From positions 74,958,001-75,022,000 of the forward strand of contig OX597826.1 of the NCBI GenBank assembly GCA_951406725.2: a stretch of 64,000 nt of DNA, in the 5' to 3' direction. The stretch comes from Octopus vulgaris. Its lineage: Eukaryota. Positions 1-64,000 of this stretch are shown here, one piece after another. The notes below the pieces were generated by a model. The model had not been told where the DNA came from and searched no databases. It saw only the letters and a program-made list of their open reading frames with translations. The translations under genes were made by a program, and so were the position numbers. How positions within the stretch are numbered: the first letter of the stretch is position 1; the number at the start of each line of letters is the position of its first letter.

Positions 1-124
1 GACACTTACCCAAGGTGCCACGCAGTGGGACTAAACCCAGAACCATGTGGTTGGTAAACAAGCTACTTACCACACAACCACTCCTGCGCCTATATATATT
101 TTGTACTATATATTTTGTTCTTCA

Positions 125-383
125 TTCGTTTATTTCTGTTCTTATTTTAACTCATGTCCATTGTATGGAAATCTCTCATCACACATCTGTGACCTCTTCA
201 GTGACACTTTTCATTTTCATGCGTGCTCTTGCTCCACTTACTCCATTCTGTCTGAATGGAGTAATTGGAGCAAGAGCACATGTGTAAACGAACAGTGTCA
301 CTGAAGAGGTCACAGATGTGTGATGAGAGATTTCCAGACAATGGACATGAGTTAAAATTTTTTTTTTAAATCAGTAATAAACG
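125..383. repeat. Fold-back inverted repeat with nested hairpin, probably Penelope-derived
   Basis: Arms 144-208 and 294-358 are near-perfect; inner hairpin 222-279; contains the degenerate hammerhead-like CTGAAGA-GGTCACA..TGTGAT-GAGA. Confidence 0.75.
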
Positions 384-651
384 AGAAAAGAACAAATATA
401 TATAGTGTGTGTGTGTGTTTATTTGGCAAAAAAAGAAAATGACCCTCCCAAAATACACCAATACATATTTTTTTCTTCCAGCAGAATCATCAGTACATCA
501 AATAAAATGCTTGTGGTATTTCTTCCAGCTCTGAGTTTTGATTCTGCCGTTTGTCATTTCATGGTCAATAAAACAAGAACCAGTTGAGTTCTAGAGTAAA
601 TGGCCCACTCCTTCCTTTGAAAATTGCTAATCCTGTGACAAAATTGGAAAC

Positions 652-699
<48 letters not shown>

Positions 700-718
700 C
701 ATCATTATTATTATTATT

Positions 719-1394
719 ACCTTTGCACAGCTTCTAACGTTGGAGATGTACTATGGTGTCAGCTGTTCACTACCACTGAACCAAGGTAACACTTCTTATT
801 TTTCAAGCACCTTCCGGAGTATTCGAGCAGTTCCAAGCAATGCTGCTTTCTGCAAGTGCTCCACCCTTATTGCACCCCCTATTTGTTCCACGTACTTCTC
901 GAGATTTTTGCTCACTGCTCCCAGGGCTCTGACAATTATTGGTACTACTACCACCTTTTTCATCGACCACAACTGCTTAACCTCCCAAGCTAACCTGTCA
1001 TATCTATCGACTTTTCTTTCTTCCTCATCGCATACCTTGTTGTCAGCTGGGCATGCTATATCTATGATCCAGCATAGTTTGCTTTCTTTCTCAATTAAAA
1101 CTATGTCTGGCTTCCTATTCTCTATCTCATGGTCACACTGAATCATAAAATTTCATAAGATCTTTGCATTATCATTATCGATGATGCCTTCTGGTTTGTG
1201 GTCATACCAATTTTTTGCTCTGTCAAGTCCATACTTGTTGCAAAGTATCCAATGGACAAGCCTGGCTATATTGTCGTGGCGTCTCTTATATTCCTTCTGG
1301 ACTAGTGGCATACATTGGCAGGTAATATGCCATACAGTTTCACCATTTCGTCCACAAATTCTGCACTTATCACTTTCTGATGTGTTGTCTATTC
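719..1394 (-). mobile_element. 5'-truncated R4/Dong-clade LINE (CCHC finger + restriction-like endonuclease) inserted in (TAA)n
   Basis: CRICG..ETVWHI..C, YKRRHD, RKPDIVLIEK..IID, KVDRYDRL and VVPIIV motifs; ORFs 1153-1452 and 796-1146 are one frame broken by a single W>stop; (ATT)n on both sides. Confidence 0.85.
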
Positions 1395-1434
<40 letters not shown>

Positions 1435-1646
1435 TATTAAGGTGGCAAGCAAGCAGAATCATTAGCACACCAGGCAAAATGCTTAGCAGCATTTCGTCCA
1501 TCTTTATGGTCTGTGTTCAAATTCCCTTTCATCCTTTTGGGGGGGGGTGATGAAATAAGTACCAGATACATGCTGGGATCAATGTACTCAACTAGCACCC
1601 CCCACCAGCCCCCAAAGTTTCAGGCCTTGTACCTCTAATAGAAAGG

Positions 1647-1691
<45 letters not shown>

Positions 1692-2147
1692 GAGTGAGAG
1701 AGCAGTGCATGCCATCAAAGTGACACTGGGGTAAAATATACAAAGCCCAGTATACCCATCATGACTACCCATCTGATAAGGGTACACTAGGCACATGCAT
1801 CACAACCATATGTGCGCGACATGGTGATGTCATATCAAGATAAACAGCGCATGACCTTGCAGGTGAGGCCCAGTTAGAATTTTCTCCAGGTTGAGTAGCC
1901 TATCCCATTGAAAAGGTCCCTGAATAAGGGTTGTGTAAGGATGTTGAACGAAACACCAATGTTTCCTGGAGTAAATTATTCAAACCCCAAAGAATTCCTC
2001 TCAACACATAGCTATGATGCTCCCCCACTACTTCTGCTCGTGATCAAAGATGCACATATCATCAGACACCAAGGGACATGCTCAACTGGTTAAGGTCAAA
2101 CAACTGACAAGCAAATCTGTGGCATTGAGCAGAATATTTGCTGTAGC
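1692..2147 (-). mobile_element. Probable retroelement 3' end with (TAA)n tail
   Basis: Complex sequence abutting an (ATT)n tract; family not identified. Confidence 0.4.
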
Positions 2148-2656
2148 ATCGTCATTGTCATCATCATCATCATCATCATCATCAAGGCAGTGATCTGGCA
2201 GAATCGTTGGCATGCTGGCAAAATGCTCAACAGCATTTCTTCAGGCTTCATGTTCTGAGACGAAATTCCACCGAGGTCAACTTTGCCTCTCGTCGTCTTT
2301 TTAGGGTGAATGAAATAGGTACCAGTCACGCACTGAGGTCAATGTACTTGACTAGCCTCCTTCCACAAAATTTTCAGTAGAAACGATTATTATTGTTGTT
2401 TTATAGTTGTTGGCTCATACATGGTGTGTCTAGGCAGACACAGGCAGGTGAATAGTTGAAAGTTTGTTCTAGCTGCTGATAGCATTGATTTCCGTCTAAG
2501 CACTGCTGAAGTAACATGAAAGTGAAGAACCTTATTCAAGGACACAACACACACCTTCCACTCTGGGAATCAAACTCATAACTTCACGATCATGAGCCCA
2601 GTACACTAACCACTAGAAAAACATGCTTATACACACACACACACGTATGTATGAAC

Positions 2657-2689
<33 letters not shown>

Positions 2690-2996
2690 ATAATAACAAT
2701 TTAATAAATAAAACATATGCATACATACATATATGTACATACCAACATCTATATGTATATACATATGCATATATGAGTACAGGACACCACAAATAAACGT
2801 AGAACACAACAAGAAATGAAAACATAAAACCAAACAAGGAAACGGACTTTTTTTAACAACGAAAAAACAGAGTACAAGACAAACAACACAAGAAACATTC
2901 CCCTTCTTCAGCTGCCCCTGTTTCAAAGGTAAGGGCAGAACACGACCACGCTGAAGCAGTCCTTCCCGCAAAATGAATTAGATAAAATTTTTTTAT

Positions 2997-3412
2997 GTAG
3001 GTGCAGTAGTGGCTGTGTGGTAAGTCACTTGCTTACCAACCACATAGTCCCAAGTTCAATCCCACTGCGTAGCACCTTGGCAAATGTCTTCTACTATAGC
3101 CTTGGGCTGATCAAAGCCTTGTGAGTGGATTTGGCAGATGGAAACTGGAAGAAGCCCATCATATATATACATATGTATATGTATGTGTGTGTATATGTTT
3201 GTGTATCTGTGCTTGTCCCACACCCCCTTCATCACTTGACAACTGATGCTGGTGTATTTACATCCCCATAACTTAGTGGTTTGTCAAAAGAGACCGATAG
3301 AATAAGTACTAGGCTTACAAAGAATAAGTCCTGGGGTTGATTTGTTCGACTAAAAGCAGTGCTCCAGCATGGCCACAGTCAAATGACTGAAACAAGTAAA
3401 ATAGTAAAAGAG
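2997..3412 (+). mobile_element. Major tRNA-derived SINE family A (internal microsatellite)
   Basis: Head GTGGCTGTGTGGTAAG..GTTCAATCCC, central (TA/TG)n, tail ATGACTGAAACAAGTAAAA; more than 15 full or partial copies in the window. Confidence 0.85.
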
Positions 3413-3708
3413 TATATGAACATACACACACACACGTATCATCATTATCGTCGTTTAACGTCCGCTTTCCAGATGGTTTGACTGAGGACTGGCGAGCCAG
3501 GAGGCTGCTCCAGGCTCCGATCTGATGGACAAGGTTTCTACAGCTGGACACCCTTCCTAACGCCAACCACTCCGAGAGTGTGGTGGGTGCTTTTTACGGG
3601 CCACCAGCATGGGAGCCAGTCAGGCAACACTGGCATCGGCCACGTTTGGATGGTGCTTTTTACATGCCATGTACACACAAACATATTTAAGCATTTGTAC
3701 ATACATAC

Positions 3709-3742
<34 letters not shown>

Positions 3743-4074
3743 TTGTATATACAAATATAAAAATATATTAAGGTTTTGCTTAGACATACCAATTCTAATA
3801 ACCATTTGGTGGAACTCAATTTGCCAAAGCTTTTAGGACAAAGTTTTTGGTGAGTACAGCGTGTAATGATGATTATTAAATGATAAGGGAACAGGAATTA
3901 AGTAATACACTTCATAAGCTTACAGCTGTTTCTGCTATAAGAAGCAGTGCACTCAGAGCAGAGTGTTTGGGCAACATCTTATAGTTTCGTACATACATAC
4001 ACATATAGATATACATACTTAGATACATACACACGTGTAGTCTCACACACACACATACATACATGGTGGCTTTC

Positions 4075-4385
4075 AACTCAAGATGAGAATGACCATTGCT
4101 GACAAATTATCTTGTCTGAGATGTCAAAGATAACAGCTGTCAGTAATGCCAATGCTGAAATTTAATGTCAATCAGAGCTTGTACCACACAGCTAAGACAC
4201 TCCCACCACAAAGCTAGAACATCATCTCCAGCTTCACCAATGTTATTTCAGATTTTCCATCTTCTACGGAGATGTCTAAACAAAGGTTAAGGGTGTTTCA
4301 TTCCTTGCTGTTGTAGGGCCATCAACTCTACTGAGTTCATCTGTCAAGTTTAGTTTTTCGTCTTATAGGGTGTCCAACAAAAAGC
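4075..4385 (-). mobile_element. Degenerate RTE-type LINE fragment
   Basis: Minus-strand residues resembling the post-RT region (RHLRRRWK..NI..KL), with stops and frameshifts. Confidence 0.4.
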
Positions 4386-5459
4386 CACCTTCTTTACCAA
4401 GCAACCTTGGTAAAGTAACCACTTTAATTGCCTGTGGCCCAACCATGTGACAGGTACTGATGGAATATTTCTTAGCACTAACAGTGACCACACACACACA
4501 CCAAAACCATTTTACAGCCACTTCCCATGAACAGGTTGTCACAAACCATGTCATTTCTTATTGGAATCTACTGATCTCATAGACTGGTCATTGTACATGT
4601 CATTTCAGTCTGGTTTATACAATTGGACCCTATTTCTATCACCAGTCACTTTACAGAGGATATTGAGTGCATTTTCACATGACACCAGCTCCAGAGAGGT
4701 TGGTAAGTTCTCAGTAAGACAGGACAAAAAAGGTCTCTGAAGCCTTCTTACTCTATGCTTTTTCACCAATCATCCTAGGGAGGCTTGGGTAGGGCCTTTC
4801 CATAGTAGCACCCACATACAGGGTGGGAGCTTGTACATTGAAAGTGTAGAGGGTATTCAGCAACCTAAAGGGTGTACTTTCACTCAAGTAATGTAACTAA
4901 GCTGGGGAACAGCAAAACGCCAGAATAAGTGGGTGAAAGAAGCAAGAATTCATGGCACTCCGTTGGTTGCGACGATGAGGGTTTCAGCTGATCTGATCAA
5001 TGGAACAGCCTGCTTGTGAAATTAAGGTGCAAGTGGCTGAGAACTCCACAGACACGTGTACCCTTAATGTAGTTCTCAAGGAGATTCAGCGTGACACAGA
5101 GTGTGACAAGGCTGGCTCTTTGAAATACAGGTACAACAGAGACAGGAAGAAAGAATGAGAGAAGATTGTGGTGAAAGAGTACAACAGGGTTCACCACCAT
5201 CCCCTGCTGGAGCTTCGTGGAGCTTTTAGGTGTTTTCGCTCAATAAACACTCACAATGCCCGGTCTGGGAATCAAAACCATGATACCACAACTGCAAGTC
5301 TGCTGCCCTAACCACTGGGCCATTGCCCCTCCAAGAAGCAAGAATAGAATGGGAGGGAGAGAGTTACTGGGATGGAGACGAGGAATTTAAGTGATACACC
5401 TGTAGCAGAGGTGGACAAATTAAGAAAGGTGATGGGTGACAAATTGAACAGGTCTCGAA

Positions 5460-5699
5460 CAGTGGTCCTCAATCGGGGTTCATATGACCCTTGAGGGTCC
5501 GTATAAGATTTTGTTGTTAAAAATTTACGTGCAACAAATTGGTCATACTTTTACAAGGCTCAAAATATTTTAACAAGTTTTTATACAAATCCCAATTAGT
5601 ATTTAATTATGACAATACAAAAGGATTATTTTTAAACATCAAATGGCTATGAGGGGCCAAACAGGAATCAAAGGGATCCACAATGGTTGAGAAGACCTG
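5460..5699. mobile_element. hAT (Charlie-like) MITE
   Basis: Imperfect TIRs CAGTGGTCCTCAA / TTGAGAAGACCTG; about 240 bp, non-coding. Confidence 0.6.
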
Positions 5700-6149
5700 G
5701 TCAAGAGGAAAGAGTGATGATAAGCAGTACAGATAGGGTGGTGTGTGTTGGGTACAGCTGGTTCAATGCAGACTCTTACACAAAGGTCAAATGAAACAGG
5801 AAGGACAGTAAAGTGATGAGGATGGTGGAAGTGATGAGGATGGGTAGAGGGGCATTTGTGGTTTGTGAGCATCACAAATAACGAGATGAGAGATGGAAGT
5901 TTATGATAGAGAGGAGACTGAAGAGAGTGGTGAGATGAGGAGAGGAGGGAACAAGGGCACAGATAGAGTGATAAGGGGATGGCCCTATATAGTCTTTCAT
6001 ACATGGGCCCAGTAAAGGGTAGGGGAGGAGACATTTGTCATTTGCAAGCATCACAGCTAGTGGAGAGATGAGTGATGGAGGAGTATGAGTGGTAGAGAGT
6101 TGATTGAAGGGAATGGGGAGATAAGAGAAGGGAAGGCAATCAACAGTTA

Positions 6150-6410
6150 TTCAAATGCCTGACATGCGACTCCCTAAAGGACTGTTTTACAGAGATCTGG
6201 CAGAAGGCAAGCACTTTAAAGTCCCACTGAAGAGCTTTGAGATCAACCTCAACATCTGGAAAATGCAAGCGCAAGACCCTGCTATGGACAGAACAGGATT
6301 GCATGGGACACAAAGGAAATGCTAACTGCGCAAGTCCAGAGCCAAATCCTTCGGTCCCTGCCTTCTTCTTCATGTGATGTCCTTGGTCATCATTGACAAA
6401 TTAATAATAA
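6150..6410 (+). mobile_element. RTE LINE C-terminal fragment
   Basis: MPDMRLPKGLFYRDLAEGK ... LKSFEINLNIWKMQAQD. Confidence 0.6.
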
Positions 6411-6859
6411 GGGTCAGGGATGCAAGAGGTGACAGCAGATGTAGGCTTGTTTGTTCCTTCTCAAGCCATGCCTGGCTCATAGGGCTGGTTTCCCAACTTC
6501 CTTGGCGTATAGGTTCCCCACCTGGACGGGACGCCAGTCCGTCGCAGTTGAGCTGCAAGATGCAGGGGGAAAGAGTGAGAGAAAGTTGTGGCCGAAAGAG
6601 TCAGTAAAAGTTCGCCATTACCTTCTGCCGGAGCCACGTGAAGCTTAGGTGTCTCACTCATAAACACACACATTGCCCGGTCTGAGATTTGAACCCACGA
6701 TCCCTTGACCATGAGTCTGCTGTTCTAATCACTAGGCCAGATGTAGGCTTGGCAGGATATGAATATAAACACACATACACACAGCCTCTATCACTATTCT
6801 CATTTCAATGTACATTGAAATACGAATAGTAATAGGGGCCGTGTGTTGTCTGGTTAGTT

Positions 6860-7575
6860 TGGACTTCAACAGAATAGTGTTTCACTAATCAGTATGAACC
6901 CTCTTCAGATCAGCCTTGACCACTTTGTCTCAAGTCTTCCTCAGTCTCCCTCGTCCACTTAGAGTACAAGGCACTTCCTTATGCAGCACTCACCCATTCT
7001 ACACATCACATGTCCATATTAACACAGTCCTCCCTCTTGCACACAACATCTGATTCCTGTTGTACCCAGTTTTCCTCTCAGCTCATTTCTACTCTGCGGC
7101 TTGTGTACACTGACCCATTCATCAGAACACAATGCCAACACTTTATTTCTTTCCTTTGCAAGTCTTCTGCATTCAAGGTCCACGTCTTACGACCATGCAG
7201 CCCCACAGCTCAAACACAAACATCATACAATCAGACATTCACTCTGACGGAGAAGCCCTTTGTTACCAGCAGAGGCAATGCACCCACTGAACTTTTTCCC
7301 AACCTGTTCTTACCTGAGCTACCACATTTTCCGAACAACCACCTCCACTGTTAATTATGTCACCATGGTAACAGAAGCTATCAACTACTGCTCGTGCCCC
7401 TATTGAGCATCTAAAACAATCTATTGACAGTGTGTTTTAGTATATATATAATCCCAGTGCAACTGCCACATACAAAGCCTGCTTCCTCTCAGCCTGTATG
7501 GGAGCCCCACTACATCTCTGCTGCACCCATAGCTTACACTGGGTACAGCATATGGAGTTCCTCCCTACTTCTTCT
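6860..7575 (-). mobile_element. Degenerate RTE LINE fragment
   Basis: Minus strand GRGRLRKT*DKVVKADL; homologous to 48640-49270. Confidence 0.65.
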
Positions 7576-8758
7576 CTGCAAGGACATATTTACAAATATG
7601 TGTGCGTGCGTGTGTGGGAGAGAGAGAGAGATTCAAATAAATGAATAAACTCTCTAACATATTTTAAATTTTTCCTGCTTATATACTGTTCACACATATG
7701 TTCATTTGAATATAAATATATAAATGGACACACACATATATATTTGAGAGTGTGTGTGTTGACTCTAAACACTGTATACTGTCAAGTGGATTGTCATTTA
7801 CATACAAATACAAACATCCTCAATAGCAGGTCACAGAAATACAAACACTCCATAAATTCTACACACTCCATCACACACACACACAGATGGAAGGTGATAT
7901 CTTGGAGGGTCGTTGTAGTTCGCTTTCGGAAAACAGACTGATTATGAAACCGCGGATGACTTAAGCAGGGCAGCCCTTGTTATCAATTCTTCCCTCTGCA
8001 ACAACAACAAAAAAAAGAAAAGAAAAAAAAAAGAAAAAACCCCCAGCTCCAACCGGTAACCGAAAGCACGTTTTAGATCCTCAGGGAAACGATCCAGAGA
8101 AAAACCTCGTCTAGCAATCAGAACAATCTAACCATCACCACCATCACCATCATTCCCACAATACGAAATTTCTAATGGTAGAGAGGTCATTCCGGTGAGG
8201 GAAAGGGTCAGAAAATCAAGACAAAATATCGAATGTGGTTTTCCATATCAACCTCAAGATGTTTATATATATATATATAAAATGGAGATGAAAGCATGAA
8301 CCCCATAATATGACTGGTACAGAATCTGGTGGATGTTGAGAGCTTGGATACACCGAACAATGACAGAGCAAAACTGTAAAGAGCTTGGTGTTTGAAATTG
8401 TAAAGGATTGTGGCAATTCGTGGACTGAGTGGAGTGTTTTAGATGTCTTTAGTTTCTACCGTGATAATCTGACAATAACAACAAACGAGTGTGTGGGTGA
8501 AAATCTCAGAAAAACATTCATACATAAATATAGATGTAGGCAGACATTTAGACGATCTTCGTGCGAGTGTGTGTATATGTGTATAGCTACATACTCAGAC
8601 ACAGGTATGTACGTGTGTGTATGTACGTGTGTATGTATGTGTGTGTGTGGATAGAGAGAGAGAGAGGTAGATAGATACATACATACAAAGAAGGCGAGAG
8701 AAAGCTTTATATAGTTAAATTTATAAATATAATTAAATATATAAATCTAATTATTATT

Positions 8759-8760
<2 letters not shown>

Positions 8761-8802
<42 letters not shown>

Positions 8803-8816
8803 GAGAGGTAGGTAGG

Positions 8817-8910
<94 letters not shown>

Positions 8911-8942
8911 GATAGATCGATAGATCGATAGATAGATAAATC

Positions 8943-8985
<43 letters not shown>

Positions 8986-9014
8986 CGATAGATAATTCGA
9001 TAGATCGATCGATC

Positions 9015-9112
<98 letters not shown>

Positions 9113-9128
9113 CAGATAGATAGATAGA
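8761..9128. repeat. (GATA)n microsatellite
   Basis: Direct observation; others at 34093-34250 and 37189-37507. Confidence 0.95.
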
Positions 9129-9278
9129 TCGAAACTGTGTGCAGTGTGAGTTGAAATAATTGTCGCAGTGAATATGCGAAGAGTTGTCAGATGACTGCAA
9201 CAAGAGAAAACAGACAAAAGTAAACAAAATATCCAAAACACCAACTATTAATAATGACATGCTGTTGCGTTTGCCTAT

Positions 9279-9328
<50 letters not shown>

Positions 9329-9637
9329 GACACACACACACACAGATATCTGCACGTTTACATACATAATCATACACGGGCATTTATGTATATATATATA
9401 TATTTATAGACAAACATACAGGTACCAGTCTGTATTGCACGAATGAATGTACCTACGTATACAAACATATTAATATACAATAAAGATAAGGGTATTTCAT
9501 TAAATGGTAATATAAAAATCTAAGAAAAAACTGTAAATCGGAATTAAATTGCTCCATCTTCAGCGACAAATCTTCAGATGAAGGAATGCCTAGAAACGGG
9601 TGACGTGTGTGCGTGTTTCTATATATGTGGGTGTGCC

Positions 9638-9668
<31 letters not shown>

Positions 9669-10152
9669 CAGCGTGTGTTTGTGTGTTAGTGTGTGTGTAT
9701 GTGTGCGTGCGTGTGTGTGTGTGTGTTTGTATGTGTGCGTGTGTGTGTGTATACTGACATTATAGCAATGGAAGGGGCGTTGCTAGAGAGATGGAGATGG
9801 AAGAGAGAAAGAAAGATTGATTGTAAATGACTGATTGGAGGATACTACGATTTAGATAGACAGATAGGCAGAGAGAGAGAGAGACAGACAGAGAGAGAAA
9901 GAGAGAGAGAGAGGGTTAAAAAGAAGGAGATAGAGAAGAGAACAGAGAAAGAAAGAGAGAGAGAGAGAGAGATGGAAAGATGAAAACAGCGACGAAAAGT
10001 AATAAGGATAATCACGAAGACCCCGTGTGACAAAACAAGAGAGAAACGCAATAGGTTGACCAAAAGCAAGTGATGGGGTTCCCTTCGATTTGGCTCCTCT
10101 CACATCCGATGACAACAATAAAGCGAAAGAGAAGAGCAGATGCTTCACTTAC

Positions 10153-10213
10153 CTCGGTATTTGTCCAGAAAGACTTGTCTTACAGACGACATGTGGTCCG
10201 GCGTGGCCGGCTC
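10153..10213 (-). CDS. Second coding exon (EPATPDHMSSVRQVFLDKYR+1 nt), tentatively the N-terminus of motile sperm domain-containing protein 2 (CRAL-TRIO/MSP)
   Basis: Acceptor ttgcatttgttgtag, donor GAG|GTAAGT, in frame with exon 1 across a 147-nt intron. SVRQVFLDKY resembles the MOSPD2 N-terminal helix (ETRRRFEAEY) from memory. The exon is well supported; the identity is weak. Confidence 0.7.
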
Positions 10214-10360
10214 CTACAACAAATGCAAGCGACAGACTAATGTTTAGATGACCTGATTTGCTATATTTTTGTCGGGTAACAAGAACGGAAGAGCAACAGT
10301 TAACACGGTATAAAGTGACAAAAGATAACAGCAGTCAAAACAACAACAACAAGAACTTAC

Positions 10361-10387
10361 GTCGTCGTCAAAGTCTCCCGCCGCCAT
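10361..10387 (-). CDS. First coding exon (MAAGDFDDD) of a host gene, possibly MOSPD2-like
   Basis: aatATGGCGGCG start context, 27 nt, followed by consensus donor GTAAGT; lies in a locally CpG-enriched, non-repetitive island. Confidence 0.75.
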
Positions 10388-10430
10388 ATTCGACGGCAAT
10401 CTAAAGACTTCTAGTAAGGGAGGTAACTGG
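10381..10430 (-). promoter_or_regulatory. Probable core promoter/5' end of the minus-strand gene
   Basis: YY1-like CCGCCATATT overlapping the ATG; TAAGGGAGGTAACT motif at 10415-10428; local CpG enrichment. Confidence 0.5.
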
Positions 10431-10829
10431 TTTGGGTGACTACTGATGGATTAAGATGGATTGATAGAAGAAGGGTTGGTCGGATGGAGAGATGATTAAA
10501 AAGGCAGGAGGTATGGATGGAGCTTGATGGATACACACATGTATAAAGGACGTGATGAATGAATAGACTAATAAGGAGATGGAGTCAGACAAACAGATAG
10601 ATGTGTGAAAAATCATTTACTGCAAGCTACATAGATTGAACCAGTGACTTTCTTGTTACAAACGTAAAAGAATTTATTGTTCTAGAAAATAATTGGCTCA
10701 AACGATTGGCTAAATTAATTATTTAGCTATCGAAAGAAGATCAGATTGGGACCAAATTATACCTTATGAAATTTGCCTAGATCCCCATCCGAGTGATCAT
10801 AATAAGCAGTGCTTGTCTTGGGTGTTTTC

Positions 10830-12260
10830 AAAGCATCTGATGTCTGGATATCCTGTACACAATGACACACATCTTCTGTGTCGTAAGAGCCAAAAGAAGG
10901 GTCATTTCTCTAAAATGTGCCATACTGCCACTTCATCATCTACCAATGGTGCCACTACTTTCATCGGTCAACCAACATCCACAGCATCAATACCACCTTC
11001 TGTCTCAGGGATCTTATTGATAAGCCGATGACTTATTAGATGGTTGTAACTCTGAAAGTTTTGTCCATCTTGATTTAGTTAAATGCCGCTCACTATGTAT
11101 TTGGCAATGGACAAATTCTATTTTTAGTACCATTGCTTCAATCTCTGTTAAACATTCACCTCTTGGCTGACCAGTGGATCCTTTAATAATGTACACTGGT
11201 CTGTATTCCCCCAGTGGTGTTCTGACATTATTCTTGACCGAAATTTTCAGAAGTGTCATAACAGTGTAGCTAGGAAGTGATTTATCATTTCTTGTTATTT
11301 GTGGATTTGGTAGCTAATACATCAATTCTCCGGCATTATTTGTTAACCTGACATTTGATTACCATCCTGTTGCCACTTAATCACATTATTCTCTTTATTC
11401 TTAATCAGCAGAGGAAATTGATTGCAAGGCTTTAGGGAAAGAAATTTGTATTGTGAGACAACACTTCAAGATCATGGGCCTCTAGCTGAGTTTCACAACG
11501 TGCCCTGCTGATCAAGAATTATTCGTTTGCCTCACTTTGTGAGCCTGAAAAACATGCCATATTCCACAGATGATGTCCAACAAATGGTTGCCTCATGTAA
11601 TGTATGCGTGGGAAACAAACTAAAATTCACAGACCATACAAAACACTCCTCATAAAGGTTACTCAAACTTTTGAACAGCTAAACACCAACTTCAAAGGAC
11701 CTCATTCTTGTATCGACCAGAATCAATATTTTCTTAAGATCATAGATGATATCATAGTTCAAGACTTTTATGCTCACTTGTTCAAATATAGATTCTTCAC
11801 CAAACATTTACTATCCTTACCGGTTGTTTTCTATTTATGGTTTACTAATTTACATTTACTACGTTTGTAAAACCTCTTTTATAACAGCATGAATTTCTCA
11901 CTAATGAAGGAATATCATGGATCAAAACCACTAATCATGGCCCCCAAAGTAATGGACTGGTGAAGAGATTCAATAAAGTATTCTTGAAAGCAATCATGCT
12001 AAGTTTAAGGTCAAGCAAGCTGTCTGGCAAAGTCTTCTCACTAATGATGCCAATGCACTCCAGCCATTGTTGCATACTGTAACCAATGCCGACTCAATGA
12101 GAAACTTCTGGATTATTCCCATTGCCTTTCTATGGGGACCTCAGTTCTTTTGTTGTAGGATCTTGGATCAGGTTTTCTGAAATGCTATGTTTGCATGAAC
12201 TAGATAGATTCTCTGACTGATGATGTGGAATTCATGCAAACAACACATGTTTGCTACTAC
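10830..12260 (+). mobile_element. Highly decayed Gypsy LTR-retrotransposon internal region (gag knuckle, protease, integrase)
   Basis: CRKSQKKGHFSKMC (zinc knuckle), LLDGCNSESFVH (protease), TLLIKVTQTFEQLNTNFKGP..NQYFLKIID and PQSNGLVKRFN (integrase) in the expected order; RT largely deleted. Confidence 0.75.
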
Positions 12261-12283
12261 AATATCAAAGAAACCATTGGCCC

Positions 12284-12345
<62 letters not shown>

Positions 12346-12884
12346 CTGTCCGTATACTCTCCATGCTCTAATCTCTCCTTCCTCTTCTTTCTTTTCCAGC
12401 TGATGCAGGCAAGTATCTCCAGTACATTGAGACCCCTATTTGTATCCCTCTTTTATACTCTAACCTCTCACCTGGAGCAAAGTCACCTCCTGCAGTTCCA
12501 TTCCCTCTCCCAGCTGAGAGGTCATCATCTTGCAAGTTACTTGATGACTCAGCTGATGTCAGTGCCACATGAATAGCACCCAGTACACTCTGTAGAGAGG
12601 TTGGCAATTGGAAGGGCATCCAGCCAGAGAAACCATGTCAAAGCAGGCAGTGAAATCTGGTGCAGCCCTCCAGCTTGCCGCCTCCTGTCAAACTGTCCAA
12701 CCTATGCCAGATGAGATGTTTAGCACCAACACAAACAATCACAGAATATGAGACTCAAACATTGAAAGGTTGACTCCCAAAAAAAACAACATTGCCAGTA
12801 GTGTCATTGTAAGGTATGGTTACACTGGGCAATTGCCTAGGGACCCCACTAAGGGCCCAGTTCTGATCTGTGCATGCTGTGGCT

Positions 12885-13268
12885 TATTCTTTTATTTGTT
12901 TCAGTCATTTGACTGTAGCCATGTTGGAGCACCAACTTTAGTCGAACAAATCGACCCCAGGACTTATTCTTTGTAAGCCTAATACATATTCTATCAGTCT
13001 TTGCTGAACCACTAAGTTACGGGGACGTAAACACACCAGCATCAGTTGTCAAGCGATGGTAGGGGGACAAACACACACACATATGTGTGTGTGTGTATAT
13101 ATATATGACAGGCTTCTTTCAGTTTCCGCTTACCAAATCCACTCACAAGGCTTTGGTCGGCCCGAGGCTATAGTAGAAGACACTTGCCCAAGGTGCCACG
13201 CAGTGGGACTGAACCCGGAACCATGTGGTTGGTAAGAAAGCTACTGACCACACAGCCATGTCTGCACC
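12885..13268 (-). mobile_element. SINE family A
   Basis: Full-length reverse copy. Confidence 0.85.
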
Positions 13269-14244
13269 TTGTCAATCAGTAAATATCATAGGGCCCAAAG
13301 CACTGCTTTGCCCAAGGGTCCCATAATGTTACTAAGACAGCCTTCAGGAGACATTGTGGAACCCCTTAAAATTGATGAACCTCTTACTTTGGGTTCTGGA
13401 CAGTTTCCATGTTCTAGTATTTTGGATTTGTGAATTTAAAACATCATCAAGAGAGTAAGATTGTTGCAAAAACCATTTATTACAAGCTTTGTAGCTTGGT
13501 CCAGTGAATTCTTCATTACTAACATTAAAGAATTTGGAATAATTCTAGAAATGAACTGACCCTGCAAAATGGACTAAATAATTATAAAAGGAAGACAAGA
13601 TTCCCATTCAGTATTTCCTCCATTGACAAGCTTTACATGTAGTCTCGTGATAATAGAGGAAGTTGTTTGCAAGGATTAATGAGTTTTGATGAGTTTTATT
13701 GTATAAATGTAATCAGTTGTGTGCTGTCTTCATTCTTGGATAAGTGTTTTGCTGTTAATTGAAGTTTTATGTTGAATAAAGCCATCAGATAAGGTGTCTT
13801 TCAATTGCACAACAGATAGATAGCTGGCTAGTTGGCTGGCTAGCTGGCTGGCTGGATGAATGGACAGATGGACAAACGGACGGAGGGATTTAAAGACAGA
13901 TGGATGGATGGACGGATGGACGGATGGATGGAGGGAGGGTAGGCTGGTAGGTTGACTGGCTGGATAGATGATTGGATGGATGGAGGGATGGATGGATGGA
14001 TGGATGCATGGATGGATTGATGGATGGGTGGATGGATGGATGGAGGGCAGATTGGCTGGACAAATAGAAAAATGGACAAACAGATGGATAGATGGGTGAG
14101 TGGTTGGCTGGTTGGTTTGTTGGTTGAATATCTTAGTTTACAGTTTTGTCTTTCCCTATTATTCATTAAATATTTTCATTTCATTAATATACAAATAGCC
14201 CCTCCAACATATCCATCTTGTTAATAATAATAATAATAATGATG

Positions 14245-14299
<55 letters not shown>

Positions 14300-14490
14300 T
14301 AATAATAATAATAATGATAATAATAATAATAATGATAATAATAATAATAATAATAATTTATTGAAAGAATAAAGTATCATTAAAGAATTGATCAGAAACA
14401 AATGCGTGACATAAATATATGAATGTAAGAGTTTCCATTCTTTAAATCTGACTTCATCTTTCAATTAGAAATCAATATTGTAACTTTAAA

Positions 14491-15780
<1,290 letters not shown>

Positions 15781-15901
15781 CAGTCATCCAACTAATTGTT
15801 CAAATAATATAAAAGAAAACCAAATCCAGATGTTCGGTATACATGACTCAGCTCCTGGAGACCCAGACAGAAAACCACTTTATAATATTTAGTCTTGTCA
15901 C

Positions 15902-16745
15902 GGCGGCAAGCTGGCAGAAATTGTAGCACACTGGGCGAAATGCCTAGTGGTATTTCGTCTGCCGCTATGTTCTGAGTTCAAATTCCGCCGAGGTCGACTT
16001 TGCCTTTCATCCTTTCAGGGTCGATAAATTAAGTACCCGTTACGCACTGGGGTCGATGTAATCGACTTAATCCGTTTGTCTGTCCTTGTTTGTCCTCTCT
16101 GTGTTTGGCCCCTTGTGGGTAATAAAGAAATAGGTATTTCGTCTGCCATTATGTTCTGAGTTCAAATTCCGCCGAGGTCGACTTTGCCTTTCATCCTTTC
16201 AGGGTCGATAAATTAAGTACCCGTTACGCACTGGGGTCGATATAATCGACTTAATCTGTTTGTCTGTCCTTGTTTGTCCCTTCTGTGTGTAGCCCCTTGT
16301 GGGCAGTAAAGAAAAAAGAAACATTAGCAGACTGGGTGAAATGCTTAGTAGCTTTTCTTCTGGCTTTACGTTCTGAGTTCAAATTCCGCCGAGGTCGACT
16401 TCGCCTTTCATCTTTTCGGGGTCAATAAATTAGGTAACAGTTGAATACTTGGGTCAATGTAATTGACTGGACCCCTCCTCTAAAATTACAGGCCCTGTGT
16501 CTAGAGTAGAAAGGACTGTTTAGCTTTGTCAGGGCAGCAAGCTGGCAGAACTATTAGCATACCAGGTAAAATGCTTACCAGCATTTCGTCTGTCTTTACA
16601 TTCTGAGTTCAAATTCCGCCGAGGTCGACTTTACTTTTCATCCTTCTTGGGTCAATGAAATAAACACTGGTCAAACACTGGGGTCAATGTAATCAATTTA
16701 CCCCACTCCACAGAATTGCTGGCCTTGTGCCAAAATTTGAAACTA
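15902..16745 (+). mobile_element. Head-to-tail array of four SINE family B units
   Basis: GTTCTGAGTTCAAATTCCGCCGAGGTCGAC recurs at about 15969, 16153, 16370 and 16601; related copies at 1440, 2185, 54793, 56705, 57840 and 63403. Confidence 0.8.
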
Positions 16746-16936
16746 GTGTTATAGTTTTGTCTCTCTACAGTTTGAGTTCAAACTCTGTCATGGCACTGTA
16801 TAAGACATGTCTCCATTAGAACCAGACAACTACAATCTCTTTCTCTCTCTCCCTCTCCCTCTCCCTCTCTCTCTCTCTCACTCTTTCTCTCACTCTTTCT
16901 CTCTCTCTTTCCCCAAAATATACTGACATTCTCAAT

Positions 16937-17570
16937 AGGCGCAGGAGTGGTTGTGTGGTTAGTAGCTTGCTTACCAACCACATAGTTCCGGGTTCAGTCC
17001 CACTGCGTGGCACCTTGGGCAAGTGTCTTCTACTATAGCCCTGGGCCGACCAATACCTTGTGAGTGGATTTGGTAGACGGAAACTGAAAGAAGCCCGTCG
17101 TATATATGTATATATATGGTGTTTCATGTTCTTGTCCATGTCTGTATTTATTTTTTACTGTTTACATATATGTATATATATATATATATGTGTGTGTGTA
17201 TATATATATATATATTCCTGAGTGCCATACTAATACAATTGTTTGTTTGTATTCCACCTGCCTTCGTCTTTTGTTTATTTCCGTAAACCTGCCTTCATCT
17301 TTTGTCTATTTTCATAAAGCTTCCCGTTATATATATATATGTGTGTATATGTGTGTGTGTTTGTTTGTCTGTGTTTGTCCCCCCAACATTGCTTGACAAC
17401 CGATGCTGGTGTGTTTACGTCCCCATCACTTAGCGGTTCGGCAAAAGAGACCGATAGAATAAGTACTGGGCTTACAAAGAATAAGTCCTGGGGTCGATTT
17501 GCTCGACTAGAAGCGGTGCTCCAGCATGGCCGCAGTCAAATGGCTGAAACAAGTAAAAGAGAGAAAGAGA
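16937..17570 (+). mobile_element. SINE family A with a secondary insertion in its microsatellite
   Basis: Head and tail intact; centre expanded. Confidence 0.85.
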
Positions 17571-17577
17571 GGTATAA

Positions 17578-17820
17578 TTGTTACATTATTTACATTATTT
17601 ATATTATTTACATTTGACGGATATCTGTCCTCAGCTTGTTTGTTGTTTACACAAAGTTTCGGCTGGTATACCCTCCAGCCTTCATCAGGTGTTATATTCA
17701 AGTCAGGTGGTATTAGCTGAAACGTTGTGTTAACAACAAACAAGATGAGGACAAATATCCATCAAATGTAACTAATGTAAATAATGTACATAATTCCTCA
17801 TCTCTTAAATATAGAACTGA
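17578..17820. mobile_element. Penelope-like inverted-arm element (family 2)
   Basis: Inverted arms with GATATTTGTCCTCATCTTGTTTGTTGTTAAC-type sequence and (ACATTATTT)n; the same element occurs at 54340-54610 and 60552-60897. Confidence 0.65.
17649..17692 (-). ncRNA. Minimal hammerhead motif, same family as 60801 (stem III mutated)
   Basis: Minus strand ACAC-CTGATGA-A-GGCTG...CAGCC-GAAA-CT-TT-GTGT. Confidence 0.55.
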
Positions 17821-18172
17821 ACAGGTATAATTATTATTGCAATTAGAACATATGATAAGGATAATTTTATGACTTGTCTTCATAAAAATATTTGTCCCAG
17901 TATTTTAGTAAATAGTTTGTAAAACATTGTTGAAATTATATACGTTTTTAGTTTGAGAACTTCATTAATGGCGGTGCCCCAGCATGGCCACAGTTCGTGA
18001 GCTGAAACTAAATGAAATAAAAAAAAAAAAAAGTTATGTTTAACGTGTGTGCGTGTGTGTGACTGTATGAAGTGAGCAAAAAAGTGAAAGTGGTACTCTG
18101 TACATTTGATAGGAGTTGCCTGGTCTGTCCTACACACCCACAAAACATTAAGTCATATGAAGCTGTATCAAA

Positions 18173-18212
<40 letters not shown>

Positions 18213-18314
18213 ATACATATATATATATATATACATTCAAAATGTGACCTCGTGTGTACCGTTGGCGATTTTTTTTCCTCTGTCTTCCCTTCTCTGGATC
18301 TTTCCTTTTCCTAT

Positions 18315-18349
18315 GTTTCTGACGAAGAGCTCCGCTCGAAACGTTAAAC
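18315..18349 (+). ncRNA. Minimal Penelope-type hammerhead motif (35 nt)
   Basis: GTTT-CTGACGA-A-GAGC-TCC-GCTC-GAAA-CG-TT-AAAC; stems I and II pair perfectly; stem III is reduced to the palindrome AACGTT. Confidence 0.7.
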
Positions 18350-19417
18350 CCTCCTTCTTTCCCTCTTCCCTGAGCATCCAATAATACTATATTTGTTCCA
18401 CGTCCTTGTGTTGTTGTGTTTTTTTGTGCTTTCATGTTTGGATTAACTATATATATATATAAGGCATTACTTGTTTTAGTTATTAGATTGCAGCCAAGCC
18501 TTAAAGGGGGTAGTTGGACAAATCAACCCAAAGTACTTTAATTTTTTAACCTGGTACTTATTCTCTCTGTTTTACTGAACCACTAAGACATAGGAATATA
18601 AACAAACCAACACCAGTTATCAAGTGGTGGTGAAGGACAAATATGAACACACACACACACACACACATATATATACTCATGCCAGCATGTGTGTGTGTAT
18701 ACATATAGGCATGGCTGTGTGGTAAGAAGCTTGCTTCCCAACCACTTGGTTCTGGGTTCAGTCCCACTGCGTGGCACCTTAGGCAAGTGTCTTCTACACT
18801 ACCCTCAGGCTGACCAAAGCCTTGTCAGTGGATTTGGGAGATAGAAACTGAAAGAAGCCTGTTGTGTGTGCGTGTGTGTGTGTGTGTGTCACAGTGCATC
18901 TACATGCATATTTCTGTGTCTATCTTTGTCCCCCATGACTACTTGACAACTGGTGCTAGTGTCTCCCCATAACCTAACGGTTATGTCCTGGGGCCAATTC
19001 ATTCAACTAAAGAAAATAAATTCCCAAAGTCGCTGCTCCAGCATGGCCACAGGCTAATGACTGAAATAAGTAAAAGATAAAAAATATTATTCTTTTATCC
19101 TTTTACTTGTTTCAGTCATTTGACTGCGGCCATACTGGGGCAGCACCTTAGATAGTTTGAGTCGAAGAACTTGACCCCAGGACTTATTCTTTGTAAGCCT
19201 AGCACTTATTCTATCAGTCTCTTTTGCCAAATTGCTAAGTGACAGGGACATAAACACACCAACATCATTTGTCAAGTGATGGTGGGAGGACAAACACAAA
19301 CACAAAGACACACACATAAATATATATATATATATGTATATATATACATATATATACACACATATATATATATACATATATATACACACATATATATATA
19401 TACATATATATACACAC

Positions 19418-19450
<33 letters not shown>

Positions 19451-20070
19451 CACACATATATATATATCGCTGTGACCATGACTGACCAGGCTATCAGATA
19501 TTGCTACACATCCCTGGTCACAATGCGCTTTGCATTGTTTTAGCCGTCAAATGACGCCACCCCACTGGCTAAGCGAGCCGGCCAATATATATACACACAC
19601 ACACATGTATATACGATTGGCTTCTTGCAGTTTCCATCAACCAAATCCACTCTCAAGACTTCGGTCAGCTCAAGGCTTACCTCATAGCCACGCCTGCACC
19701 TATATATAAACTGTTTTCATGTTCAGTTATAATAAAACCAATTTTACATTAAACCGAAGGATTATGCAATAGTTTTCGTAGAGGACATATTTGTTATACT
19801 TTTACAGGAATAGTGTTGACAGTAACTTCAAAGTTTCAATCAGTTAATCCATCATACAAAGGGCTTCTTTCAGTTTCCGCCTACCAAATCCAGTTGACTA
19901 TTCAGGAGCTGTAGTAGAAGACCCTTGCCCAAGGTGCCACACAGTGGGACTGAACCTGGAATAGTTTGGTTGGGAAACAAACTTCTCACTACACCGCCAC
20001 ACCCCATAAACACACACACAGAGACTAGTGTATCTATATGGAGAGAAAATGGTACACATACATACGTACA

Positions 20071-20127
<57 letters not shown>

Positions 20128-20472
20128 GTGTGTGTATATATATATATATATATCAAAAATAAGGGTGAAAAAATTGGATATTAATTTAATAATAACATCA
20201 ATTTAACACCAAGTGGTTGAGACCATTGCGGATCTATTTTTAGCGCAAGAGCGACCACATAGTGGACACTCTCTTATATTTGTGTATGTATATATATATA
20301 TATACATATATATATGAGAAATATATGCATACATATATTCAACAATACATAATATACACACAGCAATATACATATACACACATAAATATACACACATATA
20401 CTAACATATATATATATATATGATACATGAATATAACATACAGATACATGTAAGCATACACCCAACATTTAC

Positions 20473-20510
<38 letters not shown>

Positions 20511-20569
20511 GTAATCAGCATATATACATACATATTGGTTGTTAGTTCCCTGATCTGTATGATCATCTT

Positions 20570-20810
20570 TCCTTCTGAAGAGATAGTGCCTTCCCGTCAT
20601 GGGCTCTGAGGAGGTGGCTTTTTAAGGCCCGCTGCTGACCTGCAAGTTCTACTGGAAATTACGCAAGTGTTTGGCACCACCAGACATCTTTCTTGATTGC
20701 CACTGTTACGTAACATGTTAACGTGTCTCGTTAAGCCTGACTTTGACCGTTGAAATTGATTACAGGGTCCCCACTTGAAAACGCTTATCTGCATCGCATT
20801 GTTTGAGGTG
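20570..20810 (-). mobile_element. RTE LINE extreme C-terminus (degenerate C2H2-like fingers)
   Basis: PCNQFQRSKSGLTRH and CVISSRTCRSAAGLK motifs. Confidence 0.5.
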
Positions 20811-20856
20811 ATTAGTGAATCCAACTGTTAACAAGATATGTACTATAATAATAAAT

Positions 20857-21250
20857 GTGGCTGTGTGGTAAGTAGCTTGCTAACCAACCACGTGGTTCTG
20901 GGTTCAGTCCCACTGCGTGGCACCTTGGGCAAGTGTCTTCTGCTATAGCCTCGGGCCGACCAATGCCTTGTGAGTGGATTTGGTAGACAGAAACTGAAAG
21001 AAGCCTGTCGTATATATGTATATATATATGTGTGTGTATATGTTTGTGTGCCTGTGTTTGTCTCCCTAGCATTGCTTGACAACCGATGCTGGTGTGTTTA
21101 CATCCCCGTCACTTAGCGGTTTGGCAAAAAGAGACCGATAGAATAAGTACTAGGCTTACAAAGAATAAGTCCCGGGGTCGATTTGCTCGACTAAAGGCGG
21201 TGCTCCAGCATGGCCGCACTCAAATGACTGAAACAAGTAAAAGAGAGAGT
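20857..21250 (+). mobile_element. SINE family A
   Basis: Near full-length copy. Confidence 0.85.
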
Positions 21251-21638
21251 ATATCACCATGACCGACAAGGCTATCAGATGTTGCTACACATCGCTGGTC
21301 ACAATGTGCTTTCGCATCGTTTTAGCCTTCAAATGACACCACCCTGCTGGCTAAGCAAGCAGGCCAACAGAGGAAAGAGTGAGAGAAAGTTGTGGTGAAA
21401 GAGTACGGCAGGGATTGCCACCACCCCCTGCCGGAGCCTCGTGGAGTTTTAGGTGTTTTCGCTCAATAAACACTCACAACGCCCAGTCTGGGAATTGAAA
21501 CCATGATCCTACGACTGCAAGTCTGCTGCCCTAACCACTGGGCCATTGTGCCTCCACACACACACACACATATATATATATTCAATTTTAATTCAATTTT
21601 TTAAAAAAATATCATTCGATACATAATACATATTTTAT

Positions 21639-21728
21639 ATCTCTGAAGAGCAGAAGTGTTGTCTATAAGTGCTTATCAATATAGGACTTCATTATAGGGA
21701 CAACCTTTTTGCGAAACGATCGTAAGAT
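21639..21728 (+). ncRNA. Type I hammerhead ribozyme motif with extended stem II
   Basis: ATCT-CTGAAGA-[GCAGAAG..GTTGTC..TATAA...TTATA..GACAAC.CTTTTTGC]-GAAA-CGATCG-TA-AGAT. All core nucleotides are present; stem I ATCT/AGAT; palindromic stem III; GUA cleavage triplet. Confidence 0.8.
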
Positions 21729-22644
21729 GCTTAAAAACTTAATTCAAAACTTTTAAACTTTCAAATTTATTTTAGACATCATATTTATATTTTTAATATT
21801 TATTTATTTACTTATATTTTTAATACATAAAGTCTTTCATATGGGTATATCTTTGTGAAAAATTTGATATTGATTTCCTTATATTAATAATAATAATATA
21901 TTATTAAAAAGTATATGTCTGTATATATATATATATATATATGATAATATATAAGTGTATGCATATATACATACATATATGTACATACCTACATATGTAT
22001 GTATATATACATGCATATATGGGTACAGGACATCGAAAAAACGTTGAACACAATGAGAAACAAAAACATAGAAAACGAACTTTTTTTCAAACAACGAAAG
22101 AAACAGAGAAACAAGACATACAACATAAAGACTATTCCCCTTCTTCAGTTGTCCCTGTTTCATCTACCCCGAGTTTTGAAGGTAAGGGCAAGATGCGACT
22201 TCGTTGAAACAGTCCTTCTCGCAAAGCAAATTAGATAAAATTTGGGATTTTTTGCTGAGGGTAAAAATGGTGACAAGAACAGAACAATAAGAACAAAAAA
22301 AGATAGTAAAAACAATAAAAGACAGAACAATGAGAATAAAACAGTAAAAACAAATGATGAGGGTTGCTAAGCCAAGACAATGGAAAAATTATTCTGAACA
22401 CTTCACTTCAATAACACTATTATACTTGTTCCACATCCTCGCGTTGTTGTGTTTTCATGTTTGGATTAACTTTATATATATATATATATATATATACATA
22501 TATTTAAATAATGAGGGTGATAAATTGAATATTAATTTAATTAATATCAATTTAAAACCAGCAGCCTATCATATAGAAAAGTCTGAAAATTCATATATAT
22601 ATATATATATATATATATGTAGGCTGTATACGATATGTATTGGC

Positions 22645-23800
22645 AGGTTGCCAACCTTTCCTAATATGATCCAGAATACATTCCCATTAACTGTATCAAA
22701 AGCCTTTGATGGTTGAATAAGCACTTGATAAAGATCAACACACCATTCAAAACATTTCTCTTGTATTTACCAAACAGTAGTAATCATATCCAAATCTCCC
22801 TCTCCTTCTCCAAGACCAGTTTTGTAGTAAGACAGATGGACACGTTTTTTTGGAGAAGTCAGTTCAAAAGAACCCTTGAAATTAACTTTTAAAAGCAAAG
22901 CGATATCTCAATAGCTTCCACATGCACTTCTTTACCCCTTGTCGTTATATAATGAAAACATGATAGCATTTCCTACTGCAGATGAAACTAGAAAGCATGT
23001 TCGTTCCAGTACTTCATAATACCATTTGAAGTTTGGGCATTCTTAGAATTTTCTTTATCAACCATGGTTGTAATGTATAAATCTTGAGGCCCTTAAAACA
23101 ATTTTATAGTTCATACGTGCAACTAATATCCTTCCTCACAGGCAATGCCTCTATTTCAACAGCTTTTTTATTCATTAGCTGTCCTTCATCCACCATCGCT
23201 TGACAACCGATGCTGGTGTGTTTATGTCCCCATAACTTAGCAGTTTGGCAAAGGGGGCCGATAGGATAAGTACTAGGCTTACAAAGACTAAGTCTTGAGG
23301 TTGATTTGTTCAACTAAAACGCAGTGCTCCAGCATGGCCGCAGTCAAATGACTGAAGCAAGTAAAATTTTTTTTAAAATACTTTTAAAAGAACATGCAAA
23401 AGCCCACAGTTTAGAAAGAACAGTACGGCAGGGATTTAGCATGAATTAAAATAGTCTTTGAATGTTGCACCACGTCTCATGAATCAATTTTGAATACGCT
23501 TGGCATATAATGTCATCTGCATCGTTTGAAGCATAGGTGACAGATAAAGTAACTGTGGGCTTCCAACTGCTTAGGTCTGCACATGTCACAGCTCTTCTGC
23601 TGTCATAGAACTTTCAAGAGATGGAATGAAAAAATGAGGTCACCTTCAAGAAACATCTGTTCGTCACTGGATTATAGTGGTAAGCGCTAATACAATGCAA
23701 ACAGCACTCTCTGAGTCCCTGCGATTAGTAACTAAGGACAGGCTGAAGCAAGATAACCCCATTGTCACATGAAGCCACAGGTTTTACATCAATGTGTCCC
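22645..23800 (-). mobile_element. Degenerate RTE LINE reverse-transcriptase fragment interrupted by a SINE piece (23185-23365)
   Basis: LYQVLIQPSKAFDTVNGNVFWIILGKVG matches the RT motif DLxKAFDTV; many stops. Confidence 0.65.
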
Positions 23801-24471
23801 TCTTCAAGAAGGGTGCTATGACAACAGCTAGGGGACCCTCACTACGGGTGGGTTTGCTGTGTGCCCTGACACCAACCAAGGATATTTCTGTGTACCTATG
23901 CTCAGATGCAATGTCATCACACGTGCTAGTTAACTCATACATACATATGTACATACATACATACACATACAGACACACACACACATATATGCACACACAC
24001 ACATATATGCACACACACACACACATATATGCACACACACACACACATGTGGCCAATGCCAGTACTACTGACTGGCACCCATGCCAGTGGCACATAGAAA
24101 GCACCATTCGAGCGTGGACAATGCAAGTGTCACCAGACTGGCTCCCATGCTGGTGGCACATAAAAAGCACCATTTGAGTGTCGTTAATGCCAGTGCCACC
24201 TGACTGTCTTCCATGCTGGTATCACATAAAAAGTACCCACTACACTCTCAGAATGGTTGGTATTATGCATCCAGCCGTAGAAACCTTGCCGGATCAGATT
24301 GGAGCCTGGTACAGCTTTCTGGATTGCCAGTCCTTATTCAAACTGTCCAACCCATGCCAGCATGGAAAGCAGGCATTAAACGATGATGATGATGATAATG
24401 ATGATGATGATGTTGATGGTGATATATATATATATATACATATATATATACATACATATATGTATATATAG

Positions 24472-24502
<31 letters not shown>

Positions 24503-25489
24503 CGGAGACCCCCTTCGGTCATGACACAGACCATGGGATTGCACCTAGAAAGTTACCCTCCTAGACACAAGTCCGGGCGAGGTTGTTTATGGAAGACCAG
24601 CAGTTGCCCATGCATACCAGCCTCCCCTCTCCACGCCACCAGTGTTATCCAAGGGAAAGACAAAGGTCGATACAGCTTGGCACCAGTGACGTCGCAACTC
24701 GTTTCTACAGCTGAGTGAACTGGAGCAACGTGAAATAAAGTGTCTTTTACTATAGCCTCGAGCTGACCAAAGCCTTGTGAGTGGATATATATATGACTGG
24801 CTTCTTTCAGTTTCCATCAACCAAATCCACTCACAAGGCTTTGGTTGGCTCGAGGCTATAGTAGAAGACACTTGGCCCAGGTGTCATACAGTGGGACTGA
24901 ACCCGGAGCCATGTGGTTGGAAAGCAAACTTCTAACCACACAGCCACACATATACTTACTCGCATATATATATATAGACATAGATACTAAGATGCATATA
25001 CATTCATATTTATATATATACATATAAACGCGCATATGTACACACATATACATACAGACATACATCCTTAACTGCAAGCATAGATAAGTATCTATTCATA
25101 TACCTATATACATACACACATACAAACTTAAATGCATACGTTTCTATTTAAATATAGATTTTAGGTTTTCTTATGACCCAACTTAGAAAGACCTTTGTTA
25201 TTCATGTTTGAGCAGATACTAAATAAATATTACAAAACCTCCGAAAAATCATTAGTGTTATAATTAACAACAATCCTTTACCTCACCCCACCCCATTTAA
25301 CCTTCATTTTTCCCACCTCCCACTCTCTCTCTCCCTCTCCCTTCCCCCCCCCCCTCTCTCTCTATATATATATATAGTTATATATATCTAACAATACTAT
25401 AAAATTCATACAATTGATGGTAACAGCTGTTTCGCAAACAATTCCACACAAACATAATAAAAGTTTACCCTAAAAAGGAACAATTAATC

Positions 25490-25740
25490 TGAAGTCACAT
25501 TACTTTTATTTTAGCAGAGCTAATGATTCATTTGGCTGAGTGTAGGAAAAAATTATGGAAAAATAGGCAAGTTTCTATATGTGTCAAATGTAAAGTGTAC
25601 CAAGCTGTAGCACTTTCGTTTCTGCTGTTTGGAGCTGGATCCTGGATGGACTACAAAACTTGAGTAGACATGTTACATGCATATATGATGAATGAGACAG
25701 CTGCAACAGATTATGAATATTACTCTGATGACAAGGGTCC
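25490..25740 (+). mobile_element. RTE LINE fragment
   Basis: KCKVYQAVALSFLLFGAGSW resembles the conserved K.KVY.AVV..TLLYGAE.W motif. Confidence 0.55.
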
Positions 25741-25793
25741 TCTGGTGTGCTGATCTACCTCCTGTGGTGGAAATCTTCATTGATAGAAATTTA

Positions 25794-26186
25794 TCTCTCT
25801 ATATATAAAGCTGAAGTTGTCTGTGTATAGCAGGTTTGGTAGCCTTCAACTAACACTATCTCCTCCGAGACCCTTTGGCGCAAGTTGACCAAAATTGAGA
25901 GTATGATAGAAGAAGGATTGCTCTTCCTTCTGTAGAAGAAAAAATTCAAATCGGACCATGTTAACACAAAAAATTATTTACATCAAAAAGGTGCTTTTTT
26001 TCTATGAAAATCCCTATTTTTTATGATTTTTTTTGCTGCTGTGTCACCATTTTTCGGTGTATTTCAACCAGAAAAATGTTTACTTAAAGAGAATAACAAG
26101 CTACATAATGCAAAATTTTTACTTTTCAAAAATTCCAATTCTAAAGGGTCGAAACAAACCTGAGCAATGCAGGGCGATACTGCTAG
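25794..26186 (+). mobile_element. Non-autonomous Helitron
   Basis: 5' TC(TCTC)TATATATAAAG; 3' hairpin CCTGAGCAATGCAGG followed by CTAG; inserted between A and T with no TSD. Confidence 0.8.
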
Positions 26187-27709
26187 TATTTGATAAAATA
26201 GTCTGAATGCTAAAAGGTTAAACCTATATCTACATCTAATGACATATCAGATGGTTGCTATCACAGTATTTGCCATCTTGGAACAAACTGTCTTCAATTT
26301 ATGCTGTTTTGTGAGATATTCTCTATGGCAGGCACTTCATGGCATTTCTTTGTTGACAGGAAACTTTGTGAATCCAATTAGTTGCTAAGTGATGACTTGG
26401 ATCAGCATCAGTTAGATTTTGTCAATAGAAAAATGAAGCTCAGATTCATTGCTTTATAGCATGAAACTGTTATCCATTTTAAAAGATGAAAAAAAAAATC
26501 ACCGCAGAAAGAATGTGGAAGGCAATCTCCAAAAATTTGCAGAGCTCAGATATTTTATCAAATAATGTCGGATACTGTAACTCAATTATTTGCAAAGTGA
26601 AATTGTATATTCTTGTGAATATACTAACGAAATTTGTACTGAAATTCACATTTAAATATGAATGGGCTCACGTGGCCAGCTACAGCCTGTATGGTCTTTT
26701 GAACCTAAAGACTTTCCAGCCAGCTATGTCCAGGTTGGTCTCATCATCATCATCATCATCGTTTAACGTCCGCTTTCCATGCTGGCATGGGTTGGACGAT
26801 TTGACTGAGGGCTGGCGAACCAGATGGCTTGCACCAGGCTCCAATCTTGATCTGGCAGAGTTTCTATAGATGGATGCCCTTCCTAATGCCAACCACTCCG
26901 AGAGTGCAGTGGGTGCTTTTTACGTGCCACCGGCACGAGGGCCAGTCAGGTGGTACTGGCAACAGCCATGCTCAAATGGTGTTTTTTATGTGCCACCTGC
27001 ACAGGAGCCAGTCCAGTGGCACTGGCAACGACCTTGCTCGAATGTTTTTTTTTTTGTCAAAAGGGTTAAACTTATATCTACATCTTACGATATATCAGAT
27101 GGTTGCTTTTCATAGCTTTTGTCATCTTAAAACAACCTGTCTTTGATTTACACTGTTTTATGAAATGTTTTCTATGGCAGGTGCTTCATGGCATTTCTTT
27201 GTTGACAGGAAATTTGGCAACTCAAGTTAGTTGTCAAGTGATGACTTAGGTTGGCGTCAGTTGGATTGTATCTATAGAAAAATCAATCAATGATAAAATA
27301 TCTTTTACTTATATCAACTATTGGGCTGTGGCCAAGCTGGGGCACTGCCTCGAAAGGTTTAGTTGAAAAAATCAACCCCAGTCCATTTTTTTAAAGGTTG
27401 GCACTTGTTCTGTTGGTCACTTTTCCAAAACCTTTAAGTTACAGAGACATAAACAAACTAACACTGGTTCTCAGGCAGTGAGGGGACAGACATAAACACA
27501 AAGACACACCTATACACACACACACACATCATACATGCATACATGCACACACACATGCACACATACACACACACATGCACTCACGCACACACACATGCAC
27601 ACATGCACACACACACACACACGCAAACAAGCAAACATACATATATGTATGTATATATATATGTAAATATGTATATATGTATATATATATATGTATGTAT
27701 GTATAAATG

Positions 27710-27743
<34 letters not shown>

Positions 27744-27978
27744 TGTATGTATGTATAAAGATCATTTTAGTTTGCTGTACCCGCACCCCATAAACATAAT
27801 TGTAGTTAGTGTCTTTTGTGACTCTCAGAGTTAATTTTTTTGACTCTTATTTATAGCAATCACCTGTGCTATTTAACCCCCTTTACTTATTAATTCCATT
27901 TTGGTTTTTAATTGCTAGTCACACATATTATATTGTGTTTAATATATCTTAACATATTAATATAACATTGTAGTATCT

Positions 27979-28030
<52 letters not shown>

Positions 28031-28384
28031 AAATGAGATAGGGGTTGAAAATTCAACCCACCATGGGATAACATATATCCAATATACTGCTAGATAGGTA
28101 CCCAACAAGACTAATACATAGATGTTAAAAATTGCCAAGCAATTAGTTCATCTATTGTATTATATGGGCAAAGGTAATAATATTACCGTAAATTAATACT
28201 ACAAAATTAGAAAATGGAGAAACATACTTAAATCAATAAAACATCAACTATCAGATGATACCCAATCAATACTTTATTACACCATTACATATCAGTAAAG
28301 GCATTATACAAAATATATAGTAAATATAAATAGACAAGGAAATAGAAATATAAAATATAAGATATAATATGTAATTATATCATA

Positions 28385-28494
28385 TCTGACAGCTGTTTCG
28401 GCAGTAAGGGCAGTCATACCTCATTTAACCTATAAGCCATAAAGGCAGGTATAAATGAGGCATTAACAAGGATGCCCCACGGCCTCTTCAGAGA
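28385..28494 (-). ncRNA. Type I hammerhead ribozyme motif with 85-nt stem II (copy 1)
   Basis: Reverse complement of 28974-29083. Confidence 0.8.
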
Positions 28495-28973
28495 ATTTAA
28501 TTTTTTATAATTGTGAAAAAATTATTTTTCCATATACATATAAATATAAAAATATAAAAATGTAAAATATAAAAACTTGTGCATAAACTCCATAATGCTA
28601 CACATATATAATACTCATTGATACAATAATGCAAGGTAAACAAAACAAAATAAAACAAAATATATATCAGTGTATATATTAATATTAATAAGCACAGTTA
28701 TTTTACATATTTGGCTAATAGTTCTAAAAACTAACACATAGGGAGATGTATGCGCACTACTATTTAAATTAAAATCATACCTATACCTGAAAAATAATAA
28801 TAAAAAAATAATAAAAAACCATAGTTCAGTTCATAAAATTATAAACCTATAAAAGTCAATAAAAATTACTATTAATATTAATAATAATAATAATAATAGA
28901 TACAGTTATGTTTGCACCAAGTCCATCCTTTCAAAATCGAAATAACTATGAGTTACATTATAACAAATTAAAT

Positions 28974-29083
28974 TCTCTGAAGAGGCCGTGGGGCATCCTT
29001 GTTAATGCCTCATTTATACCTGCCTTTATGGCTTATAGGTTAAATGAGGTATGACTGCCCTTACTGCCGAAACAGCTGTCAGA
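28974..29083 (+). ncRNA. Type I hammerhead ribozyme motif with 85-nt stem II (copy 2)
   Basis: TCT-CTGAAGA-GGC...GCC-GAAA-CAGCTG-TC-AGA with a GUC cleavage triplet. Stem II folds as GTGGGGCA/TGCCCTTAC, ATGCCTCATTTA/TAAATGAGGTAT and ACCTG/TAGGT. Confidence 0.8.
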
Positions 29084-29499
29084 TATGATATAATTACATA
29101 TATTTTATATTTTATATTTCTATTTCCTTGTCTATTTATATTTACTATATATTTTGTATAATGCCTTTACTGATATGTAATGGTGTAATAAAGTATTGAT
29201 TGGGTATCATCTGATAGTTGATGTTTTATTGATTTAAGTATGTTTCTTCATTTTCTAATTTTGTAGTATATATATATATATATATATATATGCAGATAAT
29301 AAAATACATTAATGCTACATCAACGTTTTCTAAATTTTCTTCTGAATATTTATAAACCAGGATTTATATATTATTTTAAGAATATTATTATTCACAAAAA
29401 GTACTAGGCAATGAACCAGTAATTCATTGGATATTACTATCCCTTAATGAGACTGTTTTAACCTCTAATTGAATGTATATATATATATGAATATACAAA

Positions 29500-29543
<44 letters not shown>

Positions 29544-30089
29544 TGATGAGCTTTCATCAACTTAATTCACCTACAACACTTTGGTGTCACCCTGAGGCTA
29601 TAATAGGAAACACTTGTTCAAGGTGGTACATAGTGGGACTAAACCTGAAACCAGTGCCTACAAATTGCTATTTTTACAATTCTTGATAAATGCATATTTT
29701 TGTAATCTCAGAGGATTTTCTATCAACGTTCTATTTAGATATCTTTTTACATATTTCAAGATTTTCTTGTGATCATATCTTTTGTATCCATAAAAGCATG
29801 TAATTTTCTTTCTTCACCTTTCAAATAATTTGACATAAGAACGTGTGATCCATGTTCAAGTTTTGAATACTTCTAAGTTGTTTTACCCAACCTGTATTTA
29901 CATGTTTAAAATCTTACCTGAGAATAGTTGGTTTATGATTATGATCTAAACATAGACTGCATCAATAAAATGCTTCTAAAACAGGTGTAATAAATTTCAA
30001 ACCTTGATTGTGTTCTTCTTCTATATGTGCCTATGCCACACCTGGAACCAACCCTGAGTCAGATCTATGATTTATATTGGATTTAGTAC

Positions 30090-30126
<37 letters not shown>

Positions 30127-30154
30127 TATACATATATATGTATGTATATATATA

Positions 30155-30186
<32 letters not shown>

Positions 30187-30187
<1 letters not shown>

Positions 30188-30625
30188 CTACAAAATTAGA
30201 GAATGGAGAAACATACTTAAATCAGTAAAACATCAACTATCTGATGATACTCAATCCATACTTTAATACACCATTACATATGAGTAAAGGCAATATATAA
30301 AATGAAATGAGATATACAGTAATAGTAAAAGTAAAAAGATAAAGAGATATAAGTAAAAAATTTCAAATATAATATGCAAATAAATCAAAACTGACAGCTG
30401 TTTCGGCAGTGAGGACAGTCATACCTCATTTAACCTATAAGCCATAAAGGCAGGTATAAATGAGGCATTAACAAGGATGCCCCACGGCCTCTTCAGAGAA
30501 TTAAATTAAATTTGTTATAATAGTGAAAAATATTATATAATCATATACATATAAATATAAAAATATAAAAATGTAAAATATAAAAACTTATACATCATAA
30601 TGCTACACTTATATAATATAATACA
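30187..30625 (-). mobile_element. Third, more diverged copy of the same Penelope-like arm
   Basis: Aligns to 28198-28615; flanked by TA-rich microsatellite. Confidence 0.7.
30391..30499 (-). ncRNA. Hammerhead motif, same family (copy 3; stem I shortened)
   Basis: Same core and stem II with two substitutions; the 3' strand of stem I reads AGT instead of AGA. Confidence 0.7.
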
Positions 30626-30987
30626 CATTTGTACAAATATATATATGTACAAATATATATATGTATATATCATCATCATCATCATCATCATCATTTAGCG
30701 TCCGCTTTCCATGCTAGCATGGGTTGGACAGTTGAACTGGGGTCTGTGAAGCCAGAAGGCTGCATCAGGCCCAGTCTGATCTGGCAGTGTTTCTACGACT
30801 GGATGCCCTTCCTAACGCCAACAACTCCGTGAGTGTAGTGGGTGCTTTTTACGTGCCACCCGCACAGGTGCCAGACGGAGCTGGCAAACGGCCACGAATG
30901 GATGGTGCTTTTACGTGCCACCGGCATATATATATACATATATTTAGATATATATATATATACACACCCATATATATATTTGCATGC

Positions 30988-31265
30988 TGTATAAAAGATC
31001 ATGGGTTAAGCCAAAACAATGCAAAGTAAATGCAGGGTAAATCACAAGAAAACAAATATGTGAATTAATGTAGACTTATCTTATATTCAATATATCAGGG
31101 TTATGACCCCATTTCCAAGAAATAGATGAATTTCTTGAAAATGGGGTCATAACCCTGATATATTGAATGCAAATTAAGTCTACATTAATTCACATATGTG
31201 TTTTCTTGTGATTTACCCTGCATTTACTTTGCATTGTTTTGGCTTAACCCATGATCTTTTATACA
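30988..31265. repeat. Long palindrome (about 136-bp arms, 6-nt loop)
   Basis: Arms are reverse-complementary with only a few mismatches; centre gaaat-agatga-atttc at about 31126. Confidence 0.9.
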
Positions 31266-31820
31266 ATATATTCTATACAATGTTCCATAGTAATTATTCC
31301 ACCTCCTCCACTGGCTTCTGCACCGGTGGTATGTAAAAAGCACCATCTGAATGTGGCCGTTGCCAGTGCCGCCTTGACTGGCTTCCATGCCAGTGGCACG
31401 TTAAAAGCACCAACCGATTGTGGCCGCTGCCAGACTCCCCTGGCACCTGTGCCAGTGGCACGTAAAAAGCACCCACTACACTCGCGGAGTGGTTGGCGTT
31501 AGGAAGGGCATCAAGCTGTAGAAACACTGCAAGCTCAGACTGGAGCCTGGTGCAGCCTCCTGGCTTCCCAGACCCTGGTCGAACCATCCCACCCATGCTA
31601 TCGCGGAAAATGGACATTAAACGATGATGATGATGATGATGATGATATATATATATCACCAGCCGAAATTGCAAAGATAATCTGGAACTTGACTGAAGAA
31701 AGAAAAATTCCGAATGACCCGTCCTTGTTTTCTTTGTATTGTCTCTCTGGATGTTTTGTTGTCCCTTTTTCACATCACCTAACTGTCTGGATGTTTTGCG
31801 ATCTTGTCCCATTTTGCATT

Positions 31821-31858
<38 letters not shown>

Positions 31859-32554
31859 CTTATCAGTATTATCTTAAATACATATAAAGCTGTAATATTT
31901 TATTTATCTTCAAATAAATTCATGCTACTTTGATTTAAATTTCAGATTTTAAATCCCTGAAAGGGAAAATGGCAACTCTTGTGTGTTGGAACCATCATTT
32001 TCTACAGTCTTTTAGTATAAGTCGAAGATCATAGAGCAGAGCTAATTCCAAGCCTTGTAGTATAGGCCTAAGATCACAGAATAGAGTTCAACATCATAGA
32101 ATGCTGATAAATACAAGGAATAAATAGCTAAATGTTATAGAATGGAACAAATTAAATTATTGTCAAGTCAGCAACTTTGGTTTATTGCTCATTGAAGCTA
32201 TTTCTCACCATGTATGTTATTAATAATCTTCAGAAAGCTAATAAACGTCACAGCATTTCTTTTTTATCTTACTTTAAGCCTTTGAATATAAAATCTATAA
32301 ATAATTTATTAATGGCTGGTCAAATCAGTAACTTCACAACAAGTGACAAGATTTTGAATAAAATTACAGATTATTGTTAATACTTGATTGCAAATCTTCT
32401 CCAGTAGTTTCACAGCTGTCTTCAAATCTCTCTGGTGATATCCACTCATCTCCAGCCCTTGCAGCCATATCTGGTGATGATTAGTTGTATCCAGTTCTGT
32501 CTGGTTGTATCCAGTTCAATCCAGTCATCTATGCTATGGTCATTCACAGTTGGA

Positions 32555-33288
32555 ATAATAATAATAATAATGAAATTATTGTATACAGTGCTTGGGTGCA
32601 TCACAACTTGTCAAAAGTGCATATAAAGCATATGCAGTAATGTACAAATGTCTGGAAAGCGAATAATGTACGAGTCAGATACATGCTTGCATGTGTATGG
32701 AGGGGAGAAAATCAGGTGTAGTGTTGGCAAATCTCAGGAAACATGGAAGTTTTGAAGGATGCAGTGCTCCGACAACTAATAACTGACGCCGGCAGTTTGT
32801 TCCATGCTTCAGCAACTCTTAGCGTGAAAAAACGTTTCTGAAAGTCATGGGAGCTGTGCTGTTTTTTGACTTTGTAAACACGTCCACAGGTGTTAGACAG
32901 GTGGAGTTTGAAAAGGTGCTCAGAGTTATTGTTAGTAAGATGGTTGATAATTTTATGGGTGTCTTCCAAGTCAGCTGCCAGATGTCGGAGTTTCAATGTA
33001 TCCATGCCCAGGGAAGTAAGGCGTTCAGAATATGGCAAATGCTTGATGGTTGCACATTACTGAACGGTTTCCAGACGATTAATATCCTGGGCAAGTTAAG
33101 GGTTCCAGACCGGTGATGCAAATTTGGCCGTACCATAGCTATATAAAGCCTCAGATAGATAGTCGGAGAGCGGCTCACAAAGGACTTGGTAAGTAATGCC
33201 AAGACACCCTCAGCCTTCTTAGCAATTTTAGCAATGTGTTTTGCCCAATGCAAATTGCTGTCGACAATAATGTCCAGGTCATGTTCAC
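32555..33288 (-). mobile_element. CR1-group LINE 3' fragment
   Basis: HIAKIAKKA, LYIAMVRP, PYSERL..L..L.LR, FFTLRVAEAWNKLP..V motifs; (TTA)n tail. Confidence 0.85.
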
Positions 33289-33718
33289 ATACTCTTTTAC
33301 TCTTTTATTCGTTTCATTCATTTGACTGCTGCCATGCTGGAGCACTGCCTTTAGTCGAGCAAATCAACCCCCAGGACTTATTCTTTGTAAGCCTAGTACT
33401 TATTCTATTGGTCTCTTAGCTGAATCACTAAGTTATGGGGACGTAAACACACCACCATCGGTTGTCAAGCGATGTTGGGGGGGACACACATACATATATA
33501 TGTATACATATATACAATGGGATTCTTTCAGTTTCCATCTACTAAATCCACTCGCAAGGCTATAGTAGAAGACACTTGCCCAAGGTACCACACAGTGGGA
33601 TTGAACCCGGAACCATGAGGTTGGTATATGTATGTGTGTGTGTGTATGTGTATATACACATATCTATATCTATATATATATATATATACACACATATACA
33701 TATACATATATATATATC

Positions 33719-33749
<31 letters not shown>

Positions 33750-34105
33750 ATGCCTGTGTATTCATATGTATTTATGTATTTATGTATGTATGCATGTATA
33801 TTTGGTTCATAATCCTGTGCTTCTTGGTTGGATTCTACTCTACAGCATCTTGGACAAGTGACTTTTCTCTAGCCTCAAGTTGATGAATGCCTTCTAAGTG
33901 GAACTGTGTAGGCAGAAACTGTATGAAACCCTATCAAGCATGACTGACTGCAATTACTCTCACAGGACACATTCAACAGCCGAGGATGACAAAGGCAAAC
34001 CAGTTCTTTATTGAACAAAGACAGCTTTATGGAGGTTCCATTAGGCCAAGAGCAAGTAATATTTTACTTAATAGTGTCTATTTTATTCCCATATCTATCT
34101 ATCTG

Positions 34106-34244
<139 letters not shown>

Positions 34245-34599
34245 GTCTATATATATCATCATCATCGTTTAACGTCCGCTTTCCATGCTAGCATGTGTTG
34301 GATAGTTTGACTGGAGACTGGCAAGCTAGAAGGCCGCACTAGGCTCCAATCTGATCTGGCAATGTTTCTACAGCTGGATGCCCTTCCTAATGCCAATCAC
34401 TCCGAGAGTATAGTGGGTGATTTTTTATGTCACTGGCGCATGTGCCAGTCAGGCAGACCTAGCATCGACCGCATTTGGATGGTGCTTTTTATGTGCTACC
34501 GGCATGGGAGCCGGTCAGGGAGCACTGGCCACAGCTGCAATTTTGGTTTTACTTGGCTCATCAGGTCTTCTCAAGCATACATCACATGATGCATCAGGG

Positions 34600-35085
34600 G
34601 TACTCTTAACTGGGCCGGACATATCCAAATCTTCAGAGACAACGGACTGGACTGAACCATAATTAATCTGCACATCCTCTGATAACTCACGAATGATGAT
34701 TTGATGATTTCCCCTCACAGCTCCATGCACATCTGCTATAATTTTCTCAGTTCTGTGGGTCTCCCAGGACATTCATGAATGTCAACATTTTTCAGCCATC
34801 TTGGAAACCTCTGAACCCCTCTCCATATACTTTCTGCAACTTTGCATAGGCCTGAGCAGTTATCGCCATGAAAAACTTTCTTTGACATGATCAATGTGAC
34901 AATCACACACTACACACCTTCCTTCCAAGCACTGCTGTAAACAGTGGCAGTGAGATTAGAATGTTAAAACTTAGTGCACTTGCCCAGCAGAGGTCAAGGT
35001 CAATCTGTGCCGAGTGCCTTTACTCTGCATGTTTTAGTTTCGTTACTATGGCAACAGTCCTGATATTTATTGATTAGACCTCGTA
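34600..35085 (-). mobile_element. Mariner transposon 5' remnant
   Basis: TIR TA|CGAGGTCTAATCAATAAATATCAGGACT; HTH-region peptide TEKIIADV..AVRGNHQIIIRELSEDVQINYGSVQSVVSEDLDM. Confidence 0.8.
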
Positions 35086-35738
35086 TGTATCTAGAGGCGC
35101 AATGGTCCAGTAGTTAAGGCAACAGACTCGCAATTGTAGGATCATGGTTTCAATTCCCAGACCGGGCGTTGTGAGTGTTTATTGAGCGAAAACACCTAAA
35201 GCTCCACAAGGCTCCAGCAGGGGGCGGTGGCGAACCCTGCTGTACTCTTTCACCACAACCTTCTCTCACTCTTTCTTCCTATTTCTGTTGTACCTGTATT
35301 TCAAAGGGGCCATCCTTGTCACACTCTGTGACATGCTGAATCTCCCCGAGAACTACGTTAAGGGTACACGTGTCTGTGGAGTGCTCAGCCAGTTGCAAGT
35401 TAATTTCACAAGCAGGCTGTTCTGTTGATTGGATCACCTCAAACCGTTGTCATAGTAACCGACGGAGTGCCACAACAATGTATGTATGTATTATTAATAT
35501 GTAAATATTAACCTTTACAAGGAAATGTTTGACAGGGACTTCAAAGTTTCTGCTTACTTGCCTTCATTAGACAGTCTGATGGAGAAGGCAGGCAAGCTAA
35601 AACTTCATTGGAATGGCCAACCTTTTCAATGTAAAGGATTATGAATATATGATCTACAAAAATGTAACACGTAATCTTTCGGTTTAATGTTAAATTTTTT
35701 TCATATTTAATTTGACATAAAAAACAAATGTTGCTCCA

Positions 35739-35812
<74 letters not shown>

Positions 35813-36179
35813 CGTGTGTGTGTGTGTGTGTGTGTGCTGGTGTAAAATTTACTGCAATTATTAATAACCGTCAATTTCAAAGTGGTAAGTCACAGCTTGG
35901 GAAAGATTTCACTAACCAAAATAATACCCAATAAAATCGACTTATAACTAAGTCTATTTATTCCGTTGTCATGGAACTCTGGACATAAACAAACCAACAC
36001 TGCTTATCAAGCAATGGTGGAGTACAAACACAGGCACAAAAACTCGCACACATACATGCGAAAGCACACACACAGGCACACACACAGGCACACACACACA
36101 TACACACACACACACACAATCACATATTGGGCTGTCAGATAAATTTGCTTGTCTCTTTCCAATGTTACTCTCTGTTACT

Positions 36180-36633
<454 letters not shown>

Positions 36634-37199
36634 ACTTAAATTACCATGGAAACTATTTTCTCGTAGTGTTTTATGGGGAAGTGAATAGTTGCAGCTTTAT
36701 CTTTCTTCTACAACTTTTGTTTATCATTTTAAAAATTTGAATAAATTTTACCTCTTTTTTAGAAAAATGACAACAGAATGCCAAACAGAAAAACAAAGAA
36801 ATCAACATTTCCAATGCCTGCCTCTCTCCACTTCCAGTCTTGGTTCCAGAGTAGCCAAACCCACTTGAGACATTTGTACTGCATATGGAGAAGCACTGAT
36901 ACTCCAAGAACTGTACAGAAATGGTGTGTCTGGGGCGAGTCATTCTCTTTGAGCGCCTTATAATTTAACACACTCTCCAATAAAATTTCCACTTATTTTT
37001 TTTTATTTTTCTAAAAAATTTTTTAAATTTTTTCTTCTTTTTCTTTTTTTTTTCTCCCCAAAAAGAAAAGCTCTACTTTGTAATTTGTCCCCTCTGTTTT
37101 CAGCCCAGTGTGGCTAATAAAGAAACATATTATGAATTGGAGAGGGAGAAGAACTGTACTTTGACAGACCCCTATCATCACAAGCTATATAGATAGATT

Positions 37200-37249
<50 letters not shown>

Positions 37250-37262
37250 GAGATAGATAGAC

Positions 37263-37306
<44 letters not shown>

Positions 37307-37329
37307 GATAGATAGATAGATAGATAGAT

Positions 37330-37371
<42 letters not shown>

Positions 37372-37396
37372 AAGATAGATAGATAGATAGATAGAT

Positions 37397-37508
<112 letters not shown>

Positions 37509-37729
37509 TGACCGGCTTCTTTCAGTTTCTGTCTCCCAGACCCACTCACAGGGCTTTAGTCAGTCTGAGGCTATAGCAGGTGACTCGTGCCCCAAATGCC
37601 ATGCAAAGGGACTGAACCCAAGACCATACTACTGGGAAATAGGCTTCTTAACCACACAGCTATGCCTGCACCTATTAAAAATGCCCCTTTATATTTGAGT
37701 TGAAACCCCACTGCGTTCAATTTTATGTG

Positions 37730-38056
37730 ACGGCCCGTGGCTTAGTGGTTAGGGGCATTCGGCTAATGATCGTAAGGTCGTGAGTTCAATTCCCAATGGC
37801 GCATTGTGTCCTTGAGCAAGACACTTTATTTCACGTTGCTCCAGTCAGTCCACTCAGCTGGCAAAAATGAGTAGTACCTGTATTTCAAAGGGTCAGCCTT
37901 GTCACACTCTGTGTTACGCTGAATCTCCCCGAGAACTACATGTTAAGGGTACACGTGTCTGTGGAGTGCTCAGCCACTTACACGTTAATTTCACGTGCAG
38001 GCTTTTCTGTTGATCGGACCAGCTGGGACCCTCATCGTCGCAACCGACGGAGTGCT
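37730..38056 (+). mobile_element. tRNA-derived SINE family C
   Basis: A box TGGCTTAGTGG, B box GAGTTCAATTCC, then TGTGTCCTTGAGCAAGACAC; related copies at 4953-5333, 6447-6738, 21250-21555, 35093-35476, 38762-39063 and 46839-47180. Confidence 0.8.
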
Positions 38057-38390
38057 CCTTTCAATTTTATATTTTTATCCCACAGATCTAAATTGCGTAA
38101 GTACCTGTAATACAATGGGTAACTTTAATCATCCACAGTGTCTCTTCACAAATGTGTGTCCTTGAGCTAAATCTAGAAATCAATGTGACATATTGATTAC
38201 CGTTAAGTGTCGTAGAACAAAGACGGCTGACAACGGGTGAAGCCTTAGAAACCAGGTTCAATCTAATTCACCAGTCTCTTGGGGAAAATCATGAACATTG
38301 TACAATTTCATCATCTCTAGAATAAACGTAAGATGTTGTGATGAAATAAGCTAAATATTATTAACACAGAGAAGAAGAATAATATTTACT

Positions 38391-38711
38391 TTAACCGTTT
38401 AGCATTCAAATTATTCTGTCAAATGAAAAGCTCGTTAATTCATATTGTTTTCAATTAATCATGCATTATCTTGAGCTTTGATTTTGTTGGTTACTCTTTT
38501 ACTCTTTTACTTGTTTCAGTCATTTGACTGTGGCCATGCTGGAGCACCGCCTTTTAGTCGAGTAAATCGACCCCAGAACTTATTCTTTGTAAGCCTAGTA
38601 CTTATTCTATCGGTCTCTTTTGCTGAACTGCTAAGTTACGGGGAGGTAAACACAACAGCATCGGTTGCCAAGCGATGTTGGGGGGACAAACACAGACACT
38701 CAAACTTATAA

Positions 38712-38759
<48 letters not shown>

Positions 38760-39369
38760 TTGTTTGTTCCTTCTCAAGCCATGCCTAGCTCATTAGGGCC
38801 GGTTTCCCGGTTTCCTTGGCATATAGGTTCCCCACCTTGACAGGACTCCTGTCCATCGCAGGTGAGCTGCAAGATGCAGGAGGAAAGGGTGAGAGAAAGT
38901 TGTGGCAAAAGAGTCAGCAGAAGTTTGCCATTACCTTCTGCTGGAGCCGCGTGGAGCTTAGGTGTTTTGCTCATAAACACACACATCGCCTGGTCTGAGA
39001 CTCGAACCTGTGATCCCTCAACCGTGAGTCAGCTGCTCTAACCACTAGGCCATGTGCCTCCACTATACATATGTATATATATACGACAGGCTTCTTTCAG
39101 TTTCTGTCTACCAAATCCACTCACAAGGCTTTGATCGGCCCAAGGCTATAGTAGAAGACACTTGCCGAAGGTGCCACACAGTGGGACTGAACCCAGAACC
39201 ATGAGGTTGTTAAGCAAGCTACTTACCACACAGCCACTCCAACGCCTGATTGTCTGTTTTTAGAATGACATTGCCAGGAAGGTGTGAGAGCCTGGATCTG
39301 GCTAGTTTGAACATGAAAAAGGTGGAATATCTAGACTGGATAAGGCCAGTTTAAACAGTAAAGGATTAA
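38391..39369. mobile_element. piggyBac-like MITE interrupted by nested SINEs
   Basis: TTAA-bounded ends (TTAACCGTTTAGCATT ... GTAAAGGATTAA); homologous to 55099-55327. Confidence 0.6.
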
Positions 39370-39668
39370 TCAGGACCTTTTTATGAGGAGAGATAAAGGT
39401 AAATGAGATTATAAGTCAGGCTGGGTAGATATATCACTGTAACCAGACTGCTCTACCATGCCATGGGCTTTTAGCTCTTTGAGTTGTAGGGTGCGCTGTC
39501 ATAGAATATGTCATGTTTTCTGCATTTTAGACTTGATGGGGCCCATCCTCCTCTGGCAGTGACCACAGTGGATTTCTTGCAGAGAGAGAGAGAGGTTGAG
39601 GGAAAGAGCTAGAAAGAGAGAGAAAGAATAAGACAGACTGAAAGAAGGCATTATAAAAAGAAACAGAT

Positions 39669-39720
<52 letters not shown>

Positions 39721-40622
39721 AGAGAAAGAGTTAGAAAGAAAGGGAGAGAGAGAGATTGAGAGAAAGAGTTACAGATAGAGGGGAGAGAGACAGACAGACA
39801 GACAGGCAGATGGACGTACAGACTGACAGACGGATAGACGGACAGAGAGAGAGAAAGTTTTAGAGAATGAGACAGACAAAAAAGAAAGAGTCCATGAAAG
39901 AGACTGAAAGAAATTAAGAGTTAGAGAAAGAGGATCGACCCCAGTATACAGCTGGTACTTTATTTATTGACCCCACCACCATCACCACCAGCACCAAAAA
40001 AAGAAAAAAGAAGGATGGAAGATAAAGTTGACCTCAGCCTGATTTTGAACTCAAGATGCAGATATTCGAAGCAATTATCACCAAACACTCCAAACCAATG
40101 TTCTTGTAGCCTTGCCAACCGGCTGCCTTCTGATAATAGGGCCAGACTACGGCCTAATGAAATCAAGGGATCTTCTTTTGTAGCAGGTGCTGGATTTTGA
40201 AAAGTTCCATACTTCCAGATTATATTGGTATCATGAAGAGGAACTGGTACCTGGTCCTAGTAAGGACAGGTACCAGTTATACTTACTGCACTCTCCTTGT
40301 TCTAGCCGTTAATAGGAGCCATGTGGAGATATGGCTCATTCTTAGGCTCAGTCCCCTAGCTATGGGGGCTGAGTATGATTTCAAGGGAAGATACAATTCG
40401 TTGCTGCAAACGGGGGGAGCATTGTATAAATGATTGGTGTTTTATTAATTTTTGTTAACTTCTTTTGCTGGACGCAAATCTTGCCATCAACAAAAGAATT
40501 AGGATGGATATCTGATCGAAATGGAGTAAAGAAGATGTCTAAGTATTTCGAAATCTGGAGTTTTACCATGATGTGTCTCAGAAATGCTGAAGGAGTGTAA
40601 GGACAGAAAGAGAAGGAGAGAT

Positions 40623-40663
<41 letters not shown>

Positions 40664-40799
40664 AGAGGGGTTGAGATGGAGAGCTGTAGAAGGAAAGGAA
40701 AAGATGATAAGTTAGTATTGATACATTTAACTAAACGATTGAATTTCGTTTTTGGATTAGGTTTGAAAGATTCTTTTTGCGAGTTCGTGTGTTGAAGCA

Positions 40800-41121
40800 T
40801 ATTCTGTTGTGTCCTGGGGAGAGTCATTTTCTTTTTGTGTCTTATAATTTAACAGCAGCGGTGGTGCCCCAGCATGGCCGCGGCCTTCGGGCTGAAACAT
40901 TTTAAAGGATTTTAAGGATTTACACTCACCGGTAAAATTTCCACTTTTTTTTCTTATTTTTATTTTCCTAAAATTTTCGTTGCGTCTATTGAAAAGGTTG
41001 CAAGACGCAGCGAAAATCTTAGGAAAATAAAAACAAGAAAAAAAGTGGAAATTTTACCGGTGAGTGGGTTAAATTATAAGGCACAAAAAGAGAATGACTC
41101 TCCCCAGGACACAACAGAATA
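40800..41121. mobile_element. Fold-back element with a short retroposon 3' end inserted in the left arm
   Basis: Inverted arms meet around 40995; a 65-70 bp insert at 40854-40921 is in one arm only; a solo arm is present at 36925-37030. Confidence 0.75.
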
Positions 41122-41576
41122 AACGATGGAAGAAAATTCAAATGCAAGGGAAATAACTGCGTAAAGTATAACTTTCACAGTTTCGTTCAAATTAAAGAAA
41201 ACAACAAAATTTATTACTAGAATGCTTGTTGTGTTTATTTCGTTTTTTTGTTGTTTTTTTTTTTTGTTTTTTGAGATGACTGAGCCTTTTACCTTTTTAC
41301 TTGTTTTAATCATTGAACAGTGGTCATGCTGGAGCAGTGCAGTGAAAGGTTTTAGTCAAATGAATAAACTCTAATACATTTTTATTCTCAAATCTCAGAG
41401 TCATTCTATTGGTATCTTTTGCCAAACTACTAAATTACAGGGACATATACAAACCAACACCGGTTATGAAGTGACGAGAGAACACCCCCCCACACACACA
41501 CAAATATATCACAAGTTGCTACAGTTTCCATTTACCGAATTCATTCACAAGGTGTTGGTCAGCCCAAGGCTATAAT

Positions 41577-42077
41577 ATAATAATAATGAAATTATTGTAT
41601 ACGGTGCTCAGGTGCACCACAGCTTGTCAAAAGTGCGTATAAAGCACATGTAGTAATGTACAAATGTCTGGAAAGCGAACAATGTATGAGTCAGATACAT
41701 GCTTGCATGTGTCTGGAGAGGAGAAAATCAGGTGTAGTGTTGGCGAATCTCAGGAAGCATGGAAGTTTTGAAGGATGCAGTGCTCCGACAACTAACAACT
41801 GATGCTGGCAGTTTGCTCCATGCTTCAGCAACTCTTAGCCTGGAAAAATGTTTCGAAAAGTCATGGGAGCTGTGCTGTTTTCTGACTTTGTAAACATGTC
41901 CACGGGTGTTAGACGGGTGGATTTTGAAGAGGTGCTCAGAGTTATTGTTTGTGCGATGGTTGATAATTTTATGGGTGTCTGCCAAGTCAGCTGCCAGACG
42001 TCAGAGTTTCAATGTATCCATACCCAGGGAAGTAAGGCTTTCAGAATATGGCAAATGCCTGATGGAGGGTATTCCTT
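41577..42077 (-). mobile_element. CR1-group LINE 3' fragment (second copy) inserted in a SINE
   Basis: NTRGHVYKVRK..RVAEAWSKLP; highly similar to 32555-33060; CTATAAT is duplicated on both sides (41570, 42078). Confidence 0.85.
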
Positions 42078-42243
42078 CTATAATAGGAAACACTTGCAAA
42101 AGGTACCATGTTGTGGTATCTTCATTACAAGACAGCTTCAAGGGAAATGTTGAATGTTCAAGAGAGATGTTACTTCAAAAGGAAACAAAATAAGAACTTG
42201 TTCATTATGTTTCTGGATCTGTTGGATGGTTTTGATTCTTCTC

Positions 42244-42639
42244 TCTTTTTACTCTTTTACTCTTTTACTTGTTTCAGTCATTTGACTGTGGCCATGCTGG
42301 AGCACCACCTTTAGTCTACCAAATCAACCCCAGGACTTATTCTTTGTAAGCCTAGTACTTATTCTATCAGTCTCTTTTGCCGAACCGCTAGGTTACAGGG
42401 ACATAAACACACCAGCATCGGTTAACAAGCGATGTTGGGGGGACAAACACAGACACACAAACACACACATACATATATACAACGGGCTTCTTTCAGTTTC
42501 CGTCTACCAAATCCACTCACAAGGCTTTGGTCAGCCTGAGGCTATAGTAGAAGACACTTGCCCAAGGTGACATGCAGTGGGACTGAACCCAGAAACATGT
42601 GGTTCGTTAGCAAGCTACTTACCACACAGCTACTCCTAT
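42244..42639 (-). mobile_element. SINE family A
   Basis: Full-length reverse copy with a (TTTTACTC)n tail. Confidence 0.85.
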
Positions 42640-43155
42640 TCTTTGTAAATTTGGTTGCCTACTCAACTTTGTGAATCTTTTTACACAGGGATGACGGTTT
42701 AATTTTTTACGGGGCAAAAATCTGAGCCTTTCAAGAGTTAGGTAAGGCATTGTTTAATATATTCCTCTTATAATACATCAACATCATCATCATCATCACT
42801 ACCACCGTCTTCCTCCTCCACCACCACCACCACCACCACCACCACCATCATCATCATCGTTTAACATCCATTTTCCATGCTGAAATAGGTCAGACGGTTT
42901 GACCAGAGCTGGCCAGCCAGGGAGCTCACCAGACTTCAAATGTCTGTAGCGACATGGTTTCTATGGTCAGCTGCCCTTCCTAATGCCAACCACTTCACAG
43001 TGTGTACCAGGTGGATTTTATGTGCCAAGGGCAAGAGTGCATTTACACAGCATGAATGCATTTTATGGGGCACCTGTGAAGGACAAGCCTGTATGTATGG
43101 ATGACAACAATTCTACCTAGTTTGACACATTTAATATTACACTGTGGTGTTATTT

Positions 43156-43390
43156 ACAGGGTGTCCACAAAGCACCTTTACATCATCATCGTTTAACAAT
43201 TTTAAAAATTCAGAAAAAAATGAAAAATAGGAAAAAATCAGCAGAAAAACTATGCAAGACATAGGCATACAAGTAAGGTTTTATTACAAACATCAGAATA
43301 CTTCTGCATGGGCTCCATTGATGGCATGCAACACATCTCTGGACAAATACATTGTGGAAGTTGTAAAGATAATTTATGGACACCCAGCAT
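43156..43390. mobile_element. Tc1/mariner-type MITE
   Basis: Imperfect TIRs TACAGGGTGTCCACAAA / TTTATGGACACCCAGCA. Confidence 0.5.
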
Positions 43391-43499
43391 ATTTAAATAC
43401 ACATTGTTCTGTAAATATATATATTCAGCTGTGTTGCTTGTTTCGAGTAAGCTTTGGTGTTCTGCTGTGCAGAAGCATATTAAAAATAAATGTATAGAA

Positions 43500-43862
43500 A
43501 TAGGAGTGGTTGTGTGGTAAGTAGCTTGCTTACGAACCACATGGTTCCAGGTTCAATCTCACTGCATGGCACCTTGGGCAAATGTCTTCTACTATAACCT
43601 TGGGCCGGCCAAAACTTTGTGAGTGGATTTGGTAGACAGAAACTGAAAGAAGCCCATAGTATATATGTATATATATGCTTGTGTGTATATGTTTGTGTGT
43701 CCGTATTTGTCCCCCTAGCATTGCTTGACAACCGATGCTGGTGTGTTTACTTCCCCGTGACTTAGCGGTTCGGCAAAAGAGACTGATAGAATAAGTACTC
43801 GGCTTACAAAGAATAAGTCTTGGGGGTCGATTTGGTCGGCTAAAGGCGGTTCTCCAGCATGG
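43500..43862 (+). mobile_element. SINE family A
   Basis: Near full-length copy. Confidence 0.85.
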
Positions 43863-45469
43863 ACAATGGATGTTAGATGGTGATGATGATGATGATGGTG
43901 ATGAACATGAACACATGGCAAACATGAACACACTTCACCAGAGGTAATGTTTGCTATTTTATACATAGAAACAGAAGTTCCAGCCAAGCTCTGAACGACT
44001 GAGGCACCCCTGAGGAGGGGAAATCATACCAAAACATAGTGTCAGGTAGTCTGCTAACATCTTTCGGAATTCAACTCGATGCGTTTTTGGGAGTCTTACT
44101 GCAAGAAATTTTTCTCCAAGACAAAATCCCACATTGAACGGTTTCCATGTTTCTAGTGTGTGGAAACAGACATGAATAAATTACCACATTTATACGCGCG
44201 TATGCGCATGCGTGGGTGTGCGTTGCGCGTGCATATAGTACTGGATATGAGCTAAAATGCTCATCTCTTCTCAGTTAAGCCAGCTCTTTAAATAACTCTT
44301 TAAGAATGGTTTTCGTGCGTCTAAAGATTGCAGGATTATCTCCCTTACACGTAATTTGTTCAGATTCGTCTCCCCTTAATAAGTTTCCAATTTAACTCTT
44401 GCGAATTATAACCGAAGTTAAACCACCACTAACAACAACACCATCACTTCTTCCACCATAATGATGATGATGATGATGATGATGATGATACAGATCCTCT
44501 TTATCGTCTGTTAACCAATCGACTGACTTTTGAATGTGTTAAATGCCTCGGTTGGCACACTACAAATCTCATCTCATCACCAGTGTTTTTACACATCTAC
44601 ACGTATTACATATTTTACACACACACACACGCACACACGCACACACACACACACAGAGGCGCAGACCATGGTTGTGTGTAAGAAGTTTGCTTTCCAACCA
44701 CATGGTTCTAGGTCCAGTCTCCCGGCATCGCACCAGGGACAAATGTCTCCAACTATAACCACAGGCCAACCAAATCCTTCTGAGCAGATTTGATAGATGG
44801 AAACTGAAAGAAGTCTGCTATCTATACATATAATATATATATCATCATCATCATCATCATCGTCGTCATCGTCGTTGTTGTCGCTTAACATCCGCTTTCC
44901 ATGCTGGCATGGTTTGGACGGTTTGATTGAGAACTGGTTAGCTAGGCAGCTGCACCTGGCCCCAATCTGATTTGGCAAGGTTTCTACAGCTTGATGCCCT
45001 TCCTAACACTCTGAGAGTGTGGTGGGTACTTTTTACATAACACCAGTACAGATGCCAGTCAGGCAGCACTGGCTTCGGTTATGCTCGAATGGTGCTTTTT
45101 ACGTGCTGTGCATGTATGTATGTCATTGTGTCTGAGTTTGTCCCTCACCACCGCTTGGTAGCTGGTGTTGGTGTGTTTACATCCCTGTAACTTAGCAGTT
45201 CTACAAAAGAGACTGACAGAATAAGTACCAGGCTTTAAAAAAGAATCGAATATTGGGGTCAATTCATTCGACAAAAATATTTATATGATGGGCTTCATTC
45301 AGTTTCCATCTACCAAATCCATTTACAATGCTTTGGTCAGCTCAAGGCTGTAGTAAAAAACGCTTACCCAAGGAGCCATGCGGTGGAACTGAACCCAGAC
45401 TCATGAGGTTGGGAAGCAAAGTTCTTACCACACAGCCATGCCTGTACCCATAATATACACTTTTTTTTG

Positions 45470-45705
45470 TTCACTCTTTTATTTGTTTCAGTCATTTGAC
45501 TGCGGCCATGCTGCAGCACCACCTTTAGTTGAATAAATCGACCCCAGGACTTATTCTTTGTAAGCCTAGTACTTATTCTATCATTATCTTTTGCTGAACC
45601 CGCCAAGCTATGAGGGATGTAAACACACCAGCATCAGTTGTCAAGCGATGGTGGTGGTGGTGGTGATGGTGGGGGGGACAAACACAGACACACAAACATA
45701 TACAT

Positions 45706-45738
<33 letters not shown>

Positions 45739-45910
45739 TATGTATATATACAACGGGCTTCTTTTAGTTTCCGTCTACCAAACCTACTCACAAGGCTTTG
45801 ATTGGCCGGAGGCTATAGTGCAAGACACTTGCTCAAGGTGCCATGCAGTGGGACTGAACCCGGAACCATGTGATTGGTAAGCAAGCTACTTACTCCACAG
45901 CCACTCCTGA
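45470..45910 (-). mobile_element. SINE family A
   Basis: Full-length reverse copy. Confidence 0.85.
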
Positions 45911-46019
45911 GTCTATATAGAACTTCTTTTTTTTTTATTTAGTTACAGTTTTGTAACAATTTTTAAAAAGTGACATTTCGGTAGGGCCATTTGCACATGA
46001 GACAGAATTCTACTTTGAG

Positions 46020-46456
46020 GAGGTAGAGGAGACGAGGAAGGGAGGAGGAGGAGGTGGAGATGAGGAACGAGGAGGAGGTGGAGGAGATGAGGAGGAGGAG
46101 AAGGGGTGGAGATGAGGAGGAGGAGAAGGGGTGGAGATGAGGAAGGAGGAGGAGGTGGAGGAGATGATGAGGAGGAGGAGAAGGGGTGGAGATGAGGAGG
46201 AGGAGAAGGGGTGGAGATGAAGAGGAGGAGAAGGGGTGGAGATGAAGGGGAGGAGAAGGGGTGGAGATGAGGAGGAGGAGAAGGGGTGGAGATGAGGAGG
46301 AGGAGAAGGGGTGGAGATGAGGAGGAGGAGAAGGGGTGGAGATGAGGAGGAGGAGAAGGGTGGAGATGAGGAGGAGTGGAGATAAAGAGGAGGAGAAGGG
46401 GTGGAGATGAGGAGGAGGAGAAGGGTGGAGATGAGGAGGAGGAGGAGGAGGAGGGG
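46020..46456. repeat. Purine-rich 25-bp minisatellite (AAGGGGTGGAGATGAGGAGGAGGAG)n
   Basis: About 14 units with variants. Confidence 0.9.
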
Positions 46457-47753
46457 GCCTTGTCTCTGGTGTCCCTTGTCACAGAGGCTACCACTGAAAC
46501 TTACGTCAGCAAACCACTCTCACCACGTCCACCATCAATAATATCCAACTTATTCAAAATGATTTCTTCATTGTCCATCATCCATTTCCCCCATCATTTC
46601 CTTGTCCCAAAACTTGAATGGGCTGCAACTTACACCAGATTTTGATGCTGCTCATAAACCGTGATCTCAATCTCTCTCTCTCTCTCTTCCCCTTCTCTCT
46701 CTCCCCCCTCCCATCCATGCTTGGATTTCATAGCAATTTGCCCCAGGAACTGAAGACAGCACTACAATTAATAATAAAACAGCTGCCCATGGCACAGGGC
46801 ATTTGCTATCTGCAGCAGTGAATTGTACTTCTTAGAAGGAGGAGCTGCATGGCTCAGTGGTTTGAGCGTTAGGCTCGCAATCATGAGGTAGTGAGTTCCA
46901 TTCCCAGACCGGGCTGTGTGTTGTGTTCTCGAGCAAGACAATTTATTTCACGTGGCTCCAATTCACTCAGCTGTAGAAATAAGTTGCGATGTCACTGGTG
47001 CCAAGCTGTATCGGCCCTTTTGCCTTTCCCTTGGATAACATCTGTGGCACAGAGACGGGAGGTTGGTGTGCACTGGCAACTGTTGGTCTTCCATAAACAT
47101 CCTTGCCCCCGGACTTGTGCTTCAGAGTGTAACTTTCTAGGGATAATCCCATGGTCATTCATGACTGAAAGGGGGTCTTTACCTTTTCTTTTTTTACTGT
47201 GGTGAGTTAAGTGTATTAAATAAAAGCACAGAGAAGAAAACCAAGGAATGCTAACAGGGGCATAACCAGGGTCTAAAGTTAGGGAGAGTAAGCACATAAT
47301 AAAAAAAAGGCACCATGACACATACAAAACAATTTTAAACTCATTGATTATACATTTTATAAAAGGCCCCAATTTTCAAAAATGTGCTCAGGAGAACAGT
47401 GACCTCCTTGGTTCCCCTATTATCTATGACACTGAATTTTGAGAGTATTGAACCATCTTGTTACCATATTTCTGCTGAAATACACTGCTTTTACAGTACC
47501 AGTGAAATTCTGGGGGTCAATATAATTAACTAGTCCCCAAAACTTCAGGCCTTGTGCCTATAATAGAAAGGATTATTAAGTTGGTATTTGGACACATAAA
47601 TTAACCTTAAAATTTGAAGGGAAGTTTTAATTTAGATCACAGTAAAATAGGGAGTTTATATCAAGGGTTGTCTCAGGTGGGTTGTTATCAGAAGGGACAC
47701 GCTGTATTAAACCAGGTAAGTGTACTGATCAAGGATACACTGTATTAAATTAG

Positions 47754-48160
47754 ACAGCAAGACTGGGTTCCTACAGCCGGTCTTCGTCATTGCCTGAATC
47801 TCCGGCCCCTCCCTTCGGTGCTTCTACAACGGTGCTTAAGGTGGTTTGGTCATGCAGCCTGGCATCTAGAGGGTGAGCTGATTCGCGATGTCCTCTTCCC
47901 ACCTCCTCTTCCCAACTGGCGCAAACGCACGGGCGGGCAGCTGAAGACCTGGACAACAATGATAAAGGAGGACCTTTCCAAACTCTCAGGTCTGTAGGTG
48001 GTCGGTCTGCGCAGATGGAACTGCGAATGGCTCGCTATCTCCAGTGACCTCGCACAGGACCGTCGAGCGTGGGCCACTATAGTTCGTGATGCCGTCAGGA
48101 CCAGAGAAGAAGCTGGCTCAACCCACCCTGGGTGAATGCCGTCACAAGTACAAGTACAAG
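47754..48160 (+). mobile_element. Young 5'-truncated RTE LINE with (CAAGTA)n tail and 13-bp TSD
   Basis: TWTTMIKEDL...WLAISSDLAQDRRAWATIVRDA; perfect TSD TGTATTAAATTAG at 47741-47753 and 48161-48173; CpG-rich. Confidence 0.9.
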
Positions 48161-48619
48161 TGTATTAAATTAGGGAAAGATAAGTGTATATGTTTCAAGG
48201 ATATAGTCTACTAAACTAGGGAGAAATAAGCGTATTGACTGGTGACACAGTGTACCATAGCAGGAGAGATAAAGTATTTTGGTCAGTTACACAGTGTATT
48301 GTATCAAACCAGAGAGGTAAAAGTGTATTGAATAAGGACACAGTGGATTAAACCAGTGAACTATAAGTGTATTGACTGATGACACAGTGTACTAGATCAG
48401 GAAAGGTAAACATATTGATCAGAGATGCTGTTTATTATATGAATGCTATGAGAGCTCAATGTATTGACCAAGGACTCTGTCAAATAAACCAGAAAGAGAT
48501 AAGGGTATTGATCAAGATACAGTGTTCTAAGCTTGGGAGAGGTAAGTCTATTGACCTTTCTCGCCTGTGTCAAGGACATTTGCATAATCAAAGGAAAATT
48601 AACTGAAAAGACAGCTTTC

Positions 48620-49785
48620 ATGTGAGGCAGATGCACAGGGGCTATAGACACCATAGATACTCAGAAAACAGATTCCAACACACTCCTGGGGGAGAAACTA
48701 GAAGTAGTTGATAGTTTTCGCTACCTAGGTGACCAAGTTAGTAGTGGGGGTGGATGCTCCTCAGAGAGTGTTACCACTAGAATAAGAATAGCCTAGGCAG
48801 AGTTTAGAAAGCTCCTACCCCTACGGGTGACAAAGGGTCTCTCGCTCAGAGTGAAAGGTAGATTGTACGATGCATGTGTGTGAACTGCCATGCTTCACGG
48901 TAGTGAAACATGGGCTGTGACTGCGGAGGACATGCGTAGACTTGAAAGAAATGAAGCTAGCATGATCCGCTGGATGTATAATGTCAGTGTAAGTGCCTTG
49001 AGAGAAATGCTGGACATATGAAGCACTGGATGTGGCGTGCAAGAGAGACGTCTGCACTGGTATGGTCATGTACTATGGGTGGATAAGGAGAGATATGTGG
49101 AGAAGTGCCACCCCCAAACAGTTGAAGGAATCTGGGGTAGAAGTAGACCCAGGAAGATATGGGATGAGGTGGTCAAGCAAGACCTTCGAACATTGGGTCT
49201 CACAGAGGCAATGACGAAAGACCAAGACCTCTGGAGGTATGCTGTGACTGTGAAGACCCGACAAATAACGTGAGTTCATGGCTGCTTCCTGCACCAGCTT
49301 CACATAGAAGTCCCAGCCCAGCCAAAGTACCTTGGATTGCAGGATGGCCTGCTGTGCTTACCTTGGATCGTAGGGCGACCTGCTGTGCTTGAGGAGACCT
49401 ATTGAGTCAAGTACATCAACATCAAAAAATCAAATGGAAATTGTAGTTGTGATACCTGTGCCGGTGGCACGTAAAAAGCACCATCCGAACGTGGCTGATG
49501 CCAGCGCACCTTGACTGGCTTCCATTTCGGTAGCACATAAAATGCACCAACCGATCATGGCCATTGCCAGCCTCCCCTGGCACCTGTGCAGGTGGCAAGT
49601 AAAAAGCACCCACTACACTCACGGAGTGTTTGGCGTTAGGAAGGACATCCAGCTGTAGAAACACTGCCAGATCAGACTGGAGCCTGGTACAGCCTCCTGG
49701 TGTCTCAGACCCCAGTCGAACCATCCAACCCATACCAACATGGAAAATGGACGTTAAACGGTGATGATGATGATGATGATGATGA
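48620..49785 (+). mobile_element. RTE-clade LINE 3' portion with 3' UTR and (GAT)n tail
   Basis: LEVVDSFRYLG, KGRLYDACV..AMLHGSETWAV, RRLHWYGHV and GRSRPRKIWDEVV motifs; the tail is shared with many short repeats in the window. Confidence 0.85.
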
Positions 49786-50577
49786 AAAGGATTGGAACAG
49801 GGTCCTAGGCTCCGTACACGGAAGGTAGAAGAGAGGCTGTTCACCTTCCCCAAGTCTTCCTCCAAAGTACTTCATAGCCATTTCAAGAGAGCAGAATTCT
49901 GACAATTCCAACATAATAACAAACCATTAAAAAGCATGCTTACAGATTTCACACAAATGACGTCCACACGAAAGGATTGTCATAACATTTTATTATTGTT
50001 ATTATTTTTTTAAATATAATTTTGATATTTATATTTTTATTTATACTTTAAATCTACAGAAGCTGACAATATTAACAAAAACAAAAACATCTATTATTTT
50101 TATTATAAGTTTACACCAAGCTGAAGTGCCGATAGGTTAGTGCACATTTGAGTGAAGTATCACACAGTTTGTTTTACATAAATGAATGACATTAGTCCAT
50201 TGAATGAAATGCTGAGCTGGGATGAGGTGAAGATCCAATATACAATGAACATACGAGAAAAAGAGAGAAAAAAAAAACAACAGAAAAAAACAAAAACAAA
50301 TAAACATAAATACTTATTATTCGGTGGTGAGTTTTTGTTTTTTTTTTAAATTAAGACACCATGCCTCTTTCAAACTCTCATTTTTTTTTTTTTTTTTATC
50401 ACAGCAGTAAAATAGTCTGAGAATGTCAACAATTCTAGCTATTCTTCGTCAGAGATCTTAAAAGAAAATTTTTTTTTTCCCAAAATGTAAAAAAATCTTT
50501 CTTAAATGTACGGATATTACTGATATTCTACCAATTTTAAATAAATACTAATTATCGCAGAATAACTTTCCTTCTCA

Positions 50578-50614
<37 letters not shown>

Positions 50615-50624
50615 CATATATATA

Positions 50625-50660
<36 letters not shown>

Positions 50661-50801
50661 TGTATGTATATATATATATACACACACACATACATACATA
50701 CATGCATACATATATATATACATATATATATACATATACATATAGATATATGTATATGTGTGTGCATACATGTGTATGTATACATACGTACATACAAACA
50801 T

Positions 50802-50838
<37 letters not shown>

Positions 50839-50944
50839 CATACATATATATATACATATATATACATACATATATATATACATATATATATATGTATATA
50901 TATTTATATGCATATATATTTATATGCATATATATATACAAGTA

Positions 50945-50988
<44 letters not shown>

Positions 50989-51283
50989 CACACACATATA
51001 CACACACATGCACACACACAGAATATAAAGACAAATGTGAGAAGAAGCAATATATATATATATATATATGACAAAAAAAAAAACAACACAATTATCGTGG
51101 TTTATATAACCTTCTTTTCACACACCAATAAGTCAAGTCACATGACCATCATTTCAAAAGTGGATTATATTAATCAATATTTTAATCAATATCTAGGTTA
51201 CAGTTTGTTTTCATGATAAACTTTTTTTTTTTACTATTTCATTTTGTTACTCGCCTTATTTATTTTGTCGTTATTATTATTAC

Positions 51284-51326
<43 letters not shown>

Positions 51327-51778
51327 TTGCCTCTTTTTTTTTTCTTTATCGAAAGGCCTCACATTATTCTGCATTCACGACATCTAACAAACCTAACCAA
51401 ATGACTTTTCTTTCAGCAATAATACTAAGTAGTTACAGCATATTTTGTATTTTTAATCTACTAATTATTATTCGTTACTCAGTCTTTTGTTGGCTTTCAT
51501 CTTTGGCAATAATTATTAGGTTTCAGCAATGATGATGATGCTGAAGATAAAAACTGTTACAATGACACCCATTATCTGGTCCTCGCTAATTCACTTCGTT
51601 ATATATCACAGTATATTATATCTGGTGCACTGCTCTCAGCTGTGTGTGGGTATGTAAGTGTGAGAGTGTAAGAATGTATGTATATGTGTGTGTGTGTGTG
51701 TGTGTGTTTAAATATAAACAAATGCATACAATCATACATGAGGTCATAAGTATGGATACGTTTATACACACATTCATG

Positions 51779-51825
<47 letters not shown>

Positions 51826-53331
51826 TGTATGTATGTATGTATGTATGTATTTTTTTATATATATATGTGTGTGTGTGCATGTATACATGTGTGCATGTGT
51901 ACATGTGTGTATGTGTGTGTGTTCTTTATAAATTCATTTTATAAAAGAATAAAAGAATATATATATATATGTATGTATGTATTTATGTATGTGTTTTTTG
52001 TGTGTATATGTATGTGTGTGTGTATATATATATATATACATACATACATACATACATATATACATATATATATACACACACACATGTATGTATGTATACA
52101 TATGCACACATAGAGTATACATATAATGGCTCAGTCGGTGGAGAAAGAGCAGAGCCCATTACCATTTTCAAGGTGTCTCAGAATCTAGAAGGTACAATTT
52201 ATCCTCAGACCAGAAACCAAACTCCACCAGAGTGGATCCTGCTAAAAGCACCCAAGGGTTGGATCAATTTGTCCCTCATGTATGGGAACAGTCTTTCAGA
52301 TGGGCCTCCACACAGTTTTTATTAACCAAATTTCACTCAAAAGGTCTTTTATTCAACCCCTGACTATGATAGAGAATGCATTTGCCCGGAGCGCAGTTCA
52401 CTGCAGAGCAGTGGGATTGAACTGGAACCAGCCAGTAGTGAAACAAGCCACTTTAACCACACAGCTATTCCTATGTCAATGTGAAGATGTATCAGGAATA
52501 ACTAACTGTAGACATGTCAAGAATTATAAATAACAGTGGCTCATTGCTAAAATTCTCTCATATCAGGAATTATAAATAATTCCTCATTGCTAAATCTTTC
52601 TTAACTTTGCCAAATCTGTTTGACAAGAACCTTTGTTTCTGTTTCAGAAAAAATGTATCAGTTTGTAGCAGTGATTTGAAACTGAACCACTAGATGACCA
52701 TTCAGACATCATGACCGAACTACAGCAATTTAAAACACTCACAACGAGTTCATTAATTGACTGTAAATTAGTGCTCAACACATCATAAATACTATCCATC
52801 TATAATGCCAGGCCTTGGAATGGAATCCCTTTCTCAAATGTTAAAAATATTCCAGCAGACTGCTCCCTTACATACTATACACATACACAAACACACACCA
52901 ACATTGTGAAACCTTTATATTGCTCTCTGGACCCTTTCCTTTGTCTCCTGTCTTCAGCTCTCACTATGATTTCCAACTCACCTTCCACAAACTGGCCCCC
53001 TCAAAGCCACTTTCAATTAAATATGTAACCCTTACTTCCTTTCTCCAAAAATCTCTCCATTCATCTTACACTTATGGAATTCATCTCTGCCACAGATTCA
53101 CCCAGGTTTTGATTCAGTCAGCGTTTTCTACAAATATCTTACATACAGTGAAGCATGGTACCATACCAGACTAACCGAATTCCATTGATATCTGGCTGTT
53201 ACTCTCTCTCTCTCCCTGCTATCACTAAAGACTTCTTACTCTTTAATTTAGAAAGGTCAATACATATATTATTCTTCAGATATAGAAAGCTATGGGCTCA
53301 GCCTTCAATTCTTTAGAGTATGATTGAGAGA

Positions 53332-53386
<55 letters not shown>

Positions 53387-54339
53387 CCTTGAAAGAAACA
53401 TTGTTCTTTGTAAATTTATTTTATGTTTTTGTTCCTTCAGCTTTCTTGATTTGATTTTTATTTGCAAAACTTTTTTCCAAACTGATAAAAATCCACCAAG
53501 GTTTATTTTTGGAAATCTAATTGAAAAAAACTAACAGGAAGCAATTTTGATTTTATGGTTAAAAACCATCAGTTTCTTTGAAGAATTCACAAGCTCAAAT
53601 TAATTCTGTCTTGTTCTAAGTTAAAAATATATATATGAACAAACAAAAAAATCATTGTTTGATATTCAGGAGAGAATGAAAAAAAATAAACAATCTACAA
53701 AAATTGGAGGAAATGTCTAAATTGGTCCAGTAACAGATATATTTTCAGAGCATCATTCAACCATGAAGGAACAGGAAAATGGCCCTATTTTAGAAAAACA
53801 GTACAACACAATGAGCTGTGTCGAGCAAACAAACCATCCAAAACCATTACAGAAGAACCATAATGGCCAAGCAGTCATGCAAGGGGCAAATTGACAGATA
53901 TAATGAACCACAGTGCTAAATGGAGATTACTATCTGTATTGGCCATAAGTGGAATCAAAAGATTATAGTATTTTCTAATTAAACTGTGACAGTTATTACC
54001 TGGTTATTTTCTTACTTTTTTTTTACTTTTGTTTGATGTTATAACTTCGCAGTCCCAATCAGCCATGCATAATTCATTTCTTGAGCTCAGACTCTAAAAC
54101 CTCTCTAATTCACTTCTGCTTTCCTTTCGTAACATAAATGTTAAACACCTGTAACATTCCTGTGAATTGCACCCTCCCATCCACCCCGTACCATTTCAAT
54201 GTCTTTGGCACCAACATACCTGTCTCAGTTGAGATTTCTAATATACTTGGTCCCACCATCACTGAGACACATTCTTTGATTTGTAAAATCCGAGCAGCAC
54301 CACCTAGTTTTTAACCTTGCTATGATATCAGACTTCTTC

Positions 54340-54610
54340 AGTTCTATATTTAAGAGATGAGGAATTATTCACATTATTTACATTTGATGGATATTTGTCC
54401 TCATCTTGTTTGTTGTTAACACAACGTTTTGGCTGATATATGCTCCAACCTTCATCAAGTGTCTTGGGGAAATTTCGAACCTGGGTTCTCATTCCCCAAT
54501 ACACCTGATGAAGGCTGGAGGGTATATCAGCCAAAATGTTGTGTTAACAACAAACAAGATGAGGACAAATATCCATCAATTGTAAATAATATAAATAATG
54601 TAAATAATGT
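54340..54610. mobile_element. Penelope-like inverted-arm element (family 2), both hammerheads degenerate
   Basis: Inverted arms around 54480; GAAA is changed to AAAA in both ribozyme copies. Confidence 0.65.
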
Positions 54611-55098
54611 ATTGGGTTTCTTGTTTGTTACTTTGAAAGGGTATCTCAATTACTTTAGAAATACCCACCTCAATATAGCAGTACTATAATAGTAACCTGG
54701 TCATAACAGATGCACTATCGTCAATAATAATTAGTCATTCTTTAGTCATTTTAATGTCAAAAAAGAAACATAAGAAGTATTTAACATCATTGGTTTCAAA
54801 TTTTGGCACAAGGCCAGCAGTTTCAGGATATAAGGTAAATCAACCTCATCAGTGCATAACTGGTACTTACTTTATCAACCCCGAAAGGATGAACGGCAAA
54901 GTCGACCTTGGCAGAATTTGAACTCAGAACATAAAGACAAATGAAATACTGTTAAAGCATTTTGCCCATCAGGCTAACGATTCTTCCGACTTGCCACCTT
55001 CATATTTAATCACATTGACAATTGTAATTACATTTTGCTGCTTTTTTTAAATGAAGAATCTTTTCACTCTTGATATTTCCTTTATTAAGTAACTTCAT

Positions 55099-55327
55099 TT
55101 AACCCTTTAGCATTTAAACCGGCCATATCCGGCCAAAAGTATTCTGCCTGTTTTATGTTCAGCATGGCCAGATCTGGTCTCTCACACCAGCCCTACAATA
55201 TCATTTTAAAAATTAGCAGTTACCTCATCAAAATCTCATTGCACCAAGATAATTCATGATTAGTTCAAAACAATTTGGATGAAAAAGGATTAATTTTGGC
55301 AGAATAATGTGAACACTAAAGAGTTAA
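55099..55327. mobile_element. piggyBac-like MITE
   Basis: TTAA|CCCTTTAG ... CTAAAGAG|TTAA termini. Confidence 0.7.
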
Positions 55328-58300
55328 AGCTGCTAATTTTTAACCAATATCAATGGACTTTAAGCTTTTTTTTATTCAACTTCCCAAAACTTCATTTAAA
55401 ATCACCAAACCTTGCACACATGTTCAACCATTTCTTGCATAAACGCTTGTGTCATGTTCATCCTGGCATCAGACATTCCTTCAGTTTTTCTTGACCCACA
55501 CTAAACCCCTATCCGGGAATATTCTTTGACTTCTTGTAACCTGCTCCAGAACTCTGTCACAGTATGTTTTACCCAGAAGAAAAAGAAAAAAAAGGGAACT
55601 AAGTGTACACGTTCAATAGAGTAAAAAATATAAAAGCTACAATGTTGAACATTTTTGAGAATGGACAAAAATCATTTCACCAACTCCTTGAAATTTTGGA
55701 GGAAGGACGGCAGATGAGTATGTTTGGATGAAAATCTTCACCTTTCCAGGGCGAACATTAACGGACATGGCTTGACGGTGCAGTATAAAAAACAGTTTGT
55801 AAAGTGAACTTCTCAGAGATATAACTTCAAAAATTGCAGGAAAAAATCCATTAATACATACCACTCATTCTACATTATTGGAAACACACATTAACAAGGA
55901 TAGTTTAGGTTCAAATTGACCGTAAGACATTCAATAAATAAATTTCCACCCTTCAGAAATCTTTAGTATTTAGACCCTAAATCTGCAGGACAATTTGACA
56001 AAAATTATCAACTTGTTCCCACATAATTTTGATACAATGCTCAAGATTTGCTATCGTTATTGTTGCTAGTGTTGTTTCATATAATTAATTGAAGATTTTA
56101 TTAATTTTGTAAGGTGTTGCTTTGTATTTTCATTTTTTTTAAATAATACAAAATCATAAATATCTTTGAGATATCTTGGTCTTTAGTCTTTAGTCTTATG
56201 CAATCGCTACCAGATTTTGATTGAGACCTTCTGTGATATAATCTTTATGTTGGCCATTTGTTTGGTGGATATACAGTTCAATACTTCCTATCTCACTACA
56301 GGCCAATTTGGCCAAGGTTTAGCGACTTCCTTGTCTCATCTCATGTGCTGAATCACTCCAAGTATATTCCGATGACTGCTGTTATTTTAACATCGGTAAA
56401 CAAGGAGGAAGATCCAGACACGTCTTGCCTGTTCTGGTTCTTTGGAGTATCCTCAACAAATGTAGCCAACTAAACTTTTTAAATGCAGATTGCAATTGTT
56501 GCTGTTGTTGTTGTTGCTTAGCTCCAAGTTGAAACTGATCAAACAGATGTATGATCAAAGGCATTCCAGCCATGACCATTCCAATTTGATTTCCTGTTTC
56601 GTGTAATTTTGATAACATTATTCAGTGTATCCTTTGAGGAAAATTAAGCTCTTATTTCTTCCAGACTGAACAACGCCCATCAAGGCTCCTCATATTGATT
56701 TCACTTTTTGGCACAAGGCCAGCAATTTTGGGTTTGGGACTAAGTCAGTTACATCACCTCCCCTCCCCACTGCTCAAATGGTACTTATTTTATTGACCCT
56801 CCACCCTAACAAAAAAAAAAAAAAAAAATAGGCAAAGGTGACCTCGGCAACAGTTGATCTCAGAACATAAAGACAGATGAAATGTCGCTAAGCATTTTTC
56901 CCAGTGTGCTAACGAATCTGCCAGCTCGCCGCCTTGTAACGATGTGATGTAACGATTCTACCAGCTTACTGCCTTTGAGGATCCTCATGTTAAAGTGTGT
57001 ATGTTTGTATATGTGTGTGTGTGTGTGTGTGTGCACGTGCATTAAACAAGCTAGTGTTACTGTGTGTCATTTTAAATTTCAAATATTTTCATAGCTCAAT
57101 GTTAAGGCTTCTGTTGCTAATTCTTAACCTACAACACCAGACCCACCTGAACGGTCACAGAGCGTCGTCTGCATTGAAGCAGACGTCGTTTATATAACAC
57201 TTCAAGAGTTTTATAAAGTATCAAAATAAAAGAACCAACATTTAATAGGTTTATGATTTATCAGCTTTATAAAACCCACAGAAATGTTTTGCAGCTCTCT
57301 CTCTCCCTATTTTGCTGCATTCAACAGCTTTTATCCTACATTACTAACAATAACTTTATAAGTCCCTGTAGACAGGGTGTTATCCTTTTGATCTGACCTC
57401 AGTATATAACTGCTATTTAGGGTTTTCAACCATGTAATGATGGAGGGTAATGCCAAACTTCAGCAAGTTAAACGACAACAGCAACAACAACAACAAGAGC
57501 AACGTAACAAAAGGAACAACAGCAACAACCACAAAAACAATATCATTAAGAATTTACAAGACAGGCCCATAGTCATACATTAGGAGAGAAAGAAGAGGTG
57601 GGGATCAGTAATGGATTAAATCGATCAGCATATTACTGGTACTATTTTATCAATCCTGGGCAGATAAAAGGCAAAATTGCTCCTCCTGGGGTTTAACTCA
57701 GGACGTATAACACTGACACTGTCGGTTAGAACAGACAGGTGCTCCAGTTGGTCCAATCAATGGAACAGCCAGCTCATGAGAGTTTTACTATATGCACAGG
57801 GTCTGGAATTTTCAGAGAGGGACAGGGTCTAGTTGATTTATTGACCCCCAAAAGGATGAAAGGCAAAGTCGACTTAGATGGAATTTGAACTCAGAATGTA
57901 AGGACAAGTGAAATACCTATTTCTTTACTACCCACAAGGGGCTAAACGCAGAGGGGACAAACAAGGACAGACAAACGGATTAAGTCGATTACATCACACC
58001 CCAGTGCGTAACTGGTACTTAATTTATTGACCCTGAAAGGATGAAAGGCAAAGTTGACCTCGGCGGAATTTGAACTCAGAATGTAAGGACAGGCAAAATA
58101 CTGCTAAGCATTTTGTCCAGCGTGCTATCGATTCTGCCATCTTGCCACCTTCAGCCAGCTCATGAAATTAACGTGCAAGTGGCTGAGTACTCCACAGACA
58201 CGGGTACCCTCAAAGTAGTTCTCTGGGATATTCAGCTTGACACAGAATGTGACAAGGCTGGCCCCTTATGAATTACAGGTACAACTCACTTTTGCCATCT

Positions 58301-59381
58301 GAGCGAACCAAAGTAACATGAAATAAAGTGCCTTGCTCAAGGACATAATGTGCCACCAGGTATTGAACTCGTGACCTTACAATCTTGAGCGGAATGCTTT
58401 AACCACTTGGCTACATGCCTTCACTTCACTTTCACCTAATACTCTGGAGAATTTAATCCATTTGTCTGCCAATTCTGCCACTCACTGCTGAAACAACAAT
58501 GTCAACAACAACAACAACAAGGGGTTTCTTTTGTTGCTGCCGACAGTAATGAGTAAAGGATATCACAAACATGGTAGGCAGGAGGAGCTACAAGAGCAGG
58601 CTGAAGAATAACGAAGAGGAGTGAGGAATTGGCTGTTATGCATTCTTGTTTTACATTGCCATTGGTAAACGATACCATCATTGGTTTCAGATAGTGCGAA
58701 TGATAAGGGAGTGTGTGTAACCCAGTGCAGAACAATCATAACAAAGGACGTTATTTAAAATGCATTGGCTTCTTCAGCTTTCTCAGGGACTCCTACATCC
58801 TTTGCAGATATACTTCATCATATATGTGTATGTAGAAGTATAAGAACACAATGTTCTTTGGTCATAAGTGGTCAGCTATCATATATAAGTACATACAAAC
58901 ATACATACATACATACATATATATAAATATATACATACATATAATATATATATAGGTGGGTAAATTTAGGCACCCACACATACACACTCACACACATATA
59001 TATATATACATACATACATATAGATATAGATATATGTATACATATACATATGCATACACACATATATGCACACAACAGGTTTCCACACAGTTTCCCCTCT
59101 ACCAAATTCCTCAATTCCTCTCACAAGGGTTTTTATTTTTTTTGGTCAACTGAAAGGGCGATAGCCATGAGAGAGACGACACTTGCCCAGGGTGCCATGG
59201 GGGGGGTGGTTTTTAACCAGAAAATGTATGGCTACGAAGTAAAAAAAAAAAAAAATTCTTAACCACACTGCCATGCCTGTGCCCCCAGTTTTGTGGTAAA
59301 TACTGGGAAAGCAGCTGAGGTAGGTGCAGGCGAGGGGATACGAAGTAACAATGAAGTCTCATCATCATCATCATGGTCAAT

Positions 59382-59469
<88 letters not shown>

Positions 59470-59480
59470 TAGTTGTAGTT

Positions 59481-59545
<65 letters not shown>

Positions 59546-59579
59546 TGTAGTAGTAGTAGTAGTAGTAGTGGTAGTAGTT

Positions 59580-59637
<58 letters not shown>

Positions 59638-59675
59638 TAGTTGTAGTAGTAGTAGTAGTAATAGTAGTAGTAGTT

Positions 59676-59722
<47 letters not shown>
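59382..59722. repeat. (TAG)n microsatellite, about 113 units
   Basis: Direct observation, about 380 nt downstream of the TRIM stop codon. Confidence 0.95.
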
Positions 59723-59794
59723 CATTTTTTACATCGGAATTGTATAATTTTGTGAGTTTCTGTTGCGCAGAACAGAAATAAAAGTAATAAAAAA

Positions 59795-59825
<31 letters not shown>

Positions 59826-59863
59826 GTTAATTAATTAATAATAATAATTATAACAATAGTAGT

Positions 59864-59901
<38 letters not shown>

Positions 59902-60104
59902 TAACAATACAGTCAAGTTGACACATGCAGATCTAGATTTGAAAAGGGGGTTCGCCAAGTTGGTACGGTAACAACAATGCAGGTGATGGAGTGTACGGAT
60001 GGCCGAAGGAAGCGGTGGGTTGACAGTGTCATCACAAGATGTATTGAGTATCATCATTTTCTGTGCAGCTGTCTGCTGCTGCTGCACTACGATGCGCACC
60101 AACA

Positions 60105-60257
60105 TCATTGTAAATATTTATAGATCTTAAAACAATGGTTTCCTGAATCTGCCACGGCACAGAATCCATCACTTGTCACGGTAAGTCCCTGTGGTCCGTA
60201 CAGTGGATCGGCTGACGTGTTGACATAGGACAGGAAGGAGCCTTCACTGTCAAATAC
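60105..60257 (-). CDS. TRIM2/TRIM3: Last coding exon of a TRIM2/TRIM3-type TRIM-NHL protein (final NHL repeat)
   Basis: Manual translation after acceptor ttcttgttgcag: [50 protein letters not shown]. This closely matches the C-terminus of vertebrate TRIM2/TRIM3 as I recall it ([50 protein letters not shown]). Phase 0, 153 nt, ends in TGA. No upstream exons were found in the window. Confidence 0.95.
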
Positions 60258-60551
60258 CTGCAACAAGAAAATATTGACATTTCAAAAGCCATCATTTCTA
60301 TCAAACATGGTGAAATAGGAAACAAAATGTATAAAACAAGAACTCAGGGAAATGGATAGGAAATTCAAACAACTGGAACTAAAACCCACAGACTTACATC
60401 AACAATTCTTATTTATTACTCTGCTTCAATTTAAATTTCACTGTAGCATAAAACTAGTTGTTGTTGTTGTTGGTTAGTTCAGGGTTAGCGTTCATTTTGA
60501 GCACAATATAATCAGACATAGGCACAATAAAGCTAAACGATGGTGCAATAT

Positions 60552-60897
60552 ACAGTTCTATGTTTAAGAGATGAGGAATTATGTACATTATTTACATTAT
60601 TTACATTATTTACATTCGACAGATATTTGTCCTCATCTTGTTTGTTGTTAAGGAAGGTGAGGAAAATATTAGATTTATAAGCCCTAAAATTCACTCCATA
60701 ATTACCCACAGGCATATGGTGTAGTGGTTAATTCCAATTAATAATAATAGCAACAGCAACAACAACATTGAAAAATACCCAGGTTCGAAATTTCTCCAAG
60801 ACACCTGATGAAGGCTGGAGAGTATATCAGCTGAAACGTTGTGTTAACAACAAACAAGATGAGGACAAATATCCGTCAAATGTAAATAATGTAAATG
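60552..60897. mobile_element. Penelope-like inverted-arm element (family 2) in TRIM last intron
   Basis: Inverted arms 60595-60651 and 60843-60897 plus a hammerhead at 60801. Confidence 0.6.
60801..60844 (+). ncRNA. Minimal Penelope-type hammerhead motif in the last intron of the TRIM gene (antisense)
   Basis: ACAC-CTGATGA-A-GGCTG-(10 nt)-CAGCT-GAAA-CG-TT-GTGT. Confidence 0.65.
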
Positions 60898-62369
60898 GTG
60901 CAATATATTCAGAAATTGATACAGTATTATAAAAGACTACTAAATGGTCCAGTCCTTCATGTTGAGTGATGGCTTATATGTCTCAATAATCACGAGTGCT
61001 TTGCTGATGGAACATAAGCTACTGGTATGGCTTACCATGTTGGACAAGGATAGAGGCCAGACTAATATGGACCAACTCTTCCCAGAGGTGAAAATGGGTT
61101 TGCAACTTTCCTACCAAGAAATTCAAAATCAACATGACCTTAGGGCAGAAGGCCTTCCCACAGAGATAAAGGAAGGACAGAACAGGTTGAAAAGCAGGGA
61201 TCTAATTGAAGAGAAGCAGAAAATACAGCTCAAAGTCAAGAACAGTGAAGAAAAGTTATAGCTTATGCTTAAGAGGGAGCAAATGTCTTAAGTAAGTATA
61301 ATGCAAGTGAAGTTAATATATTAAGCTGTGCAGAAAAGGAAGATGCTACTAAGGTTTTGAAGATAAACTCTTATTCAAGAGAGAGAAGAGAGAAATTAAG
61401 AATTATGTTCTGTTATCTATTACGATCAAAGAGAAGTTTGTGGCTTTTAGTAGGGATGGACTGCCAGCAAATTGTGGGTTATGTTAAAAAAAGATTGAGG
61501 GAGAGGAATAATCAGCTTCTGGTAGGTTTTAGAAATCATGTATATGTAAGTAAATATAAGTGCCTAATTGTTTGTATATGTAGGCATTTGTATATGTCAG
61601 GGCTGAAAGGAAAAAGAGGGAGTCAAAGGGAAAATAATCAACTGTTTGTCCTGTTGGGAGAGAACTCTCAAAGGAAAATCAAAAGTTCTGTGGTTGTCAC
61701 ATTGCACTTCATGCAAAAGTTCATTGAATTAACCTGCCAACCTGTGGCCCATCTCACATATGTAGAAGGTAGTGGGAAGTTGGTATTTTAAGAAATGAAT
61801 TACATTACTGGAGGTACAAAAAATGATGAGGATGAAATGTGGAAATTTAGAAATGTATAAGATGATGCCATAGGTTTCAAAGATGGTGGAATTGAATTCT
61901 AAAGCAGAGTGGAAAGGCTTAACAAAGAAATGAATATGTGAGCTGATCATGAGTCAGAGAGATAAAACTTATACAGTCTTTTCTAGAACACATGCACAGC
62001 CAGTTGACAATATGGACCTCAAGCTGACCAACAAATAAAGTGAAATAGTTTGGGTCCATGCTAGTACCTATAGACATTCCAGTGACTTGCTAAGAAAAGA
62101 GAATGAGAGCAAGTGTAAGGGGGCAAGAAACATTGGGAGTCTGAGTGTGGTATAACAGTCTGGGAAGCATTTAAGGCTAACTGGCCATTGTTATAGGAGA
62201 TAGCAGTATAGAGGGGCTTAACTATCATGGTAACAATGTAGATGAGAGAAGCAAAAGAGGGGAAGGAGTTGAAGAGACGAAGAGTAAGGATGGCCATTAT
62301 TCATGATGGGATGGTTGATTCGCAGAGTGACAAAGTATTTAGAGATGAATCATCATCATCATCATCATC

Positions 62370-62431
<62 letters not shown>

Positions 62432-62819
62432 ATTCTCACCATCATTTAATGTCCACTTTCATCATCATTTAATGTCCACTTTTCCATGCAACACCCCAAC
62501 ACACACATTTGCACGCCAACAGGCTTCTTTCCATTTCCATCAACCAAATCCACACACAAGGCTTTGGTCAGCCCCAGGCCAAAGGAGAAGACACCTGTCC
62601 AATCTTGCCACGCAGTGAAACTGAACCCAAAACCATGCAGATGGGCAGCAAACTTGTTACCACACAGCTATTCTTGTGCCCATTTAGAGACGAACCTGGT
62701 CAGGTGATCACAAGCAAAGACCATGGAGCAAGCCAGAGATCTTGGGCTTATGGATTTGTGGGAAGAAGTGGACAGCAGAGGTTCCTGATGTGTGAACAAC
62801 AAGGCTGATGGCTGTGGGA

Positions 62820-63215
62820 GGAAGGAGAGAGGAGGAGATGAGAGGAGGAGATGAGGAGAGAAGATGAGAGGAGGAGATGAGGAGAGGAGATGAGAGGAGG
62901 AGATGAAGAGAGGAGATGAGAGGAGGAGATGAGAGGAGGAGATGAGAAGAGGAGATGAGGAGGAGGAGATGAGATGAGGAGATGAGGAGATGAGGAGAGG
63001 AGAGATGAGAGGAGGAGATGAGGAGAGGTGATGAGAGGAGGAGATGAGAGGAGGAGATGAGGAGAGGAGATGAGAGGAGGAGATGAGAAGAGGAGATGAG
63101 AGGAGGAGATGAGGAGAGGAGATGAGAGGAGGAGATGAGAGGAGGAGATGAGAGGAGGAGATGAGAGAGGAGATGAGAGGAGGAGATGAGGAGAAGAGAT
63201 GAGAGGAGGAGATGA
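62820..63215. repeat. Purine-rich (GAGAGGAGGAGAT)-type minisatellite
   Basis: About 13-bp units with variants. Confidence 0.9.
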
Positions 63216-64000
63216 GTTGGTAACAAGTTGTTGGTTGTAGCAGATATGGTTACTATACGAGATGTTAGAAAAGGATGAAGCTGATTGCTAAACTGTTTCA
63301 GCAATCAATCTGGTACAACTCTGATAGAACTGGATTAATCGCTCTGTGAAAGAAACTGGTTCTAAGATTAGTGTGACACCAGAAATATTTAATATTTGAT
63401 ATAAGGCAGCAAGCTGGCAGAAGCGTTGGCACGCTGGGAGAAATGCTTAGCGGTATTTTGTTTGCATTCTGAGTTCAAATTCTGCCAAGGTCGACTTTGC
63501 CTTTCATCCTTTTGGGGTCAATAAATTAAGTACCAGTTACGCACTGGGGTCGATGTAATCAACTTAACCTCTTTGTCTGTCCTTGTTTGTCCCCTCTATG
63601 TTTATTTCTTTGTGGGCAATAAAGAAATAAGAAATATTTAATATTTCTCTCAGTTTGAAATTATTCACAGATAGGGCGAGAGCTACAATGCACAGACTTC
63701 TTAGCGTGAGAAGTGGGTAAGTTTGGGACAAGAGTTATTACTGTATGTGAGAATGCTATGGGTGTACGGGGAACAGGAATTGGTTAACAAGCTGGTGAAG
63801 CTTTGCAGGCTGTTGTGCTGAAGTGGCAGTCAAATAATTGTCAGTTAAGATGGCAGACATAAAGAAATATGGAATGGATAAATGAGGTGATTGGAAACTG
63901 AAGAGTTGATACAATGGGACTAGTTAATATCCTGAAATCAGTTGAGATCCTGCAATGGACCAACATCCCCTCCAGTGGGGGAATATACACACCTCTGAAT

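Follow-up and report, generated by a model that had tools for sequence, protein, structure and literature searches.

A long-armed type I hammerhead motif in Octopus vulgaris, probably the ribozyme of a truncated Penelope-like element

Nucleotides 21638-21729 of a 64,000-nt stretch of the Octopus vulgaris genome (the 64-kb window in what follows) hold a complete type I hammerhead motif that is probably the ribozyme of a 5'-truncated Penelope-like element (PLE) residing in (TA)n, with cleavage predicted to follow A21724 and to require the pairing of two copies. By sequence the motif qualifies as a type I hammerhead, and in arm length it departs from the PLE consensus. Its stem II arm is about three times longer than usual and, to judge from the letters, that length is the one respect in which it is unusual for a PLE hammerhead. 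The features of the motif and its carrier are all on the forward strand.

21638..21642, forward: 5' strand of stem I, pairing with 21725-21729 through four Watson-Crick pairs and one wobble
21639-21642 with 21725-21728, forward: the 4-bp part of stem I, AUCU with AGAU
21643..21649, forward: catalytic box C3-A9, CUGAAGA, intact
21650..21712, forward: stem II arm of 63 nt, with the G10.1-C11.1 closing pair, two 7-bp helices and a less defined tip
21713..21716, forward: catalytic box G12-A15.1, GAAA, intact
21716..21723, forward: self-complementary stem III segment, 2 bp in a monomer and 8 bp between two copies
21717-21722, forward: palindrome CGAUCG
21722..21724, forward: GUA triplet, with cleavage predicted 3' of A21724 by hammerhead numbering
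21723-21724, forward: UA after the palindrome
21725..21729, forward: 3' strand of stem I
21580..21921, forward: AT-rich carrier unit of ~340 bp, with a (CA)n(TA)n tract on one side and (TA)n on the other; boundaries approximate

An earlier note on this DNA had proposed an intact-core hammerhead at 21639..21728 with a 4-bp AUCU/AGAU stem I and a cut 3' of A21724. Every element is indeed at the place proposed, and the cut agrees with hammerhead numbering; stem I lengthens to 5 bp once the terminal U21638.G21729 wobble is counted, and the stem III palindrome to 8 nt when A21716 and U21723 are included. As expected of type I, the CUGANGA and GAAA boxes are both intact, A21716-U21723 provides the A15.1-U16.1 pair, H17 is A21724 and not G, and three stems surround the core, which is open at stem I (5 bp, 7+7 bp, and 2 bp or, as a dimer, 8 bp). 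Of the attributes of minimal PLE hammerheads, the motif has a helix I within 2-7 bp, the G10.1-C11.1 pair and a short, palindromic, dimer-competent helix III. Position 10.1 follows A9 directly, without the extra base of the consensus, and in place of a helix II of 3-8 bp with a loop of at most 10 nt there is the 63-nt arm.

In the literature, dimer-cleaving PLE hammerheads are characterised by a short stem I together with a short palindromic stem III (PMC4209133, PMC6765202; these and the other papers cited are drawn on in part), a point that the earlier note had missed while being right about the hammerhead and its architecture. The metazoan PLE minimal type I hammerheads (Cervera and de la Pena 2014, PMC4209133) are described as having a short helix I, palindromic helix III, G10.1-C11.1, dimer dependence and low activity, and as being mostly solo motifs of truncated elements, sometimes in opposite-strand pairs 100-700 bp apart. 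The octopus motifs resemble them in having an intact core in type I order, a helix I of 3-5 bp, the G10.1-C11.1 pair and a helix III that is short and palindromic (some of the published members share the 6-nt palindrome length seen at 21717-21722), and in occurring as solo motifs with AT-rich flanks and as opposite-strand pairs. The differences are a stem II of 63 nt against ~23 nt in the longest of the 56 aligned examples (our own count), no base between A9 and G10.1, and no adjoining PLE frame; the extra base after A9 is also absent from several of the PLE motifs listed in PMC4209133 and PMC8557442. The hammerheads of Hydra-clade PLEs (Craig et al. 2021, PMC8557442 File S2), among them that of Hydra-1_oBim from Octopus bimaculoides, are similar in their (TA)n targets, 3'-end proximity, self-complementary stem III, cut-site A and frequent lack of a base after A9, but their stem II is at most ~26 nt (again our count) and the sequence of the octopus member is different. 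A long stem II is found in the tabulated spike-moss elements PLE-X1_sMoe and PLE-X1_sTam (9+35+9 nt and ~48 nt; PMC8557442 File S2), whose hammerheads are marked there as deviating from canonical structure; these, however, are plant elements that lack the endonuclease, target 28S rDNA and have no clear 6-nt palindrome. The 'long helix II' of PMC13725137 is 6 bp. The part of the literature covered yielded no paper describing animal PLE hammerheads with a stem II arm of 60-90 nt, and descriptions may exist elsewhere. Lengthening of stem II is a peripheral alteration of the sort that hammerheads tolerate, and it has a tabulated precedent in the plant elements.

The AT-rich segment between TA repeats in which the motif had been placed is real: the flanks have 12% and 18% G+C versus 37% for the motif, and microsatellites lie on both sides, at about 21556-21579 and from 21922. 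The boundaries of the carrier were inferred from neighbouring repeats at 21370-21565 and 21922-22243. The former, a dispersed repeat, adjoins the unit, and an abundant SINE-like family, which has a (TA)n(TG)n tract inside it, occupies 20857-21260 and about 25 other places. From the cut site to the next (TA)5+ tract is 197 nt, compared with 186, 206 and 363 nt for the copies of a second long-armed family at 28-30 kb, to which we return. PLE traits include (TA)n targeting and inverted truncated copies (PMC8557442). Insertion in (TA)n with the motif near the 3' end holds for 21638-21729; tandem or inverted truncated copies are lacking for this solo motif and present for the 28 kb family. On this anatomy the carrier is likely the 3' end of a 5'-truncated PLE. 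No Pfam match to RT or GIY-YIG was obtained in 150 window frames of at least 66 aa (the 148 longest of 347 non-repetitive frames, plus two; thresholds E<=0.1 for 6 frames and E<=0.001 for 150, with sub-threshold matches only), so it is by anatomy that the unit is tied to PLEs; truncated copies would be without an RT and GIY-YIG frame anyway.

Among the frames seen in passing, that at 799-1152 (reverse strand) is LINE-like, with 144 relatives of which the named ones are only marine invertebrates at ~50% and the closer clusters are nameless; it and 32715-33056 (reverse strand) resemble 3'-end fragments of LINE proteins, of the restriction-like endonuclease type and CR1 type respectively. As to previously described octopus elements, neither of the two published ones checked matches 21638-21729 in the portions available, four 11-base motifs of both long-arm families have no match in the PMC8557442 supplement (where line breaks may mask some), and three octopus Naiad consensus sequences given there have ends unlike those of the long-arm families. 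Sequence words of 21575-21925 occur partly in 20 of 24 listed sequencing runs, no RNA run being among those listed (the highest shares of the 31 words being 0.39, 0.26 and 0.23; the listing covers 10 studies and 4 organism labels), and are not counted as evidence.

Could the carrier instead be a short non-autonomous element, SINE-like or a dispersed retrozyme monomer, with the hammerhead processing the RNA of the 340-bp unit? The unit is short and non-coding and its borders are repeat-like, animal retrozymes have been reported to be PLE-end-derived and to occur also as solo monomers (bioRxiv 10.64898/2026.07.22.740005), and animal non-LTR retrozymes (PMC7229834) carry a type I hammerhead in an AT-rich non-coding unit of 200-400 bp. 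The latter, however, form tandem arrays and have mostly canonical hammerheads with loop-loop contacts, whereas the 21580-21921 unit is solo, with no tandem repetition of ~340 bp in the window, and its hammerhead is minimal. Moreover, the three comparison copies vary in length, as truncated PLE ends do. We regard this alternative as unlikely and continue with the end of a truncated PLE.

What of the arm itself? Its folding energy is -16.8 kcal/mol (z -2.6), with 12 of 1000 shuffles as good and 988 worse, and a separate shuffle test gave z -2.9 with one of 200 as good. The reverse strand reaches only -10.1 kcal/mol (z -1.1; 34/200 as good), as expected if wobble pairs were kept in the forward-strand RNA. 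The description of stem II as 'rod-like' is firmly apt for the basal 14 pairs, whose probabilities are 0.66-1.0; the tip has two competing folds. Within a 171 nt context at 37 C the basal arm pairs fall to 0.35-0.52 and stem I to 0.01, which means that the monomer is not pre-organised. The longest complement between arm and flank is 6 nt, a chance level in a scoring that does not extend to non-canonical loop contacts. The carrier is single copy within the 64-kb window and covariation of its arm is accordingly lacking. An intron inside the arm, considered by eye, was dropped, being too short and having poor donor sites.

The comparison family at 28-30 kb consists of:

28385..28494, reverse: hammerhead with an 85-nt stem II
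28974..29083, forward: hammerhead with an 85-nt stem II, inverted partner of 28385-28494
30390..30499, reverse: third copy, stem I down to 2 bp

The family spans 28030-29269 and 30187-30618 as a head-to-head inverted pair and a third copy, each ending at (TA)n. The members of the inverted pair, being 480 bp apart, correspond to the opposite-strand pairs of PLE hammerheads (PMC4209133), and the 85-nt arm folds with a z of -6.1. This family is pertinent to the notion that 21638-21729 is an ordinary short PLE hammerhead with a one-off insertion in loop 2, its long arm being accidental and not a family trait. The single copy in the window and the poorly defined arm tip are in keeping with that notion, but 14 basal pairs are more than the 5-8 bp that is usual, the RNA strand is the one favoured by the wobble pairs, and in the second family three of three copies are long-armed; such an accident is quite unlikely.

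The two families had been considered to be unrelated though alike in architecture. The common architecture is borne out by a descriptor that recovers both. Unrelatedness stands at the sequence level, where the score of the arm-to-arm alignment was matched by 188 of 500 shuffles and those of the upstream and downstream flanks by 198 and 413 of 500, but being unalignable is all that this establishes and independence does not follow. In both, stem I carries UCU/AGA, position 7 is A, the closing pair is G-C and the palindrome is 6 nt long in the form C...G, and with these shared letters a single long-armed ancestor, entailing common descent with arm turnover, would seem as likely as two origins.

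Between two copies of the comparison family the 110-nt motif is identical at 107/110 positions versus 265/300 in the flanks (4 gaps; Fisher p 0.004), and the arm taken alone at 83/85 (p 0.004). Both arm changes are one-sided with the pair kept, and there is no two-sided change. This hints, for the 28-30 kb family only, at selection on the long arm, though the signal could instead reflect faster change in the AT-rich flanks, and with just two distinct sequences a shuffle control is uninformative.

Turning to function, one copy of 21638-21729 has a hammerhead fold probability of 0.0015-0.003, and a monomer fold conceals the cut site. Two copies folded freely form both arms and the 8-bp intermolecular stem III, the duplex of the 8-nt palindrome being worth -10.0 kcal/mol. 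By nearest-neighbour estimates, which leave out tertiary terms, the double hammerhead is at -47.8 kcal/mol versus -48.4 for the best free dimer, i.e. within 0.6 kcal/mol of it, and -39.2 for a pair of monomers; adding 8-nt flanks gives -49.0 for the double hammerhead, -52.2 for an arm-to-arm duplex and -43.2 for the monomers. Dimer cleavage is thus plausible on modelled energies, but with competing folds.

The predicted function, to which we give a good measure of confidence, is that of a PLE dimer hammerhead. Two copies would pair via the 8-nt palindrome to build stem III, and stem I strands would be swapped between the copies with each core then facing its partner's cut site. In the parent element, tandem or partial-tandem copies may have placed two motifs on one transcript, and such a transcript would be cut slowly and probably assisted by the protein of the element, as happens in the anole PLE, while the long arm would serve mainly as a pre-folded helix keeping CUGAAGA and GAAA together without loop-loop contact. 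The functional model is the Poseidon PLE hammerhead of Anolis carolinensis (Frangieh et al. 2024, PMC11167929), whose core-dependent cleavage occurs only with the element's protein and is not needed for insertion in vitro; it differs in having a short stem II that overlaps the start codon, whereas the 63-nt arm has no start codon. The solo copy at 21638-21729, with no partner nearby, is most likely a silent relic. That it is instead a host-domesticated ribozyme trimming a host transcript, in the manner of the vertebrate single-copy intronic and Clec2 hammerheads, is highly improbable: the core is perfect, there is one copy in the window and the Clec2 ribozyme tolerates a very long helix I (PMC6155905), but a 2-bp stem III cannot support one-copy cleavage and the motif is surrounded by a field of repeats with no gene detected.

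How readily would such a motif arise by chance? A strict descriptor (stem I of at least 3 bp; stem II with at least 3 closing bp and at most 200 nt; palindromic stem III of 4-12 nt) has three matches in the 64-kb window, the 21638-21729 motif and two of the 28 kb family, and none in any of 300 block-wise dinucleotide shuffles searched on both strands, which places core and stems above chance. A looser one has four, the same motif and the three 28-30 kb copies, against one match in 40 shuffles and a perfect core in none of them; neither scan found a third long-armed family within the window. A descriptor of the published type misses 21638-21729. Rfam has no hammerhead match for it (among the best 150 of 218; a second search gave three unrelated weak ones), an absence that is non-discriminating since the short hammerheads of the window are likewise without one among the matches listed. 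Gapped core patterns have no match in viral contigs and none in prokaryote genomes, as expected for animal DNA, and a single 21-base metagenome match, lying at the end of a contig and with unrelated GC-rich DNA after it, was put down to chance. Assembly of short motifs by chance in AT-rich DNA, with which the lack of an Rfam match and of a second copy in the window would accord, has next to no credibility in light of these shuffles and the z of about -2.6 to -2.9 for the arm.

The window also has short hammerheads that match the published PLE descriptor, at 18315, 60800 and 17692, from which it is evident that a long arm is not typical of the hammerheads of this genome. The lineage-wide class of long-arm hammerheads suggested in the earlier note is drawn from two families within a single 64-kb stretch and is at most a candidate. 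Those at 60800 and 17692 are one family with six blast matches, inverted pairs included; at 17623-17756, 54393-54570 and 60625-60870 it is a short PLE-type minimal hammerhead with a 21-nt stem II, in several inverted pairs, one of which produced a spurious Rfam match to MIR7533 at 54.4 kb. The hammerhead at 18315-18349, minimal with a 12-nt stem II, is in a short unit between microsatellites (18236-18448) whose 3' end recurs at 22409-22484.

A different arrangement is seen in a repeat family with two copies, 75% identical, at 2911-2941 and about 22145-22195 (both reverse strand; the latter 400 bp from 21638-21729). CUGAAGA and GAAAC are both retained in it, and its blocks run cut site, GAAA, CUGANGA. 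The 2911-2941 copy, whose stems have 8, 5 and 2 bp, fits the non-circularly permuted 'type SGC' hammerhead (PMC10085705) and could be a candidate permuted hammerhead in an animal repeat; the other copy fails the permuted hammerhead test. In the control, under thresholds set post hoc, one shuffle in 300 attained 15 pairs and a short linker. By eye the same permuted block order appears at the 3' ends of Naiad_Obim and Naiad_Ovul (PMC8557442 File S5), with a 6-bp stem I and a 5-bp stem III round a GUA triplet and an indistinct stem II. Naiad_Ovul is labelled 'HHR_half_core' there, and eight Naiads are 'half core' in that paper. If that reading of the ends is true, some 'ribozyme-less' Naiads carry a permuted hammerhead.

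For the host, the 21638-21729 copy is probably an inert relic. For PLEs the implications are wider. Counts of their hammerheads rest on descriptors that, in the portions of the papers drawn on, limit stem II to 7+10+7 nt, i.e. ~24 nt at most (PMC4209133), or search with a 7-17 nt spacer (PMC8557442), and the presence of two long-armed families, mutually unalignable, within a single 64-kb window suggests that such counts miss a fraction. Hammerheads so missed bear on the claim that some PLE clades are without ribozymes. The PLE hammerhead is dispensable for insertion in vitro (PMC11167929); an arm both conserved and paired would point to something beyond cleavage. Our most tentative proposal, possible though doubtful, is of an animal PLE clade in which a selected 60-90 nt stem II rod is a module in its own right, a protein-binding, dimer-docking or editing site. 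Motifs of that kind would be invisible to published descriptors, and long-armed or otherwise rearranged hammerheads may therefore be present in PLE families scored 'ribozyme-less' or 'half core'.

Follow-up and report, generated by a model that had tools for sequence, protein, structure and literature searches.

The region between positions 28025 and 30625 of a 64,000-nt window of Octopus vulgaris DNA (the window being the whole stretch that was analysed) carries hammerhead ribozyme motifs, two of them back to back, and raises the question of what kind of element they belong to and whether they could act where they now lie. The first-pass annotation inferred a non-autonomous, retrozyme-like Penelope parasite with inverted arms, whose transcripts from either strand could self-cleave. 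The reading favoured here, and considered probable, is that an abundant Penelope-like family left three 5′-truncated copies of its 3′ end (pseudo-LTR) at the locus, two of them head to head. On this reading each hammerhead motif, with its 85-nt stem II, would be active as a dimer within the parent RNA and would not cleave at this locus.

The motifs and their parts, together with a further motif upstream in the window, are as follows.

28388–28491, minus strand: type I hammerhead motif from C3 to C17, with an 85-nt stem II and a 3-bp stem I.
28977–29080, plus strand: type I hammerhead motif with a 3-bp stem I, predicted cut at 29080/29081.
28984–29068, plus strand: stem II of 85 nt, predicted to form an unbranched 33-bp rod with three G-U pairs.
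29072–29079, plus strand: stem III, self-complementary, 8 nt, predicted dimer helix (duplex −11.1 kcal/mol).
30393–30496, minus strand: third-copy hammerhead, identical at 102/104 nt, with a 2-bp stem I.
21643–21724, plus strand: unrelated hammerhead motif with palindrome ACGAUCGU, a GUA triplet, a 63-nt stem II (23 bp) and a 5-bp stem I.

Motif scans find in each core of the region CUGAAGA, an 85-nt insert closed by a G-C pair, GAAA, the palindrome ACAGCUGU and then C17, with a GUC triplet in the motifs at 28977–29080 (plus) and 28491–28388 (minus). This confirms the hammerheads that had been described in both arms of the locus, with CUGAAGA...GAAA, GUC, a palindromic stem III and a 3-bp stem I. 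The third copy, reported about 1 kb away, does lie at such a distance (918 nt from the right end), but its stem I has only 2 bp. The elements of a type I hammerhead core are present, namely CUGANGA, GAAA, an NUH triplet and the A15.1-U16.1 and G10.1-C11.1 pairs. The two arm hammerheads are identical across 104 nt; core, palindrome and triplet are invariant in all three copies, and no listed family variant falls at those positions. When the three helices are considered separately, stem II is strong, stem I has only 2–3 bp, and stem III is stable only as a dimer.

A strict motif was defined by a palindromic stem III of 8–12 nt, a stem II of at least 3 bp and a stem I of at least 2 bp. It occurs four times in the window and in none of 200 shuffles of the window in 2-base blocks, and thus the hammerhead motifs are not attributable to chance. 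A search of the window against Rfam gave no matches at the gathering threshold; this test is insensitive here, since it also overlooked the minimal motifs at 18319 and 60805, which look canonical.

The 85-nt insert folds at −40.1 kcal/mol (z −6.78), and none of 200 shuffles is as stable. The fold is a bulged rod of 33 pairs, three of them G-U, with one hairpin loop and no multiloop, so that stem II is unbranched; the earlier description of an 85-nt branched rod was right in its length and wrong in its branching. The sense strand folds better than the antisense strand (−38.4 versus −29.4). In the comparison of the left and third copies, which amounts to two distinct sequences, is without two-sided covariation and sets a GC-richer motif against AT-rich flanks that may mutate faster, substitutions fall at 2/104 positions in the motif, 28/190 downstream and 15/133 upstream, the difference between motif and downstream flank having a Fisher p of 2e-4. 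Both motif substitutions are swaps between G-U and G-C, and pairing is retained. A ribozyme more conserved than its flanks, as the first-pass annotation had anticipated, is therefore what the copies display (2/104 against 28/190).

The stretch, or part of it, is carried by 20 of the 24 public sequence runs listed, under four organism labels, and none of these is on record as RNA. Four of the 24, with three organism labels, were aligned to 28030–28985, the repeats at 28522–28666 and 28762–28985 being skipped, and all four gave contigs at 80–100% identity (2782, 1129, 764 and 130). The family is large, diverged and abundant, while contig counts give no copy number. Among the contigs, the only listed substitutions within the motif are at 28406 and 28410, matching the differences between the copies, and the sole listed insertion within it, at 28441, sits in the terminal loop. 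The alignment contains 36 variable places in 28030–28387 and two in the 104 nt of the motif; with 40 of 54 variant places shown, the comparison of 2/104 with 36/358 has p 0.007 as listed and p 0.16 if the remaining 14 lie in the motif. A role of stem II as cargo or as a handle for a protein is plausible. A SECIS or kink-turn reading of the rod was considered and rejected, there being no match by eye to the consensus.

The motif at 21643–21724 sits in a solo AT-rich piece of about 330 nt (21584–21915, plus strand) between TA-rich tracts. Its 63-nt stem II has a z of −2.9, with 1/200 shuffles as stable, and its best predicted dimer is the active form, at −49.0 versus −39.2 for two monomers. Homology between the 85-nt and 63-nt stems was rejected, the longest common word being 7 nt (p 0.27). 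Elsewhere in the window, ordinary minimal hammerheads of the GAAACGUU type with a short stem II lie at 18319–18345 and 60805–60840 (both plus strand); these are probably other Penelope-like fragments.

For the 85-nt form, the predicted energies favour the dimer over the monomer as the active state. The active monomer is predicted at −36.4 versus −43.0 for the best monomer, and the active, strand-swapped dimer at −88.7 versus −86.0 for two free monomers and 2 × −36.4 for two active ones. The best predicted dimer, at −95.7, has a slipped stem I with G5 and C17 paired and is inactive. It lies 7 kcal/mol below the active dimer, and so the ribozyme, if it works, probably needs help.

These energies bear on an alternative that is regarded as unlikely, in which the core no longer cleaves and the 104-nt block is kept for protein binding, as a promoter, or for a splice donor in stem II. 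Judged by the splice consensus, the plus strand has a donor-like GT at 29049, in the 3′ half of stem II, and an AG at 29265–29266 that resembles a pyrimidine-rich acceptor; together they would delimit a possible intron at 29049–29266. The AG falls at the short 3′ end common to two copies, and an intron of this extent would remove the cleavage site. Besides this site, a non-cleaving block is favoured by the slipped inactive register being predicted as the most stable and by the weakness of stem I, and it has a parallel in the anole element, for which cleavage is not required for insertion in vitro and no read ends were found at the cut (PMC11167929). Against it, no splice joint for 29049–29266 appears in the contig alignment, the core, palindrome and triplet do not vary in 3/3 copies or among listed family variants, and the unrelated family with the 63-nt stem is built alike, its best fold being the active dimer.

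The arrangement of the copies bears on where such cleavage could occur.

27989–28029, no strand: (TA)n tract forming the left boundary, the likely target site.
28026–28195, minus strand: 170-nt 3′ extension resembling a "tail", present in the left copy only and absent from the right arm and the third copy.
28196–28511, minus strand: left arm, comprising the hammerhead and its 3′ flank, 98% identical to the right arm.
28512–28956, minus strand: AT-rich upstream part of the longer minus-strand copy, earlier called a "spacer"; 28512–28613 is also in the third copy.
28957–29269, plus strand: right arm, an inverted copy whose truncation point lies 20 nt upstream of the hammerhead core.
29267–29291, no strand: (TA)n tract forming the right boundary.
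30187–30618, minus strand: third copy, single-armed, 5′-truncated and of another subfamily, 85% identical to the left copy, TA-rich on both sides.

The ORF-less unit of about 1.25 kb in (TA)n that had been described is recovered as 28026–29269 between the two (TA)n tracts, and no ORF of at least 120 aa overlaps 28025–30625. The inverted arms, given as about 305 bp, are slightly longer: 28196–28511 and 28957–29269 align over 316 columns at 98%, with two substitutions and one 3-nt gap. They do not both form the termini of the unit, as the left copy extends a further 170 nt (28026–28195). The third copy (30187–30618) matches 28198–28613, the arm and about 100 nt of the middle part, at 85%; since it carries 28512–28613, the "spacer" is the upstream part of a minus-strand copy, to which 28766–28956 presumably belongs as well. 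The left and third copies continue to agree on the upstream side of the core, where the right arm breaks off at 28957; this indicates that the right arm is a short inverted copy set on the truncated 5′ end of the long minus-strand copy.

Two 3′ end points can be distinguished, a far one at 28026 and a near one at 28196, 29269 and 30187. At one common 3′ site both the right arm and the third copy give way to (TA)n, and the left copy runs 170 nt past this site. The hammerheads are set back from the two 3′ ends by about 190 and 360 nt. Both ends have counterparts in the wider family: the extension at 28026–28195 is covered by many variant contigs in all four aligned runs, and in seven contigs of one run (X4) the sequence changes to (TA)n at 28200, which is the short end. 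Bridging pieces with 26–27 letters on one side, under the 31-letter bar, suggest that the extension is linked to the arm in other copies too. Family contigs also lie on about 28640–28765, and at 28361 the right arm has the family-majority base, whereas the left arm does not. Single-contig joints at 28268–28382 and 28107–28382 are too weak to use.

A transcript that crosses both arms is predicted to fold back, with 104/104 bases of each ribozyme taken up in pairing between the arms; for the third copy there is no free partner in cis. Cutting from either strand at this locus is consequently unlikely, and the earlier claim that transcripts of either strand could self-cleave is not upheld, the predicted fold-back pairing each ribozyme with the other arm. 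Since read-through RNA would contain a duplex of about 316 bp, the copies found here are likely to be silent fossils.

The origin of the inverted arm has other possible explanations. It is quite improbable that, in an element of Penelope-like origin, the arm arose by self-priming, through the fold-back of one nascent cDNA with a 445-nt loop. Self-priming has been proposed for head-to-head Penelope junctions (PMC3846280), and arms that differ by only two substitutions and one 3-nt gap would suit it. However, the right arm stops where the independent third copy stops, which fits an RT start site on RNA, and no palindrome is seen at the junction.

Very doubtful is the view that the 1.25-kb unit, with its two arms, constitutes a non-autonomous family whose inverted repeats are fixed and which is copied whole and can cut transcripts of either strand. 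The lack of an ORF and the 98% likeness of the arms would agree with such a family, as would the account that pLTRs alone can mobilise sequence in trans (PMC3846280); its junction at 28956/28957 lies in a repeat-skipped stretch of the contig alignment. The third copy, though, is single-armed and yet carries the "spacer", the arms are asymmetric, with the left 170 nt longer, the predicted fold-back hides both ribozymes, and retrozymes are direct tandems (PMC7229834). A dedicated element of retrozyme-like kind, with inverted repeats at its termini, is not supported, in view of the single-armed, "spacer"-bearing third copy and of the head-to-head layout in (TA)n, which is the published Penelope pattern. 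It is hardly credible that the inverted arms are an assembly artefact: no aligned contig spans the junction, which lies in the stretch skipped as repeat, but each arm has its own differences, the family-majority base at 28361 occurring in the right arm only, and such layouts are described as typical of Penelope insertions (PMC8557442).

The favoured reading, three truncated 3′ ends of a Penelope-like family, was also approached through coding remnants. No remnant of an RT or GIY-YIG domain was found by Pfam in 150 of 347 translated segments, a set of non-repetitive segments of at least 55 aa made up of 139 of the longest and 11 picked by hand, most of them near the hammerhead pieces; the six weak matches were all below curated cut-offs, and none was to RT or GIY-YIG. 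A six-frame search of the window for RT and GIY-YIG motifs returned one match only, which spans stop codons. Because such a remnant was not found in the window, Penelope parentage rests on ribozyme type and layout; the missing ORF is expected, given that the copies are truncated. Ribozyme type and layout agree with a Penelope-like element in several respects. A hammerhead with a palindromic stem III lies near the 3′ end, the dimer-type anatomy that the first-pass annotation had recognised. One copy is inverted and 5′-truncated, the tail is one-sided (longer than published), and the target is AT-rich or (TA)n, in which a target-site duplication is unreadable. The locus behaves as the truncated end of a Penelope-like family would, and it is probably one.

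Published EN+ Penelope-like insertion units share several features with the locus: truncated copies stand head to head, both strands bear a hammerhead, only one end is extended, and the flanks are (TA)n (Arkhipova et al., 2013, PMC3846280; Craig et al., 2021, PMC8557442). In particular, Penelope-like elements have been described with an inverted 5′-truncated copy, with a one-sided tail and with (TA)n as the target, Penelope-13_HM has hammerheads on both strands (PMC8557442), and dual minimal hammerheads occur on opposite strands 100–700 bp apart (PMC4209133). The locus differs from those units in carrying no ORF remnant and in an extension of about 170 nt, as against the 30–40 bp given there. 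Animal non-LTR retrozymes (PMC7229834; bioRxiv 10.64898/2026.07.22.740005) are likewise non-coding, with a type I hammerhead, and likely Penelope-derived, but they form direct tandem repeats of 150–450 bp that give rise to circular RNAs, whereas the copies described here are inverted or solo. The window is AT-rich DNA with many microsatellites, which are its only tandem repeats, and the copies are inverted or 2 kb apart; membership in the non-LTR retrozymes fails for want of direct tandem repeats.

The ribozyme itself resembles minimal Penelope-type hammerheads, in the portions of the literature compared, in its CUGANGA/GAAA core, the G10.1-C11.1 closing pair, the palindromic stem III, a short open stem I, and flanks that are rich in U upstream and in AU downstream; ACAG/CUGU arms of stem III, joined by a 2-nt loop, also occur in several of the Hydra-clade motifs tabulated. 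It lacks an extra base after A9. The main difference lies in stem II, whose inserts measure 85 nt (33 bp) and 63 nt (23 bp) in this window as against about 25 or 53 nt. The published hammerhead descriptor allows a stem II of 3–7 bp with a loop of 3–10 nt, about 25 nt at most (PMC4209133), the spacing between core halves was limited to 17 nt in a survey that places half-cores 35–50 nt apart and whose longest tabulated insert, counted by eye in PLE-X1_sMoe, is about 53 nt (PMC8557442), and a "long helix II" denotes 6–8 bp (PMC13725137), all as given in the parts of these sources drawn on. Cases labelled HHR_half_core among Naiad elements, including an octopus Naiad, are alike in having core halves far apart (35–50 nt) and (TA)n targets (PMC8557442). 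By eye, neither of the two octopus Naiad consensus sequences in the same material shows the motif with the 85-nt stem at its 3′ end. Short motif searches of the supplement to PMC8557442, in which line breaks can hide matches, gave none, and neither approach linked the locus to octopus Naiad or Hydra consensus sequences in the portion covered.

The literature searched, with the Terminon paper, Repbase and Dfam outside that search, showed no Penelope hammerhead whose stem II is this long. Scans for the long-stem pattern gave 34 viral and 38 metagenome loci, of which 0/34 and 0/38 combine a palindrome, a stem I and a closed stem II, and no loci in prokaryote genomes; these blanks say nothing about spread, because animal DNA is scarce in the collections. 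What is new is the long stem II, conserved and occurring in two unrelated families, and the back-to-back layout was already known.

For the locus as a truncated Penelope-like insertion, the following course may be proposed. A Penelope RT/GIY-YIG protein encoded elsewhere would nick both strands of the (TA)n tract, and each nick would prime a cDNA on element RNA, at a far start site (with the 170-nt tail) or at a near one. Both cDNAs would stop early and join at their truncated ends, leaving the ribozymes back to back. Two cDNAs, one per start site, joined in this manner would fit the activity of purified Penelope protein: it cuts single strands of the target on both sides and extends them, using two RT start sites by which the tail is defined (PMC11167929). 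In the parent tandem transcript, ACAGCUGU would join two ribozymes in an 8-bp stem III, and the dimer would be cut after GUC, probably with the help of protein; the anole element hammerhead cuts only with its protein (PMC11167929). The long stem II would hold the core closed, may be under selection as RNA, and would likely be a binding site for the protein of the element.

Other repeats were noted in the window. The pieces at 20149–20280 and 22501–22592, the latter partly palindromic, are short, related (about 83% alike over 60 nt) and set between (TA)n tracts; they are possibly solo tails of another (TA)n-targeting element. On the minus strand, 22600–23000 is a decayed stretch that by eye may be a LINE reverse-transcriptase remnant, with no Pfam match on two segments. 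A near-perfect palindrome of 136 bp (96%, 6-nt spacer) occupies 30988–31265, and two SINE-like copies, at 30659–30886 and 31428–31656, are inverted around it; these and a third at 26741–27043 have internal subrepeats of about 65 nt and (ATC)n ends. A direct repeat of about 225 nt, 80–90% alike with 849-nt spacing, is formed by 26212–26437 and 27060–27286.

For the role of hammerheads in Penelope-like elements, the conserved 33-bp stem II offers a handle for testing protein-assisted cleavage. Given that descriptors cap stem II and its loop at about 25 nt and core spacing at 17 nt, counts of ribozyme-bearing clades may be too low. More tentatively, there may be a class of dimer-type Penelope hammerheads with a giant stem II (63–85 nt, at least two unrelated families in 64 kb) that published descriptors have missed and whose rod is a selected functional module, for example a putative protein-binding switch for cleavage. 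If this is so, relaxed searches would find working long-stem forms in some clades thought to be hammerhead-free.
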